Below are positions 1 to 64,000 of a stretch of 64,000 nt of DNA, in pieces. Below the pieces are notes generated by a model, which had not been told where the DNA came from, did no database searches, and saw nothing but the letters and a program-made list of their open reading frames with translations. Origin of the DNA: Octopus sinensis (taxonomy: Eukaryota); contig NC_043010.1 of the NCBI RefSeq assembly GCF_006345805.1, positions 13,020,001 to 13,084,000 of the forward strand, given 5' to 3'. A program made the translations under genes and the position numbers. Position 1 is the stretch's first letter; every line of letters begins with the position of its first letter.

Positions 1-142
1 CTGGTACTTATTTAATCGACCCCGAAAGGATGAAAGGCAAAGTCGACCTCTGCGGAATTCGAACTCAGAACATAACAGCAGACGAAATATGGCTACGCAT
101 TTCGCCTAGTGTGCTAATGATTCTGCCAGCTCGCTGCCCTCT
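1..142 (-). mobile_element. SINE family B (tRNA-derived), 5' part, cut by the window edge
   Basis: Reverse complement of the recurring head GGCGGCGAGCTGGCAGAA...GAGTTCAAATTCC (A/B-box like) and core CCTTTCATCCTTTCGGGGTCGAT. Confidence 0.9.
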
Positions 143-369
143 AAGAAGTATAAGTGACCGATACTACAACACACACCTGTGAATGGTATGCCAGCCAGTC
201 ACAGGGTTAAGTTCCTAGCCATTGCTGGAACTCATTTACGACTGAGTAGACTGGAACAATATGAAATAAATGATCATGTTCATGGAATTGAAATCAGGAT
301 TTTATAATTGGGAATGGAATGCAACACATTAACCGCTAGGTAAAGGTGAGGTAAAGGTGTGGTGAAGGT

Positions 370-612
370 TACCTTCTCGAGTTATGCTGACTCATAAGGG
401 CCAGTTTCTCAGTTTCCATGGCAGATAAATTCTCCACCTTCATGGGACACCCTAACCCTAACCCTAATTATTAATTTTTGCCAGCTGAGTGGACTGGAGC
501 AATGTGAAATGAAGTGCTTTGCTCAAGAACACAATGTGTCACCCAGGCAAGGAATTGAAACCACAACCACATAATCATGAATCCAACACCCTAACCACTA
601 AGCCAAGTGCTT
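370..612 (-). mobile_element. SINE family E (tRNA head, MIR-like core)
   Basis: Minus strand reads GTGGTTAGGGTGTTGG...TTCTTGAGCAAAGCACTTCATTTCAC...GGCCCTTATGAGTCAGC; matches copies at 8203 and 45970. Confidence 0.8.
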
Positions 613-664
613 CTACATTAGCCACTAGATCATGCACCTAACAAGAAGAAAAAAATTATCTTGT

Positions 665-885
665 AACTGGTTTCAAATTTTGGCACAAGGCCAGCAAGTT
701 CAAGGAAGCAGGTCAGTTGATTACATGAACCCCCAGTACTCAACTGGTACTTATTTTATCAATCTTGAGAGGATGAAAGGCAAAGTTGACCTAGGTAGAA
801 TTTGAACTCAGAACATAAAGACAAACGAAATGCCACTAAGCATTAGGGCCAGAGCGCTAATGATTCTGCCAGCTCACTGCCTTAC
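665..885 (-). mobile_element. SINE family B, tail variant B2
   Basis: B head and core joined to tail GGCCTTGTGCCAAAATTTGAAACCA. Confidence 0.85.
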
Positions 886-1091
886 TCTTTTACTCGTTCC
901 AGTCATTTGACTGTGGCCATGCTGGAGCACCACCTTTAGTCGAGCAATTCGACCCCAGGACTTATTCTTTGTAAACCTAGTACTTATTCTATCGGTCTCT
1001 TTTGCAGAACCACTAAGTTACATAAACACACCAGCATCGGTTGTCAAGCAATGTTGGGGGGACAAACACAGACACACAAACATATATACAC

Positions 1092-1138
<47 letters not shown>

Positions 1139-1392
1139 ATTAATACAAACATGAAAACACAAACAGATAACACAACGCGAGGACGTGGAACAAATATAGT
1201 GTTATTGGACGCTCAGGAAAGGAAAGAAAGAAGGATGGGCTTCTTTCAGTTTCCGTCAACCAAATCCACTCACAAGGCTTTGGTGAGCCTGAGGCTATAG
1301 TAGAAGACACTTGCCCAAGGTGCCATGCAGTAGGACTGAACCCGGAACCATGTGGTTCCCAAGAAAGCTATTTACCACACAGCCACTCCTAT
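885..1392 (-). mobile_element. SINE family A with about 100-bp foreign insert at 1135-1235
   Basis: Head AGGAGTGGCTGTGTGGTAA..GGTTCAGTCC (A/B box), CCTTGGGCA core, central TA/CA microsatellite, tail GGTGCTCCAGCATGGCC..GTAAAAGAG. Confidence 0.92.
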
Positions 1393-1887
1393 GGACCAAC
1401 TAAATTCAGAATTGCTTAATAATATATAAATTTTGCGTATAAATTCTACTAAAACTTACAGGAAAATTCTTTATGACATAAACTTATTTTTACTCTAAAT
1501 TTTACTTTCAGTTAGCTAAATTAACGATTTTTAAAAAAATATAGTTTAAACTAGAGTATTAAAAATTTTCATTTAGCAAACTACGTCTGAAATTTTCAGC
1601 AGTTGCATTTTGAAGTGTTTTGCTCAGCAGTATTGATAGAGATACATAAATTCACTTGAAATGGGGGTAAAAATGGTGAAAATAAAAGTTAATACAGTGG
1701 TGTGAAGGAAGCTCAAAGCAGTCAGAACTAGCATCAAAGCTGGTAATAGCTTTTTCTTAGTTGATGGATACAAATGGGATATATGGGAAATTACTGAAGA
1801 CATTTAAAGCACCTGTTCCTGTTTTGGGGGTCTAGATGAGGAGAAAATAAAATCTTTGATAAAATGGGTTTCTCCTTCTTTTCAGTA

Positions 1888-2282
1888 AGGAGTGGCTGTG
1901 TGGTAAGTAGCTTGCTTACCAACAACATGGTTCCGGGTTCAGTCCCACTATGTGACACATTGGGCAAGTGTTTTCTGCTATAGCCTCGGGCCGACCAAAG
2001 CCTTGTGAGTGGATTTGGCAGACGGAAACTGAAAGAAGCCCGTCATATATGTGTGTGTGTGTATGTTTGTGTCTGTGTTTGTCCCCCCCCCCGACATCGC
2101 TTGACAACCGATGCTGGTGTGTTTATGTCCCCCATCACTCAGTGGTTCGGCAAGAGAGACCGACAGACTAAGTACTAGGCTTACAAAGAATATGTCCTGG
2201 GGTCGATTTGCTCAACTAAAGGTGGTGCTCCAGCATGACCACAGTCAAATGACTGAAACAAATAAAAGGAAAAGAAAGAAAA
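1888..2282 (+). mobile_element. SINE family A, full length
   Basis: A box TGGCTGTGTGG, B box GGTTCAGTCCC, family tail. Confidence 0.95.
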
Positions 2283-2531
2283 TAAGGTGCTAGTATGGCC
2301 GTGCAGTTAAGAAATTTGCTTCAAAACCAAATGGTTTTGGGTTCTGTCCCACAGCATAGCACCCTAAGCAAGTGCCTTCCACTATTGCCCCATGCTGACC
2401 AAAGCTTTGTGGGTGGGTTTAGTAGACAGGAAAAGTAATAAACCCCTCATCATATGTGTGAGTATGTATATGTGCATGTATATCTGTGTGTGTGTGAGTG
2501 TATGTATGTGTGTGTGTGTGCATGTGTTTGT

Positions 2532-2735
2532 ATCTCTTTTACTCTTTTACTTGTTTCAGTCATTTTGACTGTGGCCATGCTGAAGCACCGCCTTTAGTCG
2601 AGCAAATTGACCCCGGAACTTATTCTTTGTATGCCTAGTACTTACTCTATCGGTCTCTTTTGCCAAACTGCTAAGTTACGGGGACGTAAACACACCAGCA
2701 CCAGTTGTCAAGCGATGTTGGGGGGGACAAACATA
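2532..2735 (-). mobile_element. SINE family A, 3' half
   Basis: Matches family A tail. Confidence 0.85.
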
Positions 2736-3062
2736 GCAGGAACATTGGACCACATTATCCCATATGTTCTCTTTCAAATGTTAGGGTGAGAATTTAGGGA
2801 GACTTATCTGCTATTTTTAGCAGATCTTGTGGGCATGTAGAAGCTACTTTTTTTTTACAATGAGAGAGGAGGTTAAAGAAAATGGGGAATTAAAGTATAA
2901 TGAAGCAAACATCTCCTAAATTCTAAAAAATCCTAAGAAATTGAGTTCAGTTTCGTACCTTGTAGTAAATAGGGAGTCATTCTATAATTACAGCCAACAG
3001 AGGGGATCTCCTTTTATGCCTGGTTTCTCAATCAGTGAGCAAAAGCAGCCAAATCTCCCTCA

Positions 3063-3282
3063 AACCACTTCTTAGTCATCGTCATCATCATCGTCATCAT
3101 CTTTGCCATCATCGCCATCGTCATTGTTGTCATTATTGTCACCATTGCCAATGTCATCATCAACATCATTGTCATCGTCATCATCATCGTCATCATCTTT
3201 GCCATCATCGTCATCGTCATCATTATCATCACCATTGCCTGTCATCATCATCATCATCGTCATCATTGCTGTCATCACCAGT
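3063..3282. repeat. (CAT/CGT)n trinucleotide mosaic
   Basis: Direct inspection; generates His-, Ser-, Asp- and Met-rich pseudo-ORFs. Confidence 0.9.
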
Positions 3283-3414
3283 GCAGTGGCAGCAGCATTT
3301 TAACATCTACTTTTCCATACTTGAACAGAGTTTATTGAAACAGGTTTTGTATTGCCCGATGCCCTTCCTGTCACCATCCATCATGGTCTTGTGCTTCCAT
3401 GCCTCATACGAATG

Positions 3415-3562
3415 TATCGACCCCGGGACTTATTCTTTGGAAGCCTAGTACTTATTCTATTGTTCTCTTTTGCCGAACCATTAAGTGACGGGGACATAAA
3501 CACACCAGCATCGGTTGTCAAGCAATGCTAGGGGGACAAATACAGACACACAAACATACACG

Positions 3563-3606
<44 letters not shown>

Positions 3607-3776
3607 CATATATACGACGGGCTTCTTTCAGTTTCCGTCAACCAAATCCATTCACAAGGCTTTGGTCGGCCAGAGGCTATAGTAGAAGACACTTGCCCAA
3701 GGTGCCACACAGTGGGACTGAACCCAGAACCATGTTGTTGGTAAGCAAGCTGCTTACCACACAGCCACTCCTGCAC
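3415..3776 (-). mobile_element. SINE family A
   Basis: Family head, core and most of tail. Confidence 0.92.
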
Positions 3777-3987
3777 CTGTATGTGTGTGACTTTTGAAAG
3801 ACAAGTGTAAGACACTGTCAAATTGTTATTTCTTTAATAATTTGAAATGATAAAACTTTACTTCTCTGTTATAGATTAGCTCTTCCTTCATTGGAAAAAT
3901 ATTAAAAAGATATACAACTGTCGTACACACGCACCTCTACTCTCATCCTATACACATACACACACACACATTCATGTCTCTCTCTGT

Positions 3988-4367
3988 TAGCACTCCGTCG
4001 GTTACGACGATGAGGGTTCCGGTTGATCCGAATCAACGGAACAGCTTGCTCGTGAAATTAACATGCAAGTGGCTGAGCACTCCACAGACACGTGCACCCT
4101 TAATGTAGTTCTCGGAGATATTCAGCGTGACACAGAGAGTGACAAGGCCGGCCCCTTGAAATACAGGTACAACAGAAACAGGAAGTAAGAGTGAGAGAAA
4201 GTTGTGGTGAAAGAGTACAGCAGGGTTCACCACCACCCCCTGCCGGAGCCTCATGGAGCTTTAGGTGTTTTCGCTCAATAAACACTCACAATGCCCGGTC
4301 TGGGAATCGAAACTGCGATCCTATGACCACGAGTCCGCTGCCCTAACCACTGGACCATTGCGCCTCT
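3988..4367 (-). mobile_element. SINE family D (tRNA-Arg-like head), tail type 1
   Basis: Minus strand reads GAGGCGCAATGGTCCAGTGGTTAGGGCAGCGGACTCG..TTTCGATTCCC; first ~190 nt shared with 22437 and 46448. Confidence 0.9.
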
Positions 4368-5014
4368 ACTACACATTCATGTAAACATAGTGTGACAGCA
4401 TCAAAGTCATCATCATCATCATTATCATCAGTTTTCATACTAGCACAGGCAGAACAGTCCAAATTAGTTCTAATTCAGAGTTACTAATTTCCTAAGCAAG
4501 TTGGAGGATTACTTCTCATTCACACATTTATATTTTGCACAATATTTAAAGCTCAACACCCTCTCCAACACCAGCCATATTACACATATTTAAATGAGGG
4601 AGGATTCATATTTACCATCCCTCATCTTTTTGCCTAGAATCATTCATTATCCTCTCTTATTTTCCTCGTGTTATAAAGCCAATTTTAGACCCTTAACTTT
4701 GCAAATTACAAGGCAATTTTCACTAATATTGGTACCATGTAAAAAAAAATACCCCGTACATTCTGGAAAGTGGTTGGCATTAGAAAGCATATCCAGTGAT
4801 AGAAAACAATGCCAAAGTACAGATTAGGGCATGACACAATCATCCAACTCATCTGTTAACTAGCAGAGACAGTGGCTCTCAATCAGGGTTCATAAGACCC
4901 TTACAAGGTCCATATAAGATTTCGTTCTTAAAATCTATGTGCATTAAATTGGCTCAATTTGTACAAAACACAAAATATCTTTTAATGATTTCTTTTACAA
5001 TTTCTAATAATATT

Positions 5015-5450
5015 TACTCTTACTCTTTTAATTGTTTCAGTCATTTGACTGCGGCCATGCTGGAGCACCGCCTTTAGTCGAGGAAATCGACTCCAGGACT
5101 TATTCTTTGGAAGCCTGGTACTTATTCTATCGGTCTCTTTTACCGAACCGCTAAGTTACTGGGACGTAAATACACCATCATCGGTTGTCAGGCGATGTTG
5201 GGGTGGGGGGACAAACACAGACACACAAACATATACACACATATACATATATATATATATACACATATACGACAGGCTTCATTCAGTTTCCATCTACCAA
5301 ATCCACTCACAAGGCTTTGGTCGGCCCAAGGCTATAGTAGAAGACACTTGCCCAAGGTGCCACACAGTGGGACTGTACCTGGAATCATGTGGTTGTTAAG
5401 CAAGCTACTTACCACACAGTCACTCCTTTGCCTATACATATATATATATG
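5015..5450 (-). mobile_element. SINE family A
   Basis: Family consensus match. Confidence 0.92.
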
Positions 5451-5620
5451 TGTATGTATATACGTATGTTCTCTTCTGTTTTAAATTATTTAACTTCTTC
5501 AGCAGAGGAAGGAGTTGGTACATGACAAAGATATAAAACTCCATCGTTGCAAATATAGATAACCAAAAATTTCACATTTTAAACTTGAGAAAAGCCTTAC
5601 ATATTTTTACTATTCTACAT

Positions 5621-5877
5621 CTATGTATGCATGTATGTATGTATGTATGTGTGTGTATGTATGTATGTGTGTGTATGTATGTATGTATGTATGCATGTAT
5701 GTATGTATGCATGTATGTATGTATGTACGTACGTATGTATGTATGTATGTATGTATGCATGCATGTATGTATGTATGTATGTATGCATGTATATATATAT
5801 ATGTATGTATGTATGCATGCATGAATGTGTGTGTATGTATGTGTGTGTATGTATGTATGTATGTATGTATGTATGTA

Positions 5878-5924
<47 letters not shown>

Positions 5925-5933
5925 ATGTATGTA

Positions 5934-5966
<33 letters not shown>

Positions 5967-6118
5967 ATGTATGTATGTATGTGTGTGTATGTATGTATGT
6001 GTGTGTATGTATGTATGTATGTGTGTGTATGTATGCATGTGTATGTGTATGTGTATGTGTGTGTATGTATGTATATATGTATGTGTGTATGTATGTATAT
6101 ATATGTATGTATGTATTT
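5621..6118. repeat. (TATG)n/(TG)n microsatellite block
   Basis: Direct inspection. Confidence 0.98.
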
Positions 6119-6389
6119 GCTGTGTATATCTTACTCACTTCGATTTTCAGAATGTTTGACTTTCTAACAGTTCTCTAAATCTACTACCTTTGAATAATTC
6201 TGTAATATTGAACATATTATTGATTATATATAAATAAACAAGATAATAAATTTTAAGAGCAGCTATTAAAGATATATACTGACTGAATAAGAGGAACTGT
6301 GACATCTTTATATTACTGCAGAACTTAAACGAATGTCAGTGACATTGTAGATTTGCAGCACAGTAGTAAAGCTGTAAAAGCAAAATATT

Positions 6390-6700
6390 GGTTTCAAATT
6401 TCGGCAAAAGACCAGTAGTTCAGGGAAAGGGGTGAGTCAATTACATGGACCCCAGTACTCAACTGGTACTTATTTTATCAACCCTGGAATGACAAACGAC
6501 GAAGTCAAATACAGCAGAATTAGAACTCAACAGTAATAACAGGCGTAGCTGTGTGGTAAGAAGCTTGCTCCCCAACCGCATGGTTTTGGGTTCAGTCCCA
6601 CCGTGTGGCACATTGGGCAAGTGTCTTCTACTATAGCTTCAGGCTGACCAAAGCCTTGTGAGTGGATTTGGTAGACAGAAACTGAAAGAAGCCCATCATA
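6390..6700. mobile_element. SINE B2 remnant (minus) followed by SINE A 5' half (plus)
   Basis: Family motifs. Confidence 0.8.
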
Positions 6701-6711
6701 TTTATATATAT

Positions 6712-7100
6712 ACTAGCAGTATTGCCCGGCGTTGCTAGGGTTTGTTTCGACCCCATAGATTTGGAATTTTTGAAAAGTAAAAATTTTGCATTATGTAGTT
6801 TGTTATTCTCTTTAAGTGAACATTTTTCTGGTTGAAATATACCAAAAAATGGCGACACAGCAGTCAAAAAATCATAAAAAATAGGGATTTTCATAGAAAA
6901 AAACACACCTTTTTGATGTAAATAGTTTTTGGTGTTAACATGGTCTGATCTGAATTTTTTCTTCTACGGAAGGAAGAACAAGCTTTCTTCTATCATACTA
7001 TCAATTTTGGTCAACTTGCGCCGCAGGGTTTTGGAGGAGATAGTGTTAGTTTAAGGCTACCAAACCTGCCATACACAGACAACTTCAGCTTTATATATAT
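6712..7100 (+). mobile_element. Non-autonomous Helitron/Helentron-like (DINE/HINE-type) element
   Basis: Sits in a TA run; starts ACTAGCAG..CCCGGCGTTGCTAGGG (5' hairpin); ends GGAGGAGAT...CACAGACAACTTCAGCTTTATATATAT, the usual architecture of this class. Confidence 0.7.
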
Positions 7101-7429
7101 ATTTTTGTTGATCAAATAATTGCATTGTTGAATTATTCTTTTAGATCAGTATTTCTCAACGGGGATTTCAGGGGAGAGTTAAAAGGGAGTCGCTGGCGAT
7201 GTATCGTGATGATCAAAAATCTGGCCTGCTAAAATTTGGTTAAAGTGATTCAAACTGCAGACTCAACACAAAATGGTCACATTTAATTCAAAGTGTTAAA
7301 AATGTTATGAAAACAATTGGTATGTGTTCACAAAGTCAAAACGATTAATACGAAAAAACCCTCCAGGCTACATCCTGAAAATTCATTTCTTTGCCGAATT
7401 TCTACAAAGTTCACGGCAATTCATTTTTA

Positions 7430-7761
7430 TATCTTGATTTTTTAAATTTTTCATGCAATTTACGCATGCTTGCACGCATGGTGAACACAGTTCACGTCAA
7501 ACAGCTGACTGAGTAAAGTTCACTATTTAATGCATGGGATAAGGCCTAAACAAACACATTATCGATTTTTGCACTTGCGAGATGAATTTCGGAACAGAAA
7601 TAGTGCAGTTCAATTTTCATTCGCCTAAACTTTAAGTGACCCATTTTTTGGTGGTTCTACGATTTGTTGGCTAGGAGGAGATGTGCCGGGAAGTTAAACA
7701 CACAGACACACACAAACAGATACACACACAGACACACAAGTTGAGTTTTATATATATAGAT
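7430..7761 (+). mobile_element. Second Helentron/HINE-like 3' end
   Basis: GGAGGAGATGTG..(ACAC/AGAC) microsatellite..GAGTTTTATATATATAGAT. Confidence 0.6.
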
Positions 7762-8002
7762 ATATTGTTGCTATTATGCAAAAGTGTTGTAGGTCCAAAA
7801 CGTTGCTTATTCAGAAAATGAAAAAATACACCATTCCATATCAAAACTAGTGTACTTTGACAATTTTTGATGTCTTGGCATCTGAAGCAGCTGGAAATAC
7901 GATAGTTTGACCCAAAGAACCAACTATTGCAAGCCAAAATAATATTGAAAAAAATGCATTTAGCCAAATTTTGACATATGACAGTTTAACATAATACCAA
8001 CG

Positions 8003-8047
<45 letters not shown>

Positions 8048-8202
8048 TATACATACACACATACATATACATATACACACACATACATATACATACACAC
8101 ACACACATATATATTATAGTGTATACATGTATATTATATACACACACATATATATTAATGTGCATGTGAAAGTTATATGTGTATAGTATACACACACACA
8201 TA

Positions 8203-8600
8203 AGTGGTAACACATGGTTTAGTGGTTAGGATGTTGCACTCATGGTTGTAAGATTGTGATTTCAATTCCTGTGCTGGGCAATGCATTGTGTTCTTGAGCA
8301 AAACACTTCATTTCACGTTGCTCAGCTGACAAAAATAAGAGTTCCTGCAATGGAACAGTGTCTCATCCAGGGAGGGCCCATATATACCACAAAAACCAAG
8401 AAACATGGCCTATGAGTCTATATGACTTGGAAAAAGCACTGAGTACAATCTGCAGAGTGGTTGGTGTTAGGAAGGACATCCAGCCATGAAAACCCTACCA
8501 AGAGAGGTAGTTTTCTACCTGGCTGGCTCCTGTCAACTGTCCCACCTATATATGGAAGACAGACGTTAACCAATGAGGATGAGGATGATGATGACGATGA
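8203..8600 (+). mobile_element. SINE family E followed by an older family C 3' fragment
   Basis: GTGGTTAGGATGTTG head; GGTGTTAGGAAGGACATCCAGC and (GAT)n tail. Confidence 0.75.
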
Positions 8601-8954
8601 TGATATATGTGTGAATGTGTGTGTACATGACAAGCTTCTTTCAGTTTCCATCTTTCAGATCCACTCACAAGGTTTTATGGTCAGCCTGGATTTATAATAG
8701 ATGACACTTACCAGGATGCTATTTTGTGGGACTGAACCTAGAACCATCTGGTTGGGAAGCAAAGTCCTTACCAGGCAGCTACACATGCACCTATGCACCT
8801 ATAAATGATTCAACAGAGTCTATATACCACAAATTCTCTAACAAAACATTTAGCTGAAGTATATGAAAGCATTGAGACCTTGCTTTTAAAGTTTATAGTT
8901 TTACAAAATTTTCATGTCAAAATTAGGATCTGTTTTAGAGGATCTGTCTTGTAG

Positions 8955-9362
8955 ACACAGGAGTGGCTGTGTTTGTAGGTGCAGGAGTGGCTGTATGGTA
9001 AGTAGCTTGCTTACCAACCACATGGTTCCAGGTTCGGTCCTACTGCATGGCACCTTGGTCAAGTGTCTTCTACTATAGCCTCGGACTGACCAAAGCCTTG
9101 TGAGTGGATTTGGTAGATGGAAACTGAAAGAAGCCCGTCGTATATGTTTAGAGATATATGTGTGTGTTTGTGTGTCTGTGTTTGTCCGCCCCAATATCGC
9201 TTGACAACTGATGCTGGTGTGTTTACGTCCCCATAACTTAGCTGTTCAGCACAAAAGACCGATAGAATAAGTACTAGGCTTACAAAAAATAAGTCCTGGG
9301 GTCGATTAGCATGCTCCAGCATGGCTACAGTCAAATGACTGACACAAGTAAAAGAGTAAAAG
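8955..9362 (+). mobile_element. SINE family A with duplicated first ~20 nt
   Basis: AGGAGTGGCTGT appears twice at the 5' end; full family body follows. Confidence 0.92.
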
Positions 9363-9669
9363 AAAGGTTATAAGTTCTTTAATGACAAGAAACATAGTAT
9401 TCTTAGTAATACATTATTCAGTTTGTTCTTTCCCCATTTAAGATGCTAGTGTGTAATTGAGAAAGATTTGGTTGTTATTTCTAGTAAAGCAAGTTACCAT
9501 GTACAGATCTCTTGTTGTTTCATGGGAGTTTTCACACTTTGTGTGGTGTACATCTGGCAGTGGGATTGTGAATATGAGAAAGGGGTGGGATTGAAAACTT
9601 TGCCAAAAGCTGCAAATGTGGTTGATTATTTCTGGTAATGTTACAGAGTGAGCTTAGCTGACAGTATTT

Positions 9670-9834
9670 GAATCTGCCTGCCTGTCTGCCAGTCTGTCTG
9701 CCTGCCTACCTACTTACCTACCTACCTACCCCTACCTACATACATACCTACCTACATATCTATCTATTCTATCTATCTACTTATCTATCGATCCATCATC
9801 CATCATCCATCATCCATCCATCCATCATCCATCC

Positions 9835-9893
<59 letters not shown>

Positions 9894-10060
9894 AATCTAT
9901 CTATCTAACCTACCTACCTACTTACCTACATACCTACCTACTTACCTACCTACCTACCTACCTACCTATCTATCTATCTATCTATCAACATGTATGTATA
10001 TATATATATGTGTGTGTAGTATACTCGTTTGTGTATGTGTGTGTGTGTGTGTATGTGCAT
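9670..10060. repeat. (CCTA)/(TCTA)/(CATC) tetranucleotide mosaic
   Basis: Direct inspection. Confidence 0.95.
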
Positions 10061-10656
10061 TTATGTGTTGGTGGAGGGGTTAATTAAGGCATGAGTTTCT
10101 GTAAATGTGTGTCTATATGAACATGTGTGTGTATGTGTGTGCGTGTGTAACATATTGTGTAACTGTATATGTGACTGTAAGTGCTGAAATGTGCATGTAT
10201 GTATATTCACAATGAAATATGCTGCTCATTGTTGTTGTTGTTGTTATTATTCTCATGGGATGATGGGAGATCAGTGTAAAGACAGCTGTATGTTCAGCAA
10301 TTTTCTCAACTCGGAAAATCTCAAGAGACTTTCCTAGAAAGGGAGATGAGCAGCCTGTAATAACCTGTTGTGGCTTTATCAGTTGTTTCTGTGCACACAC
10401 TCGTAACTTCATGCACCTCCTACTCTCTTTCTCTCTCTCCCTCCTCCTCCTCTCTCTCTCACAGTCATTCATTCTCTCTCTCTCCCTCCTCATCTCTCTC
10501 TCCCTCCTCATCTCTCTCTCCCACAGTCATTCATTCTCTCTCTCTCTCTCTTTCTCTCTCTGTGTCTTTCTCCCTTTATGTGCACACTTCATAACATAGC
10601 AAGGTAGAATTGATTATCTTTCGGAAAAAAGTTCTTCAATATTTTGTTTTAACATA

Positions 10657-11150
10657 AGGCAGCGAACTGGCAGAACCATTACCATGCTAAGGCAGCGTGC
10701 TGGCAGAAACGTTTGCACGCCGGGCGAAATGCTCAACAGTATTTCGTCTGCCTTTATGTTCTGAGTTCAAATTCTGCCGAGGCCCACATTGCCTTTCATC
10801 CTTTCGGAGTCAATATATTAAGTACCAGTTGTGTACTGGAGTTGATCTAATTGACTGGCCCCCTCTCAAAGAATTTCGCACCTTGGGCCTAGAGAGAAAA
10901 GAATCATTAGCATCCTGGGTGAAATGCTTTTTTTCTTTTTTTTTTTCTTCATTGATTTCAGTCATTTGCCTGTGGCTATGCTGGAGCACCGCCTTTAGTC
11001 GAACAAATCAACCCCAGAACTTATTATTTGTAAGCCAAGTACTTATTCTATTGGTTTCTTTTGCTGAAGCGTTAAGTTACAGGGATGTAAACACACCAAC
11101 ATCAGTTGGCAAGTGATGGTGAGGGGAGAAAAAACACAGACAAACAAACA
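10657..11150. mobile_element. SINE B2 (plus, duplicated head) abutting SINE A tail (minus)
   Basis: GGCAGCG(AA/TG)CTGGCAGAA twice; family cores. Confidence 0.85.
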
Positions 11151-11379
11151 TATACATACATATATACATTCATTACATTGCTCATGTGTGTATTTATCAT
11201 AGAATTGGTGGTTTTTTGAGCATTCGGTTTGATTTTTTGCAAGCGGTATCTTTGCCCTTCTTTTCTTCAAATAATTTATATCATACCTGTTTAGGTAGAA
11301 GTCTTGCTAGCCACCTCATTATTACTATTTTTAATAGTAATAATACTTCACATATTTACATGCATATATATATATCTTT

Positions 11380-11525
11380 CCTTTTCCTATGTTTCTGATG
11401 AAGAGCTCCACTCGAAACGTTAAACCCTCCTTCTTCCTTCTTTCCTGAGCATCCAATAATACTATACTTGTTCCATGTCCTTGCGTTGTTGTGTTTTCTC
11501 TTTGTGTTTTCATGTGTGGATTAAC
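11380..11525 (+). mobile_element. Penelope-like pseudo-LTR fragment
   Basis: CTGATGAAGAG..CTCGAAACGT motif typical of Penelope-like element ends; the downstream ~100 bp recurs inverted at 1135-1235. Confidence 0.65.
11391..11425 (+). ncRNA. Minimal type I hammerhead ribozyme motif
   Basis: GTTT-CTGATGA-A-GAG(CTCCA)CTC-GAAA-C-G-T-T-AAAC: stem I GTTT/AAAC, stem II GAG/CTC, palindromic ACGT stem III. Confidence 0.65.
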
Positions 11526-11920
11526 TTTATATATATATATATATATATCACCGTGATCAACCAGGCTATCAGATGTTGCTACACATCGCTGGTCAGAATG
11601 TGCTTCACATTGTTTTAGCCTTCAAATGACGCCACCCTGCTGGCTAAGCACGCTGGCCATATATATATATATATAAAGATGAGTGTATTTTTGCCTTGTT
11701 AACAATTAACATGGAAAAAATAAATAACTAGTTACCAGGGTAGAAAAAATCACACAAGTAAAGAAGTTCATAAAGGTAGAAATTTCGTGTTTACATGTAA
11801 TTTTTTGTATAATATATAAATAAATAAATGGAGTTTAATGCAGGTATGAATCAAATACTTTTACTTTCGAAAATTCCAAAATTTTGCTAAAATGTCTTAT
11901 TGACGAGTTTCATTTTTTCA

Positions 11921-12003
11921 CTTTCCTGAAGAGAAGATTGCATTGTTTTATACCATTTATTCTTTTGAATAATATCAGTGAAATTTTTGAAACGTGTCGA
12001 AAG
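11921..12003 (+). ncRNA. Type I hammerhead ribozyme motif with long stem II
   Basis: CTTTC-CTGAAGA-GAAGATT..56 nt..AATTTTT-GAAA-C-GT-GTC-GAAAG: stem I CTTTC/GAAAG, canonical core, GUC cleavage triplet. Confidence 0.7.
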
Positions 12004-12039
12004 CAAAAGTATTTGATTTATACCTGGTTAAACTCAATT

Positions 12040-12172
12040 TATTTATTTATATATATAATATATAATATATATATTATATATATTACACATACATATATAT
12101 ATATACACATACACACACATATATATAATATACCTACATATATATATATATATACATACATACAATATATAT

Positions 12173-12205
<33 letters not shown>

Positions 12206-12340
12206 AATGGTGCATAAAGTTGAGTTATATATTCGAATATATATATATATATATAAATTAATCAAAATAAATATATATATATATAGATATATATATATAA
12301 ATATATATGTATAATAATATATATATATTATATATATAAA
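12040..12340. repeat. (TA)n-rich microsatellite mosaic
   Basis: Direct inspection. Confidence 0.95.
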
Positions 12341-13299
12341 ACTCAACTTATGCACCATTTTGGGTATTTATACCCCACCAAAACCCCCAATATTTCAATA
12401 ACCCCCTAGTCCAATTTACACAAAATTTGTTTCATTCCATTTGTATTCACATTTCAAGGGCACCTTACTTTCAAAGTATTTTCCCATTTTGCGCCAAGCA
12501 AGGTTGGGAAGCAAGCTTCCTACCGCATAGCCATGCCTTATAGGTAGAAATATGATGCATTGTAAAATAACACAATTCTCTCCTTTGACTTGATGTCAAA
12601 ATTAAATATACTGTATGTTGCCATCAGGGTTGAAACAACCTTACCTTTATTCTTTTTATTCACTTAATGGTTTCTGATGTAGAACTGTGGCAATACGGGA
12701 GCACCCCTAAATTTATTTTCTTTCAGTTTTGTTGTCACTTTATGGCTTGAAGTTGGTCTATGATTTAGTTTGTAATTTCAGGCAAGTACAGTGAAATAAA
12801 TGCTTTGCTAAAGAGACCATGATAAGACTGAAACATGCCCTGAATTGTTTCCTATGTTTGCCAAAATAATTAAACTAATAGCGAATAGTAGCGCAAAGCA
12901 ACAAATTGAAGAAATCAACCATTACTATCTTTTGCTACTTTATTTTACTCTACTCTGCCGGAAGGATGAACCTTGGTGAGATTTGAACTCAAAACATAAA
13001 GGTTCACAGCTAAATACCACAAAATATTCTGTCCAATACTCTAATGATTCTGCTAATTCTGCCTTTAATTGAAATGGTAAAATGGTTCTAGATAATTGCT
13101 AATATTTATCCTTACCCCGTTATTATTTCAATATGAGTTTTTATTTTTCACTGAATGAAACCTATTTAAACTGACTTAACTGATACTTTTATGCAGGTTT
13201 CTTGTTTATAAAGATCATAAAGCATTTTCTTTTCAAAGTTCTTTGAAGTTGCTTTGGTTCTTTAGTTCACTAGATGCACTTAGTTCTTCCTAAACTTAT

Positions 13300-13334
13300 A
13301 CTATGTGTGTGGTGTATGATATATATATATATAT

Positions 13335-13411
<77 letters not shown>

Positions 13412-13829
13412 CATATATAATACCACACACATGTATACATGTTTGTAAGTATATATATTTATGTATTTATGTGTGCATGCTTTATATATATATATATATT
13501 ATAATATATATATATATATAATGTATATTATATGTATATGTATAATATTATATGTATATATATGTAGTATAATATGTATATATATATGTATATGTATATA
13601 TATATGTATATATATGTATATGTATATATATATATGTATATATATAATATATATATGTATATAGATATGTATGTATATATATATATATATAATATATATA
13701 TGTATTATATATGTATATATATATGTATATATATATATGTATATATATATGTATGTATAATGTATTGTATATATGTATGTATATATATATGTATATATAT
13801 ATATGTATATATATATATGTATATATATG

Positions 13830-13860
<31 letters not shown>

Positions 13861-14010
13861 GTAAATATATATTATATATATGTATATATATATATATCTA
13901 TATATAAGATATATATATATATATATATATAACATATATATGCATACATACATACATAAATACATACATACATAAATAAATACATACTACTATACATGTT
14001 CACACACACA
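13300..14010. repeat. (TA)n/(TATATG)n microsatellite mosaic
   Basis: Direct inspection. Confidence 0.97.
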
Positions 14011-14164
14011 CATCTAATATCATGCCCTCAAGACGATATTGAATGTACATAAATACTGAGAAGAGAATTCGCTAATATAAAGAATAAAAGAAAAAAATAG
14101 AAAATAGTCAATGTAACATGAACTGAAATAAGAAAAAAAAAACAAAAAAGAAAACATTCAAAAC

Positions 14165-14540
14165 AACACTTGATGGATTTAAATATTTTGGGTGAACAAT
14201 AATGGAAGATGTGAATTCTAAAGAAAAAGAAGCAAAAACATACTGGATTGCAGCAGAATCAGTGCCTTTAGCACAATTTGACCCTGTTTTGAAAATAAAA
14301 GATTTCAATGACAGCATAATTTGTTTTTTAAGAGCCATAGTAATTTCAGCTGCACTTTATGAACGGAATAATGGACATTAGATGTTGAAAGTGGAAGAAA
14401 GAAATAAAAAAGGAAAGAAAAGCAAAGAAAAGGAAGGAAAGGAAAGATCATGGCCTTTGAAATGAAATGCTTAACATTCCATGTAGAGAACATTGAATGA
14501 ATATAAGAGTGAAGACTGAAATTTGCTAGGAAGGTTGTGA
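14165..14540 (+). pseudogene. Decayed RTE-clade LINE ORF2 fragment (end of RT plus C-terminal region)
   Basis: Hand translation: DGFKYFG*TI...FLRAIVISAALYE, frameshift, WTLDVE...IMAFEMKCL; resembles RTE FKYLG..RAIVISxxLYGxExW..AFEMKCLRR. Confidence 0.75.
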
Positions 14541-14784
14541 ACTGTGAACCTCTTCTATCAGTTGTTAACCCTTTTGTTACCTTATTTATGTTAAAATGTA
14601 CTCCCTTTGTATCAATTAATTTTGTAAAATAATGAAGAATTTATGAAAAAAAAAATTCAATTTTTGCATTTGGTTTTTACAAGATTCTTTATGTGAATTT
14701 CTGTGGTGACAGACTTGAAGTCTGTCAAGCCGAAAAGGATGAAAGACGGGAAGTAGAGAGGGTTTGTCACAAATGCAGTAATTA

Positions 14785-15230
14785 ATGGTTTCAAATTTTG
14801 GAAATTTCAGGCAAGTACAGTAAAATGAATGCTTTGCTAAAGAGACCATGATAAGACTGAAACATGCCAGTAAGGGCAGTAAGCTCAGGAATGGGTACTA
14901 GTTAATTACATCAACCTCAGTGATCGACTGGTACTTTTTTCATTAACCCCAAAAGGATAAAAGGCAAAAATCGACCTCAGTTGAATTTGAACTCAAAATG
15001 TAAAGATGGATAAAATACCACAAGTATTTTGCCTGGCATGCTAATGATTCTGTTCTACTCTAGGCACAAGATTCAAAATTTCTGAGGAGGGTGGGGCTAG
15101 TCGATTAGATCGATCCCAGTAAGCAACTGGTACTTAATTTATTGACCCCAAAAGGATGAAAGGCAAAGTCGATCTCGCCAGAACTTGAACTCAGAATGTA
15201 AATACAGACAAAATACCACTAAGCATTTGG
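14785..15230 (-). mobile_element. Two adjacent SINE B2 copies; the first carries a 66-bp templated insert
   Basis: Family motifs; insert 14803-14868 matches 12774-12839. Confidence 0.8.
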
Positions 15231-16646
15231 TGTATAAGGAAGTTTGATTCCACTGCTCTCCTCTGCACCTCATGTCAGGCTGTTGGTTCATCTGCTATTG
15301 TGGAGAGGAAGATGGCTTGTTCCTTTTTGAAGATGTCTACTTCCACCTTATATATTAAAATATATATATATATATATAGGCGCAGGAGTGGCTCTGTGGT
15401 AAGTAGCTTGCTTACCAACCACATGATTCTGGGTCCAGTCCCCCTGCATGACACCTTGGGTAAGTGTCTTCTACTATAGCCTCAGGTCGCTGCCTTCACT
15501 GATGTAGAAATTAATGATGACCAAACTACTTTGACAAACCTAGCTGATTGATTGATTGACCAACAGATCAAGTACTACACTTCAAAAATAGATACTGGGT
15601 GTGATCTGTTTCACTGAAATATTTCAAGGTAGTGCTCCAGCATGGCCGTAGGTCAACGACTGAAAACATGTAGTAAAGGGTAGAAAGTTAAAAGATTAAA
15701 AGGTAGCTATTTCAGAAAAAAATGAAAAGTGAGCCATTATCTTTTTCTAAACTCAAATACCTGCAGAATACTGGCTTTGTGTCAATTAATTTTGTAAATA
15801 ATGAATTTATGAAAAAAAAAAAAAAAAATTAATTTTTGAATTTAGTTTCTAAGATTCTTGATGTGAATTCATGTGTTGACAGATCTGAAGCAGATCTGAA
15901 GTAGTAGAGAGGTCATGTCTTTGAGGAGGTCATGAATGGTGATGAAAGGACTTTGATAAACCTAGTTCATTGAATGATTGACCAAACAATTAACCAAACA
16001 ATTAATTAGTTAATTAGTTAGATGTTAACAAATTAACTAATAATAATAATAATATTAAAAGAAGTAAAATAGAACCAGTGTATCATAATAAAGTCGGTGT
16101 TTGGAACATAAATTAAATGGAAATTTTGATGGAAACTTTTAAGTCAAAGGATTCTTCAACAAAGGAAATTTATATCTTCTAACAAGAGGGGGCTTCAGAG
16201 GTAGGTTGGTACCAAAAGGGTTACAAGGTAGAAAATGATGTAATATGGTCGTGTAGCTCAAAGCTGTGATACCCTGTTTCTGTGAGAGTTTAGTCATGCA
16301 TGGACAAACTTCTAGAAAAGAGGAATCGGTAGATGACAAAAGTGGTTTGTTGAGTAACGTGAAGGAACGGAGACAGAGGAAGAAGAATGAGAGAATTGGG
16401 TGCAGCTGGTTTGGGTGCCGACAATTTGACGTGGTTGACTGGACGTCTGACCTGTATTGGTGACAGTTCGTTTTGGCCCTGGAGACATGCACACACACAT
16501 GCGCACACATTTGTGCATGTGCAAAAATATAGATATATTAATAGAAAGAGTGAGAGAGAGCAGAGAGGGTATGAGACATGAGACATGTTTATAAACATAA
16601 CTAGATGATCACACACATAACCAGAAAGAGAAGCAGGATCGTTGTA

Positions 16647-17035
16647 TCTCTTTTACTTGTTTCCGTCATTTGACTGCGGCCATGCTGGAGCATCGCCTTT
16701 AGTCGAGCAAATCGACCCCGGAACTTATTCTTTGAATGCCCAGTACTTATTCTATCAGTCTCTTTTGCCGAACCGCTAAGTTACGGGGACGTAAACACGC
16801 CAGCATCGGTTGTCAAGCAATGCTAGGGGACAAACACAGACACACAAACACATATATATATATACATATATACGACAGGCTTCTTTCAGTTTCCGTCTAC
16901 AAAATCCACTCACAAGGCATTGGTCGGCCCGGGGTATAGCAGAAGACACTTGCCCAAGATGCCACGCAGTGGGATTGAACCGGAACCATGTGGTTGGTTA
17001 GCAAGCTACTTACCACACAGCCACTCCTGCGCCTA
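16647..17035 (-). mobile_element. SINE family A, full length
   Basis: Family consensus match. Confidence 0.95.
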
Positions 17036-17099
17036 TATATATATATATATATATATCTATATATAAATTTCTCTATTTACATCATATTGAGGTGTCATT

Positions 17100-17420
17100 C
17101 TCTTGTTTACTGGCACTTGTGCGGGTGGTACGTGAAAAACAACATTCGAGCGAGGGTGTTGCCAGTGTCGCTGGACCGGCTCCTGTGCAGGTGGCATGTA
17201 AAAAAACACCACAAAAGCATGGCCGTTGCCAGTACCACCTGACTGGCCCTCGTGCCGGTGGCATGTAAAAGCACCCACTACACTCTGGGAAGGGCATCCA
17301 GCTGTAGAAACTCTGCCAGATCAGATTGGAGCCTGGTGCAGCCATCTGGTTCGCCAGTCCTCAGTCAAAATCGTCCAACCCATGCTAGCATGGAAAATGA
17401 ACGTTAAACAATGATGATGA
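17100..17420 (+). mobile_element. Repeat family C (SINE-like, internal GGTGGCACGTAAAA subrepeats, (GAT)n tail)
   Basis: AGGGCATCCAGCTGTAGAAACTCTGCC...CGTTAAACAATGATGATG; recurs at 19560, 25095, 39556, 41235. Confidence 0.85.
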
Positions 17421-17421
17421 G

Positions 17422-17856
17422 GTGTATGTATGTATGTATGCATGCATGTATGCATGCATGCATGTATGTATGTACGTATGTATGTATGTACGCATGTATC
17501 TATGTATGTATGTTTGTATGTACGTATGTATGTACGTATGCATGTATGTACGTATGTATGTATGCATGTTTGTATGTACGTATGTATGTATGTATGTGTG
17601 TATGTATGTATGTATGTACTTATGTATGTATGTATGTATGCACATACGCACGTATGTATGTAAGTACGTATGTATGTATGTATGTATGTATATGTACGTA
17701 TGTATGTATGTATGTTTGTATGTATACATGTATGTATGTATGTTTGTATGTATGTTTGTATGTATGTATGTATGTATGTATGTATGCATGTCTGTATGCA
17801 TGTATGTATGTATGCGTGTATGTGCGTGCATACGTATGTATGTATGCATGCATGTG
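17422..17856. repeat. (TATG)n microsatellite block
   Basis: Direct inspection. Confidence 0.98.
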
Positions 17857-18163
17857 AGCATGTCTTTGTGACTGCGTTTGTTTCCAGCCAACACTTGGTG
17901 TTGATATTGATTATGTACCTGTAACTTAACAGTTCCGCAAAAGAGAATAAGTCCTTGACTTTAACAACAACAATAAGTCCTGGGGCCAATTTGTTTGACT
18001 CAACCCTTCAAGGTGGCGCCTCAGCATGACTGCAATCCAATGACTGAAACAAGTAAAGTTTGTTGGTGGGGCTGGTGTTGGTGCCGGCAGAGAATTCTTT
18101 GCTGATTTCAACAATCTGCACTCTTTACTCAAGTTGACAGCATACAACTACTTTATATATATA

Positions 18164-18553
18164 CTCTTTTACTTGTTTCAGTCATTTGACTGTGGCCATG
18201 CTGGAGCACCACCTTTAGTCGAGGAAATTGACCCCAGGACTTATTCTTTGTAAGCCTAGTACTTATTCTATTGGTCTCTTTTGCTGAACCGCTAAGTTAC
18301 GGGGACGTAAACACACCAGCATCGGTTGTCAAGCGATGTTTGGGGGGGGGGGCACAAACACAACACACAAACATACATATATATATATATATGATGGGCT
18401 TCTTTCAGTTTCCGTCTACAAAATCCACTCACAAGGCTTTGGTTGGCCCAAATCTTTAGTAGAAGACACTTGCCCAAGGTGCCACGCAGTGGGACTGAAC
18501 CCGGAACCATGTGGTTCGTAAGCAAGCTACTTACCACACAGCCACTCCTACGC
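18164..18553 (-). mobile_element. SINE family A, full length
   Basis: Family consensus match. Confidence 0.95.
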
Positions 18554-19078
18554 CTTTGTTCAATTTCTTTGTTCAAGAAATTACCATATAAGTGGCCAAC
18601 TAAGAGTATCTTCAATCCAAATGTCAAACCAAATGGACAGTGACAAAGGTTGGAGGTTCGAATTACTGGTGCAGTTTTCCATTGACAGGAATCAATCCCT
18701 GAACCAAACTGTTATTTTATTCATTGACCCCCCCCCAAATGAAATAACAAAAGGATTTGAACTCACAGCACAGAGTGTCAGAATAAATAATACACAGCAT
18801 TCTATCCAACACTCTAAAAGTTCTGCGAATTTCTTGCATTTATCATTGTAATATGAGCTGATTTCAATCAATTTTTTGTTATCTTTTACTTGTTGCAGAC
18901 ATTAGACTGTGGCCATGCTGGGGTAATGTCTTCAAGAAATTTTAGTCAAGAGAATCAATGACGACACTGTTTTTATAAGATTGATATTTACTCTATCGAT
19001 CTCTTTTAGATCTGTAATACTAAATTACGAGGATAAAAACGAATGAAAACATGTTATCAAGTGATGTAGTGGGAGAAA

Positions 19079-19338
19079 AGGCGGCGAGTTGGCAGAATCG
19101 TTAGCACGCCGGGCGAAATGCGTAGCTGTATTTCATCTGCCGATACGTTCTGAGTTCAAATTCCACCGAGGTTGACTTTGCCTCTCATCCTTTCGGGGTC
19201 AATAAATTAAGTACCAGTTACGCACTGAGGTCGATATAATCGACTTAATCCGTTTGTCTGTCCTTGTTTGTCCGTTTGTCTGTCCTTGTTTGTCCGTTTG
19301 TCCTCTCTGCGTTTAGCCCCTTGTGGGTAGTAAAGAAT
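19079..19338 (+). mobile_element. SINE family B, tail variant B1
   Basis: Tail TAATCCGTTTGTCTGTCCTTG..CCCCTTGTGGGTAGTAAAGAA; internal duplication of TTTGTCTGTCCTTGTTTGTCCG. Confidence 0.93.
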
Positions 19339-19339
19339 T

Positions 19340-19775
19340 AGGTGTAGTGGGAGACAAACACAGGCACAAACACACACATACACATATATGATGGGCTTCT
19401 GTCTACCAAATCCATTCACAAGGTTTTGGTCAGCTCAAGGCTATAATAGAAAATTCTTGCCCAAAGTGCCACACAGTGGGACTGAGCCTGGAACCTTGTG
19501 GTTAGAAAGCAAACTGCTTACCACACAGCCACTTTGAAAAAACAAATTAATCATCACCATCATCATTATCATTTAACATCCGCTTTCCATGCTGGCATGG
19601 GTTGGATGGTTTGACTGGGGACTAGCGAGCCAGATGGCTGCACCAGGCTCCAGTCTGATCTGGCAGAGTTTCTACAGCTGGATGCCCTTCCTAATGCCAG
19701 CCTCTCCGAGAGTGTAGTGGGTGCTTTTACGTGCCACTTGCACAAGGGCCAGTCAGGCGGTAGTGGCAACGGCCG
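19340..19775 (-). mobile_element. SINE A 5' half followed by family C copy
   Basis: Family motifs. Confidence 0.85.
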
Positions 19776-20224
19776 AAGACATGCGTAAATTGATTAATTA
19801 ATAAATTAATCATTAGGCATAGGTATGCTTGTGTGGTTAAGAAGCTTGCTTTTTAGCCTCGTCGTTTTGAGTTCAGTCCCACCACATGACACCTTGGGCA
19901 AGCGTTTACTACTATAGCCCCAGGCTAACCAATGCCACTTGAGGCATTGTATATAATATTCAAATGAACAAGCTTTTGTGGATGTATAATTCTCCCTTCT
20001 TATTTTTAATGTCTTGAATGTGTATGTATGTATGTATGTATGCATGTATGTATGCATGTATGTATGTATGTAAGTATGTATGTATGTTTGTATGTATGTT
20101 TGTATTTATGTATGTATGTATGTATGTTTGTATGTATGTATGTTTGTATGTAAGTATGTATGTATGTTTGTATGTATGCATGTGAGGGAATTTGGTTGAA
20201 AGAAACTAAGTGGAAACCTATCTT

Positions 20225-20283
<59 letters not shown>

Positions 20284-20619
20284 TGTGTGTCTGTCTGTCT
20301 GTTTGTCCAATCACTACTACTACCACTTGACAAACAGTGTTGATCTGTTTTCATCCAGGTAATTTAGCAGTTCGACAAAAGAGACGAACAGAATAAGTAC
20401 CTGACTTAAAAAATGGAAAATACCTACAACCCTTCAAGTTAGTAAACCCAGCATGGCTGCACTCAACTTACTGAAATATGTAAAACAAGACAAAACGAAA
20501 TTATATTTCTGGTCCCAAACACCTGTAGAATAAATCTCGTGTGTCAGGTAAAGACAGTATTCCACAGGTAGAATTTTCCATTGACTGAAATGAGTAAAAG
20601 ATAACAAAATGGGGTGAAA

Positions 20620-21420
20620 TCAGCCCATATTATACTAAAAACGTAGAGGTACAGAAACAATTGTAACTGAAGGGAATTCCCAGTAAATTATAAATATCCA
20701 AATTGTGATGTCAATTATGTAATAACATGAAATTAGTTACCCCATAGTAAGAATTCAAATAAAGTCGCACCGAAGAAGGCTTTAATGCATTCCCAGAGTA
20801 TATAGAACTTAGGAGGAAATACTAATAAGGTATGTATACTAAAATCGTGAAGCATGTTACATAATAACAGGTTAATCGGATATGAAATTATAATAAAAAT
20901 TCAAAGTAAATAACTCTGAAAAGGACTTTTGTGCATCCCAGAGAATATTACCCTCAGGGGTGCTACTGTTGGTATATTCGTGAATAAGTCATTAACCGAA
21001 ATAAGTGGATCTATTGTTTAGAAAAATACTATTTTTTTTGTTTAAGAGTTGTACTGGATAAATTGCGAAAATAACTCTAACAGTTCAAATACTAAGAAAT
21101 AAGCATACTCAATTTCAATTTTACCAAATAATTTAGGAAAATAAATGAGTTATTTCCCTTGGCTATATATAATGACCCCTCCCAGGGGTGAATGGGTTGT
21201 TTTCCTCGGCTTTTAAAATAAAACATATTCGATATATAAGGATCCCTTTCAGTGGCCCCATTATCGATATTTTTCAACAATCTGAGTATGCCATCAGGTT
21301 TCCAGACATGAGTTTTACTCACGTGTCAAGTTTCGTCAAAATCGATAAAACAATGTAGGAGGAGTTAGATAACAACTTCACAAACAGACACACAGACAGA
21401 ATTTCCCACATATGTAGGAT
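20620..21420 (+). mobile_element. Probable Helentron/HINE-like non-autonomous element
   Basis: 3' end AAGTTTCGTCAAAATCG..GGAGGAGTTAG..ACAGACACACAGACAG..ATGTAGGAT into a TA run; 5' boundary uncertain. Confidence 0.5.
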
Positions 21421-21432
21421 ATATATATATAT

Positions 21433-22265
21433 AGGCATAGGTATGACTGTGTGTAGTAAGAAGTTTACTTCCTTGCCATATGGCTTTGAGTTCAGTCCCA
21501 CTGCATGGCAGCTAGGGGAAGTGTCTTCAACAAGAGCCTCAGGCTGGTCAAAGCCTTGTGAGTAGATTTAGTAGATAAAAACTGAAAGAAGCCTATTGTG
21601 TGTGTATGTGTGTGTGTGCGTGTGTGTGTGTGTGTGTGCGTGTGTGTGTGCGCGCGCGCGTGCCTATGGTTGTCCCCCGACACTGTTTGACAACTGATGT
21701 TGGTGTGTTTACACCCCCTGTAACTTAGCGGTTCGGCAAAACAAAACGATAGAATAGCTACCAGGCTTTAAAAATAGTAAAAAAAAAAATTTTTTTAAAA
21801 GGACGTAGGTCAATTCATTTGACTAAAAACTATTGAAGGAAGTGCCCCAACATGGCCGCAGTTTAATGCCGAAACAAGTAGAATATATATAAAAAAAAGA
21901 AAAGGAATATAAGTCTAGGCGTGGGTGTGTGGTAAAAAGCATGCCTCCTAACCACATGGTTCTGGGTTCAGTCCCATGGCGTGGCATATTGGGCAAGTGT
22001 CTTCTACTTTGTGAGTAGATTTGGTAGATGGAAACCGAAAAAAGTCCGTCGTATGTATATATACTCGGGTGCTTGTGTTTGTTCCCCACTCCCATCACCA
22101 TCACATGACAGCCACTGCTGGTGTGTTTATGTCCCTGTAAACTAGCGGTTCGGGCTAAGAGACCGATAGAAAAAGAACTAAGCTAAAGTTCTGAGGTAAA
22201 ATTATTCGACTAAACCCTGTTAAGGCGGTGCTCCAAATGACTGAAGCAGCAAGTAAAAGAATGAA
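21433..22265 (+). mobile_element. Two diverged SINE family A copies in tandem
   Basis: Heads at about 21433 and 21918. Confidence 0.85.
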
Positions 22266-22436
22266 AAAAATCTATGTATAATGTAAACAACCCTGCAGAC
22301 TGCAATAGTCATTGAAATGGAAATAAAATTTATAAATTTATTCTGTCTGTGCGGCCCGGTATTGGTCTGCGGCCCAGTGGTTGTGTACTACTGCGTAGAC
22401 CATTCACCTTCCTTTCGCTACCACCACCTACATCGT

Positions 22437-22836
22437 GGAGGCACAATAGCCCAGTGGTTAGAGCAGCGAACTCGCAGTCGGAGGATCGCGGTTTCGATTC
22501 CCAGACCGGGCGTTGTGTGTGTTTGTTGAGCGAAAACACCTGAAAGCTCCATGAGGCTCCGGCAGGGGGTGGCGACGACCCCTGTTGTACCCTTTCGTTA
22601 CAACTTTCTCTCACTCTTTCTTCCTGTTTCTTGTCCCCGACTTCCTACGCAACCGCTGAGCCTGGATGCGCATTCATCCATCCGTCGATGCTCTCGGTGT
22701 CGGGGGTTGACCTGCTTTCTCTTCTGCGGAGCTTACGAATAGAAAAGGACCACGTTTCGGACTTCTCCTACTACAGAGGCGCGATCTTGCGAGCTCTGGG
22801 ACGAAGACCGTTTCGCTCAACAAACAAACAAACCAC
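22437..22836 (+). mobile_element. SINE family D, tail type 2
   Basis: GGAGGCACAATAGCCCAGTGGTTAGAGCAGCG..TTTCGATTCCC head; distinct 3' half ending in (CAAA)n. Confidence 0.9.
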
Positions 22837-23231
22837 CAACAGCAAAATATATGTAGACAAGTGGTCTATTTAGATGAACTGCAAAGAGGAGACTCCCTTC
22901 CTTTACATGATAAAAATGGTCCTCTTCCCTTACATGATAAAAATGATCCACTTCCGTTACGTCTGTAACTCTGTAAAGATGACACTCCAGTGAATATTTT
23001 AACTAACAAACGAAGGTCAACTAAAAAATTTTCCATCAAATTATTTTCGCTTCTGCTAAGCTGCAGCGATTTAATTTACACTCATTGGTTTTTCATCAGT
23101 TCTCTCCCTTTAACCGTTTACTATTTCCGTGTTGAAAACTGAAAAGACGAAGAGACAGACAGGCAGACAGGGAGGCATTTCAACAGACAGACAGGCAGGT
23201 AGATAGACTGCGATAAGACAGTGAGTGGCCG

Positions 23232-24030
23232 GGATCTTTTCGGTTTGAACGGCAGTTTTTTAAAATAATTTCCACGCAACTAAACACTTTTAAACTTCGT
23301 ATAGTGGTAGAATGTGTTTATAAAACATCTTTTTCTCTTGGCTTTATTGAGAAAATTCTATAGCTTGTAAGATATTTGTTGGTTTTTTCTTCTTCAATTT
23401 CTGCAATTTCAACAATTCAATGACGTCTATTGAGGTTAAAAAAAACATTCTGTGCCGTATAAATATGTCCCTCGTTTAAGAAACAGATTGGGTTTCTCTT
23501 GTACTTGTTTCAGTCATTTGACTGCGGCCATGCTGGAGCACTGCCTTTAGTCGAGCAACTCGACTCCGGGACTTATTCTTTGTAAGCCCAGTGCTTATTC
23601 TATCAGTCTCTTTTGCCGAACCGCTAAGTGACAGGGACATAAACACACCAGCATCGGTTGTCAAGCAATGCTAGGGGGACAAACACAGACACACATATAT
23701 ATATTATATATATATATATACATACATACGACGAGCTTCTTTCAGTTTCCATCTACCAAATCCACTCACAAGGCTTTGGTCGGTCCAAGGCTATAGTAGA
23801 AGACACTTGCCCAAGGTGCCACGCAGAGGGACTGAACTCGGAACCATGTGGTTGGTAAGCAAGCTACTTACCACACAGCCACTGAAGAAAAAAAGATACC
23901 CTTTCCCCCACCCCTAACCCTAACCCTAAAACAGATTGAAATGCAATAGATCGATTCTAGGGTCATAATTATGGGTGACAATTTCATATGACACCGCTAG
24001 AAAAAGCTGCCGTTCAAACTAAAAAGATCC
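23232..24030 (-). mobile_element. GGATC-ended MITE (Merlin-like, tentative) with nested SINE A at 23496-23884
   Basis: TIRs GGATCTTTTCGGTTTGAACGGCAG / CTGCCGTTCAAACTAAAAAGATCC; 8-bp flanks AGTGGCCG and GGTGGCCA (6/8 identical). Confidence 0.85.
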
Positions 24031-24487
24031 GGTGGCCACACCATCTGACTACAGTAAGACCGAAACAGTAACATTTAAGTTGTGTAAGGGACTGGATGAA
24101 ATGGAGGTGCATATGGCTAACCACTGGCGTAGCTTGTGTACATACCGCCCCTGGACCCCACAAAAACACATACTGCCTTACAGCAGACACAAAAGTGCCG
24201 CCCTACTGTCACGTTCGTGTTAGATTGAGAGTATACAACCATTCTATATATATATATATGTATATTGTATATAGATAGACAGACAGACAGAAAGAATCAA
24301 AGATCTCAAAGCCAGTTTCCCGGATGAAGTGGCATATATATTTTCTCCCCTGGATGTGACTCCAGTCCCTTGCAGGATTACTCACTTTTGCTAGCTGAGT
24401 AGGCTGGAGCAACGAAGTGTTTTACTCAAGAACACAATCTTACAATCATGAGTAGTGCAACACCTTAACCAGCAAGCCAGGTACCTC

Positions 24488-24531
<44 letters not shown>

Positions 24532-24659
24532 AAAACGTGTATGTGTATATATGTATGTAGGTAGGTAGGTAGGTATGTACTTACATACATATGTACGTAC
24601 ATATGTGCATAGGTAGGTATAAAAAGGGAGGATTTATGATTTATATAGCTTATATATAT

Positions 24660-24890
24660 ATTTCTTTACTACCCACAAGGGGCTAAACACAGAGGGGACA
24701 AACAAGGACAGACAAACGGAGTAATTCGATTATATGACCCCAGTACATAACTGGTACTTATTTTATTGACTCCGAAAGGATGAAAGGCAAAGTCGACCTC
24801 GGCGGAATTTGAACTCAGAACGTAACAGCAGACGAAATACAGCTACGCATTTCGCCCGGCATGCTAATGGTTCTGCCAGCTCATCACCTA
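24660..24890 (-). mobile_element. SINE family B1
   Basis: Family consensus match. Confidence 0.93.
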
Positions 24891-25094
24891 CATATATATA
24901 TAGCTTATATATGTACAAGCATAGCTGTGTAGTTAAGATGTTTGCTTCCCAACTACGTAGTTTTAAGTTTAATCCCACAGTGTAGGCCCATGGACAAATG
25001 TCTTCTCTCATAGCCTTGAACTGACCAAAGCCTTGTGAATGAATTTGATAGATGGAGACTGAAAGAATCCTGAAAGAATATGTTTTTGTATGTA

Positions 25095-25500
25095 CTGGCA
25101 CTTGTGCCCCATGCTAGTAGGATGCTAAGAACACCATCCAAGCATGATCGTTGCCAGAGTGGCTAACTGGCTTCCGTGCCGGTGGCATGTAGGAGGCACC
25201 ATTCGAGTGGGATCGTCACCAGCATCGCCTTACTGGCACCTGTGCCGTTGGCATGTGTAAAAAAAATTTGAGCGAGGTCGTTGCCAGTACCGCCTGACTG
25301 GCCCCCGTGCTGGTGGCACATAAAAGCACCCACTACACTCTCGGAGTGGCTGGTGTTAGGAAGGGCATCCAGCTGTAGAAACTCTGCCAGATCAAGCCTG
25401 GAGCCTGGTGCAGCCATCTGGTTCGCCAGCCCACAGTCAAACTGTCCAACCCATGCTAGCATGGAAAACGGACGTTAAACGATGATGATGATGATGATGT
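25095..25500 (+). mobile_element. Repeat family C, long copy
   Basis: Subrepeats and (GAT)n tail. Confidence 0.88.
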
Positions 25501-26134
25501 ATATATGTATACACTTGTGTCTCCTTGTCTCGGCATTGTGATAATTGTGAGTATGACTGACACGCAAGTAGTGCCATTCATTTCAGATATTCTGTGAAAA
25601 GCATGTTTGGTCATTCGGAAATATCACCTTGTTGGGAAGCAGGCGAGTGTTGGCAACAAGAAGGGCAAGCATCCATTGTAGAAAGTCTACCTCAATAAAC
25701 TCTGTTTGAACCATGCAAGCATGGAAAAGAGGACACTGAAATGTTGATGATGGTAGTTCAAGTCTATTGATTATAGACATTATCCAGCAAATACAGTTAG
25801 CGTATTAGGTGTATATTATAGAAGATGGGCAAAAAATTGTAACCTCATCTACAAGAATGGAACCTCGTGTCTGTTGTAAACAGTATAACTATCATAACCA
25901 CCACACCAAAGTGATTATGCATCTCCAATCATCCAAATTAGAAGACTTAACCTAACAAGCTGGTTTCCTAATAACCACACCCTGTGTCAAAAAATAGCAT
26001 CACCTTTATCTAGTACAGAAAAAGATACCTGCTGTAAACTGCATATCTGTTCAAACCACAACACCAAAGGAATATCATAACTTTGACCATGCAAACTAGG
26101 ATTCATGGATGTTTATAGTTATATTGGACTACTT

Positions 26135-26545
26135 GGCGGCGAGCTGGCAGAGTTCTTAGCATGCCGGAGGAAATGCTTAGTGGTATTTCGTCTGCCGCTA
26201 CGTTCTGAGTTCAAATTCCACCGGGATCGACTTTGCCTTTCATCCTTTTGGGGTCGATTAAATAAGTACCAGTTGAGTACTGGGGTCGATATAATCGACT
26301 TAATCCGTTTGTCTGTCCTTGTTTGTCCTCTGTGTTTAGCCCCCTGTGGGTAGTAAAGAAATAGGTATTTTGTCTGCCGTTACATTCTGATTTCAAATTC
26401 CGCCGAAGTCGTCTTTGCCTTTCATCCTTCCGGGGTCGATAAATTAAGTACCAGTTATGCACTGGGGTCGATGTGATCGACTTAATACCTTTGTCTGTCC
26501 TTGTTTGTCCCCTCTATGTTTAGCCCCTTGTGGGTAATAAAGAAA
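26135..26545 (+). mobile_element. SINE B1 with a second head-truncated unit in tandem
   Basis: Tail AAAGAAATAGG runs directly into TATTTTGTCTGCCG at about 26365. Confidence 0.92.
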
Positions 26546-27303
26546 TATATATTGGATTACTTGATAGGGTGCATAGCTTGGAGATCAGGGTGTCTGAACC
26601 TGATGAGCAGCTATTTCTCTGCATTGAGAGGCCACAGCTCTGGTACTAGGAACTTTCTGGTGACTATAAAGAATTCTTCAAGCCAAGTCAACTAGCAGGA
26701 GACCTAGAGGGGAGATAATATCCTCAGTTTTAGTTCACAATGCTTGAGAATCCAGCCAAAAAGTCTATTGATGGTTGCTTTTGAAAGAATCTTGTAGAGA
26801 AGGTACCTGAACACTCTACCTCCATGAACCTCCCGGGAAGAGTGAGTGGTGAAAATAGATGGACAGACAGACAGACAGAATATGTTATGAGAATAAATGT
26901 TGGAGGACATAAAATTGGTGTTCATTCTGAAATGAAAAGCTAGTCAAAGATATCTAGCCATTACTCAACAGGGTACAGACTATGCAAATGATATTACAAT
27001 GATATTTAATACACTAGTTAATAGTAATTCTACCAAGCAAGTAGGGCTATGTTCATCAATGTAACAAAAACTGTGACTAATTTGCATATCAAGAGAGAGA
27101 GAGAGGAGGGGAAGCAGCATATATAAGAAATATACATATACAGAGAGGGAGCAGGAAAAAAGATTGTGGTAAATACATAGAGAGAGGGGAAAAGTGCAAA
27201 AGACAGAGAGAGATAGATAGACAGATAGAGAGAACTAGATTGACAGTTAAAAGATGTGACACGCACACACACACAAATGTAAACACACTCAGGTAATTGT
27301 GAA

Positions 27304-27523
27304 CCCTTCCATTACTGTATTTATTTTGAGATGCTCTGTGTTTCTTTCAATTATTTTAAATATAACAAAGAATTTAGTAAAATAACTTAGTTATTATTAA
27401 GCTAGTGTTAGGAATGTAAATTGTGACTAAAGCTTGGTGGAATATTTTAATTCAAAACTTATGAAAACAAGACATTTTACCACAGAGCCAGAGCTGGTTT
27501 TGGCCAGGTTAGTAACAAAAGGG
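27304..27523 (-). mobile_element. piggyBac-type MITE
   Basis: CCCTT..AAGGG ends with right TTAA; same body as 35393-35612. Confidence 0.85.
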
Positions 27524-27595
27524 TTAAGATTGGCATTCAATGTTGATTACAGAAGTTGAGTTGTTTCTCATAGCAAATTATATTCTTTGAATACA

Positions 27596-27830
27596 AGGCG
27601 GCGAGCTGGCAGAATCATTAGCACGCCGGGCGAAATGCATAGCCGTATTTCGTCTGCCGTTACGTTCTGAGTTCAAATTCCGCCGCGGTCGACTTTGCCT
27701 TTCATCCTTTCGTGGGTCGATAAATTAAGTACCAGTTACGCACTGGGGTCGATGTAATCGAGTTAATCCGTTTGTCTGTCCTTGTTTGTCCTCTCTGTGT
27801 TTAGCCCCTTGTGGGTAGTAAAGAAATATA
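27596..27830 (+). mobile_element. SINE family B1
   Basis: Family consensus match. Confidence 0.95.
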
Positions 27831-28106
27831 TATTCTTTGAATACAAATAACCAAAAAGCTGTGATGTAGATTTTGAAAATCAAATCTGCTTTTCTCTAAG
27901 AGGCACTGTTTCAAAGCCTTTTGGTAACATACAGACATACACTCTCATTTATAAAATAGACCATATAAGGAAATACTCTGCATGTGTGCAAAGAATGTAA
28001 TGCGGTACTAAAATTAATAGAGCTCAATGAAATACCCCTACCTGACTGAAATACCTACTAGGGTGCAAAGCAGTGACTAAAGTGTTTAAAGGCAGTACCC
28101 CAGTAA

Positions 28107-28705
28107 AAGAGTGGCTGTGTGGTAAGTAGCTTGCTAACCAACCACATGGTTCCAGGTTCAGTCCCACTGCGTGGCACCTTGGGCAAGTGTCTTCTACTAT
28201 AGCCTTGGGCTGACCAAAATCTTGAGAGTGGATTTGGTAGACGGAAACTGAAAGAAGCCTGTCATATGTGTGTGTGTGCTTGTGTGTTTTGTCTTCCCAA
28301 CATCGCTTGACAACCGATGCTGGTGTGTTTATGTCCCTGTAGCTTAGCGGTTCAGCAAAAGAGACCGATAGAATAAGCACTAGGCTCACAAAGAATAAGT
28401 CCCGGGGTCGAGTTGCTCGATTGAAGGCGGTGCTCCAGCATGGCCGCAGTCAACTGACTGAAACAAGTAAAGGAGTAAAAGAGTATATATGCGTGTGTGT
28501 GTTTGTGTGTCTGTGTTTGTCCCCCTAGCATTGCTTGACAACCGATGCTGGTGTGTTTATGTCCCCGTTACTTAGCGGTTCGGCAAAAAAGACCGTTAGA
28601 ATAAGTACTGGGCTTACAAAGAATAAGTCCCGGGTCGAGTTGCTCGACTAAAGGCGGTGCTCCAGCATGGCCGCAGTGAAATGACTGAAACAAGTAAAAG
28701 AGTAA
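28107..28705 (+). mobile_element. SINE family A plus tandem second 3' half
   Basis: Tail present twice (ends at about 28485 and 28705). Confidence 0.92.
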
Positions 28706-28933
28706 GCAGAATGTAGGCATGCTGCAGACTTTTAAAAATATAATTCTAGGCTTTAGATAATTTTTATTACTAGGTGAACATCTTTAAAAATCATGTTATC
28801 GGCTATCGTTTCTGTGTGTGTGTGCAAAATAGTATAACGAGTTATGTCCCTTAACATCAAAACTGTAACGTAGCAATACTCTTTTCCACACTAGAACACA
28901 AGGCCCGAAATTTTGGGGGTGAGGAGGCCAGTC

Positions 28934-29209
28934 GGATCTTTTCAGTTTGAACGGCAGTTTTTTCTAGCAGTGTCATATGAAATTGTCACCAATAATTATG
29001 ACCCTAGTATCGATCTATTGCATTTCAATCTGTTTTAGGGTTAGGGGTGGGGGAAGGGTATTTTTTTTCTTCACAAATGTAAATAAACCCAATCTGTTTC
29101 TTAAACGAGGGACATATTCATAAGGGCACAGAATGTTTTCACCTCAATAGACGTCATTGATTGGTTGAAATTGCAGAAATTGAAGAAAAACAACAACAAA
29201 TATCTTACA
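28934..29209 (+). mobile_element. GGATC-ended MITE, left part, truncated at a Gypsy fragment
   Basis: TIR GGATCTTTTCAGTTTGAACGGCAG; body matches 23232-24030. Confidence 0.88.
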
Positions 29210-29965
29210 TATGCATTAAAAGTTCTTCGGAGAAATATTCTCCTAGAGAAATACGACACCTTTATTTTATTTCACAATTTACTGTGGATATACGTTATAT
29301 CTATTTCTTTACTACCCAACAAGGGGCTAAACACAGAGAGGACGAACAAGGACAAACGGATTAAGTCGATTATATCGACTCCAGTGCATAACTGGTACTT
29401 ATTTAATCGACCACGAAAGGATGAAAGGCAAAGTGGACCTCGGCGGAATTTGAACTCAGAACGTAATGGCAGACGAAATACCGCTAAAGCATTTCGCCCG
29501 GTGTACTAATGTTTCTGCTAGCTTGCCGCCTGATATACGTTATATCAAGGGTGTTGAAAATTCAGCAGTAGATGCACTTTCTAGAATGAATGTAGATGCA
29601 TTAAATTCGCTAAACACAATAAATTTGGAAGAAATGTTTAAGGATCAAGTTGCGGATAAAGAATTTTCTTTACATAAAAATTCCAATTCAACTTTAAAAT
29701 TTAAAATGTTGCCGATCCATTCGTGTAATTCACATATTTGGTGTGATATTTCTACAGGTTTTTCGAGACCTGAAAAGCATAGAAAAGTTGTTTTCTCTAG
29801 CTTACATAATTTATCTCATCAGGTATAGAAGCTTCATTGAAATTAATATCAAGTCGTTTTGTTTGGCCTGGTATGAATAAAGATATTCGTTCCTGGGTCA
29901 AATCATGTATGCAGTGTCAAAAATCAAAAGTACATCGTCATATCAAAGCACCATTTGAAAATAAT
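29204..29965 (+). pseudogene. Ty3/Gypsy pol fragment (end of RNase H, linker, integrase HHCC zinc finger)
   Basis: LTYALK..SEKYSPREIRHLYFISQFTVDIRYI[SINE]KGVENSAVDALSR...LHNLSH/GIEASLKLISSRFVWPGMNKDIRSWVKSCMQCQKSKVHRH. Confidence 0.92.
29302..29531 (-). mobile_element. SINE B1 inserted in Gypsy pol with 15-bp TSD
   Basis: GATATACGTTATATC at 29287-29301 and 29532-29546. Confidence 0.95.
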
Positions 29966-29967
29966 AT

Positions 29968-30020
29968 ATATTGAAAAAAATATATATTGAAAAAAATATA
30001 TATTGAAAAAAATGTATATT
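29968..30020. repeat. 16-bp AT-rich tandem repeat (ATATATTGAAAAAAAT), about 3.5 copies
   Basis: Direct inspection. Confidence 0.85.
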
Positions 30021-30240
30021 ACGAATTTCTTTTTCGCAAAATTTTAACAATTTTTTTGGCAAAAGGCTGATGTAACAAATAGCCATTTTAGCTATATTGA
30101 AATGGTATCTTTATTACGATCATTGATGATCATATACAGAATGGAACAATACAGGACAAACAAAAGACAAAAATGTTTACATGTGTTCGAATGATTTAAA
30201 TATTAAAAATTTACTTAAAAAGTATTTTGGAGTGGCTCAT

Positions 30241-30629
30241 AGGCGCAGGAGTGGCTGTGTGGTAAGTAGCTTGCTAACCAACCATATGGTTCCGGGTTCA
30301 GTCCCACTGCGTGGCATCTTGGGCAAGTGTCTTCTGCTATAGCCCCGGGCCGACCAATGCCTTGTGAGTGGATTTGGTAAACGGAAACTGAAAGAAGCCT
30401 GTCGTTTATATGTGTTTGTGTGTCTGTGTTTGTCCCCCTAGCATTGCTTGACAACCGATGCTGGTGTGTTTACGTCCCCGTCACTAGCGGTTCGGCAAAA
30501 AGAGACCGATAGAATAAGTACTGGGCTTACAAAGAATAAGTCCCGGGGTCGATTTGCTCGACTAAAGGCGGTGCTCCAGCATGGCTGCAGTCAAATGACT
30601 GAAACAAGTAAAAGAGAGTAAAAGAGAGT
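30241..30629 (+). mobile_element. SINE family A, full length
   Basis: Family consensus match. Confidence 0.95.
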
Positions 30630-30639
30630 TTACCGATTA

Positions 30640-31355
30640 AATTTCCTTCAACTAGAACTTTTTTTAAATAAAACTAGAACAAAGAAAGAAAAACGAACAA
30701 AAAGGTTAAAAGATCGAACCCGGCAACCTATAAAGCCCAGCAACGATCTTTTCCTTTCATCAATGATTAAGCTGGGTTACTAACACCCACCTTTCTCATC
30801 ACATCCTTTCATCGTTTCTCGTATTCTCTCGGTGGTAGGGTCCTCCTCTCCAACCCCATCTTGCAGGCGGTGCGAGCTGGCAGAAACGTTAGCACGCCGG
30901 GCGAAATGCGTAGCTGTATTACGTCTGTCGTTATATTGTGAGTTCAAGTTCCGCCGGGGTCGATAAATTAAGTACCAGTTACGCACTGGGGTCGATGTAA
31001 TCGACTTAATACCTATGTCTGTCCTTGTTTGTCCTCTCTGTGTTTAGCCCCTCGTGGGTAATAAAGAAATAGGTATCTGAAGTAAGACAGTAAACTGGGG
31101 CCAGAGATGAAGGACCCTTTCACCGAACCTTCCATTCTCGTTCTCCAAACACACTCTTTCAGTACTGCAACCGTACAGTAAAAACAAACCTTACCTTCCT
31201 TTGAGAGTCCAGTTGGCGGTATCATCTTTATCATAGATTCAGCTGACAGCTGTACTCGCCCCAGATGTGACAGCACGTGTTCGACCTAACTTATCAAGCT
31301 GGATAGCTCCCGACATTGTACAATAGCATGCTGGACAGTTTCCTTGTCCACCCCG
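30640..31355 (-). pseudogene. Tx1/L1-like LINE ORF2 C-terminus and 3' UTR, split by SINE B1 (about 30871-31078, plus)
   Basis: CGVDKETVQHAIVQC (CxxxxEtxxHxxxxC zinc-knuckle tail)..*VEHVLSHLGRVQLSAES..GKVCFYCTVAVLKECVWRTR..FRY, resuming KMGLERRTLPPREYEKR* beyond the SINE. Confidence 0.7.
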
Positions 31356-31859
31356 CATCTTAGTTATTTTGAAATACGGCGCGAATTGGCAATATGACGT
31401 AATGTCGTATTGCCGAAGAATGATTATTTTCGTTTTTTCCATTGGTTAATATAACTGCTCATATAAGGATTCTAAAAGGTTACGTAAAGAATATTTGTAA
31501 TGGATTTCGATTCTTTTCAGTCAAGTTGAGCAGTTATAAAAACCCTGGATTTTAGGAAAAACTTTAGTGTTTTGTTGGATGTAACTGAACTCCACGACAC
31601 TCACTCCTTTGAGACATTGGTAATTTTCATGCCATGTCCAAAGATAATCACAAGTCTATTTTGATTTGTTGATTAATATATATTAGTTAGATTTACGAAT
31701 TAGTTAATGAATATATAGTCGTACTTCTACACGACGGAAATTGTCTTTCCTTTCTAATGTAAATAATATAAAATGTTATATTTATATAATAAAACTAATT
31801 AAGAAAATGTTTCTCTTCACGTTTTTTATCAACTGAGTATAAATAAATATGCATTTCTG

Positions 31860-32405
31860 GGATCTTTTCCTTTTGAACGGCAGTTTTCGTATACTGGTAG
31901 AATGTGTCAAAATAAAACATTTTTTTTCTCTTGGCTTTCTTGAGAAAATTGTAATTTGTAAGTTTAACGTTGTTCAATTTTTCGAATTTTAACCAATTGA
32001 TGGCCTCTATTGAGCTAAAATTATTTGCTGCGTCTAAAACTGAGACAACATCCTGTCACTAACCCTAACCCTAAATTTTAGCCTTTCGTTTCTTTTTTCT
32101 TAATTGTTATCCTTAAATTAATTTAACAATTAAGAAAAAAAACGAAAGGCTAAAATTTAGGGTTAGGGTTAGTGACAGGATGTTGTCTCATTTTTAGACG
32201 CAGCAAATGATTTTAGCTCAATAGAGGCCATCGATTGGTTAAAATTCGAAAAATTAAACTACGTTAAACTTACAAATTACAATTTTCTCAAGAAATCCAG
32301 GAGAAAGAATGTTTTATTTGACACGTTCTACCAGTATACGAAGTTTAAAAGTGTTTAGTTTACTAGAAATTGTGTTGAAAACTGCCTTTCAAAAGGAAAA
32401 GATCT
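31860..32405. mobile_element. Fold-back MITE with GGATC termini and about 250-bp inverted arms
   Basis: Arms meet at about 32105-32120; the left arm has an internal deletion; TIR related to the 23232 family. Confidence 0.88.
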
Positions 32406-32826
32406 TAAACCCAATCTGTTTCTTAAACGAGGGACATATTCATACGGCACAGACTGTTTTCACCTCAATAGACGTCATTGAATGGTTGAAATTGCAGAAA
32501 TTGAAGAAAAAACAACCAACAAATATCTTACAAACAATAGAATTTTCTCAATAAAGCCAAGAGAAAATGATGTTTTATAAACACATTCTACCAGTATACG
32601 AAGTTTAAAAGTGTTTAGTTACGTGGAATTATTTTTAAAAACTGCCGTTCAAACCGAAAAGATCCTGGGTTTATTTACATTTGTGAAGAAAGAAAAGATA
32701 CCCTTCCCCCCACCCCTAACCCTAAAACACATTGAAATGCAATAGATCAATACTAGGGTCATAATTATGGGTGACAATTTCATATGACATCGCTAGAAAA
32801 AACTGCCGTTCAAACCGAAAAAATCC
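32406..32826. mobile_element. GGATC-ended MITE with its two halves in opposite orientation
   Basis: 32406-32665 is the right half (plus); 32666-32826 is the left half inverted; TAAACCCA and TGGGTTTA at the breakpoints. Confidence 0.88.
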
Positions 32827-32869
32827 TGTCTTTAAACCTTTTATTAAAACAAGATAATAAAAACAATTT

Positions 32870-32950
32870 TCAAATGTTCTTTCGCGTTACGTCGTTTTTC
32901 TTGCGGAATCACGTGGCTTGGAACCAATTACCGCCGTAACTTGAGGTATG
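32870..32950 (+). promoter_or_regulatory. Possible CpG-rich promoter or non-coding first exon
   Basis: Non-repeat CpG cluster, CACGTG E-box, CCAAT, donor-like TTGAG|GTATGC at about 32945. Confidence 0.3.
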
Positions 32951-33059
32951 CCTGTATAGTCACGTCATCTAATAACATAGTGTATAATAGCAGTGGTGTA
33001 AGAGTTGCGTCCCTTTAATGGCTTTTCAAATTCAAGTTTGTTAATAATAAAAATATTTC

Positions 33060-33657
33060 ATTCAAATTTTGATATAAGGCCAGCAGTTTTACTGTGAAAG
33101 AGTTGTTGATTTTATCAGTCTCTGTTCTTGGGTGGTACTTTATTGTTGACCTCGAAGGGTTGAAAGGTCAAGCTGACATCAACAGCATTTTAGCTCATTT
33201 GACGGAATTTGAACTCAGGACGTAAAGACAGATGAAATACCTATTTCTTTACTACCCACAAGGGGCTAAACACAGAGGGAACAAACAAGGACAGACAAAC
33301 GGATTAAGTCGATTATATCGACCCCAGTGCGTAACTGGTGCTTTATTTATCGACTCCGAAAGGATAAAAGGCAAAGTCGACCTTGGTGGAATTTGAACTC
33401 AGAACGTAGCGGCAGACGAAATACCTATTTCTTTATTACCCACAAGGAGCTAAACACAGAAGGGAGAAATAAGGACAGACAAACGGATTAAGTCGATTAT
33501 ATCAACCCCAGTGCGTAACTGGTACTTATTTAATCGACCCCGAAAGGATGAAAGGCAAAGTTGACCTTGGTGGAATTTGAACTCAGAACGTAGCAGCAGA
33601 TGAAATACTGCTAAGTATTACTCCTGGCATGCTAACATTTCTGCCAGCTCGCCGCCT
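33060..33657 (-). mobile_element. SINE B1 tandem array (one head plus about 2.5 further units), overlapping a B2 remnant
   Basis: Junction GACGAAATACCTATTTCTTT recurs at about 33240 and 33420. Confidence 0.92.
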
Positions 33658-33802
33658 TTCTGTTGGACAAATATTTATGACAGCAGAATGGCAATAACAA
33701 ACAGGGGAGTTCTGGCTTTTTTTTATTGTTCAATTTTTTTGTTGCATTAATTTACTTCTCTTTATGTTTTGAGTTCAAATCCCAGTAGCTTTCACAAATC
33801 TC

Positions 33803-34020
33803 TCTTTACTCTTTTACTTGTTTCAGTCATTTGACTGCGGCCATGCTGGAGCACCGCCTTTAATCGAGCAACTCGACCCCGGGACTTATTCTTTTGTAAG
33901 CCCAGTACTTATTCCATCGGTCTCTTTTGCCGAACCGCTAAGTAACGGGGGACATAAACACACCAGCATCGGTTGTCAAGCGATGCTAGGGGGACAAACA
34001 CAGACATACAAACACACACA

Positions 34021-34057
<37 letters not shown>

Positions 34058-34219
34058 GACGGGCTTCTTTCAGTTTCCGTCAATCAAATCCACTCACAAG
34101 GCTTTGGTCGGCCCGAAGCTATAGTAGAAGACACTTGCCCAAGGTGCCACGCAGTGGGACTGAACCCGGGACCATGTGGTTGGTAAACAAGCTACTTACC
34201 ACACAGCCACTCCTGCGCC
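33803..34219 (-). mobile_element. SINE family A, full length, close to consensus
   Basis: Family consensus match. Confidence 0.96.
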
Positions 34220-34447
34220 TGCCTTGTATTTTTCATGCAAGATAAAATAGTACTAGTTATTGTTAAGCTCCAGGCCAGTCTTGATTGTTCAGAATTGTCT
34301 TACCATCATAATAGGTCCTGGGCAAAAATCAATGCCCTGGACCTGACATTGTTTATTCATTGGCAGTAAACCACAGCATACATAGACTGGAAATGGGCTC
34401 CTAGACTCATGTGGCCCCTAGACACATATCAGTGCACTGAACTATAT

Positions 34448-34802
34448 ACTCTTTACTCTTTTACTCTTTTACTTGTTTCAGTCATTTGACTGCGGCCATG
34501 CTGGAGCACCGCCTTTTTTAATCGAGCAACTCGACCCCGGGACTTATTCTTTTGTAAGCCCAGTACTTATTCTATTGGTCTCTTTTGCCGAACCGCTAAG
34601 TGACGGGGACATAAACACACCAGCATCGGTTGTCAAGCAATGCTAGGGGACAACCACAGACACACAAACACATACACACACACTTATATATATATATATA
34701 TATATACGACGGGCTTCTTTCAGTTTCCGTCTACCAAATCCACTCACAAGGCATTGGTCGGCCCGGGGCTATAGCAGAAGACACTTGCCCAAGATGCCAC
34801 GC
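34448..34802 (-). mobile_element. SINE family A, 5'-truncated
   Basis: Family consensus match. Confidence 0.93.
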
Positions 34803-35392
34803 ATATAATATTTATTTCTTGACAGCAAGCCACAGAATACATAGATCGCAAATAGGTCACTGGACTTGTCCCAATGTGCCCATGCCTTAAAACAGCAAAG
34901 GTTTCCAGCCATGACCACACAGTTTTTTTTTTTTTGGTGGTGTGTTTTGGACCATATTATCGTGATTAGACAAGAAAGGAGTAATACAATTCTAGGCCTC
35001 TAACACTGGTGGGATGAAAGAATAGAGGGGTTAGAGTAAAAGTAGGGACCTAGCCAAAATGATTACAACAGATTAAAAATAATAACAGTCATTGATAATA
35101 AAACTATTTTCTACACCACATAACTACTTCTAATTAGATTTTTGTTGGTCAACATGTTAAATATATTGGTTTCAAATTTTGGCACAAGGCAAGCAATTTT
35201 GGGAGAGGGGTTAAGTCGATTAGATCAAACCCAGTATTCAACTGGTACTTAATTCATCAATCCTGAAAGAATGAAAGTCAGAGCTGACCTCAGCAGAATT
35301 TGAACTCAGAACATAAAGACAGACAAAATGCCACTAAACATTTTTCCCAGCATGCTAACAATTCTACCAACTTGCTGCCTTCAACACATTAA

Positions 35393-35612
35393 CCCTTTCG
35401 TTACCAACCCGGCTGAAACCGGCTCTGACTCTGAGTACAAATGTCTTGTTTTCATAAGTTTTGAATTAAAATCTTCCATCAAACCTTAGTCACAATTTAT
35501 GTTCGTAACACCAGCTGAATGATAACTAAGTTATTTTACTAAATTCTTTGTTATATTTAAAGTAATTGAAATTAGCACAGAGCTTCTCAAAATAAATACA
35601 GTAACGAAAGGG
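35393..35612 (+). mobile_element. piggyBac-type MITE, intact
   Basis: TTAA TSD on both sides; 12-bp TIR CCCTTTCGTTAC/GTAACGAAAGGG. Confidence 0.93.
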
Positions 35613-36589
35613 TTAAATATATTGACATTTCTTTAACTTTGTTTGGCCGCATGAATCTTCTGTCAAAACTTGCCTACCTTTGTACACCCTCTGTCTCTCA
35701 TTTTCTGGATTAAAAGCATCCCCACAGATTACACCAGGACTATAGAACAAGACTCTTGCCTAAGGTGCTCTAACACCCTTTCGCCAACATCCTTATCTTC
35801 TTTCCAGCAACTCCCACCCTCTTCTATATAACGTGATATAACCAAATACCTCCTCTCTACCAAGACACCTGTGCCTGTCCCTCTATCATGAGAAAACGGC
35901 CATGCTGGAGCACCACCATGAAGTGATTTTAGTCAAATTAATCAAAACCAGTACTTATGTGTTTTTTAAAAACCTGGTAATTCCTCTATCAGAGTCTTTT
36001 GCCAGCCAAAACACTAAGCCATAGGGACGTAAACAAACCAACACCAGCTGTCAAGCAATGGCAGGAGACAAGCACAGGGACAAAGACACACACACACCCA
36101 CAGTCACACAAAGACACACGTGTGCACACACATGCGCACACACGCAAATACATGCACAGACACATATATGTATAGGACAGGCTTCTTTCAGTTTCCGTCC
36201 ATCAAATCCACTCACAAAGCTATCCTGCTTCAGCCTCTCACCTAGAATAAAGCCACCTTTCCTTCTACTATACAACTCCACTGAGCTAAGTGGGGGGGAA
36301 TTATTCTTCCTCTTTTTTTTCATTGTCTTGCAAGGTACCTGGTGACCACAACTGATATCAGTGTCACAGATAAAAGAAAAAAGTACCCAGTACACTCTGT
36401 AAAGTGGTTGGCATTAGGAAGGACATCCAGCCGTAGAAACCATGGCAAAAGAGACATAGGAGCTCAATGCAGCCTTGTGGATCATTGGATCCCTTCAAAA
36501 TGTCCAAACCGTGCCAGCATGAAAGATAGACGTTAAGTGACGATCACCATAACAATGATCGTGGTGCGATGATGATGATGATGGTGGTA

Positions 36590-36822
36590 AGGCGGCGAGC
36601 TGGCAGAAATATTAGCATGCCGGGCAAAATGCGTAGCCGTATTTCGTCTGCCGTTACGTTCTGAGTTCAAATTCCGCCGAGGTTGACTTTGCCTTTCATC
36701 CTTTCAAGGTCAATAAATTAAGCACCAGTTACGCACTGGGGTCAATATAATCAACTTAATCCGTCTGTTTGTCCTTGTTTGTCCCCTCTGTGTTTAGCCC
36801 CTTGTGGGTAGTAAAGAAATAG
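36590..36822 (+). mobile_element. SINE family B1
   Basis: Family consensus match. Confidence 0.94.
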
Positions 36823-37629
36823 GTGGTGGTGGTGGTGGTGTTGGTGATGGTGATGGTGATGATGATGATGATGATGGAGGAGGAGGAGATGATAATGAAG
36901 ATGTAATTGTGAACACGTTTCAAAGAAAAAGGGAGACAATTTCAAGAAATTTGGAATTCATCTCAAAGTTAATTTACATGCTTCGGTTATGTTGTGCAAT
37001 CTGCGACTAACACACTGCTTCGGTTGCCAAGGTGACAAAACTTGTATGATGGTGAGAGTTTTTAGACTGAGTTTGTTTGGTTCTGAAGAGAACTGGAGAC
37101 TGGTTCTTGATGGAGAAGCTTTAAGACGTAAGAGATGTGTCAAAGTCTTGTCCAACAAGACCTCAGCATATCACAACAGCAACAACAACAACAACAAATA
37201 AAAAACATGGTAGTTTTTTGGGGGTTTTTTTACATTTTTCTATGAATTTTAAATGTAAATTGATGTCAGAGCTTTATAACAACTTTTAACTCTTTAACAC
37301 TTAAACCACCAGCCTACATATTTTATATTCAAACTGGTCAGATCTAGACCCTCACAAATTATATTCTACAAATAAACAATCACATCTTCAACATCTCAAT
37401 GCTAGAAGATAATGGCAGGATTAATTCAAAACAATGCAAATCAATAAGCATTTCAATTGGCAGACTAATCCGAAGGGTTAAATATCCAGTTGCTTCATAA
37501 GATTCTTTTTCATCATCTTTATCATCCTCACTATGGCAACCATTTCCATCACCACTAATATTTCCACTACCACCACCATCATCATCGTCATTATCATTAT
37601 TATCACCACTGTGTCTGGTATTCATATCT

Positions 37630-38040
37630 CTTTTCTTTTCTCTTTTACTTGTTTCAGTCATTTTGACTTTGGCCATGCTGGAGCACCGCCTTTAATCGAG
37701 CAACTCGACCCCGGGACTTATTCTTCTGTAAGCCCAGTACTTATTCTATCGGTCTCTTTTGCCGAACCGCTAAGTAACGGGGGACATAAACACACCAGCA
37801 TCGGTTGTCAAGCAATGCTAGGGGGACAAACACAGACACACAAACACACACACATACATATATACATACATATATACGACGGGCTTCTTCCAGTTTCCCT
37901 CTACCAAATCCACTCACAAGGCATTAGTCGGCCCGGGGCTATAGCAGAAGACACTTGCCCAAGGTGACATGCAGTGGGACCGAACCCGGAACCATGTGGT
38001 TGGTAAGCAAGCTACTTACCACACAGCCACTCCTGCGCCT
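37630..38040 (-). mobile_element. SINE family A, full length
   Basis: Family consensus match. Confidence 0.95.
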
Positions 38041-38216
38041 ATATTTTCACTTTTCTATGATATCAAAAGGGGTCATTGGTAAAAGGGGGTGTATCAGTGG
38101 TGCTGAGCATTTCCATTGGAATCTACCTGCTCTCAACCCACACTCATGTATGAATGTATGTAGGTAGGTAGCTAGATGGGTAAGAAGGTAGGTAGGTGAG
38201 AAGGTAGGTTGGTATA

Positions 38217-38293
<77 letters not shown>

Positions 38294-38295
<2 letters not shown>

Positions 38296-39533
38296 GGGTC
38301 ATCCCATAACTAATGCGGTTTTTTTCAATTGCATGAACAAAAAGTGGAAACTACCTACCTCAACTTGCTATAAAAGAAGGTGGTCGTTTTATCTTGTTCT
38401 TATTTTTAGTGCAAGTTTTGAAGAGTGCAGTTCGATTTTTACAGTTATTTTCTCAATGCTATATGCAAAGGAGCACATTTGGCATAATTTTCTTTATGAG
38501 TTCAATAAAGGTAACAAAGCAACAGAAAGGGCGAGGAATATCAATGCAGTATATGGGGATTGGACAATAAGTGTAAGCTGGTGTCAATAGTGGTTCCAGA
38601 AATTCTAAGCCGGAAACTACAACCTAGAAGACAAGCCTCATCCTGGAAGATCTGTAGAACTTGAGAAGGATTTCCTGTAAACCCTGGTGGAACAAAATCT
38701 CATTGTAGCTATTGAGGAACTAGCAGAGAAGCTTGGATTTGGTCATTCAATCATTCATTGATACCTGCATGCCATTGGAAGGGTCAGCAAATTGGGTCAA
38801 TGGGTTCCTCATAAACTTCCTGAGTCTAATCACGCACAGAGAGTGAATTTGTGCTCTTCTTTGCTTGCACCTACCCCGAATGAACCGTTTTTGGACCGAA
38901 AAGTAACTGGTGATGAGAAATGGGTTCTCTATAAAAATATCAAGCGCCAAAGACAGTGGATAGGGAAAGGAGAAACACCGGTATTCCAAGCTAAATAAGG
39001 TTTTCACCCACGTAAGCTGTTGTTATCTGTCTGAAGGGATATAAAAGGTTTAGTCTACATTGAACTTTTAAACCCAAACCAAATGATAACAAAGAAATCT
39101 GCTGCAAGTAGCTTAAGTCAGCACTAGAAGTAAAACAACCATCTTTGGCTTCAAGACAAAAGGTGCTCTTCCATCAGGATAATGTTCGGCCACATTCAGC
39201 AAGGAAGTTGACGCAGTTTGAATGGGAAACTATGCCCCATCCACCATATTTGCCAGACATTGCCCCATCTGATTATCATTTAGTCCACAATCTTCAAAAT
39301 CATTTGGATGGAAAATATATGAATTTTGTAGATGAGGTGAGAAAAGTACAAGAGGAGTATTTTTCATCAGGCACAAGTGAATTTTGGAAGAGGGGCTTTG
39401 CAAGTCAACCAAATAGATGGAAGAGCATTGTAGAAAATGATGCAGAGTATATTTTAAATTAAAAGAGAACTTTGTTTATCTTAATTTTGAAAAATAAAAG
39501 GATAAAAACCGCATTATTTATGGGATGATCCAA
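38294..39533 (+). mobile_element. Mariner (Tc1/mariner) DNA transposon, full length, inactive
   Basis: About 29-bp TIRs TAGGGTCATCCCATAACTAATGCGGTTTT / AAAACCGCATTATTTATGGGATGATCCAA in a TA run; about 1.24 kb. Confidence 0.96.
38456..39462 (+). pseudogene. Mariner transposase pseudogene
   Basis: WVPHKL, TGDEKW, HQDNVRPH and HPPYLPDIAPSDYHL motifs; multiple stops; D-to-D spacing is 30 rather than 34. Confidence 0.95.
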
Positions 39534-39555
39534 TATATATATATATATATATATA

Positions 39556-39800
39556 TCATCATCATCATCATCATCATTTAACGTCCATTTTCCATGCTAG
39601 CATGGGTTGGACGGTTCGACCAGGGTCTGGTAAGCCATGGAGGCTGCACCAGGCTCTAGTCTGATTTGGCAGTGTTTCTACAGCTGGATGCCCTTCCTAA
39701 TGCCAACCACTCCGTGAGTGTAGTGGGTGTTTTTTACATGACACCAGCACAGGGGCCAGAGTAGGCTGGCAAACGGCCACGATCGGTTGGATCTTTTACG
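39556..39800 (-). mobile_element. Repeat family C
   Basis: (CAT)n tail and family body. Confidence 0.88.
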
Positions 39801-40109
39801 TATATATATACATACACATAGGTTAGTTGAGCTAGAGGTTAAAATAGCCATCTAAGGGATAGAAGTACACTACAGGTATATTACCTATATTTAACCATGG
39901 GTATACACATGCAAACATATTATGCTCACAAGTTATTGATTAAGACAAGGAAAAACATGGGTTTATCAAAAAACCAAAATTTAAAGAAAAAGGAAAATGG
40001 TGAAGTCAGTTGTTGTTCATCTGTACTCTCCATTTTCTATTTTCTTTAAATTTTATACATACACATATAACTATATATATATATATATTATATATATATA
40101 TATATATAT

Positions 40110-40500
40110 ACTCTTTTACTCATTTCAGTCTTTTGACTGCGGTCCTGCTGGAGCACCGCCTTTAGTTGGGCAAATCGACTCCAGGACTTATTCTTTGTAA
40201 GCCCAGTACTTATTCTATCGGTCTCTTTTGCCGAACCGCTAAGTGACGGGGACATAAACACACCAGCATCGTTTGTCAAGCAATGCTAGGGGGACAAACA
40301 CACAAACACACACATACATATACATATATATATACATACAACAGGCTTCTTTCAGTTTCCATCTACCAAATCCACTCACAAGGCATTGGTCGGCCCGGGG
40401 CTATAGCAGAAGACACTTTCCCAAGATGCCACGCAGTGGGACTGAACCCGGAACCATGTAGTTGGTTAGCAAGCTACTTACCACACAGCCACTCCTGCAC
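40110..40500 (-). mobile_element. SINE family A
   Basis: Family consensus match. Confidence 0.95.
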
Positions 40501-40954
40501 CTCTATATATGTGTGTGTATGTGTGTGTGTGTATATATATATATATAACCATGGAATACCACACTTCATAAACAAGCATCATTTTGTGAGAGAAAAATCT
40601 TTGTTACAAGCAATGGTAGCAGCCACTGGCTCAGGAACAAAATTTGCTTAGTGGGTCCAAACCCAGATCCAAAAAATTTTTACAAACAAGGTCTCATTGT
40701 TTTTTTTATATTTATTTTTGTTCTTTATTTCTTAAGAAGAAATCTAACTTCGAGCTACTTTTTAAACCTGAAAAGTAAGTAGGGGTGCAAATTTTGATTT
40801 TGTACTCCACAAGCATTTATGGGGTGGACTCGCACCCCCTACACCCCCTTATCCCTGAACATTTCCCCAGTGTTCTTACTCTGCTCAAATGCATTTGGAA
40901 TACCTATATCTACTCTAAATCTGGATGCTAAAATAACAAATGCCACCAACTATT

Positions 40955-41700
40955 TCTTATTTCTTTATTGCCCACAAGGGGTTAATCACAGAGAGGACAA
41001 ACAAGGACAGACAAAGGGAGTAAGTCGATTACATCGACCCCAATGCATAACTGGTACTTTATTTATCGACCCCGAAAGGATGAGAGGCAAAGTCGACCTC
41101 GGCGGAATTTGAACTCAGAACGTAATGACAGACGAAATACCACTAAGCATTTCGCCCGGTGTGCTAATGTTTCTGCCAGCTCGTCACCACCAACTATTTC
41201 TAGTGAGTCTCTGACCTATTGAAGGAATTTATTTCATCATCATCATTTACAGTCCATTATCCATGCTAGCATGGGTTAGACTGTTTGATTAGAACTGGTA
41301 AGCTGGAGAACTATTCCAGATTCCAGTCTGTTTTGGTTTAGTTTCTATAGCCAGATGCTCTTCCTAACGCCAACCACTCCTTGGAGTGTACTGGGTGTGT
41401 TTAGCATGTCACCAGTACAAGTGCCTTTTATGTGTCACTGGTATGGGCACCTTTAATGTGCCACCAGCACAGGTGCCTTCTACGTGTCTCTGGCACAGAT
41501 GCCTGACATGTGTCAACAGCGCAAGTGCCTTTCACATCTCACCATCACTGGCCACAACTACCATTTCACTTAGCTCGACATGTCTTCTCAAGCACAGAAA
41601 ATCATTAAAAGTCTCAGTCACTTGCCACTGCTTTCGTCAGACTCAACATTTCACATGTACTCTTCCTCCCAACTACCCTAATGTACTTACTTGTACTTGT
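40955..41700 (-). mobile_element. SINE B1 followed by a long diverged family C copy
   Basis: Family motifs. Confidence 0.82.
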
Positions 41701-42115
41701 GGCGACATTCACCCTGGGCGGGTTGAGTCGGCTTCTTCTACCACCCTCGAGGCATCTCGAAGAAGTTGGAAGAAGTTTCGTGGGAATATATGGATTTCAC
41801 AAGCGGTCCCCAACAATCCCGCATGTAGAGACATCCTGTTTGCCGCAGATTGTCCGCAGACGCAGGGACAGAATGACCGAGGAGCCGCCGGTTGCTGAAG
41901 CAGACACTCCGAGGATTTTCACCAGAGCCCTGTCTGCCAGATTGTGGCCCTAATACCACTTGGTGTCAGACCAATCCGCCTTGGGTGGCCCTACCAGGAA
42001 CCGAAGTTCCCGACGGCATAGCTCTGACACTACCCATTGCCAGTGACCCAACCATGGTGAGGAAGGAATGGACTTTGGGGACACACCCTAATGTATTGGC
42101 TATAAACAGGGTCTA
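41700..42115 (-). mobile_element. RTE/BovB-like LINE 5' UTR
   Basis: GC-rich island containing GGTAGGGCCACCCAAGGCGGA, resembling the BovB-type 5' UTR motif GTAGGGCCACCCAAGA(C/T)GGA (recalled, not searched). Confidence 0.6.
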
Positions 42116-42913
42116 ACTTTCCTTTCAGACTACCTATTATCCCACTATTCCACCTAGTATATCTATAGTTAACACTGGGTACATTGCATGGAATTTCAAC
42201 ATTTTTTCACCATTTTTTTGGTATATCAAGCACAGCATTTCTTTGTTGATAGCAATGTCCTGCCTTTTTTTTCCACTTAACACAAATGGACTCTTAGCAA
42301 GGTTTACTTTCAGGCATCACAATTCTACATTTTGCTCTCTCTCTCTCTCTCTCTCCTCTCCTCTCCTTCTCTCACTGCCCTTCTCTCCCCTCTCTCTCTC
42401 TCTCACACACACACGCTTATCATAATTATTAATGTAAAGTGCCCTTTTGTTAATTTTTCTTTTAAAGAGAAGGTAACTTCAAGAAATGATGAATATATCT
42501 TGTATGTAATTTCATATTTTATTTATTTTATTTTATTTTATCTAGTTTCAGCTCACAAGCTGTGGCCATGCTGGGGCACCGCCATATACCTATATTTATT
42601 GTTATTCTCCATATTCCTGCCATTGGCTGCTCTGAATTATTTCTCTTACCTCATATTTGCTTAGATTATGCAATTACCCTAAACCATAAATGCATTCAAC
42701 TCTTTTCTCTATGTATCTATAATGTTTCCTGGATTAAGGTGGGATAATCACTGTGCTGATGATGTCTACTGAGGTAGAAATACATGGCATTATTACTTCC
42801 CTTGTCTCCAGTCAATCAGATAGTCTTTTCTTTAATAGTATGTCAATGTCAGAAGTAGAAGTGGGTGTGCAGGAAGCAATACTGGCACTCCATCAGTTAT
42901 GATGGAAAGGATT

Positions 42914-43376
42914 GAAGCTGGCTACCTGCGTGGTTCTTGGTCTCAAGCATTTGTCTTATGAAGAAAGGCTGAAGACACTCGACCTTTATTCTCTTGAAAA
43001 TGATGACGCCGTGGTGATCTCATTCTCGCTCAAACATCATAAGTGGAAAGTGTAACCTCTCGAAAGAGCTGTTCTTCACTCCTGCTCCAGAGCATCGGCT
43101 GCGGGGTCACTCTGAAAAGCTGTATCTACGACGATTTCATCTCAATCGAAGGAGAGGGGCTTTCTCCGTTCGGGTTGTGGATCCGTGGAATAAGCAGCTG
43201 GACGAGATAGTGAAGATGCCGACGACCGCTCGGTTCAAAGTCTCTCTTGACCAGAAATGGCCTGAACTCTTTGTTTGACCACCCTCCCTGTACATAACTT
43301 CCTGTCCCCCTAACATGGCCTTGCTTTTGCTTTTTGAGCCAATAAAAATTGAATTGAATTGAATTGAATTGAATTG
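42914..43376 (+). mobile_element. CR1-like LINE 3' end with (AATTG)n tail
   Basis: LGLKHLSYEERLKTLDLYSLE..RGHSEKL..FSVRVVDPWNK..FKVSLDQKWPELF*. Confidence 0.9.
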
Positions 43377-43710
43377 ATTATGGTTGATCTGATCAACAGA
43401 ACAGTCTACCCTTGAAATTAATGTGCAAATGGCTGACCACTCCCTTAATGTAGTTCACAAGAAGATTCAGCATGACACAAAATGTGACCTTTTGAATTCA
43501 GGTACAAATTATTTTTACCAGTTGAATGGACTGGGGCAACGTGAAATGAAGTGTCTTGCTCAAGGACACAACATGCTGGTAGGGTATCAAATTCACAACC
43601 TTATGATTGTGAACTGAATCTCCCAAGTCAGGTGCCCAGAATAAGAACAAGGTGGAGGAAAAACTAAAGGAACTAATGCTCTTTCTTGTAACAAAGGTTT
43701 TCCTTTTCAG

Positions 43711-43764
43711 AGTGAAGAGCAGACTGATACTTGTGTACGAAATACAACATAGCAAGATGGTGAG
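43711..43764 (+). other. Possible 54-bp exon (possible start ATG GTG AG at its 3' end)
   Basis: Acceptor TTTTCCTTTTCAG| and donor GAG|GTATGG; one open frame VKSRLILVYEIQHSKMV. Confidence 0.3.
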
Positions 43765-43896
43765 GTATGGGCCTTGAATTCCTAAGTCTCAATGGTTTGA
43801 AATGACTAGAAGGAAATGAAGTAAGCATCTTCAGTGGATGTGTAATTTTAGTGTGCATGAACAACTGAATAGAACTGAAATGATAGAATTGTGTAA

Positions 43897-44613
43897 AGGC
43901 GGCAAGCTGGCTGAAACGTTAGCATGCCGGGCGAAATGCTTAGCAGTATTTCGTCTGCCGCTATGTTCTAAGTTCAAATTCTACTGAGGTTGACTTTGTC
44001 TTTCATCCTTTTGGGGTCGATTAAATAAGTACCAGTTACACACTGGTGTCGTGTAATCGACATAATCCATTTGTTTGTCCTTGTTTGTCCTCTCTGTGTT
44101 TAGCCCCTTGTGAGTAGTAAAGAAATAGGCATATCATCTGCTGTTACGTTCTGAGTTCAAATTCTGCCGAGGTCGACTTTGCCTTTCATCCTATCGGGGT
44201 CGATAAATTAAGTACCAGTTATGTATTGGGATCGATGTAATTGACTTAATGTCCTTGTTTGTCCCTTCTATGTTTAACCCCTTGTGGGCAATAAAGAAAT
44301 AAGAATGGTGTTTAAGATAGAAAACTGCACTGGTATAGATGTGCAATGCATATGGATGATAACAGAGGACTAGACAAATGCATATTTCTTTATTGCCCAC
44401 AAGGGGCTAAACATAGAGGGGACAAACAAGGACAGATGAAGGGATTAAGTCGATTACATCGATCCCAGTGCAAAGCTGATACTTTATTTATCGATCCTGA
44501 AAGGATGAAAGGCAAAGTCGACCTCGGCGGAATTTGAACTCAGAAAGTAACGACAGACGAAATGCTGCTAAGCATTTCACCCGGAGCGCTAATGTGTCTG
44601 CCAGCTCGCCGCC
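43897..44613. mobile_element. SINE B1 tandem dimer (plus) and a SINE B1 (minus, 44385-44613)
   Basis: Family motifs. Confidence 0.92.
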
Positions 44614-45629
44614 TAGACCAGACAAATATAATGCTAGAGGGAAGACACTCCCCTCACATCCATATTTGCTTGGATGTGGTAGGGTATATGTTAAAATGGT
44701 GTTTGTGATGGAAGCTTAGACATTTAAAACATCTACATTTCAGCCTCCCACCCAATAAGTTCCTGTTCTGTCTCCAATGCTTTCCCCCCTTTCTTCAATA
44801 CCCTCCTCTCTTCTCTGTATTACCCATCTTCTTCCCTGTTCATCCCACCATGCTACCTTTGCAGTGAAGAATAGCACTGGACCTGACCATATCCAGTTCC
44901 ACCCCTGACACCACCCATATCCAGTTCCACCCCTCACACCATCCATATAATTGTTCCTCACCCTCTCTTATCGAGATGCCTGTGTAATGATTGATTACAT
45001 CAGATTTATTGATATCTGATACACCGCACCATCATTTTTTTTTGTAATTCTAGCAATCACTCCTCCCTCACCCAGATCACTTGTTATTGACAGTCATCAC
45101 CTCCTCTCCCCATATACCATTTCCATGATTATCCATCACTCACCCCCTTTCTTATCAATAAACATCACCCTCCTGTACTCTGAGCTACCGTTCCCTCTCC
45201 CAGAGGTCATCCATTATAGACACGCATCATTTTCTCTTACCAAAAACCATCTCAACAACAATGCATCACTCTCTTCTTTTCTCTTTCTACCCCTTTCTCT
45301 CTCTTTCTTCCTCTCTCTCTCTTTCTTAACATAATTAATGCAGTTGCTATGACTACCTCTCCCCTCTTACCCCTTGCCATCATTGTCTGTTGTTCATTAT
45401 ACTGTCTCTTCTATTAGTCCTTCCTTTACCAACTTGTCACCCTAATCCCACTGCTTTCCTTCACCTCTCATTCTGGTTCATCTTCTGTCTTCACTCTTGG
45501 CCACTCTGACATGAACAAACAGAGACTTTGTAACAGAGTGAGTACTTTTCCATTTTGCGAGTACAAGGCAACTTCACTAGTGCTGGTGCCACAATACAAT
45601 CCACTCAGCACATTCTGTAAAGGAGTCTG

Positions 45630-45842
45630 GGCCATTTACCCCTCATGGACAATAACACCCCCCATCGACAATTAATTACCCCTAAGGACAACAGATTATG
45701 ATTTTAAATTTCTTAATATATTGGAAAGAGGGTAATTAACCAAAGGGTGTAATTGTCATAGAGGGTAGTTGTCATCAGGGGGAATTGTCTTATGAAAGGT
45801 TATTGTTCGGGTGGTGGTGGTGGGGGGGGATAATTGTCCTGA
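45630..45842. mobile_element. Small fold-back element built of degenerate GGACAATTACCCC subrepeats
   Basis: About 4 motif copies on the left and about 6 inverted (GGG..AATTGTC) on the right. Confidence 0.55.
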
Positions 45843-45969
45843 TATGCTGTAAAGTGCTTGACAAATGAATGGAGACAGCATTAGCTGTGAATCCACTTTT
45901 GTCTTGTTGAAAACATAGCAACCTCTCTAGTGTTGGTGCCATGATAAAATGAACCCAGTTTATTCTGTT

Positions 45970-46220
45970 TGTTGCGTGGCCTAATGATTAGGGTATTGCT
46001 CTCATGATTTATAGGTCATGGTTTCAATTCCCAGACCAGTTGGTGCATTGTGCTTCCGAGCTAAAACACTTCATTTCATATCACACCAGTTCTCTCAAGT
46101 ACAAATGAGTAGCCCAACCAACGACAGACTAGCATCCCATTCAGAAGAGATGCTGTGATCTTCATCAGTTATACACCTTGGAAACTGAGTAACTGGCCTT
46201 ATGAGTCCTTAGGCTCACAA
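45970..46220 (+). mobile_element. SINE family E, diverged
   Basis: Family head and core. Confidence 0.75.
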
Positions 46221-46447
46221 CATAAACAAAAGAATACTCTGAAAAGGGGTCGATAGTAAAAAGAACATCCTGCTACAGAAACCCAGCCAAAATGGAAGAT
46301 ATAAGCAAGATGTGTTTCTCCAACCTTTCTATGAGGTTTGTTAGTTAGTCCAGATTATTCCATAAAGAAAATAGGGCTGCAACCATTTCATGCCAGTGGA
46401 CTCGATCTTGGGTTGCCTCCTTGATTTCAGACCAAGAGAGAGATAGT

Positions 46448-46756
46448 GGAGGTGCATGGCCTAGTGGTTAGAGTAGCGGACTCACGGTCGAGGGATCGCA
46501 GGTTTGAATCTCAGACCGGGCGATGTGTGTGTATATGAGCGAAACACCTAAGCTCTACGCGGCTCCGGCAGAAGGTAATGGCAAAACTTCTGCTGACTCT
46601 TTCGCCACAACTTTCTCTCACTCTTTCCTCCTGCATCTTGCAGCTCACCTGCGATGGACCGGCGTCCCGTTTCAGGTGGGGAACCTATACACCAAGGAAA
46701 CCGGGAAACCGGCCCTTATGAGCCAGGCATGGCTCAAGAAGGAACAAACAACAACA
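46448..46756 (+). mobile_element. SINE family D head with family E tail (tail type 3)
   Basis: D head to about 46630, then CCTGCGATGGACCGGCGTCCC..GGCCCTTATGAGCC as in 370-450 (minus). Confidence 0.9.
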
Positions 46757-46759
46757 AGA

Positions 46760-47105
46760 GAGAGATTGCCTGCTTTCGCTTCATCCTCCATTCACCCATT
46801 CCAGGTCCTCTTAGGTCATCCAGCTTTCTTCTTTCCTTCACGTCGCCCCAGTCTAACACTTGTCTGTTTCGCAGTCTTCTTAGAGTGAGACCAATCTAGC
46901 GCCATTTCCTTTTCAGAATTTCTTGGTTGATGGGAGTTTAGCTTGTTCTGTCTCACAGATTTCTGTTTGAGATTTTGGCCAGCCAGCTGATCTTGGGAAT
47001 GTAGCAGAGACATTTTATTATTCCAGGAGCTTAGTGAATATGAATTTGAACTGATTTGGACAGTGGTGACGTGTCCAACCAAAGCCAGCATGAGAGAAGT
47101 GGACA
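46760..47105 (-). pseudogene. Decayed RTE-clade LINE ORF2 C-terminal fragment
   Basis: KCLCYIPKISWLAKISNRNL*DRTS*TPINQEILKRKWR*IGLTLRR..RQVLDW, like RTE KCLRRILxIxWxxKISN..RRKWRWIGHTLR. Confidence 0.8.
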
Positions 47106-47145
47106 TAGATACAATGATGATGATACAGGTACAGAGACACATTTT

Positions 47146-47198
<53 letters not shown>

Positions 47199-47336
47199 GG
47201 AAAGAGAATGTTTATGTTTGTATACCTGTGTGTGAGTGAGCATGTGTATGAGCATATTTGTAAGAGTATGTGAGCACATGTATGAGTGCAAATATTTGTG
47301 TGCTTTGTTGTGTGTGAGTGAATATGCATTTGAGAG

Positions 47337-47862
47337 TGAAGTTAAGTTAAGTTAATTTTTTGGCTCAAAAAGCAAAAAGCAAGGCCATGTAGGGGGACAT
47401 GGAGTTATGTACAGGGTGGTGTTCATGCAAAGAGTTCAGGCCATTTCTGGTCAAGAGAGACTTTGAACCGAGCAGTCATCGGCATCTTCACTATCTTGTT
47501 CGGCAGCTTAATCCGCGGATCCGCAACCCAGACGGAGAAAGCCCCTCTCCTTCGAGTGAGATGAAACCGTCGCAGATAGAGCTTTTCGGAGTGACCCCGC
47601 AGCCGACGCTCTGGAGCACGAGTGAAGAACAGCTCTTTCGAGAGGTTACACTTCCCGCTTATGATGTTGTGAGGAAAAATGAGATCACCTCAGCGTCGTC
47701 GTTTTTCTAGAGAATAAAGGTCGAGCGTCTTCAGCCTTTCTTCATAAGACAAATGCTTGAGACCAAGAACCATGTGGGTAGCCAGCTTCTGGACTCTTTC
47801 GAGATGCTGTATGTCTTTGAGGAGATAAGGAGAAGAGGCTTGAATCCCGTACTTCAATATGT
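47337..47862 (-). mobile_element. CR1-like LINE 3' end, same family as 42914-43376, (AACTT)n tail
   Basis: ILKYGIQASSPYLLKDIQHLERVQKLATHMVLGLKHLSYEERLKTLDLYSLEKRRR. Confidence 0.92.
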
Positions 47863-47982
47863 GTTTGTGTGTGTGTGTGTAAACATAAATGTGTGTGGTG
47901 TGCATGTGTGTCTGAGTGCACGTGCATTTGTGTTTGTGCATGCATGCATATCTCTATGTATGTATCAATATGTATACACCTA

Positions 47983-48460
47983 AGGTAGGAAGCTGGCAGA
48001 AATGTTAGCACGCTGAGCAAAATGCTTAGCGGTATTTCGTCTGTCTTTATGTTCTGAGTTCAAATTCCACCAAGGTCGACTTTGCCTTTCATTCTTTCGG
48101 GGTCATAAATTAAGTATCAGTTGTGCAGTGGGGTCGATCTAATCAACTGGGCCCCTCCCCAAAAATTTCAGGCCTTGTTCCTAGAGTAGAAAAGAATATA
48201 TATACACCTAATTGCAATCATATAATATAGATATACTCTTTTACTCCTTTACTTGTTTCAGTCATTTGACCGTGGCCATGCTGGAGCACCACCATTAGTT
48301 GAGTAAATCGCACCCAGGACTTATTCTTTGTAAGCCTAGTACTTATTCTATCGGTGTCTTTTGCTGAACTGCTAAGTTACAGGGACGTAAACACACCAAC
48401 ATCAGCGATGCTGGGGGTACAAGCGATGCTGGGGGTACAAACACAGACACACAAACATAA

Positions 48461-48491
<31 letters not shown>

Positions 48492-48663
48492 CACATATAT
48501 GATGGGCTTCTTTCCGTTTCCGTCTACCAAATCTACTCACAAGGCTTTGGTCGGTCCGAGGTTATAGTAAAAGACACCTGCCCAAGGTGCCACGCAGTGG
48601 GACTGAACCCAGAACCATGTGGTCTGTAAGCAAGCTACTTACCACACAGCCACTCCTACGCCT
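47983..48663. mobile_element. SINE B2 (plus) and SINE A (minus, 48235-48663)
   Basis: Family motifs; 18-bp local duplication AGCGATGCTGGGGGTACA. Confidence 0.9.
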
Positions 48664-49006
48664 GTATATACACTCAAACATTAACAAGCATACATACACA
48701 TCTATTATACACAACAAAAGATATAATCAGATCCAAAGAATCTTTGTATTCACGAAATGCACACACACACATACACACACATGTAAACAGATACACACAC
48801 ACATTCACACTCACAAACGTAATAGAGACTGTATTTGTATAGATAATCAGTAAACCTAAATTACATAATAATTTCAGATTTACCCGCATTAAATTCAAAA
48901 TTTCTTTTTTGTACGAGCCAGGGAGCGCCTTCATAGTTGCACGACCCACAAGAACAAGCAGCCGAATTTCCCTCAAATCACACCTCACGATCTTAAAGAA
49001 TGACAT

Positions 49007-49169
49007 AGGCGTAGGAGTGGCTGTGTGGTAAGTAGCTTGTTTACCGACCAAATGTTTCAGGGTTCAGTCTCACTACGTGGTACCTTGGGCAAGTGTCTTC
49101 TGCTATAGCCCCGGGCCGACCAATGCCTTGTGAGTGGATTTGGTAGATGGAAACTGAAAGAAGCCCGTC

Positions 49170-49225
<56 letters not shown>

Positions 49226-49452
49226 ATGTGTTTGTGTATCTGTGTTTGAGTGTCTGTGTTTGTCCTCCCAACATCGCTTGACAACCGATGCTGGTGTGTT
49301 TACGTCCCCGTAACTTAGCGGTTCGGCAAAAGAGACCAATAGAATAAGTACTAGGCTTACAAATATTAAGTCCTAGGGTCGATTTTCTCAACTAAAGGTG
49401 GTGCTCCAGCATGGCCACAGTCAAATGACTGAAACAACTAAAAAAGTAAAAA
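49007..49452 (+). mobile_element. SINE family A, full length
   Basis: Family consensus match. Confidence 0.95.
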
Positions 49453-50427
49453 GGAGAGAGATCATGATGCATTGTTTGTAAGTAAGATTGGATGGTCATG
49501 GCTGGAATTCCTTATGATTATACTTCCTGATCAATGATAGTTGACCTAGAGCTAAACTTCAACAACAATTACAAGAAGAATAACAGCATGATTTCTATCT
49601 AAGTTGGATTTTCCAAAAATATGTATTAAAATCTTTAATTTAATTCTGATTAAATAAGTGAGCTAATGAGATAGAACGTAGCCACACATACATATACACA
49701 CATATATAAACACACACACACACACATACACATATACCCACATACACACACATGCTATACATGCACAGATACGCACACATGCACACACATACACTCATGT
49801 TCATATCACACACACATGCTACACACAAATACAGTCATACATACACTCATACACACATACACAATATACACATGTACATACACACACACACTCCTACACA
49901 CAGACACATAATCAAAAGCACACCACATGTATACATACACACACATACATACATACATACATACACCCACACATGCACCATACACACACACACATACATA
50001 CACCACAAGAATACATAAGCAAACATATACACACACATGCACACATACTCACAAACATACATACATATATATATACATACATACACATACCCCAACACAC
50101 ACATGCACCCATACACACACATAATACATACACCATACACATACATACACACACCACAAGCATACATAAGCATACACACACACACATGCACACATACTCA
50201 CAAACATACATACATATATATATACGTACATATACCCCAACACACACATGTACCCATACACATACATACATACACACACCACCTATAAGCAAACACACAC
50301 ACACACACTCACACATACATACATACACCACAAGCATATATAAGCTAACACACACACTCACACACACATGCACACACACACACACTCACACACACACATG
50401 CACACACACATGCACACACACACACAT

Positions 50428-50462
<35 letters not shown>

Positions 50463-51143
50463 CACACACACCACACACACACATGCACACACACACACAC
50501 TAATTTCACTGGAGAAAAAGAGACACTTTTTAAAAATTATTTCAAAAAAAATAAATCCATTTATTTCCTATTTAAATAAAGGTTATTCGAAATAAACCCC
50601 TAAAACTTCCCTAACTGACTTCACCATTTATTCATGTTATACATTTCTTTCTAAGGTTAAAAAAATATTAATAATGTTATTATGGTAATTTCTCAGAAAT
50701 GACGATGCCAGCTTCAATACGGATTATTAAACAGTCATAATCTATATTTAGAAATCATATAGGAGTGAGAATTTGGTAATGACCTCTACACAGTGACCGG
50801 CATGTCTCCGATACCTGTATGTCTCCATGCAACCATGCAACCATGAATTCCTTATGAGCTGACGCCAGATTTTCCCAAGACTTGACAATAATACTTTGAT
50901 TCTATATTCCAATGCTATCTATCTATCTTTCTATCTATCTATCTATCTATCTATCTGTCTATCTATCTATATATCTATCTATCAACCCATATCTGTGTGT
51001 GTGTGTGTTTATGTATACATGTATATATATCTATCTGTTTGTCTGTCTGTGACTATCAATCTATCTATCTATCTATGCATGTATGTATGTATGTATCTAT
51101 CTGTCTGTCTATGTATGTATGTATGTATGTATGTATCTGTCTG

Positions 51144-51220
<77 letters not shown>

Positions 51221-51231
51221 GTATCTGTCTG

Positions 51232-51351
<120 letters not shown>

Positions 51352-51365
51352 TCTATATATATATA

Positions 51366-51403
<38 letters not shown>

Positions 51404-51511
51404 GTCTATCTATTTATCAATATATCTATCTGTCAACCAATATTTATGTGTGTGTGTGTGGTGTGTTTATGTATACATGTATATATCTATCTGTTTGTCT
51501 GTGTCTATCAA

Positions 51512-51576
<65 letters not shown>

Positions 51577-52669
51577 CAGTGTGTGTATATGTATATGTGT
51601 GTATATATATATATAGATAGATAGGTAAGTAGGTAGGTAAATAGATAGATATATGATATTATACTATATACATATATACACGTTATACACAACTGCATGC
51701 AAACACACACACAGACATATATACTTGTATATATACGCACATTACATACAACCATACATTCATTTGTACTTATAGCTACCTATTTATAGACTTTTATATA
51801 CTTTTATAGTAATTTCAAACGGATATTTTTCATATAAATATCACCTTCAAAGTGCTTTGATTTATTAGTAATAAAATAAGAATCACAGAAAGAGAGAAAG
51901 AGAAAGTTGTATGTGGGAAGAGAGTGAGAGAGACGGTGACAGAGAGAAAGGGAGTGGGAGTGAGAGTGAAAGACTGAGACAGAGACAGAGAGAGTAAGAG
52001 AGGAAGAGCAAGAGAGAAAAAAGAGAGTCATGCACAACTAGAGAGGGAGACAGTGAAAGAGAATGAGAGAGAGAGAGAGAGAAGTAGATGATGAAGACGA
52101 CGATGATGATGATGATGATGGCGATGACAATGATAATGATAAAGATGATGATGATGATGATGATACCAACAAGGATGATGATGATGATGATGATGGCGAT
52201 GACGATGAGAATAACGACAATGATGATGATGATGATGTAGATGATGATGATGATGATGTAGATGACGACGACGATGACGAGGATGACGATGACGATGATG
52301 ATGATGATGATGGCGATGACGATGATAATGATAAAAATGATGATGATGATGATGATACCAACAATGATGATGATAACGATGACAATGATTATGATGATGA
52401 TGATGATGTAGAGAAGGGAGTGGATGAGGGAGAGAAAAAGGTAATGAGAAGTAAGGGAAAGTGAAAGTAAAAGAAATGCCCACGCTACTTTTTTTTTTAG
52501 TTTTGTTTTGTTTTGTTTCTACTACTTTCCGTACTTTTGGCAGGGATACACAAGCACCTTTAGTAAAAAGAATTAAGTAAAGCGAGTGCAAGCAAGGAAG
52601 GAAGGAAGGAAGAATGGAAGGAAGAATGGAAGGAAGGAAGGAAGGAATGAAGGAAGGGTACAAGAGTTA

Positions 52670-52772
52670 TTAGGAGAGTTTGAGTTTGATGTCAAGCAAT
52701 TCTCCCTTCAGCCAGTCCTGATAGTAGGAACATTGGTGAAAACGCTGGTTGCCGAACTCTGTTCTTTTATAA
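52670..52772 (-). CDS. Candidate terminal exon of an unidentified gene
   Basis: Acceptor TTGATTAAG|; frame YKRTEFGNQRFHQCSYYQDWLKGELLDIKLKLS*; no homology recognised. Confidence 0.25.
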
Positions 52773-53810
52773 CTTAATCAATAAATGGATAGACCTTCCC
52801 AATTCATTTCACAACACCACCACCATACACAGACACAGACACACGTGCAACCACCCCCCGCCCCCACCCCCACCGCCCCGACCGACCATGTAGAAGCTAC
52901 ATGCATCTTTTGTTTCCCTTTAAATATTGCAATAGTAGCCCGATACAGCTAACAAGTTTCAAAGAGGAGAAAAAAATTAAAGTCGCGCTCATGAGGAATT
53001 TTCTGTACTTTCATCCTGCTTTCTCCCCACACCCCCACCCGCCGACTCCTTCGAAAGCACACACTAATAAATCTAAAAATGGCCATCACTGCCAATGGGA
53101 ATTTTATTATTATTATTATGTTTTTTTTTTGTTTTTTTTTTTTTAACTCTGTCACGGTGTCTGAATGGCAGGCTGCATGTGACCATGTACATGTGTGTGT
53201 GTGTGTGTGTATATGTGCATGTGATTATGCCTGTATGCACGTTTGTCTACGTGTCCATGCATTTCTGTGTCTGTGTGCACGTGTGTGCATGTGTGTGTGT
53301 GTCTGACCATGCATGCGTGTGTGTGTGTGTGTGTGTTAAAGCCAACAGTTGGAATATGATTGAAACATTGAATTATAGAAAAATGCAAAGACTAAAATAT
53401 CCAGTGTGGTGTTTATGCGTTTCCATGTATAAGAGGTTAAATATAGTATATATATACAACAAACTATATATAGTTTGACACATATACAATATCCAACCAC
53501 AAACACATACACACATACACACACATATATAAGCATATATAAATATACATAGATACATATATGTATAACACATATTTATATGTACATATGAATATATATA
53601 CATGTATATATATATATATACATTTGTAAAAAATGAAGTTCGAAAATGCTGCTGTATTATACAATTTTTAATTTTTATATATATACATTATAACATGTTT
53701 CAGTTCCTGAAATGAACTTTATCAAAAAAGTTATATATAAAAAAAGACAGCCATGCCGTCAAACACAAGAAATTCATTTATAATACACAACGGAGTCAGA
53801 CATCTTAGAG

Positions 53811-53859
<49 letters not shown>

Positions 53860-53877
53860 TATGTATATCTATATATG

Positions 53878-53913
<36 letters not shown>

Positions 53914-53938
53914 AAAGTATGTATATCTATATATGTAT

Positions 53939-53970
<32 letters not shown>

Positions 53971-53986
53971 AGTATATGTATATCTA

Positions 53987-54025
<39 letters not shown>

Positions 54026-54069
54026 CACACAAAAACTTACACACACGCACACACATATATGTGTGTATA

Positions 54070-54119
<50 letters not shown>

Positions 54120-54149
54120 AACATGTGCTTGATTATGTATATGTCATAC

Positions 54150-54223
54150 ATAACTATAGATATAAACTCAGACATCGCACAAGTATTTAGTTGAAAATAC
54201 AATCCTCTTGAGAGTATATGGAT
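54150..54223 (-). CDS. Candidate internal exon (74 bp)
   Basis: CATTTTAAG| .. TAT|GTATGA; IHILSRGLYFQLNTCAMSEFISIV; alternatives exist nearby. Confidence 0.2.
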
Positions 54224-54761
54224 CTTAAAATGACATGTATATCTATAAATACATCCATATATGTAGCATATATATATATGTGTAGCATGTATATGTATGT
54301 GTGTGTGCGTGAGTGTGTGCGTATATGTGTGTGTGTGTTGTAAGTTTTGACTATGTGTGCATATACATGTGAGCATTACCTCTCTGCCTTACAAATCAAT
54401 CGCTAATACATATGTATGTATGCACGAGTATATATATATATATATTTATGTATCTGCGTGTATGTATGTACGCATGTCAGTATGTAAGTAAATGTGTGTG
54501 TGTGTTTATATAGACATACGTACATATGCATAGTAATACATGCACACCAACAAAACAAATTTGGATTGAACATCCACTTTTTTTCATGTATATAAGGCTA
54601 AAAATATCTTAAAATACAACTATATAGCTATAAAAAAAAATATATACATTTGTGTATATATTCTTATATATATTTATGTATATATAAAGGTAGATACATA
54701 GACAGACAGTCAGAGAGACAGATACATAAATAGACAGTCAGACAGACAGATATATATATAT

Positions 54762-54815
<54 letters not shown>

Positions 54816-54943
54816 GGATAGATAGATAGGAAGACAGACAGACAGATACCCAGAGAGATAGATAGATAGATATACAGATAGGTAAGGAGGTAGGTTGATA
54901 GATAGATACATAAATAGACAGACAGACAGATAGATAGACAGAC

Positions 54944-54980
<37 letters not shown>

Positions 54981-54999
54981 CATAGATCGATAGACAGAC

Positions 55000-55031
<32 letters not shown>

Positions 55032-55401
55032 CATAGATCGATAGACAGACACATACACACAAAGATAGATAGATAGATAGTTAGACAGACAGACAGATAG
55101 ACAGACACACAGATAGATAGATAGATAGATACATAGAGAGACAGACAGACACACACACAGATAGATAGATAGGTAGATAGATAGATACAAACACATACAC
55201 ACACACGCAGAGATAGATGTGTGTGTATATGTCTTTAAATACATAAACACATACACAAGCACACGCACAGGCACATTCAGATGCATGCACACACGCACAT
55301 ACACACAGACACACGCACACATATGCATACACACACACACAGAGTACAAATGTATGAACAGTTCCATTGATTCCATCCATGTAGAAATATACCGAAAATA
55401 C

Positions 55402-55497
55402 CTTTTTCTTCATAACTTTCTCAACGTGATCAATCCAACGAAAGCGAAACAAATAAATTGTCTCATACTGACAAACTCGGGGTGTGTAGATGGACGT
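55402..55497 (-). CDS. Candidate internal exon (96 bp, phase 0/0)
   Basis: Strong acceptor TTTTCATCCTTATATCAG| and donor AAG|GTATTT; the only open frame is [32 protein letters not shown]. Confidence 0.45.
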
Positions 55498-55629
55498 CTG
55501 ATATAAGGATGAAAATGTGTATGTGTCTGCTTCACATACATAGATGTTCCCATACATACACATACATGCATAAGTATAGACCATATGCTATATATGTACA
55601 TATGTATAAATACATATTTACATATACAT

Positions 55630-55678
<49 letters not shown>

Positions 55679-55786
55679 GATAGATAGATAGATATAGATA
55701 TATGTGTATATAAATATATATACATATATATGTATACACATATATATATAAATGTATGTCTATACATATACATACATACCTACATA

Positions 55787-55821
<35 letters not shown>

Positions 55822-56163
55822 GTATATACTTATACATATGCATACATATATATTTAAAAACACACACACATATATATAGAAGTATAAATATGTATGTGTG
55901 TATGCGTATATATCTGTATATACATGCATATATATGTGTATGTATATGTATTTATATATATATATATATTTATATATGTATGTAAATATACATATATAAT
56001 ATATATGTGTGTATATGTATATAATGTATATATATATATAATATAATATATATATATATATATATGTATGTAAATATACATATATAATATGTATGTAATA
56101 TACATTATATATATGTAATATACATATATATATATATATGTGTATATATATATATATATATAG

Positions 56164-56195
<32 letters not shown>

Positions 56196-56327
56196 GGTAA
56201 TACATGCATATATATGTATATGTGTATGTATATGTATATATTTATATATGTATTTATATATACATATATATATATACAGGATTGTGTATATGCACATATA
56301 TACACTCATATATACGCAGTCACATAC

Positions 56328-56391
56328 AAATGACCTAAGTCCTTTTGTACAAATACCATTTGGATTGTAATGTGACGTTTGTAATTTGTAA
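56328..56391 (-). CDS. Candidate internal exon (64 bp)
   Basis: GTATATAG| .. TTT|GTATGT; [21 protein letters not shown]. Confidence 0.3.
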
Positions 56392-56686
56392 CTATATACA
56401 CTCAAACACATTCTTTTCTATATCTTAATACATTTTTCTTCTTTTATATATATATATATGTATGTATATATGTATGTATGTATATATATACATATGTATA
56501 TATATATGTATGTATACATATATATATATATAAATATATATGTATGTATATATGTATGTATATATATGCGTATATATGTACATATATATATATAAATACA
56601 TATGTGTGTATAAGTAAATATATATGCATATATGTATATACATATATATATACATAAATATATATCTAAAAATATATATGTGTAAA

Positions 56687-56728
<42 letters not shown>

Positions 56729-56877
56729 TATGCAAGTTATTCATACATAAACAAATACATATATTTAATATACATGCACACATACATACACTATATATAT
56801 GTATATGTATAGATAAACATGTGTGTATGTGTGTGACATATATCTATATGTATATATGTATGTATATATCAATACAT

Positions 56878-56952
<75 letters not shown>

Positions 56953-57226
56953 CATGTGAGCATGGTTGTGTTTTTTTGTGTACATATATAAAACGGATTG
57001 CATATGTGTATATAAACATATATGTTGAACATATATGCATATTTTGCATAAAATAGAAATGGATTGGCAATAGAGAGAGAAGACAGATCAGGCAGAGAGT
57101 GAGAGACAGATAGACAGACAAAATGAGGAGAGAGAGAGAGATAGAGAGATGGAATATGACCAGCATATAATACAAGTATGCATGCCTGCATATATACACA
57201 CACACACACACAACACACACACATAT

Positions 57227-57281
<55 letters not shown>

Positions 57282-57331
57282 GTAGTATATATATATGTAT
57301 GTATATGGGCATTGGGTTTTTTTGGTGTAAC

Positions 57332-57396
57332 CTTCTCTCTCTCAATTCAAATTTCTTGATAAATTTAATATCACACTGATGTCTTACAACAGACAC
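57332..57396 (-). CDS. Candidate internal exon (65 bp)
   Basis: Acceptor GTCTTTTAG|; weak donor AAG|GTTACA; VSVVRHQCDIKFIKKFELRER. Confidence 0.3.
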
Positions 57397-57962
57397 CTAA
57401 AAGACATTGGAATTGGTGGCTGAATATATTTGTCTGAATTTTCTAAAATCTAATGCATTAATTGTTGTTTCAGTGTTGAAGTTATGACTAGCTTCTACCA
57501 TCTCTGAAAATGTTCATCCAACAGCACACAGAATCATAACTATATTTTTCTTTTTCCTTTTTTCTTTACTTTTCTTTTCTTCTTTTTTTCTTTCTTTCTT
57601 TCTTTTTGTTTTTGTTTTTGTTTTGGTTTTGGTTTTGCTTTTGTTGTCATGTGTTGATCGATCGATCGGTTTATTTTTAGCCTGATGTTCGATATTTTTA
57701 GCTACAGCCCAGCTTGGCTACACTCTACTTTCACTTTCACTTTCTCATGCATTTTGGCTTGTTTGTCTACATTCAGAAGTTAAAGCATTGATGACTTGAA
57801 TTGAAAAGCTGGTGGGTGTGGCGGTGAAGCAGGAGAGGGAGTCGGCAGCGGCGGCAGTGGGGGGGGGGAGGGGTGAACTAGTTGGTAGGCATAAAGAAAA
57901 AGAAAAGAAAGAAAGAAAAAAGAAAAGAGAAAAAAAACGAAAGAAAAGAATGAGAATCTTAC

Positions 57963-58019
57963 TTGATTATATTTGAAGAATCCAGTTTGATATGTTGTAA
58001 ATGTACTCCAAATATTGTT
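57963..58019 (-). CDS. Candidate internal exon (57 bp)
   Basis: Strong donor CAA|GTAAGA but only a rare GAG acceptor; NNIWSTFTTYQTGFFKYNQ. Confidence 0.25.
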
Positions 58020-59701
58020 CTCCAGGACGTTTGGAGAACATATACATATATATGTGCATATATATATATATATAGTATATATATATATGTATGTATTTAT
58101 ATATGTATAATGTATGTATATGTGCAAGTGTGCATGTAGAGCATGCATATCATGTATACATATATATATGTATATATGTGTACATGTATCTATTAGATAT
58201 CATAGTGTGTGTGTATGTGTATGTATGTGTGTATGTGTGCATGTGTGTGTGTGTGTAATACTGCTGGGTGCACCTGTGTCTATGAAGAACTATACAGAAT
58301 GACAGATGTATTTTGGATGCATGTTTTGGTATCTGGAAATGCCCCAGCTATTTAGCCTGGATACATGCAAGTGATAGGTAGATTGCATACCGTAGTCTGT
58401 CAAAAAATCCACAGCGTGTGAGAGCGCAAAAGCAGTCAGCCCATTGCAATCAGATCAGTCTGGTTCAGTTGTTGGAGAAGGAATGGAAAAATCCAACCAC
58501 ACAATTTTATACTGGCCCGACACAAATCAGTTCAACAATCTATCAAGCCACTCCCCGCAATATTCTGTCACACATCCGACCAGCCATAGCCTCATCCATA
58601 CACACACCCATATACAATGAGAGACTTGAATACATGCACATATATATACGTGGTGATATACAGATATGTGAACATGTGCTTTGCTGGATGGGAAATGAAA
58701 GCCTGTATATGTGTGTACATGTGTGACTGTATGTATCTGTGTTTGCATGTATATATGTATGTATGTGAGTATGTTTGCATGTATGTATGTATGTATGTAT
58801 GTTTGCATATATGTTGTAAATTTGCATGTATGTATGTATGCATGTATGTAAGTATGTATGTGAGTATGTATGTAAGTATGTTTGCATGTATGTATGTATG
58901 TATGTGAGTATGCATGTATGTATGTATGTATGTATGTATGTATGTATGTATGTTGTATGTATGTATGTATGCATGTATGCATGTATGTATGTATGTACGT
59001 ATGTATATATGTATGTAAGTATGTATGTATGTATGTGTGCATGTATGTATGTATGTATGTATGTGTGCATGTATGTATGTATGTATGTATGTGTGCATGT
59101 ATGTATGTATGTATGTATACATGTATGTATGTTTATTATTCCACACATTTTATAAAGTTGTCTAAACTCTGCTATTCATAGCTATATATATGTGAGTACA
59201 TATATGTGTAAGAGCTTGGCTATTGCTATGTATGTGAATATATATGTGTATATGTGTGTGTATACATATATACACATCATGTACTTCTCATATGGATCTC
59301 TCATTCTTCCTCATTCCCTCTCTCTCTCTCTATATATATATATATGTATGCATATACATATATATATATATATATATAATATATATAATATATATATATG
59401 TATGTATGCATGTGTATGCATGTATAAGCTTGCGTATATGCATGTGTGCATGTATGTGAGTTTATGTGTCTGTGTGTGAGCTTGTGTCTGTGTGTGTGTC
59501 TGTGTGTGTGTGTGCTTGTGTGTGTGTATATTTGTGTGTGTGTATGTTTGTGTGTGTAAAGATATCATTGTATATGCTTGCAGATACAGCTGTTAGGATG
59601 TGTGGCAGAATAATACACAAACAGTTAAATAAATAGATATACACACACCTATACATATACATTTATACATACATGTATATGTGTGTGCATGTATGCACAC
59701 T

Positions 59702-59733
<32 letters not shown>

Positions 59734-60001
59734 CATACATGTATATATGCACACATATGAATAGGTACATATATATGTATGTTTATATATATATATTTGT
59801 GTATGTATATACATATATATATATATACATATATATGTATGTTTATATATATATATTTGTGTATGTATATACATATATATATATATACATATATATATAC
59901 ATATATATATATACATATATAATATATATATACATACATACATACATATATATATACATATATATATATATACTATATATATATATATATAATATATATA
60001 C

Positions 60002-60036
<35 letters not shown>

Positions 60037-60234
60037 TACATACATACATACATATATATACGTTATATATATACATACATACATATATATATATATATGT
60101 ATATATATATAATATATATACATACATACATACATATATACGTATATATATATACATACATACATACATAATATATATATGTATATATATATATATATAT
60201 ACATATATACATACATATATATATAATATATATA

Positions 60235-60266
<32 letters not shown>

Positions 60267-60965
60267 GCATGCTTGTACATACTTAAACATTTTCAGTATG
60301 CAAACATTAATTTTAACATGTGTGTGTGTATGTGTGTGTGTGTGTGTGTATGTGTGTGTGTGAGTGCGTGCACATGTACACATGCATGTGTGTGCATGTG
60401 GGAATGTGTGCATATATCACCCCTTCACAGAGCCACATCCTGGTATATTAATATTCAACAGGAATATTCACTGGTAAAGTCTATTATTTTAATAGGAGGC
60501 AGACATCAATCTAAAAATAGTCTAAGCTATAGATTTACACAGACCAATTCAATTCAAAAATAGAGAAAACAAACAAAACACATCAATACTCACTTCATCT
60601 TTGACTAATTTTCCTCTTATAGATGTTGCTGTTACTGATTCTGCTAGTGCTGTTATTTACCCCAAGGCTACCCTGATCCAGTCGATCTATGACCAAATGC
60701 GTACAAGCCATGACAAAATCATTTTCACATTTTCTTTAAAAAAAACAAAATAATATACGCAAGACTACATCATTGTGTATGTACACTTGAAAGACAGCAG
60801 AGTAAGGCTTGAGGGAGGTTTTGTTGCTATTTCTAGCATCTTAAGTGACCTCATAGAGGCATGTTATCTAATAATAATTATAATAAGCATTTTTTTTTTT
60901 AATTTCTGCCATAGACATAAGGCCTGAAATTTTCACAGAAGGTGCTATTCAATTACATCCACCCC

Positions 60966-61300
60966 AGGCGCAGGAGTGGCTGTGTGGTAAGTAGCTTGTT
61001 TACTAACCACATGGTTCCGGGTTCAGTCCCACTGTGCGGCACCTTGGGCAAGTGTCTTCTACTATAGCCTCGGGCCGAACAAAGCCTTGTGGGTAGTAAA
61101 GAAATAGGTATTTCGTCTGTCACTATGTTGTGATTTCAAATTCTGCCGAGGTCGACTTTGCCTTTCATGCTTTCAGGGTCGATTAAATAAGTACCAGTTA
61201 TGCACTGGGGTTGATATAATCGACTTAATCCATTTGTCTGTCCTTCTGTGTTTGTCCCTTCTGTGTTTAGCCCCTTGTGGGTAGTAAAGAAATAGGTACC
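60966..61300 (+). mobile_element. Chimeric SINE: family A head joined to family B1 tail end and unit
   Basis: Switch inside the shared CCTTGTG at 61085-61091. Confidence 0.9.
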
Positions 61301-61304
61301 TTAT

Positions 61305-62212
61305 TCTATCAATCCTAAAAGGATGAAAGGCAAAGTGGACTTTGGGAGAATTTGAACTGAGAAGATAAAGACAGACAAAATGCCACTAAGCACTTGTCCA
61401 GCATGTGCAGATACAGCTGTTAGGATGTGTGACAGAATAATACACAAACAGATGAATAAATAGATTTGCACACACCTATTCATATACATTTATACATACA
61501 TGTATATGTGTGTGTGCCAGCTCTCCACCTTATTTAATGATAATAATAATCCTTCCTACTAAAGGCACAAGGCTTGAAGTTTGGGAAAGTGGAGGAAGTT
61601 AATTGCATCAACCCTGAGTCTTCAATTGGTATTTATTTTATCAACCCCAAAAGGATGAAAGGCAAAGTTGCCCTCGGTGGAATTTGAACTCAGAGCATAA
61701 AGTCAGATGAAATACCATGAAATAGCATTTTGCTCAACATGCTAACAATTCTGCCAGCTTTTCACCTTAATAATCATAATAATAATAATGGTTTCAAATT
61801 TTGGCACAAGGCCAGCCAGATCAGGGGAGGGTGTTAGTCAATTACATCAACCCTAATATTCAACATGTACTTGTTTTATCGACCCAGAAAGGATAAAAGG
61901 TTAAGTCAACCTTGGTGGAATTTGAACTCATAATGTTAAGACGGACAAATGTTGCCAAGAATTTAACCTGGTGTGCTAACAATTCTTATTTCTTTATTGC
62001 CCACTCGGGGCTAAACACAGAGGGAACAAACAAGGACAGACAAACGGATTAAGTCGATTAGATCGACCCCAGTGCATAACTGGTACTTAATTCATCGACC
62101 CCGAAATGATGAAGGGCAAAGTCAACCTCAGTGGAATTTGAACTCAGAATGTAATGGCAGACGAAATACCACTAAGCATTTCGCCCGGTGTGCTTACGAT
62201 TCTCCCAGCTCA
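61305..62212 (-). mobile_element. Cluster of four family B copies (B, B2, B2, B1)
   Basis: Family motifs; the first carries a 109-bp templated insert. Confidence 0.88.
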
Positions 62213-62540
62213 AATAACAATGATTTTGTTTATTTCCCACCAGGGTGAAGGATGAGGGGGACAATACAAAGATCAACACAAAGTGTGGGTGTTTACATAT
62301 AATGAAGTGATGACAAAGAAAGAACGGAGCAAGTATACACAGTATACAATGAAAAGGAAGGGAAATAGACATAGGCACAGGCGTGGCCGTGTGGTAAGAA
62401 GCTTGCTTCCCAAGCACATGGTTCTGGGTTCAGTCACACTGCATGGAACCTTGGACGGGTGTCTTCTACCTTGTGAGTGGATTTGGCAGGCAGAAACTGA
62501 GTCATGTGCCTTCACTAAGGCAAGTGTTATAGCATAATTC

Positions 62541-62690
62541 ATTAGGGATAGATCTAGAACAAGTGACATGCAGTTCATCTTTGTGCCAGAAAGAGGTACT
62601 ATTGATGCTGTCTTTTTTGTGAGACATCTTTAGGAGAAATACTTAGCTAGAAGTAAGCCCCTACAGCTAGCATTCATCAGCCTTTGATGG
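62541..62690 (+). pseudogene. RTE-clade reverse transcriptase fragment
   Basis: DMQFIFVPERGTIDAVFFVRHL*EKYLARSKPLQLAFI, like QFGFxPGRGTTDAIFxxRQLQEKY..LYxAFVD. Confidence 0.85.
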
Positions 62691-62722
62691 GTTTTCATGC
62701 TCTGTAGTTTAGTTGTCTTTAA

Positions 62723-63272
62723 CCCTTTCGTTACTGTATTTATTTTGAGATACTCTGCGTTTCTTTCAAATACGTTAAATATACGGAGATGTACTCGCAT
62801 AGCAAGTGATTTGATCTGAGATCGTGTGCTGGAACGAAAACAACTGCAGCATGGAAGGTGTTTGTAAGCCATTTAAGAAACACACAAAAGCCGTTCGATT
62901 CACTTCAACATTTAAGTTTAATTTGTCAAAATATTTTCTTCGCTATAAGACCGCGACCTGTTCACTGATGCAGCACGGATTTTTGTCAGTGAACAGGTCG
63001 CGGTCTTATAGCGACGAAAATATTTTGACAAATTAAACTTAAATGTTGAAGTGAATCGAACAGCTTTTGTGTGTTTCTTAAATGGCTTACAAACATCTTC
63101 CACTTTAAATATAACAAAGAATTTAGTAAAATAACTTAGTTATCATACAGTTAGTTTTAGGAACGTTAATTGTGATTAAGGTTTGGTGATAAATTTTAGT
63201 TCAAAACTTTTGAAAACAAGACGTTTGTACTCAGAGCCAAAGCCAGTTTCATCTGGGTTGGTAACGAAAGGG
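62723..63272 (-). mobile_element. piggyBac-type MITE with nested palindromic insert (62784-63102)
   Basis: TTAA TSD on both sides; TIR CCCTTTCGTTAC; body matches 35393-35612. Confidence 0.92.
62853..63101. repeat. 116-bp inverted repeat with 17-nt spacer
   Basis: Arms 62853-62968 and 62986-63101; 3 mismatches by eye. Confidence 0.95.
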
Positions 63273-63324
63273 TTAAGGAAATTAAAAGGTTCAAAAGGCT
63301 GTTCAGAAGCAATTTTTAGCTTCC

Positions 63325-63909
63325 TTTGCCCAGGTAACCAAATTATTCTCACAACCATTGAAATTATTTGCCCAGGTAACGAAATTATTCTCACAACCAT
63401 TGAAATTATTTGCCCAGGTAACCAAATTATTCTCACAACCATTGAAATTATTTGCCCAGGTAACCAAATTATTCTCACAACCATTGAAATTATTTGCCCA
63501 GGTAACCAAATTATTCTCACAACCATTGAAATTATTTGCCCAGCTAACCAAATTATTCTCACAACCATTGAAATTATTTGCCCAGGTAAGCAAATTATTC
63601 TCACAATCATTGAAATTATTTGCCCAGGTAACCAAATTATTCTCACAACCATTGAAAATAATTGCCCTGGTAACCAAATTATTCTCACAACCATTGAAAT
63701 TATTTGCCCAGGTAAGCAAATTATTCTCACAACCATTGAAATTATTTGCCCAGCTAACCAAATTATTCTCACAACCATTGAAATTATTTGCCCAGCTAAC
63801 CAAATTATTCTCACAACCATTGAAATTATTTGCCCAGGTAACCAAATTACTCTCACAACCATTGAAATTATTTGCCCAGGTAACCAAATTATTCTCACAA
63901 CCATTGAAA
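63325..63909. repeat. 42-bp minisatellite, about 14 units
   Basis: Unit TTTGCCCAGGTAACCAAATTATTCTCACAACCATTGAAATTA; near-identical units with no spacers. Confidence 0.98.
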
Positions 63910-64000
63910 GAATGGTTGTGAGAATAAGAACAGAATGTAGAATGTTCAGGAAGATTTTTACTTTTACTAATAACAAAGTTTCATTCTCTGAGTAAAAAGT

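What the first reader, a model, noticed from the sequence alone, without database searches (positions are those of the whole stretch)
31860..32826. Footprint of reversed-ends alternative transposition: inversion bounded by an inverted TSD
The order is fold-back MITE end | TAAACCCA (32406-32413) + right half + TIR | TGGGTTTA (32666-32673) + left half inverted + TIR. In the unrearranged copy TAAACCCA occurs once (29084-29091). This is the expected product if the facing ends of two neighbouring MITEs were used together, the spacer was lost, and the ends inserted into the second MITE. The mechanism is established for maize Ac/Ds. A natural example in a mollusc would show these MITEs rearrange the genome.
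Basis: partly seen in the sequence, partly recalled or inferred. Interest (0 to 1): 0.7.

Follow-up and report, generated by a model that had tools for sequence, protein, structure and literature searches.

The report
Transposase-made inversion inside an octopus MITE
In a repeat-rich stretch of an octopus genome, one small non-autonomous DNA transposon has half of itself flipped. The junctions look exactly like the product of a transposase using the ends of two neighbouring elements at once, a process known from maize and flies that I could not confirm here with independent reads or a sister genome.

Summary
A 546-bp fold-back MITE (31860-32405) abuts TAAACCCA plus the right half and right terminal inverted repeat (TIR) of a 413-bp MITE (32406-32665). 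That TIR abuts TGGGTTTA plus the inverted left half and left TIR (32666-32826). Against the collinear copy (28934-29209), the two halves overlap by exactly 8 bp.

Both new junctions sit at the last base of a TIR. The only complete copy in the window has an 8-bp flanking duplication (6/8). Neither the fold-back element, nor the split MITE, nor the whole composite has matching flanks. This excludes insertion of the composite as a unit. It also excludes "nested insertion then inversion".

- **Not tested:** mis-assembly, copy number of the permuted form, and the orthologous locus. No octopus DNA collection could be searched.
- **Family:** the TIRs start with 5'-GG, which fits Merlin better than hAT.
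- **Scale:** the event is small (260 bp inverted, a spacer of unknown length lost) and old, with no visible gene consequence.

This is a new example of a known mechanism, of modest interest.

The parts
31852..31859 (.). Left flank of the fold-back MITE (CATTTCTG). It has no matching 8-mer at any right-hand end of the complex.
   Evidence: 2/8 against 32406-32413, 2/8 against 32666-32673 and 3/8 against 32827-32834.
31860..32405 (.). Fold-back (palindromic) MITE of 546 bp. Both arms are homologous to the right half of the 413-bp MITE. The central loop is 32110-32123. The left arm lacks about 35 bp that the right arm keeps (32343-32376). It lies just outside the inversion, and its right end is one of the two ends used.
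   Evidence: I1, I3, I7, I12; arms 92.6% identical; right arm 83% identical to the E right half.
32377..32405 (+). Right terminal inverted repeat of the fold-back MITE, of the fold-back type (..CCTTTT..). Junction J1 lies after 32405. The last base is T instead of the expected C.
32406..32413 (+). TAAACCCA, one copy of the 8-bp target duplication, at J1.
32406..32665 (+). The inverted segment (260 bp): target 8-mer, right half of the 413-bp MITE and its right TIR (32637-32665).
   Evidence: 95% to 29084-29209; 93% to 23495-23229 on the minus strand.
32666..32673 (-). TGGGTTTA, the second copy of the target duplication in inverted orientation, at J2 directly after the last base of the right TIR.
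32666..32826 (-). Left half of the 413-bp MITE with its left TIR (32798-32826), in its inferred original (minus) orientation.
   Evidence: 93% to 29091-28934; 89% to 23883-24030.
32827..32834 (.). Right flank TGTCTTTA, presumed to be one copy of the split MITE's original target duplication. Its partner is absent.
28934..29209 (+). Reference copy 2, collinear across the site, with TAAACCCA once at 29084-29091. It is truncated at 29209/29210, where a gypsy-like pol fragment begins.
23232..24030 (-). Reference copy 1, with both ends present and flanks AGTGGCCG (23224-23231) and GGTGGCCA (24031-24038), which match 6/8 in register. A SINE (23496-23882) interrupts it within 11 bp of the same internal site.

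Best explanation
This is the product of one alternative (reversed-ends type) cut-and-paste transposition event. Inferred ancestral state: a fold-back MITE, then a spacer of unknown length, then a complete 413-bp MITE of the same TIR family in minus orientation, with its right-type end facing the fold-back element. A transposase paired the two facing termini (the right end of the fold-back MITE and the right end of the 413-bp MITE) and cut both. The spacer between them, which carried one copy of each element's original target duplication, was lost. The two termini, each still attached to its chromosome arm, then attacked a target with an 8-bp stagger inside the second MITE, at TAAACCCA. Joining in the inversion mode flipped the 260 bp between the MITE's right end and the target, and gap repair duplicated the 8-mer in inverted orientation. 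Shown: the anatomy, the exact junctions, the 8-bp overlap and the lack of flanking duplications. Inferred: the ancestral arrangement, the involvement of a transposase and the loss of a spacer. The family is probably Merlin-like (5'-GG termini, about 8-bp duplications) rather than hAT, so Ac/Ds is an analogue and not a relative.
For: (1) Exact 8-bp overlap of the two halves relative to collinear copy 2, with colinearity of the rejoined element. (2) J1 and J2 fall exactly after the last base of a TIR. (3) Both ends are right-facing and are followed by the 8-mer and its reverse complement. This is the geometry required when the two ends of one transposition complex join a staggered target in inversion mode, and it is described for Ac/fAc inversions as 8-bp repeats precisely at the termini, with one TE inside and one just outside the inversion and the inter-element fragment lost (PMC8225341; PMC2775673 Fig. 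S1D). (4) The family's own duplication is about 8 bp: copy 1 flanks match 6/8 in register, with a window null of P(>=6)=0.017. (5) No flanking duplication exists for the fold-back element (2/8), for 31860-32665 (2/8) or for the composite (3/8). This is expected if the partners left with the spacer. (6) The TIRs of the two elements are near-identical (26/28), so one transposase could bind both, and each TIR keeps its own type over its full length, so none is chimeric. (7) All four family members of the window lie within 9.6 kb, with none in the other 54 kb or in 146 kb of other Octopus DNA. This fits local hopping, which puts elements close enough for two-element events.
Against: This is a single locus with no read-level, population or outgroup support. 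The family's duplication length rests on one imperfect copy. The last base of the fold-back element at J1 is T rather than C. Both ends used are right-type ends, and it is not known whether the (unidentified) transposase accepts such a pair, although the fold-back element itself has two such ends. The internal site is evidently break-prone: in copy 1 a SINE sits within 11 bp of it, with an 11-bp deletion. Coinciding breaks are therefore less improbable than a uniform model suggests. No autonomous partner was found.
Confidence: 0.6

Rival explanations
1. The permuted structure is a member of an amplified composite subfamily. The rearrangement, by whatever mechanism, happened once elsewhere, and the 967-bp unit (fold-back left TIR to inverted left TIR) later transposed to this site.
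For: The composite has a left-facing TIR at 31860 and a right-facing TIR at 32826, so it could in principle be mobilised. Copy number in the genome could not be measured.
Against: The 8-mers flanking the composite match only 3/8, which is chance level, whereas the one intact family copy keeps 6/8. No second copy of either junction exists in the window or in 146 kb of other Octopus DNA.
Confidence: 0.1
2. Two steps without reversed-ends transposition. The fold-back MITE inserted normally into the 413-bp MITE at TAAACCCA, giving an ordinary direct 8-bp duplication. The block 'fold-back MITE + right half' was then inverted, either by recombination between the inverted TIRs or by excision and back-ligation.
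For: This produces exactly the observed order and the inverted 8-mers (my derivation). TIRs of the two elements are 26/28 identical and the arms are about 83% similar.
Against: It leaves the outer flanks of the 413-bp MITE untouched, so 31852-31859 and 32827-32834 should be a direct 8-bp repeat, but they match 3/8. Recombination inside the TIRs should give chimeric TIRs. Instead, 31860-31888 is fold-back type and 32637-32665 is E type over their whole length, which leaves only the outermost 10 bp for a crossover. According to PMC8225341, NAHR creates no new duplication.
Confidence: 0.07
3. Independent fragments or transposase-independent repair. Two separately truncated copies, or breaks at a fragile AT-rich site repaired by end joining, happen to lie next to each other and to the fold-back MITE.
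For: The site is break-prone: in copy 1 a SINE is inserted, with an 11-bp deletion, within 11 bp of it. The region is densely packed with repeats.
Against: This needs an overlap of exactly 8 bp (about 1/413), plus two joins exactly at the last base of TIRs, plus both halves being closest to the same reference copy. No filler or microdeletion is present at either junction.
Confidence: 0.08
4. Assembly artefact. Reads from several similar MITEs were joined wrongly in a region full of inverted repeats.
For: There are four related TIR-bearing segments and a 546-bp near-palindrome within 1 kb. No reads were available.
Against: Mis-joins occur inside shared sequence. They do not occur at the exact terminus of a TIR with a transposon-length duplication of unique internal sequence. 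The two halves are not copies of any other element in the window (93-97% identity).
Confidence: 0.07
5. Sister-chromatid transposition, or self-integration of a single 413-bp MITE followed by re-entry of the inversion circle, without the fold-back MITE's end taking part.
For: Both give a junction 'right TIR | TGGGTTTA + inverted left half' (my derivation).
Against: Both predict an E-type left TIR in front of TAAACCCA + right half. The TIR there is fold-back type and continues into fold-back-specific sequence. The circle-integration variant also predicts matching flanks at 31852-31859 and 32827-32834, which match only 3/8. The sister-chromatid variant predicts TAAACCCA + right half after 32826, which is absent.
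Confidence: 0.03

Closest known systems
[quoted passage not shown] 2021, PMC8225341)
   Same: Facing termini of two nearby elements act as one transposon. The inter-element segment is lost. The inversion runs from one terminus to the target. An 8-bp duplication sits precisely at both termini, with one element inside and one outside the inversion.
   Different: The maize events were caught de novo with known progenitors and span 80 kb or more. Here the progenitor is inferred, the inversion is 260 bp and the target lies inside one of the two participating elements. The elements are MITEs with 5'-GG termini and are probably not hAT.
P-element hybrid element insertion in Drosophila (Gray, Tanaka and Sved 1996; summarised in PMC2775673)
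   Same: It is an aberrant transposition that uses ends from two element copies and gives inversions, deletions and duplications next to the element, with new 8-bp duplications.
   Different: The two ends come from sister chromatids or homologues at the same site. Here they come from two different elements, and the TIR types differ.
Tn10/IS10 inside-end 'deletion/inversion' events in bacteria (from memory)
   Same: The topology is the same: the inner ends of two flanking elements attack nearby DNA, the segment between them is lost and adjacent DNA is inverted or deleted, with a target duplication.
   Different: It is a bacterial composite transposon with a 9-bp duplication. The resemblance is mechanistic only.
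Galileo/Foldback-mediated natural inversions in Drosophila buzzatii by ectopic recombination (PMC2775673)
   Same: These are natural inversions bounded by fold-back-like cut-and-paste elements, diagnosed from the pattern of target duplications.
   Different: There the elements are chimeric, the pre-existing duplications are exchanged and no new duplication is made. Here the TIRs are not chimeric and a new duplication of internal MITE sequence is present.
Merlin superfamily MITEs (Feschotte 2004; PMC8101967)
   Same: The TIRs of about 29 bp have a conserved terminal 5'-GG, and the target duplications are 8 (or 9) bp. Merlin families are annotated in Octopus vulgaris (PMC13282606).
   Different: No transposase partner was found here. 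The duplication length rests on one 6/8 pair plus the inverted 8-mer.

Membership tests
Reversed-ends (two-element) transposition product, inversion class | Both rearrangement junctions lie exactly at transposon termini. | tested here: met
   J1 lies after 32405 and J2 after 32665. Both are the last base of a TIR. The J1 terminal base is T instead of C.
Reversed-ends (two-element) transposition product, inversion class | A new duplication of target-site length sits at the two junctions, in inverted orientation, and is single-copy in the unrearranged sequence. | tested here: met
   TAAACCCA at 32406-32413 and TGGGTTTA at 32666-32673. The 8-mer occurs once in copy 2, at 29084-29091.
Reversed-ends (two-element) transposition product, inversion class | One element lies just outside the inverted segment and one terminus lies inside it. 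| tested here: met
   The fold-back MITE 31860-32405 is outside. The right TIR 32637-32665 is at the far end of the inverted 260 bp.
Reversed-ends (two-element) transposition product, inversion class | The inter-element segment is lost, so each participating element lacks one copy of its original target duplication. | tested here: met
   No flank pair matches better than 3/8, against 6/8 for intact copy 1. The spacer itself cannot be observed.
Reversed-ends (two-element) transposition product, inversion class | The progenitor arrangement (two intact elements plus a spacer) is seen in another haplotype or species. | not testable with these tools
   No octopus DNA collection can be searched. The TIR pattern scans hit only bacterial chance matches. 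Window ORFs are absent from the protein index.
Inversion by ectopic recombination (NAHR) between inverted TE copies | The elements at the breakpoints are chimeric, pre-existing duplications are exchanged and no new duplication is made. | tested here: not met
   The TIRs keep their own type over their full length. A new duplication of internal MITE sequence is present. The outer flanks do not match.
Merlin superfamily (non-autonomous member) | The TIRs have a conserved terminal 5'-GG (PMC8101967). | tested here: met
   Six of the seven TIRs in the window start GGAT. The seventh starts AGAT.
Merlin superfamily (non-autonomous member) | The target-site duplication is 8 or 9 bp. | tested here: inconclusive
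   One complete copy has 6/8 in register (P=0.017), and the inverted pair is 8 bp. A ninth base does not match. The sample size is 1.
Merlin superfamily (non-autonomous member) | An autonomous partner with the same TIRs encodes a DDE_Tnp_IS1595 transposase. | not testable with these tools
   No coding partner exists in the window or in the 146 kb of Octopus DNA fetched.
hAT superfamily (non-autonomous member) | The target duplication is 8 bp, and short TIRs have the usual hAT terminal motif (YARNG, from memory). | tested here: not met
   A length of 8 bp is compatible, but the termini are GGATC and not CAG/TAG-like. The motif is recalled from memory, not taken from a library.

The most novel reading that the evidence does not exclude
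Merlin-type MITEs in octopus carry out two-element (reversed-ends) transposition. This locus would then be a first sequence-level footprint of that reaction outside hAT and P elements, and the first in a mollusc. It would imply that clustered MITEs are an endogenous source of inversions and deletions in the heavily rearranged cephalopod genomes.
Probability: 0.3. Interest if true: 0.55.

Novelty: new member of a known kind. Interest (0 to 1): 0.38.

Why it matters
Alternative transposition is well documented in experiments with maize Ac/Ds, Drosophila P and bacterial IS10. Natural footprints in animal genomes are rarely shown: the best-studied natural TE-associated inversions in flies turned out to be ectopic recombination (PMC2775673). 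If this locus holds up, it gives a clean diagnostic pattern, namely TIR-exact junctions plus an inverted duplication of target-site length and missing original duplications. That pattern could be searched genome-wide in cephalopods to ask how much of their structural change is made by transposases. On its own, the event is tiny (260 bp inverted, a spacer of unknown length lost). It is also old (the copies differ by 3-6%) and lies in gene-free repeat DNA, so no phenotype is expected.

Tried and rejected
- **Pattern scans for more family copies.** I scanned for the TIR pattern in the viral, metagenome and bacterial-genome contig collections. There were six hits, all bacterial or metagenomic, and none had homology beyond the 23-26 nt of the pattern.
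- **MITE copies through spurious ORFs.** A junction-spanning 44-aa ORF had no homologue. Ten window ORFs, including the 81-aa ORF across J1, are not in the protein collection.
- **Sampling octopus DNA through proteins.** A LINE fragment led to O. vulgaris OX597823.1. SINE-derived peptides led to four O. bimaculoides loci. This gave 146 kb in all with no copy of either MITE. A further protein had no contig on record. This left no extra evidence on duplication length, no test of an amplified subfamily and no orthologous locus.
- **More diverged copies in the window.** nhmmer found none.
- **Host exons to anchor an ortholog.** Only low-complexity and TE/SINE-derived ORFs turned up. Pfam found nothing in four TE-like fragments, and no Rfam family or tRNA was found.
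- **Two short similarities rejected as chance.** The first is a 26-nt match at 81% between 31741-31766 and the end of the left half (I10), which nhmmer does not support. The second is the TTAAACC-like string in the right flank at 32832-32838.
- **Rejected models.** Nested insertion plus inversion, circle re-integration, sister-chromatid transposition and a macrotransposon insertion into a second copy are each contradicted by the flanks or the TIR types.

Full report
**What is in the sequence.** Reading 31500-33300 and comparing the region with the whole window gives three abutting pieces.

- **Piece 1, 31860-32405.** This is a 546-bp fold-back MITE. Its termini (31861-31888 and 32377-32404) are 96% complementary and its arms (31922-32096 and 32135-32309) are 95% complementary. 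The loop is 14 nt (32110-32123). The right arm keeps about 35 bp that the left arm lacks.
- **Piece 2, 32406-32665.** This is TAAACCCA followed by the right half and right TIR of a second, 413-bp MITE, which I call E.
- **Piece 3, 32666-32826.** This is TGGGTTTA followed by the left half and left TIR of E, reverse-complemented.

The window holds only seven TIRs of this family (none expected by chance) and four elements:

- the fold-back MITE;
- the split E;
- copy 2 (28934-29209, + strand, truncated on the right);
- copy 1 (24030 down to 23232, minus strand, both ends present, interrupted by a SINE at 23496-23882).

Against copy 2, the right piece starts at 29084 and the inverted left piece ends at 29091. 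The two halves therefore share exactly the 8 bp TAAACCCA, which copy 2 has once. Rejoining the halves on that overlap gives a 413-bp element collinear with copy 2 and, SINE aside, with copy 1. Both halves are closest to copy 2: 95.3% and 97.4% substitution identity, against 93.6% and 95.2% to copy 1. This fits one source element. Two independent truncations would give an 8-bp overlap about once in 413, and here both breaks also coincide with the last base of a TIR.

**What the junctions say.** Both TIR ends at the new junctions face right. One is followed by the 8-mer and the other by its reverse complement. A normal insertion places the duplication as a direct repeat outside a left-facing and a right-facing end. 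If both ends are drawn right-facing, one is followed by the duplication and the other by its complement. The two ends thus behave like the two ends of a single transposition complex that joined a staggered 8-bp target, but they belong to two different elements and remained attached to the chromosome. This is the definition of the inversion outcome of reversed-ends transposition. [quoted passage not shown] S1D). Working backwards gives a unique progenitor: fold-back MITE, then a spacer, then a complete E in minus orientation.

**Tests that could have failed.**

1. *Duplication length of the family.* The one copy with both flanks has AGTGGCCG and GGTGGCCA, which match 6/8 in register. The window null is P(>=6/8)=0.017. 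This agrees with 8 bp, although the sample is a single copy.
2. *Flanks.* If the composite had been inserted as a unit, 31852-31859 and 32827-32834 should repeat. The same holds if the fold-back MITE had first nested in E at TAAACCCA and the block was later inverted by recombination or re-ligation. They are CATTTCTG and TGTCTTTA, which match 3/8, at chance level. The fold-back MITE alone (2/8) and 31860-32665 (2/8) also lack duplications. Missing partners are what spacer loss predicts.
3. *TIR types.* E-type ends read GGATCTTTTC(G/A)GTTTG and fold-back ends read GGATCTTTTCCTTTTG. Each TIR in the complex is of one type over its full length. There is therefore no sign of the chimeric repeats expected from ectopic recombination.
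4. *Single-element models.* Sister-chromatid transposition and re-integration of a self-integration circle both need an E-type left TIR in front of TAAACCCA. The TIR there is fold-back type and runs on into fold-back-specific sequence.

**What remains open.** I could not reach any octopus DNA collection by sequence.

- The TIR pattern scans returned only bacterial chance hits.
- ORFs of the MITEs are not in the protein index.
- Protein-anchored sampling identified the source as an Octopus genome. A LINE fragment is 82% identical to an O. vulgaris product, and SINE peptides match O. bimaculoides proteins.
- That sampling yielded 146 kb without a single family copy.

Mis-assembly, amplification of the permuted form and the orthologous state are therefore untested. 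Three smaller weaknesses remain. The fold-back terminus at J1 ends in T, not C. Both ends used are right-type ends. The internal site is evidently break-prone, since copy 1 carries a SINE with an 11-bp deletion within 11 bp of it.

**Family.** The TIRs are about 29 bp, begin 5'-GG and go with a duplication of about 8 bp. That is the published signature of Merlin: 'conserved terminal 5'-GG-3', flanked by 8-bp or 9-bp TSDs' (PMC8101967). Merlin families are annotated in O. vulgaris (PMC13282606). hAT shares the 8 bp but, from memory, not the termini. No transposase partner is in reach, so membership stays open. Ac/Ds should be read as the mechanistic analogue only.

**Context.** The four elements sit within 9.6 kb (23.2-32.8 kb), with none elsewhere in 200 kb examined. 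This fits local hopping, which is the situation that brings compatible ends close together. The window has no recognisable host exon, Rfam family or tRNA, so no functional consequence is visible.

**Verdict.** It is a new example of a known mechanism in a new host and probably a different superfamily. It is small, old and unverified by independent data, so interest is about 0.38.

Noticed in passing
window 23496-23882 (within MITE copy 1, 23232-24030): A 5'-truncated SINE is inserted between ..CTTCA and AAACCCA of copy 1, and 11 bp of the MITE (CAAATGTAAAT) are lost. The insertion is within 11 bp of the very site that serves as the 8-bp target in the rearranged copy. The A-rich stretch AAATGTAAATAAACCC may be a preferred break or insertion site.
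   Followed up: partly
window 23911-23928, 28999-29012, 32063-32077, 32157-32171, 32717-32730: Both the left half of the 413-bp MITE and the inner arms of the fold-back MITE carry two to three TTAGGG telomere-type units (for example TTAGGGTTAGGGTTAGGGG in copy 1).
   Followed up: no
window 23232-32826: All four members of this MITE family lie within 9.6 kb. None is in the remaining 54 kb of the window, nor in 146 kb of O. vulgaris and O. bimaculoides DNA fetched (L007-L011).
   Followed up: partly
window 32827-32834 versus 32666-32673: The 8-mer after the left TIR (TGTCTTTA) resembles the 8-mer after the right TIR (TGGGTTTA) at 6/8 positions. The window null is P=0.017. This could be chance or a weak target preference (TGnnTTTA).
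   Followed up: partly
window 29210-29830: Copy 2 of the MITE is cut off at 29209/29210, where a degenerate gypsy-like pol fragment (..YIKGVENSAVDALSR..) begins. The fragment is itself interrupted by a SINE flanked by the 15-bp repeat GATATACGTTATATC. Pfam found nothing at E<=0.01.
   Followed up: partly
window 42914-43342 (+) and 47341-47864 (-): Two 3' ends of the same LINE family lie in inverted orientation about 4 kb apart. They are 87-89% identical in DNA to a copy on O. vulgaris OX597823.1, and the 47.4-47.95 kb copy is 82% identical in protein to O. vulgaris P0001.
   Followed up: partly
window 38297-39459 (+): Three adjacent ORF fragments look like a decayed mariner-type transposase (..FHQDNVRPHSA.., ..PYLPDIAPSDYHL..). 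This is by motif from memory only, and the Pfam scan gave no hit.
   Followed up: partly
window 63176-64000, and 50-60 kb: A minisatellite lies at the right end of the window, and microsatellite and low-complexity tracts cover about 10 kb (GC down to 25%). They produce long spurious ORFs in several frames.
   Followed up: no
L001 3353-3377 and L004 2296-2320: A marine-metagenome contig and a Lewinella MAG contig share an identical 25-nt match to the fold-back TIR, with no homology beyond it. They are probably the same organism and a chance match.
   Followed up: partly
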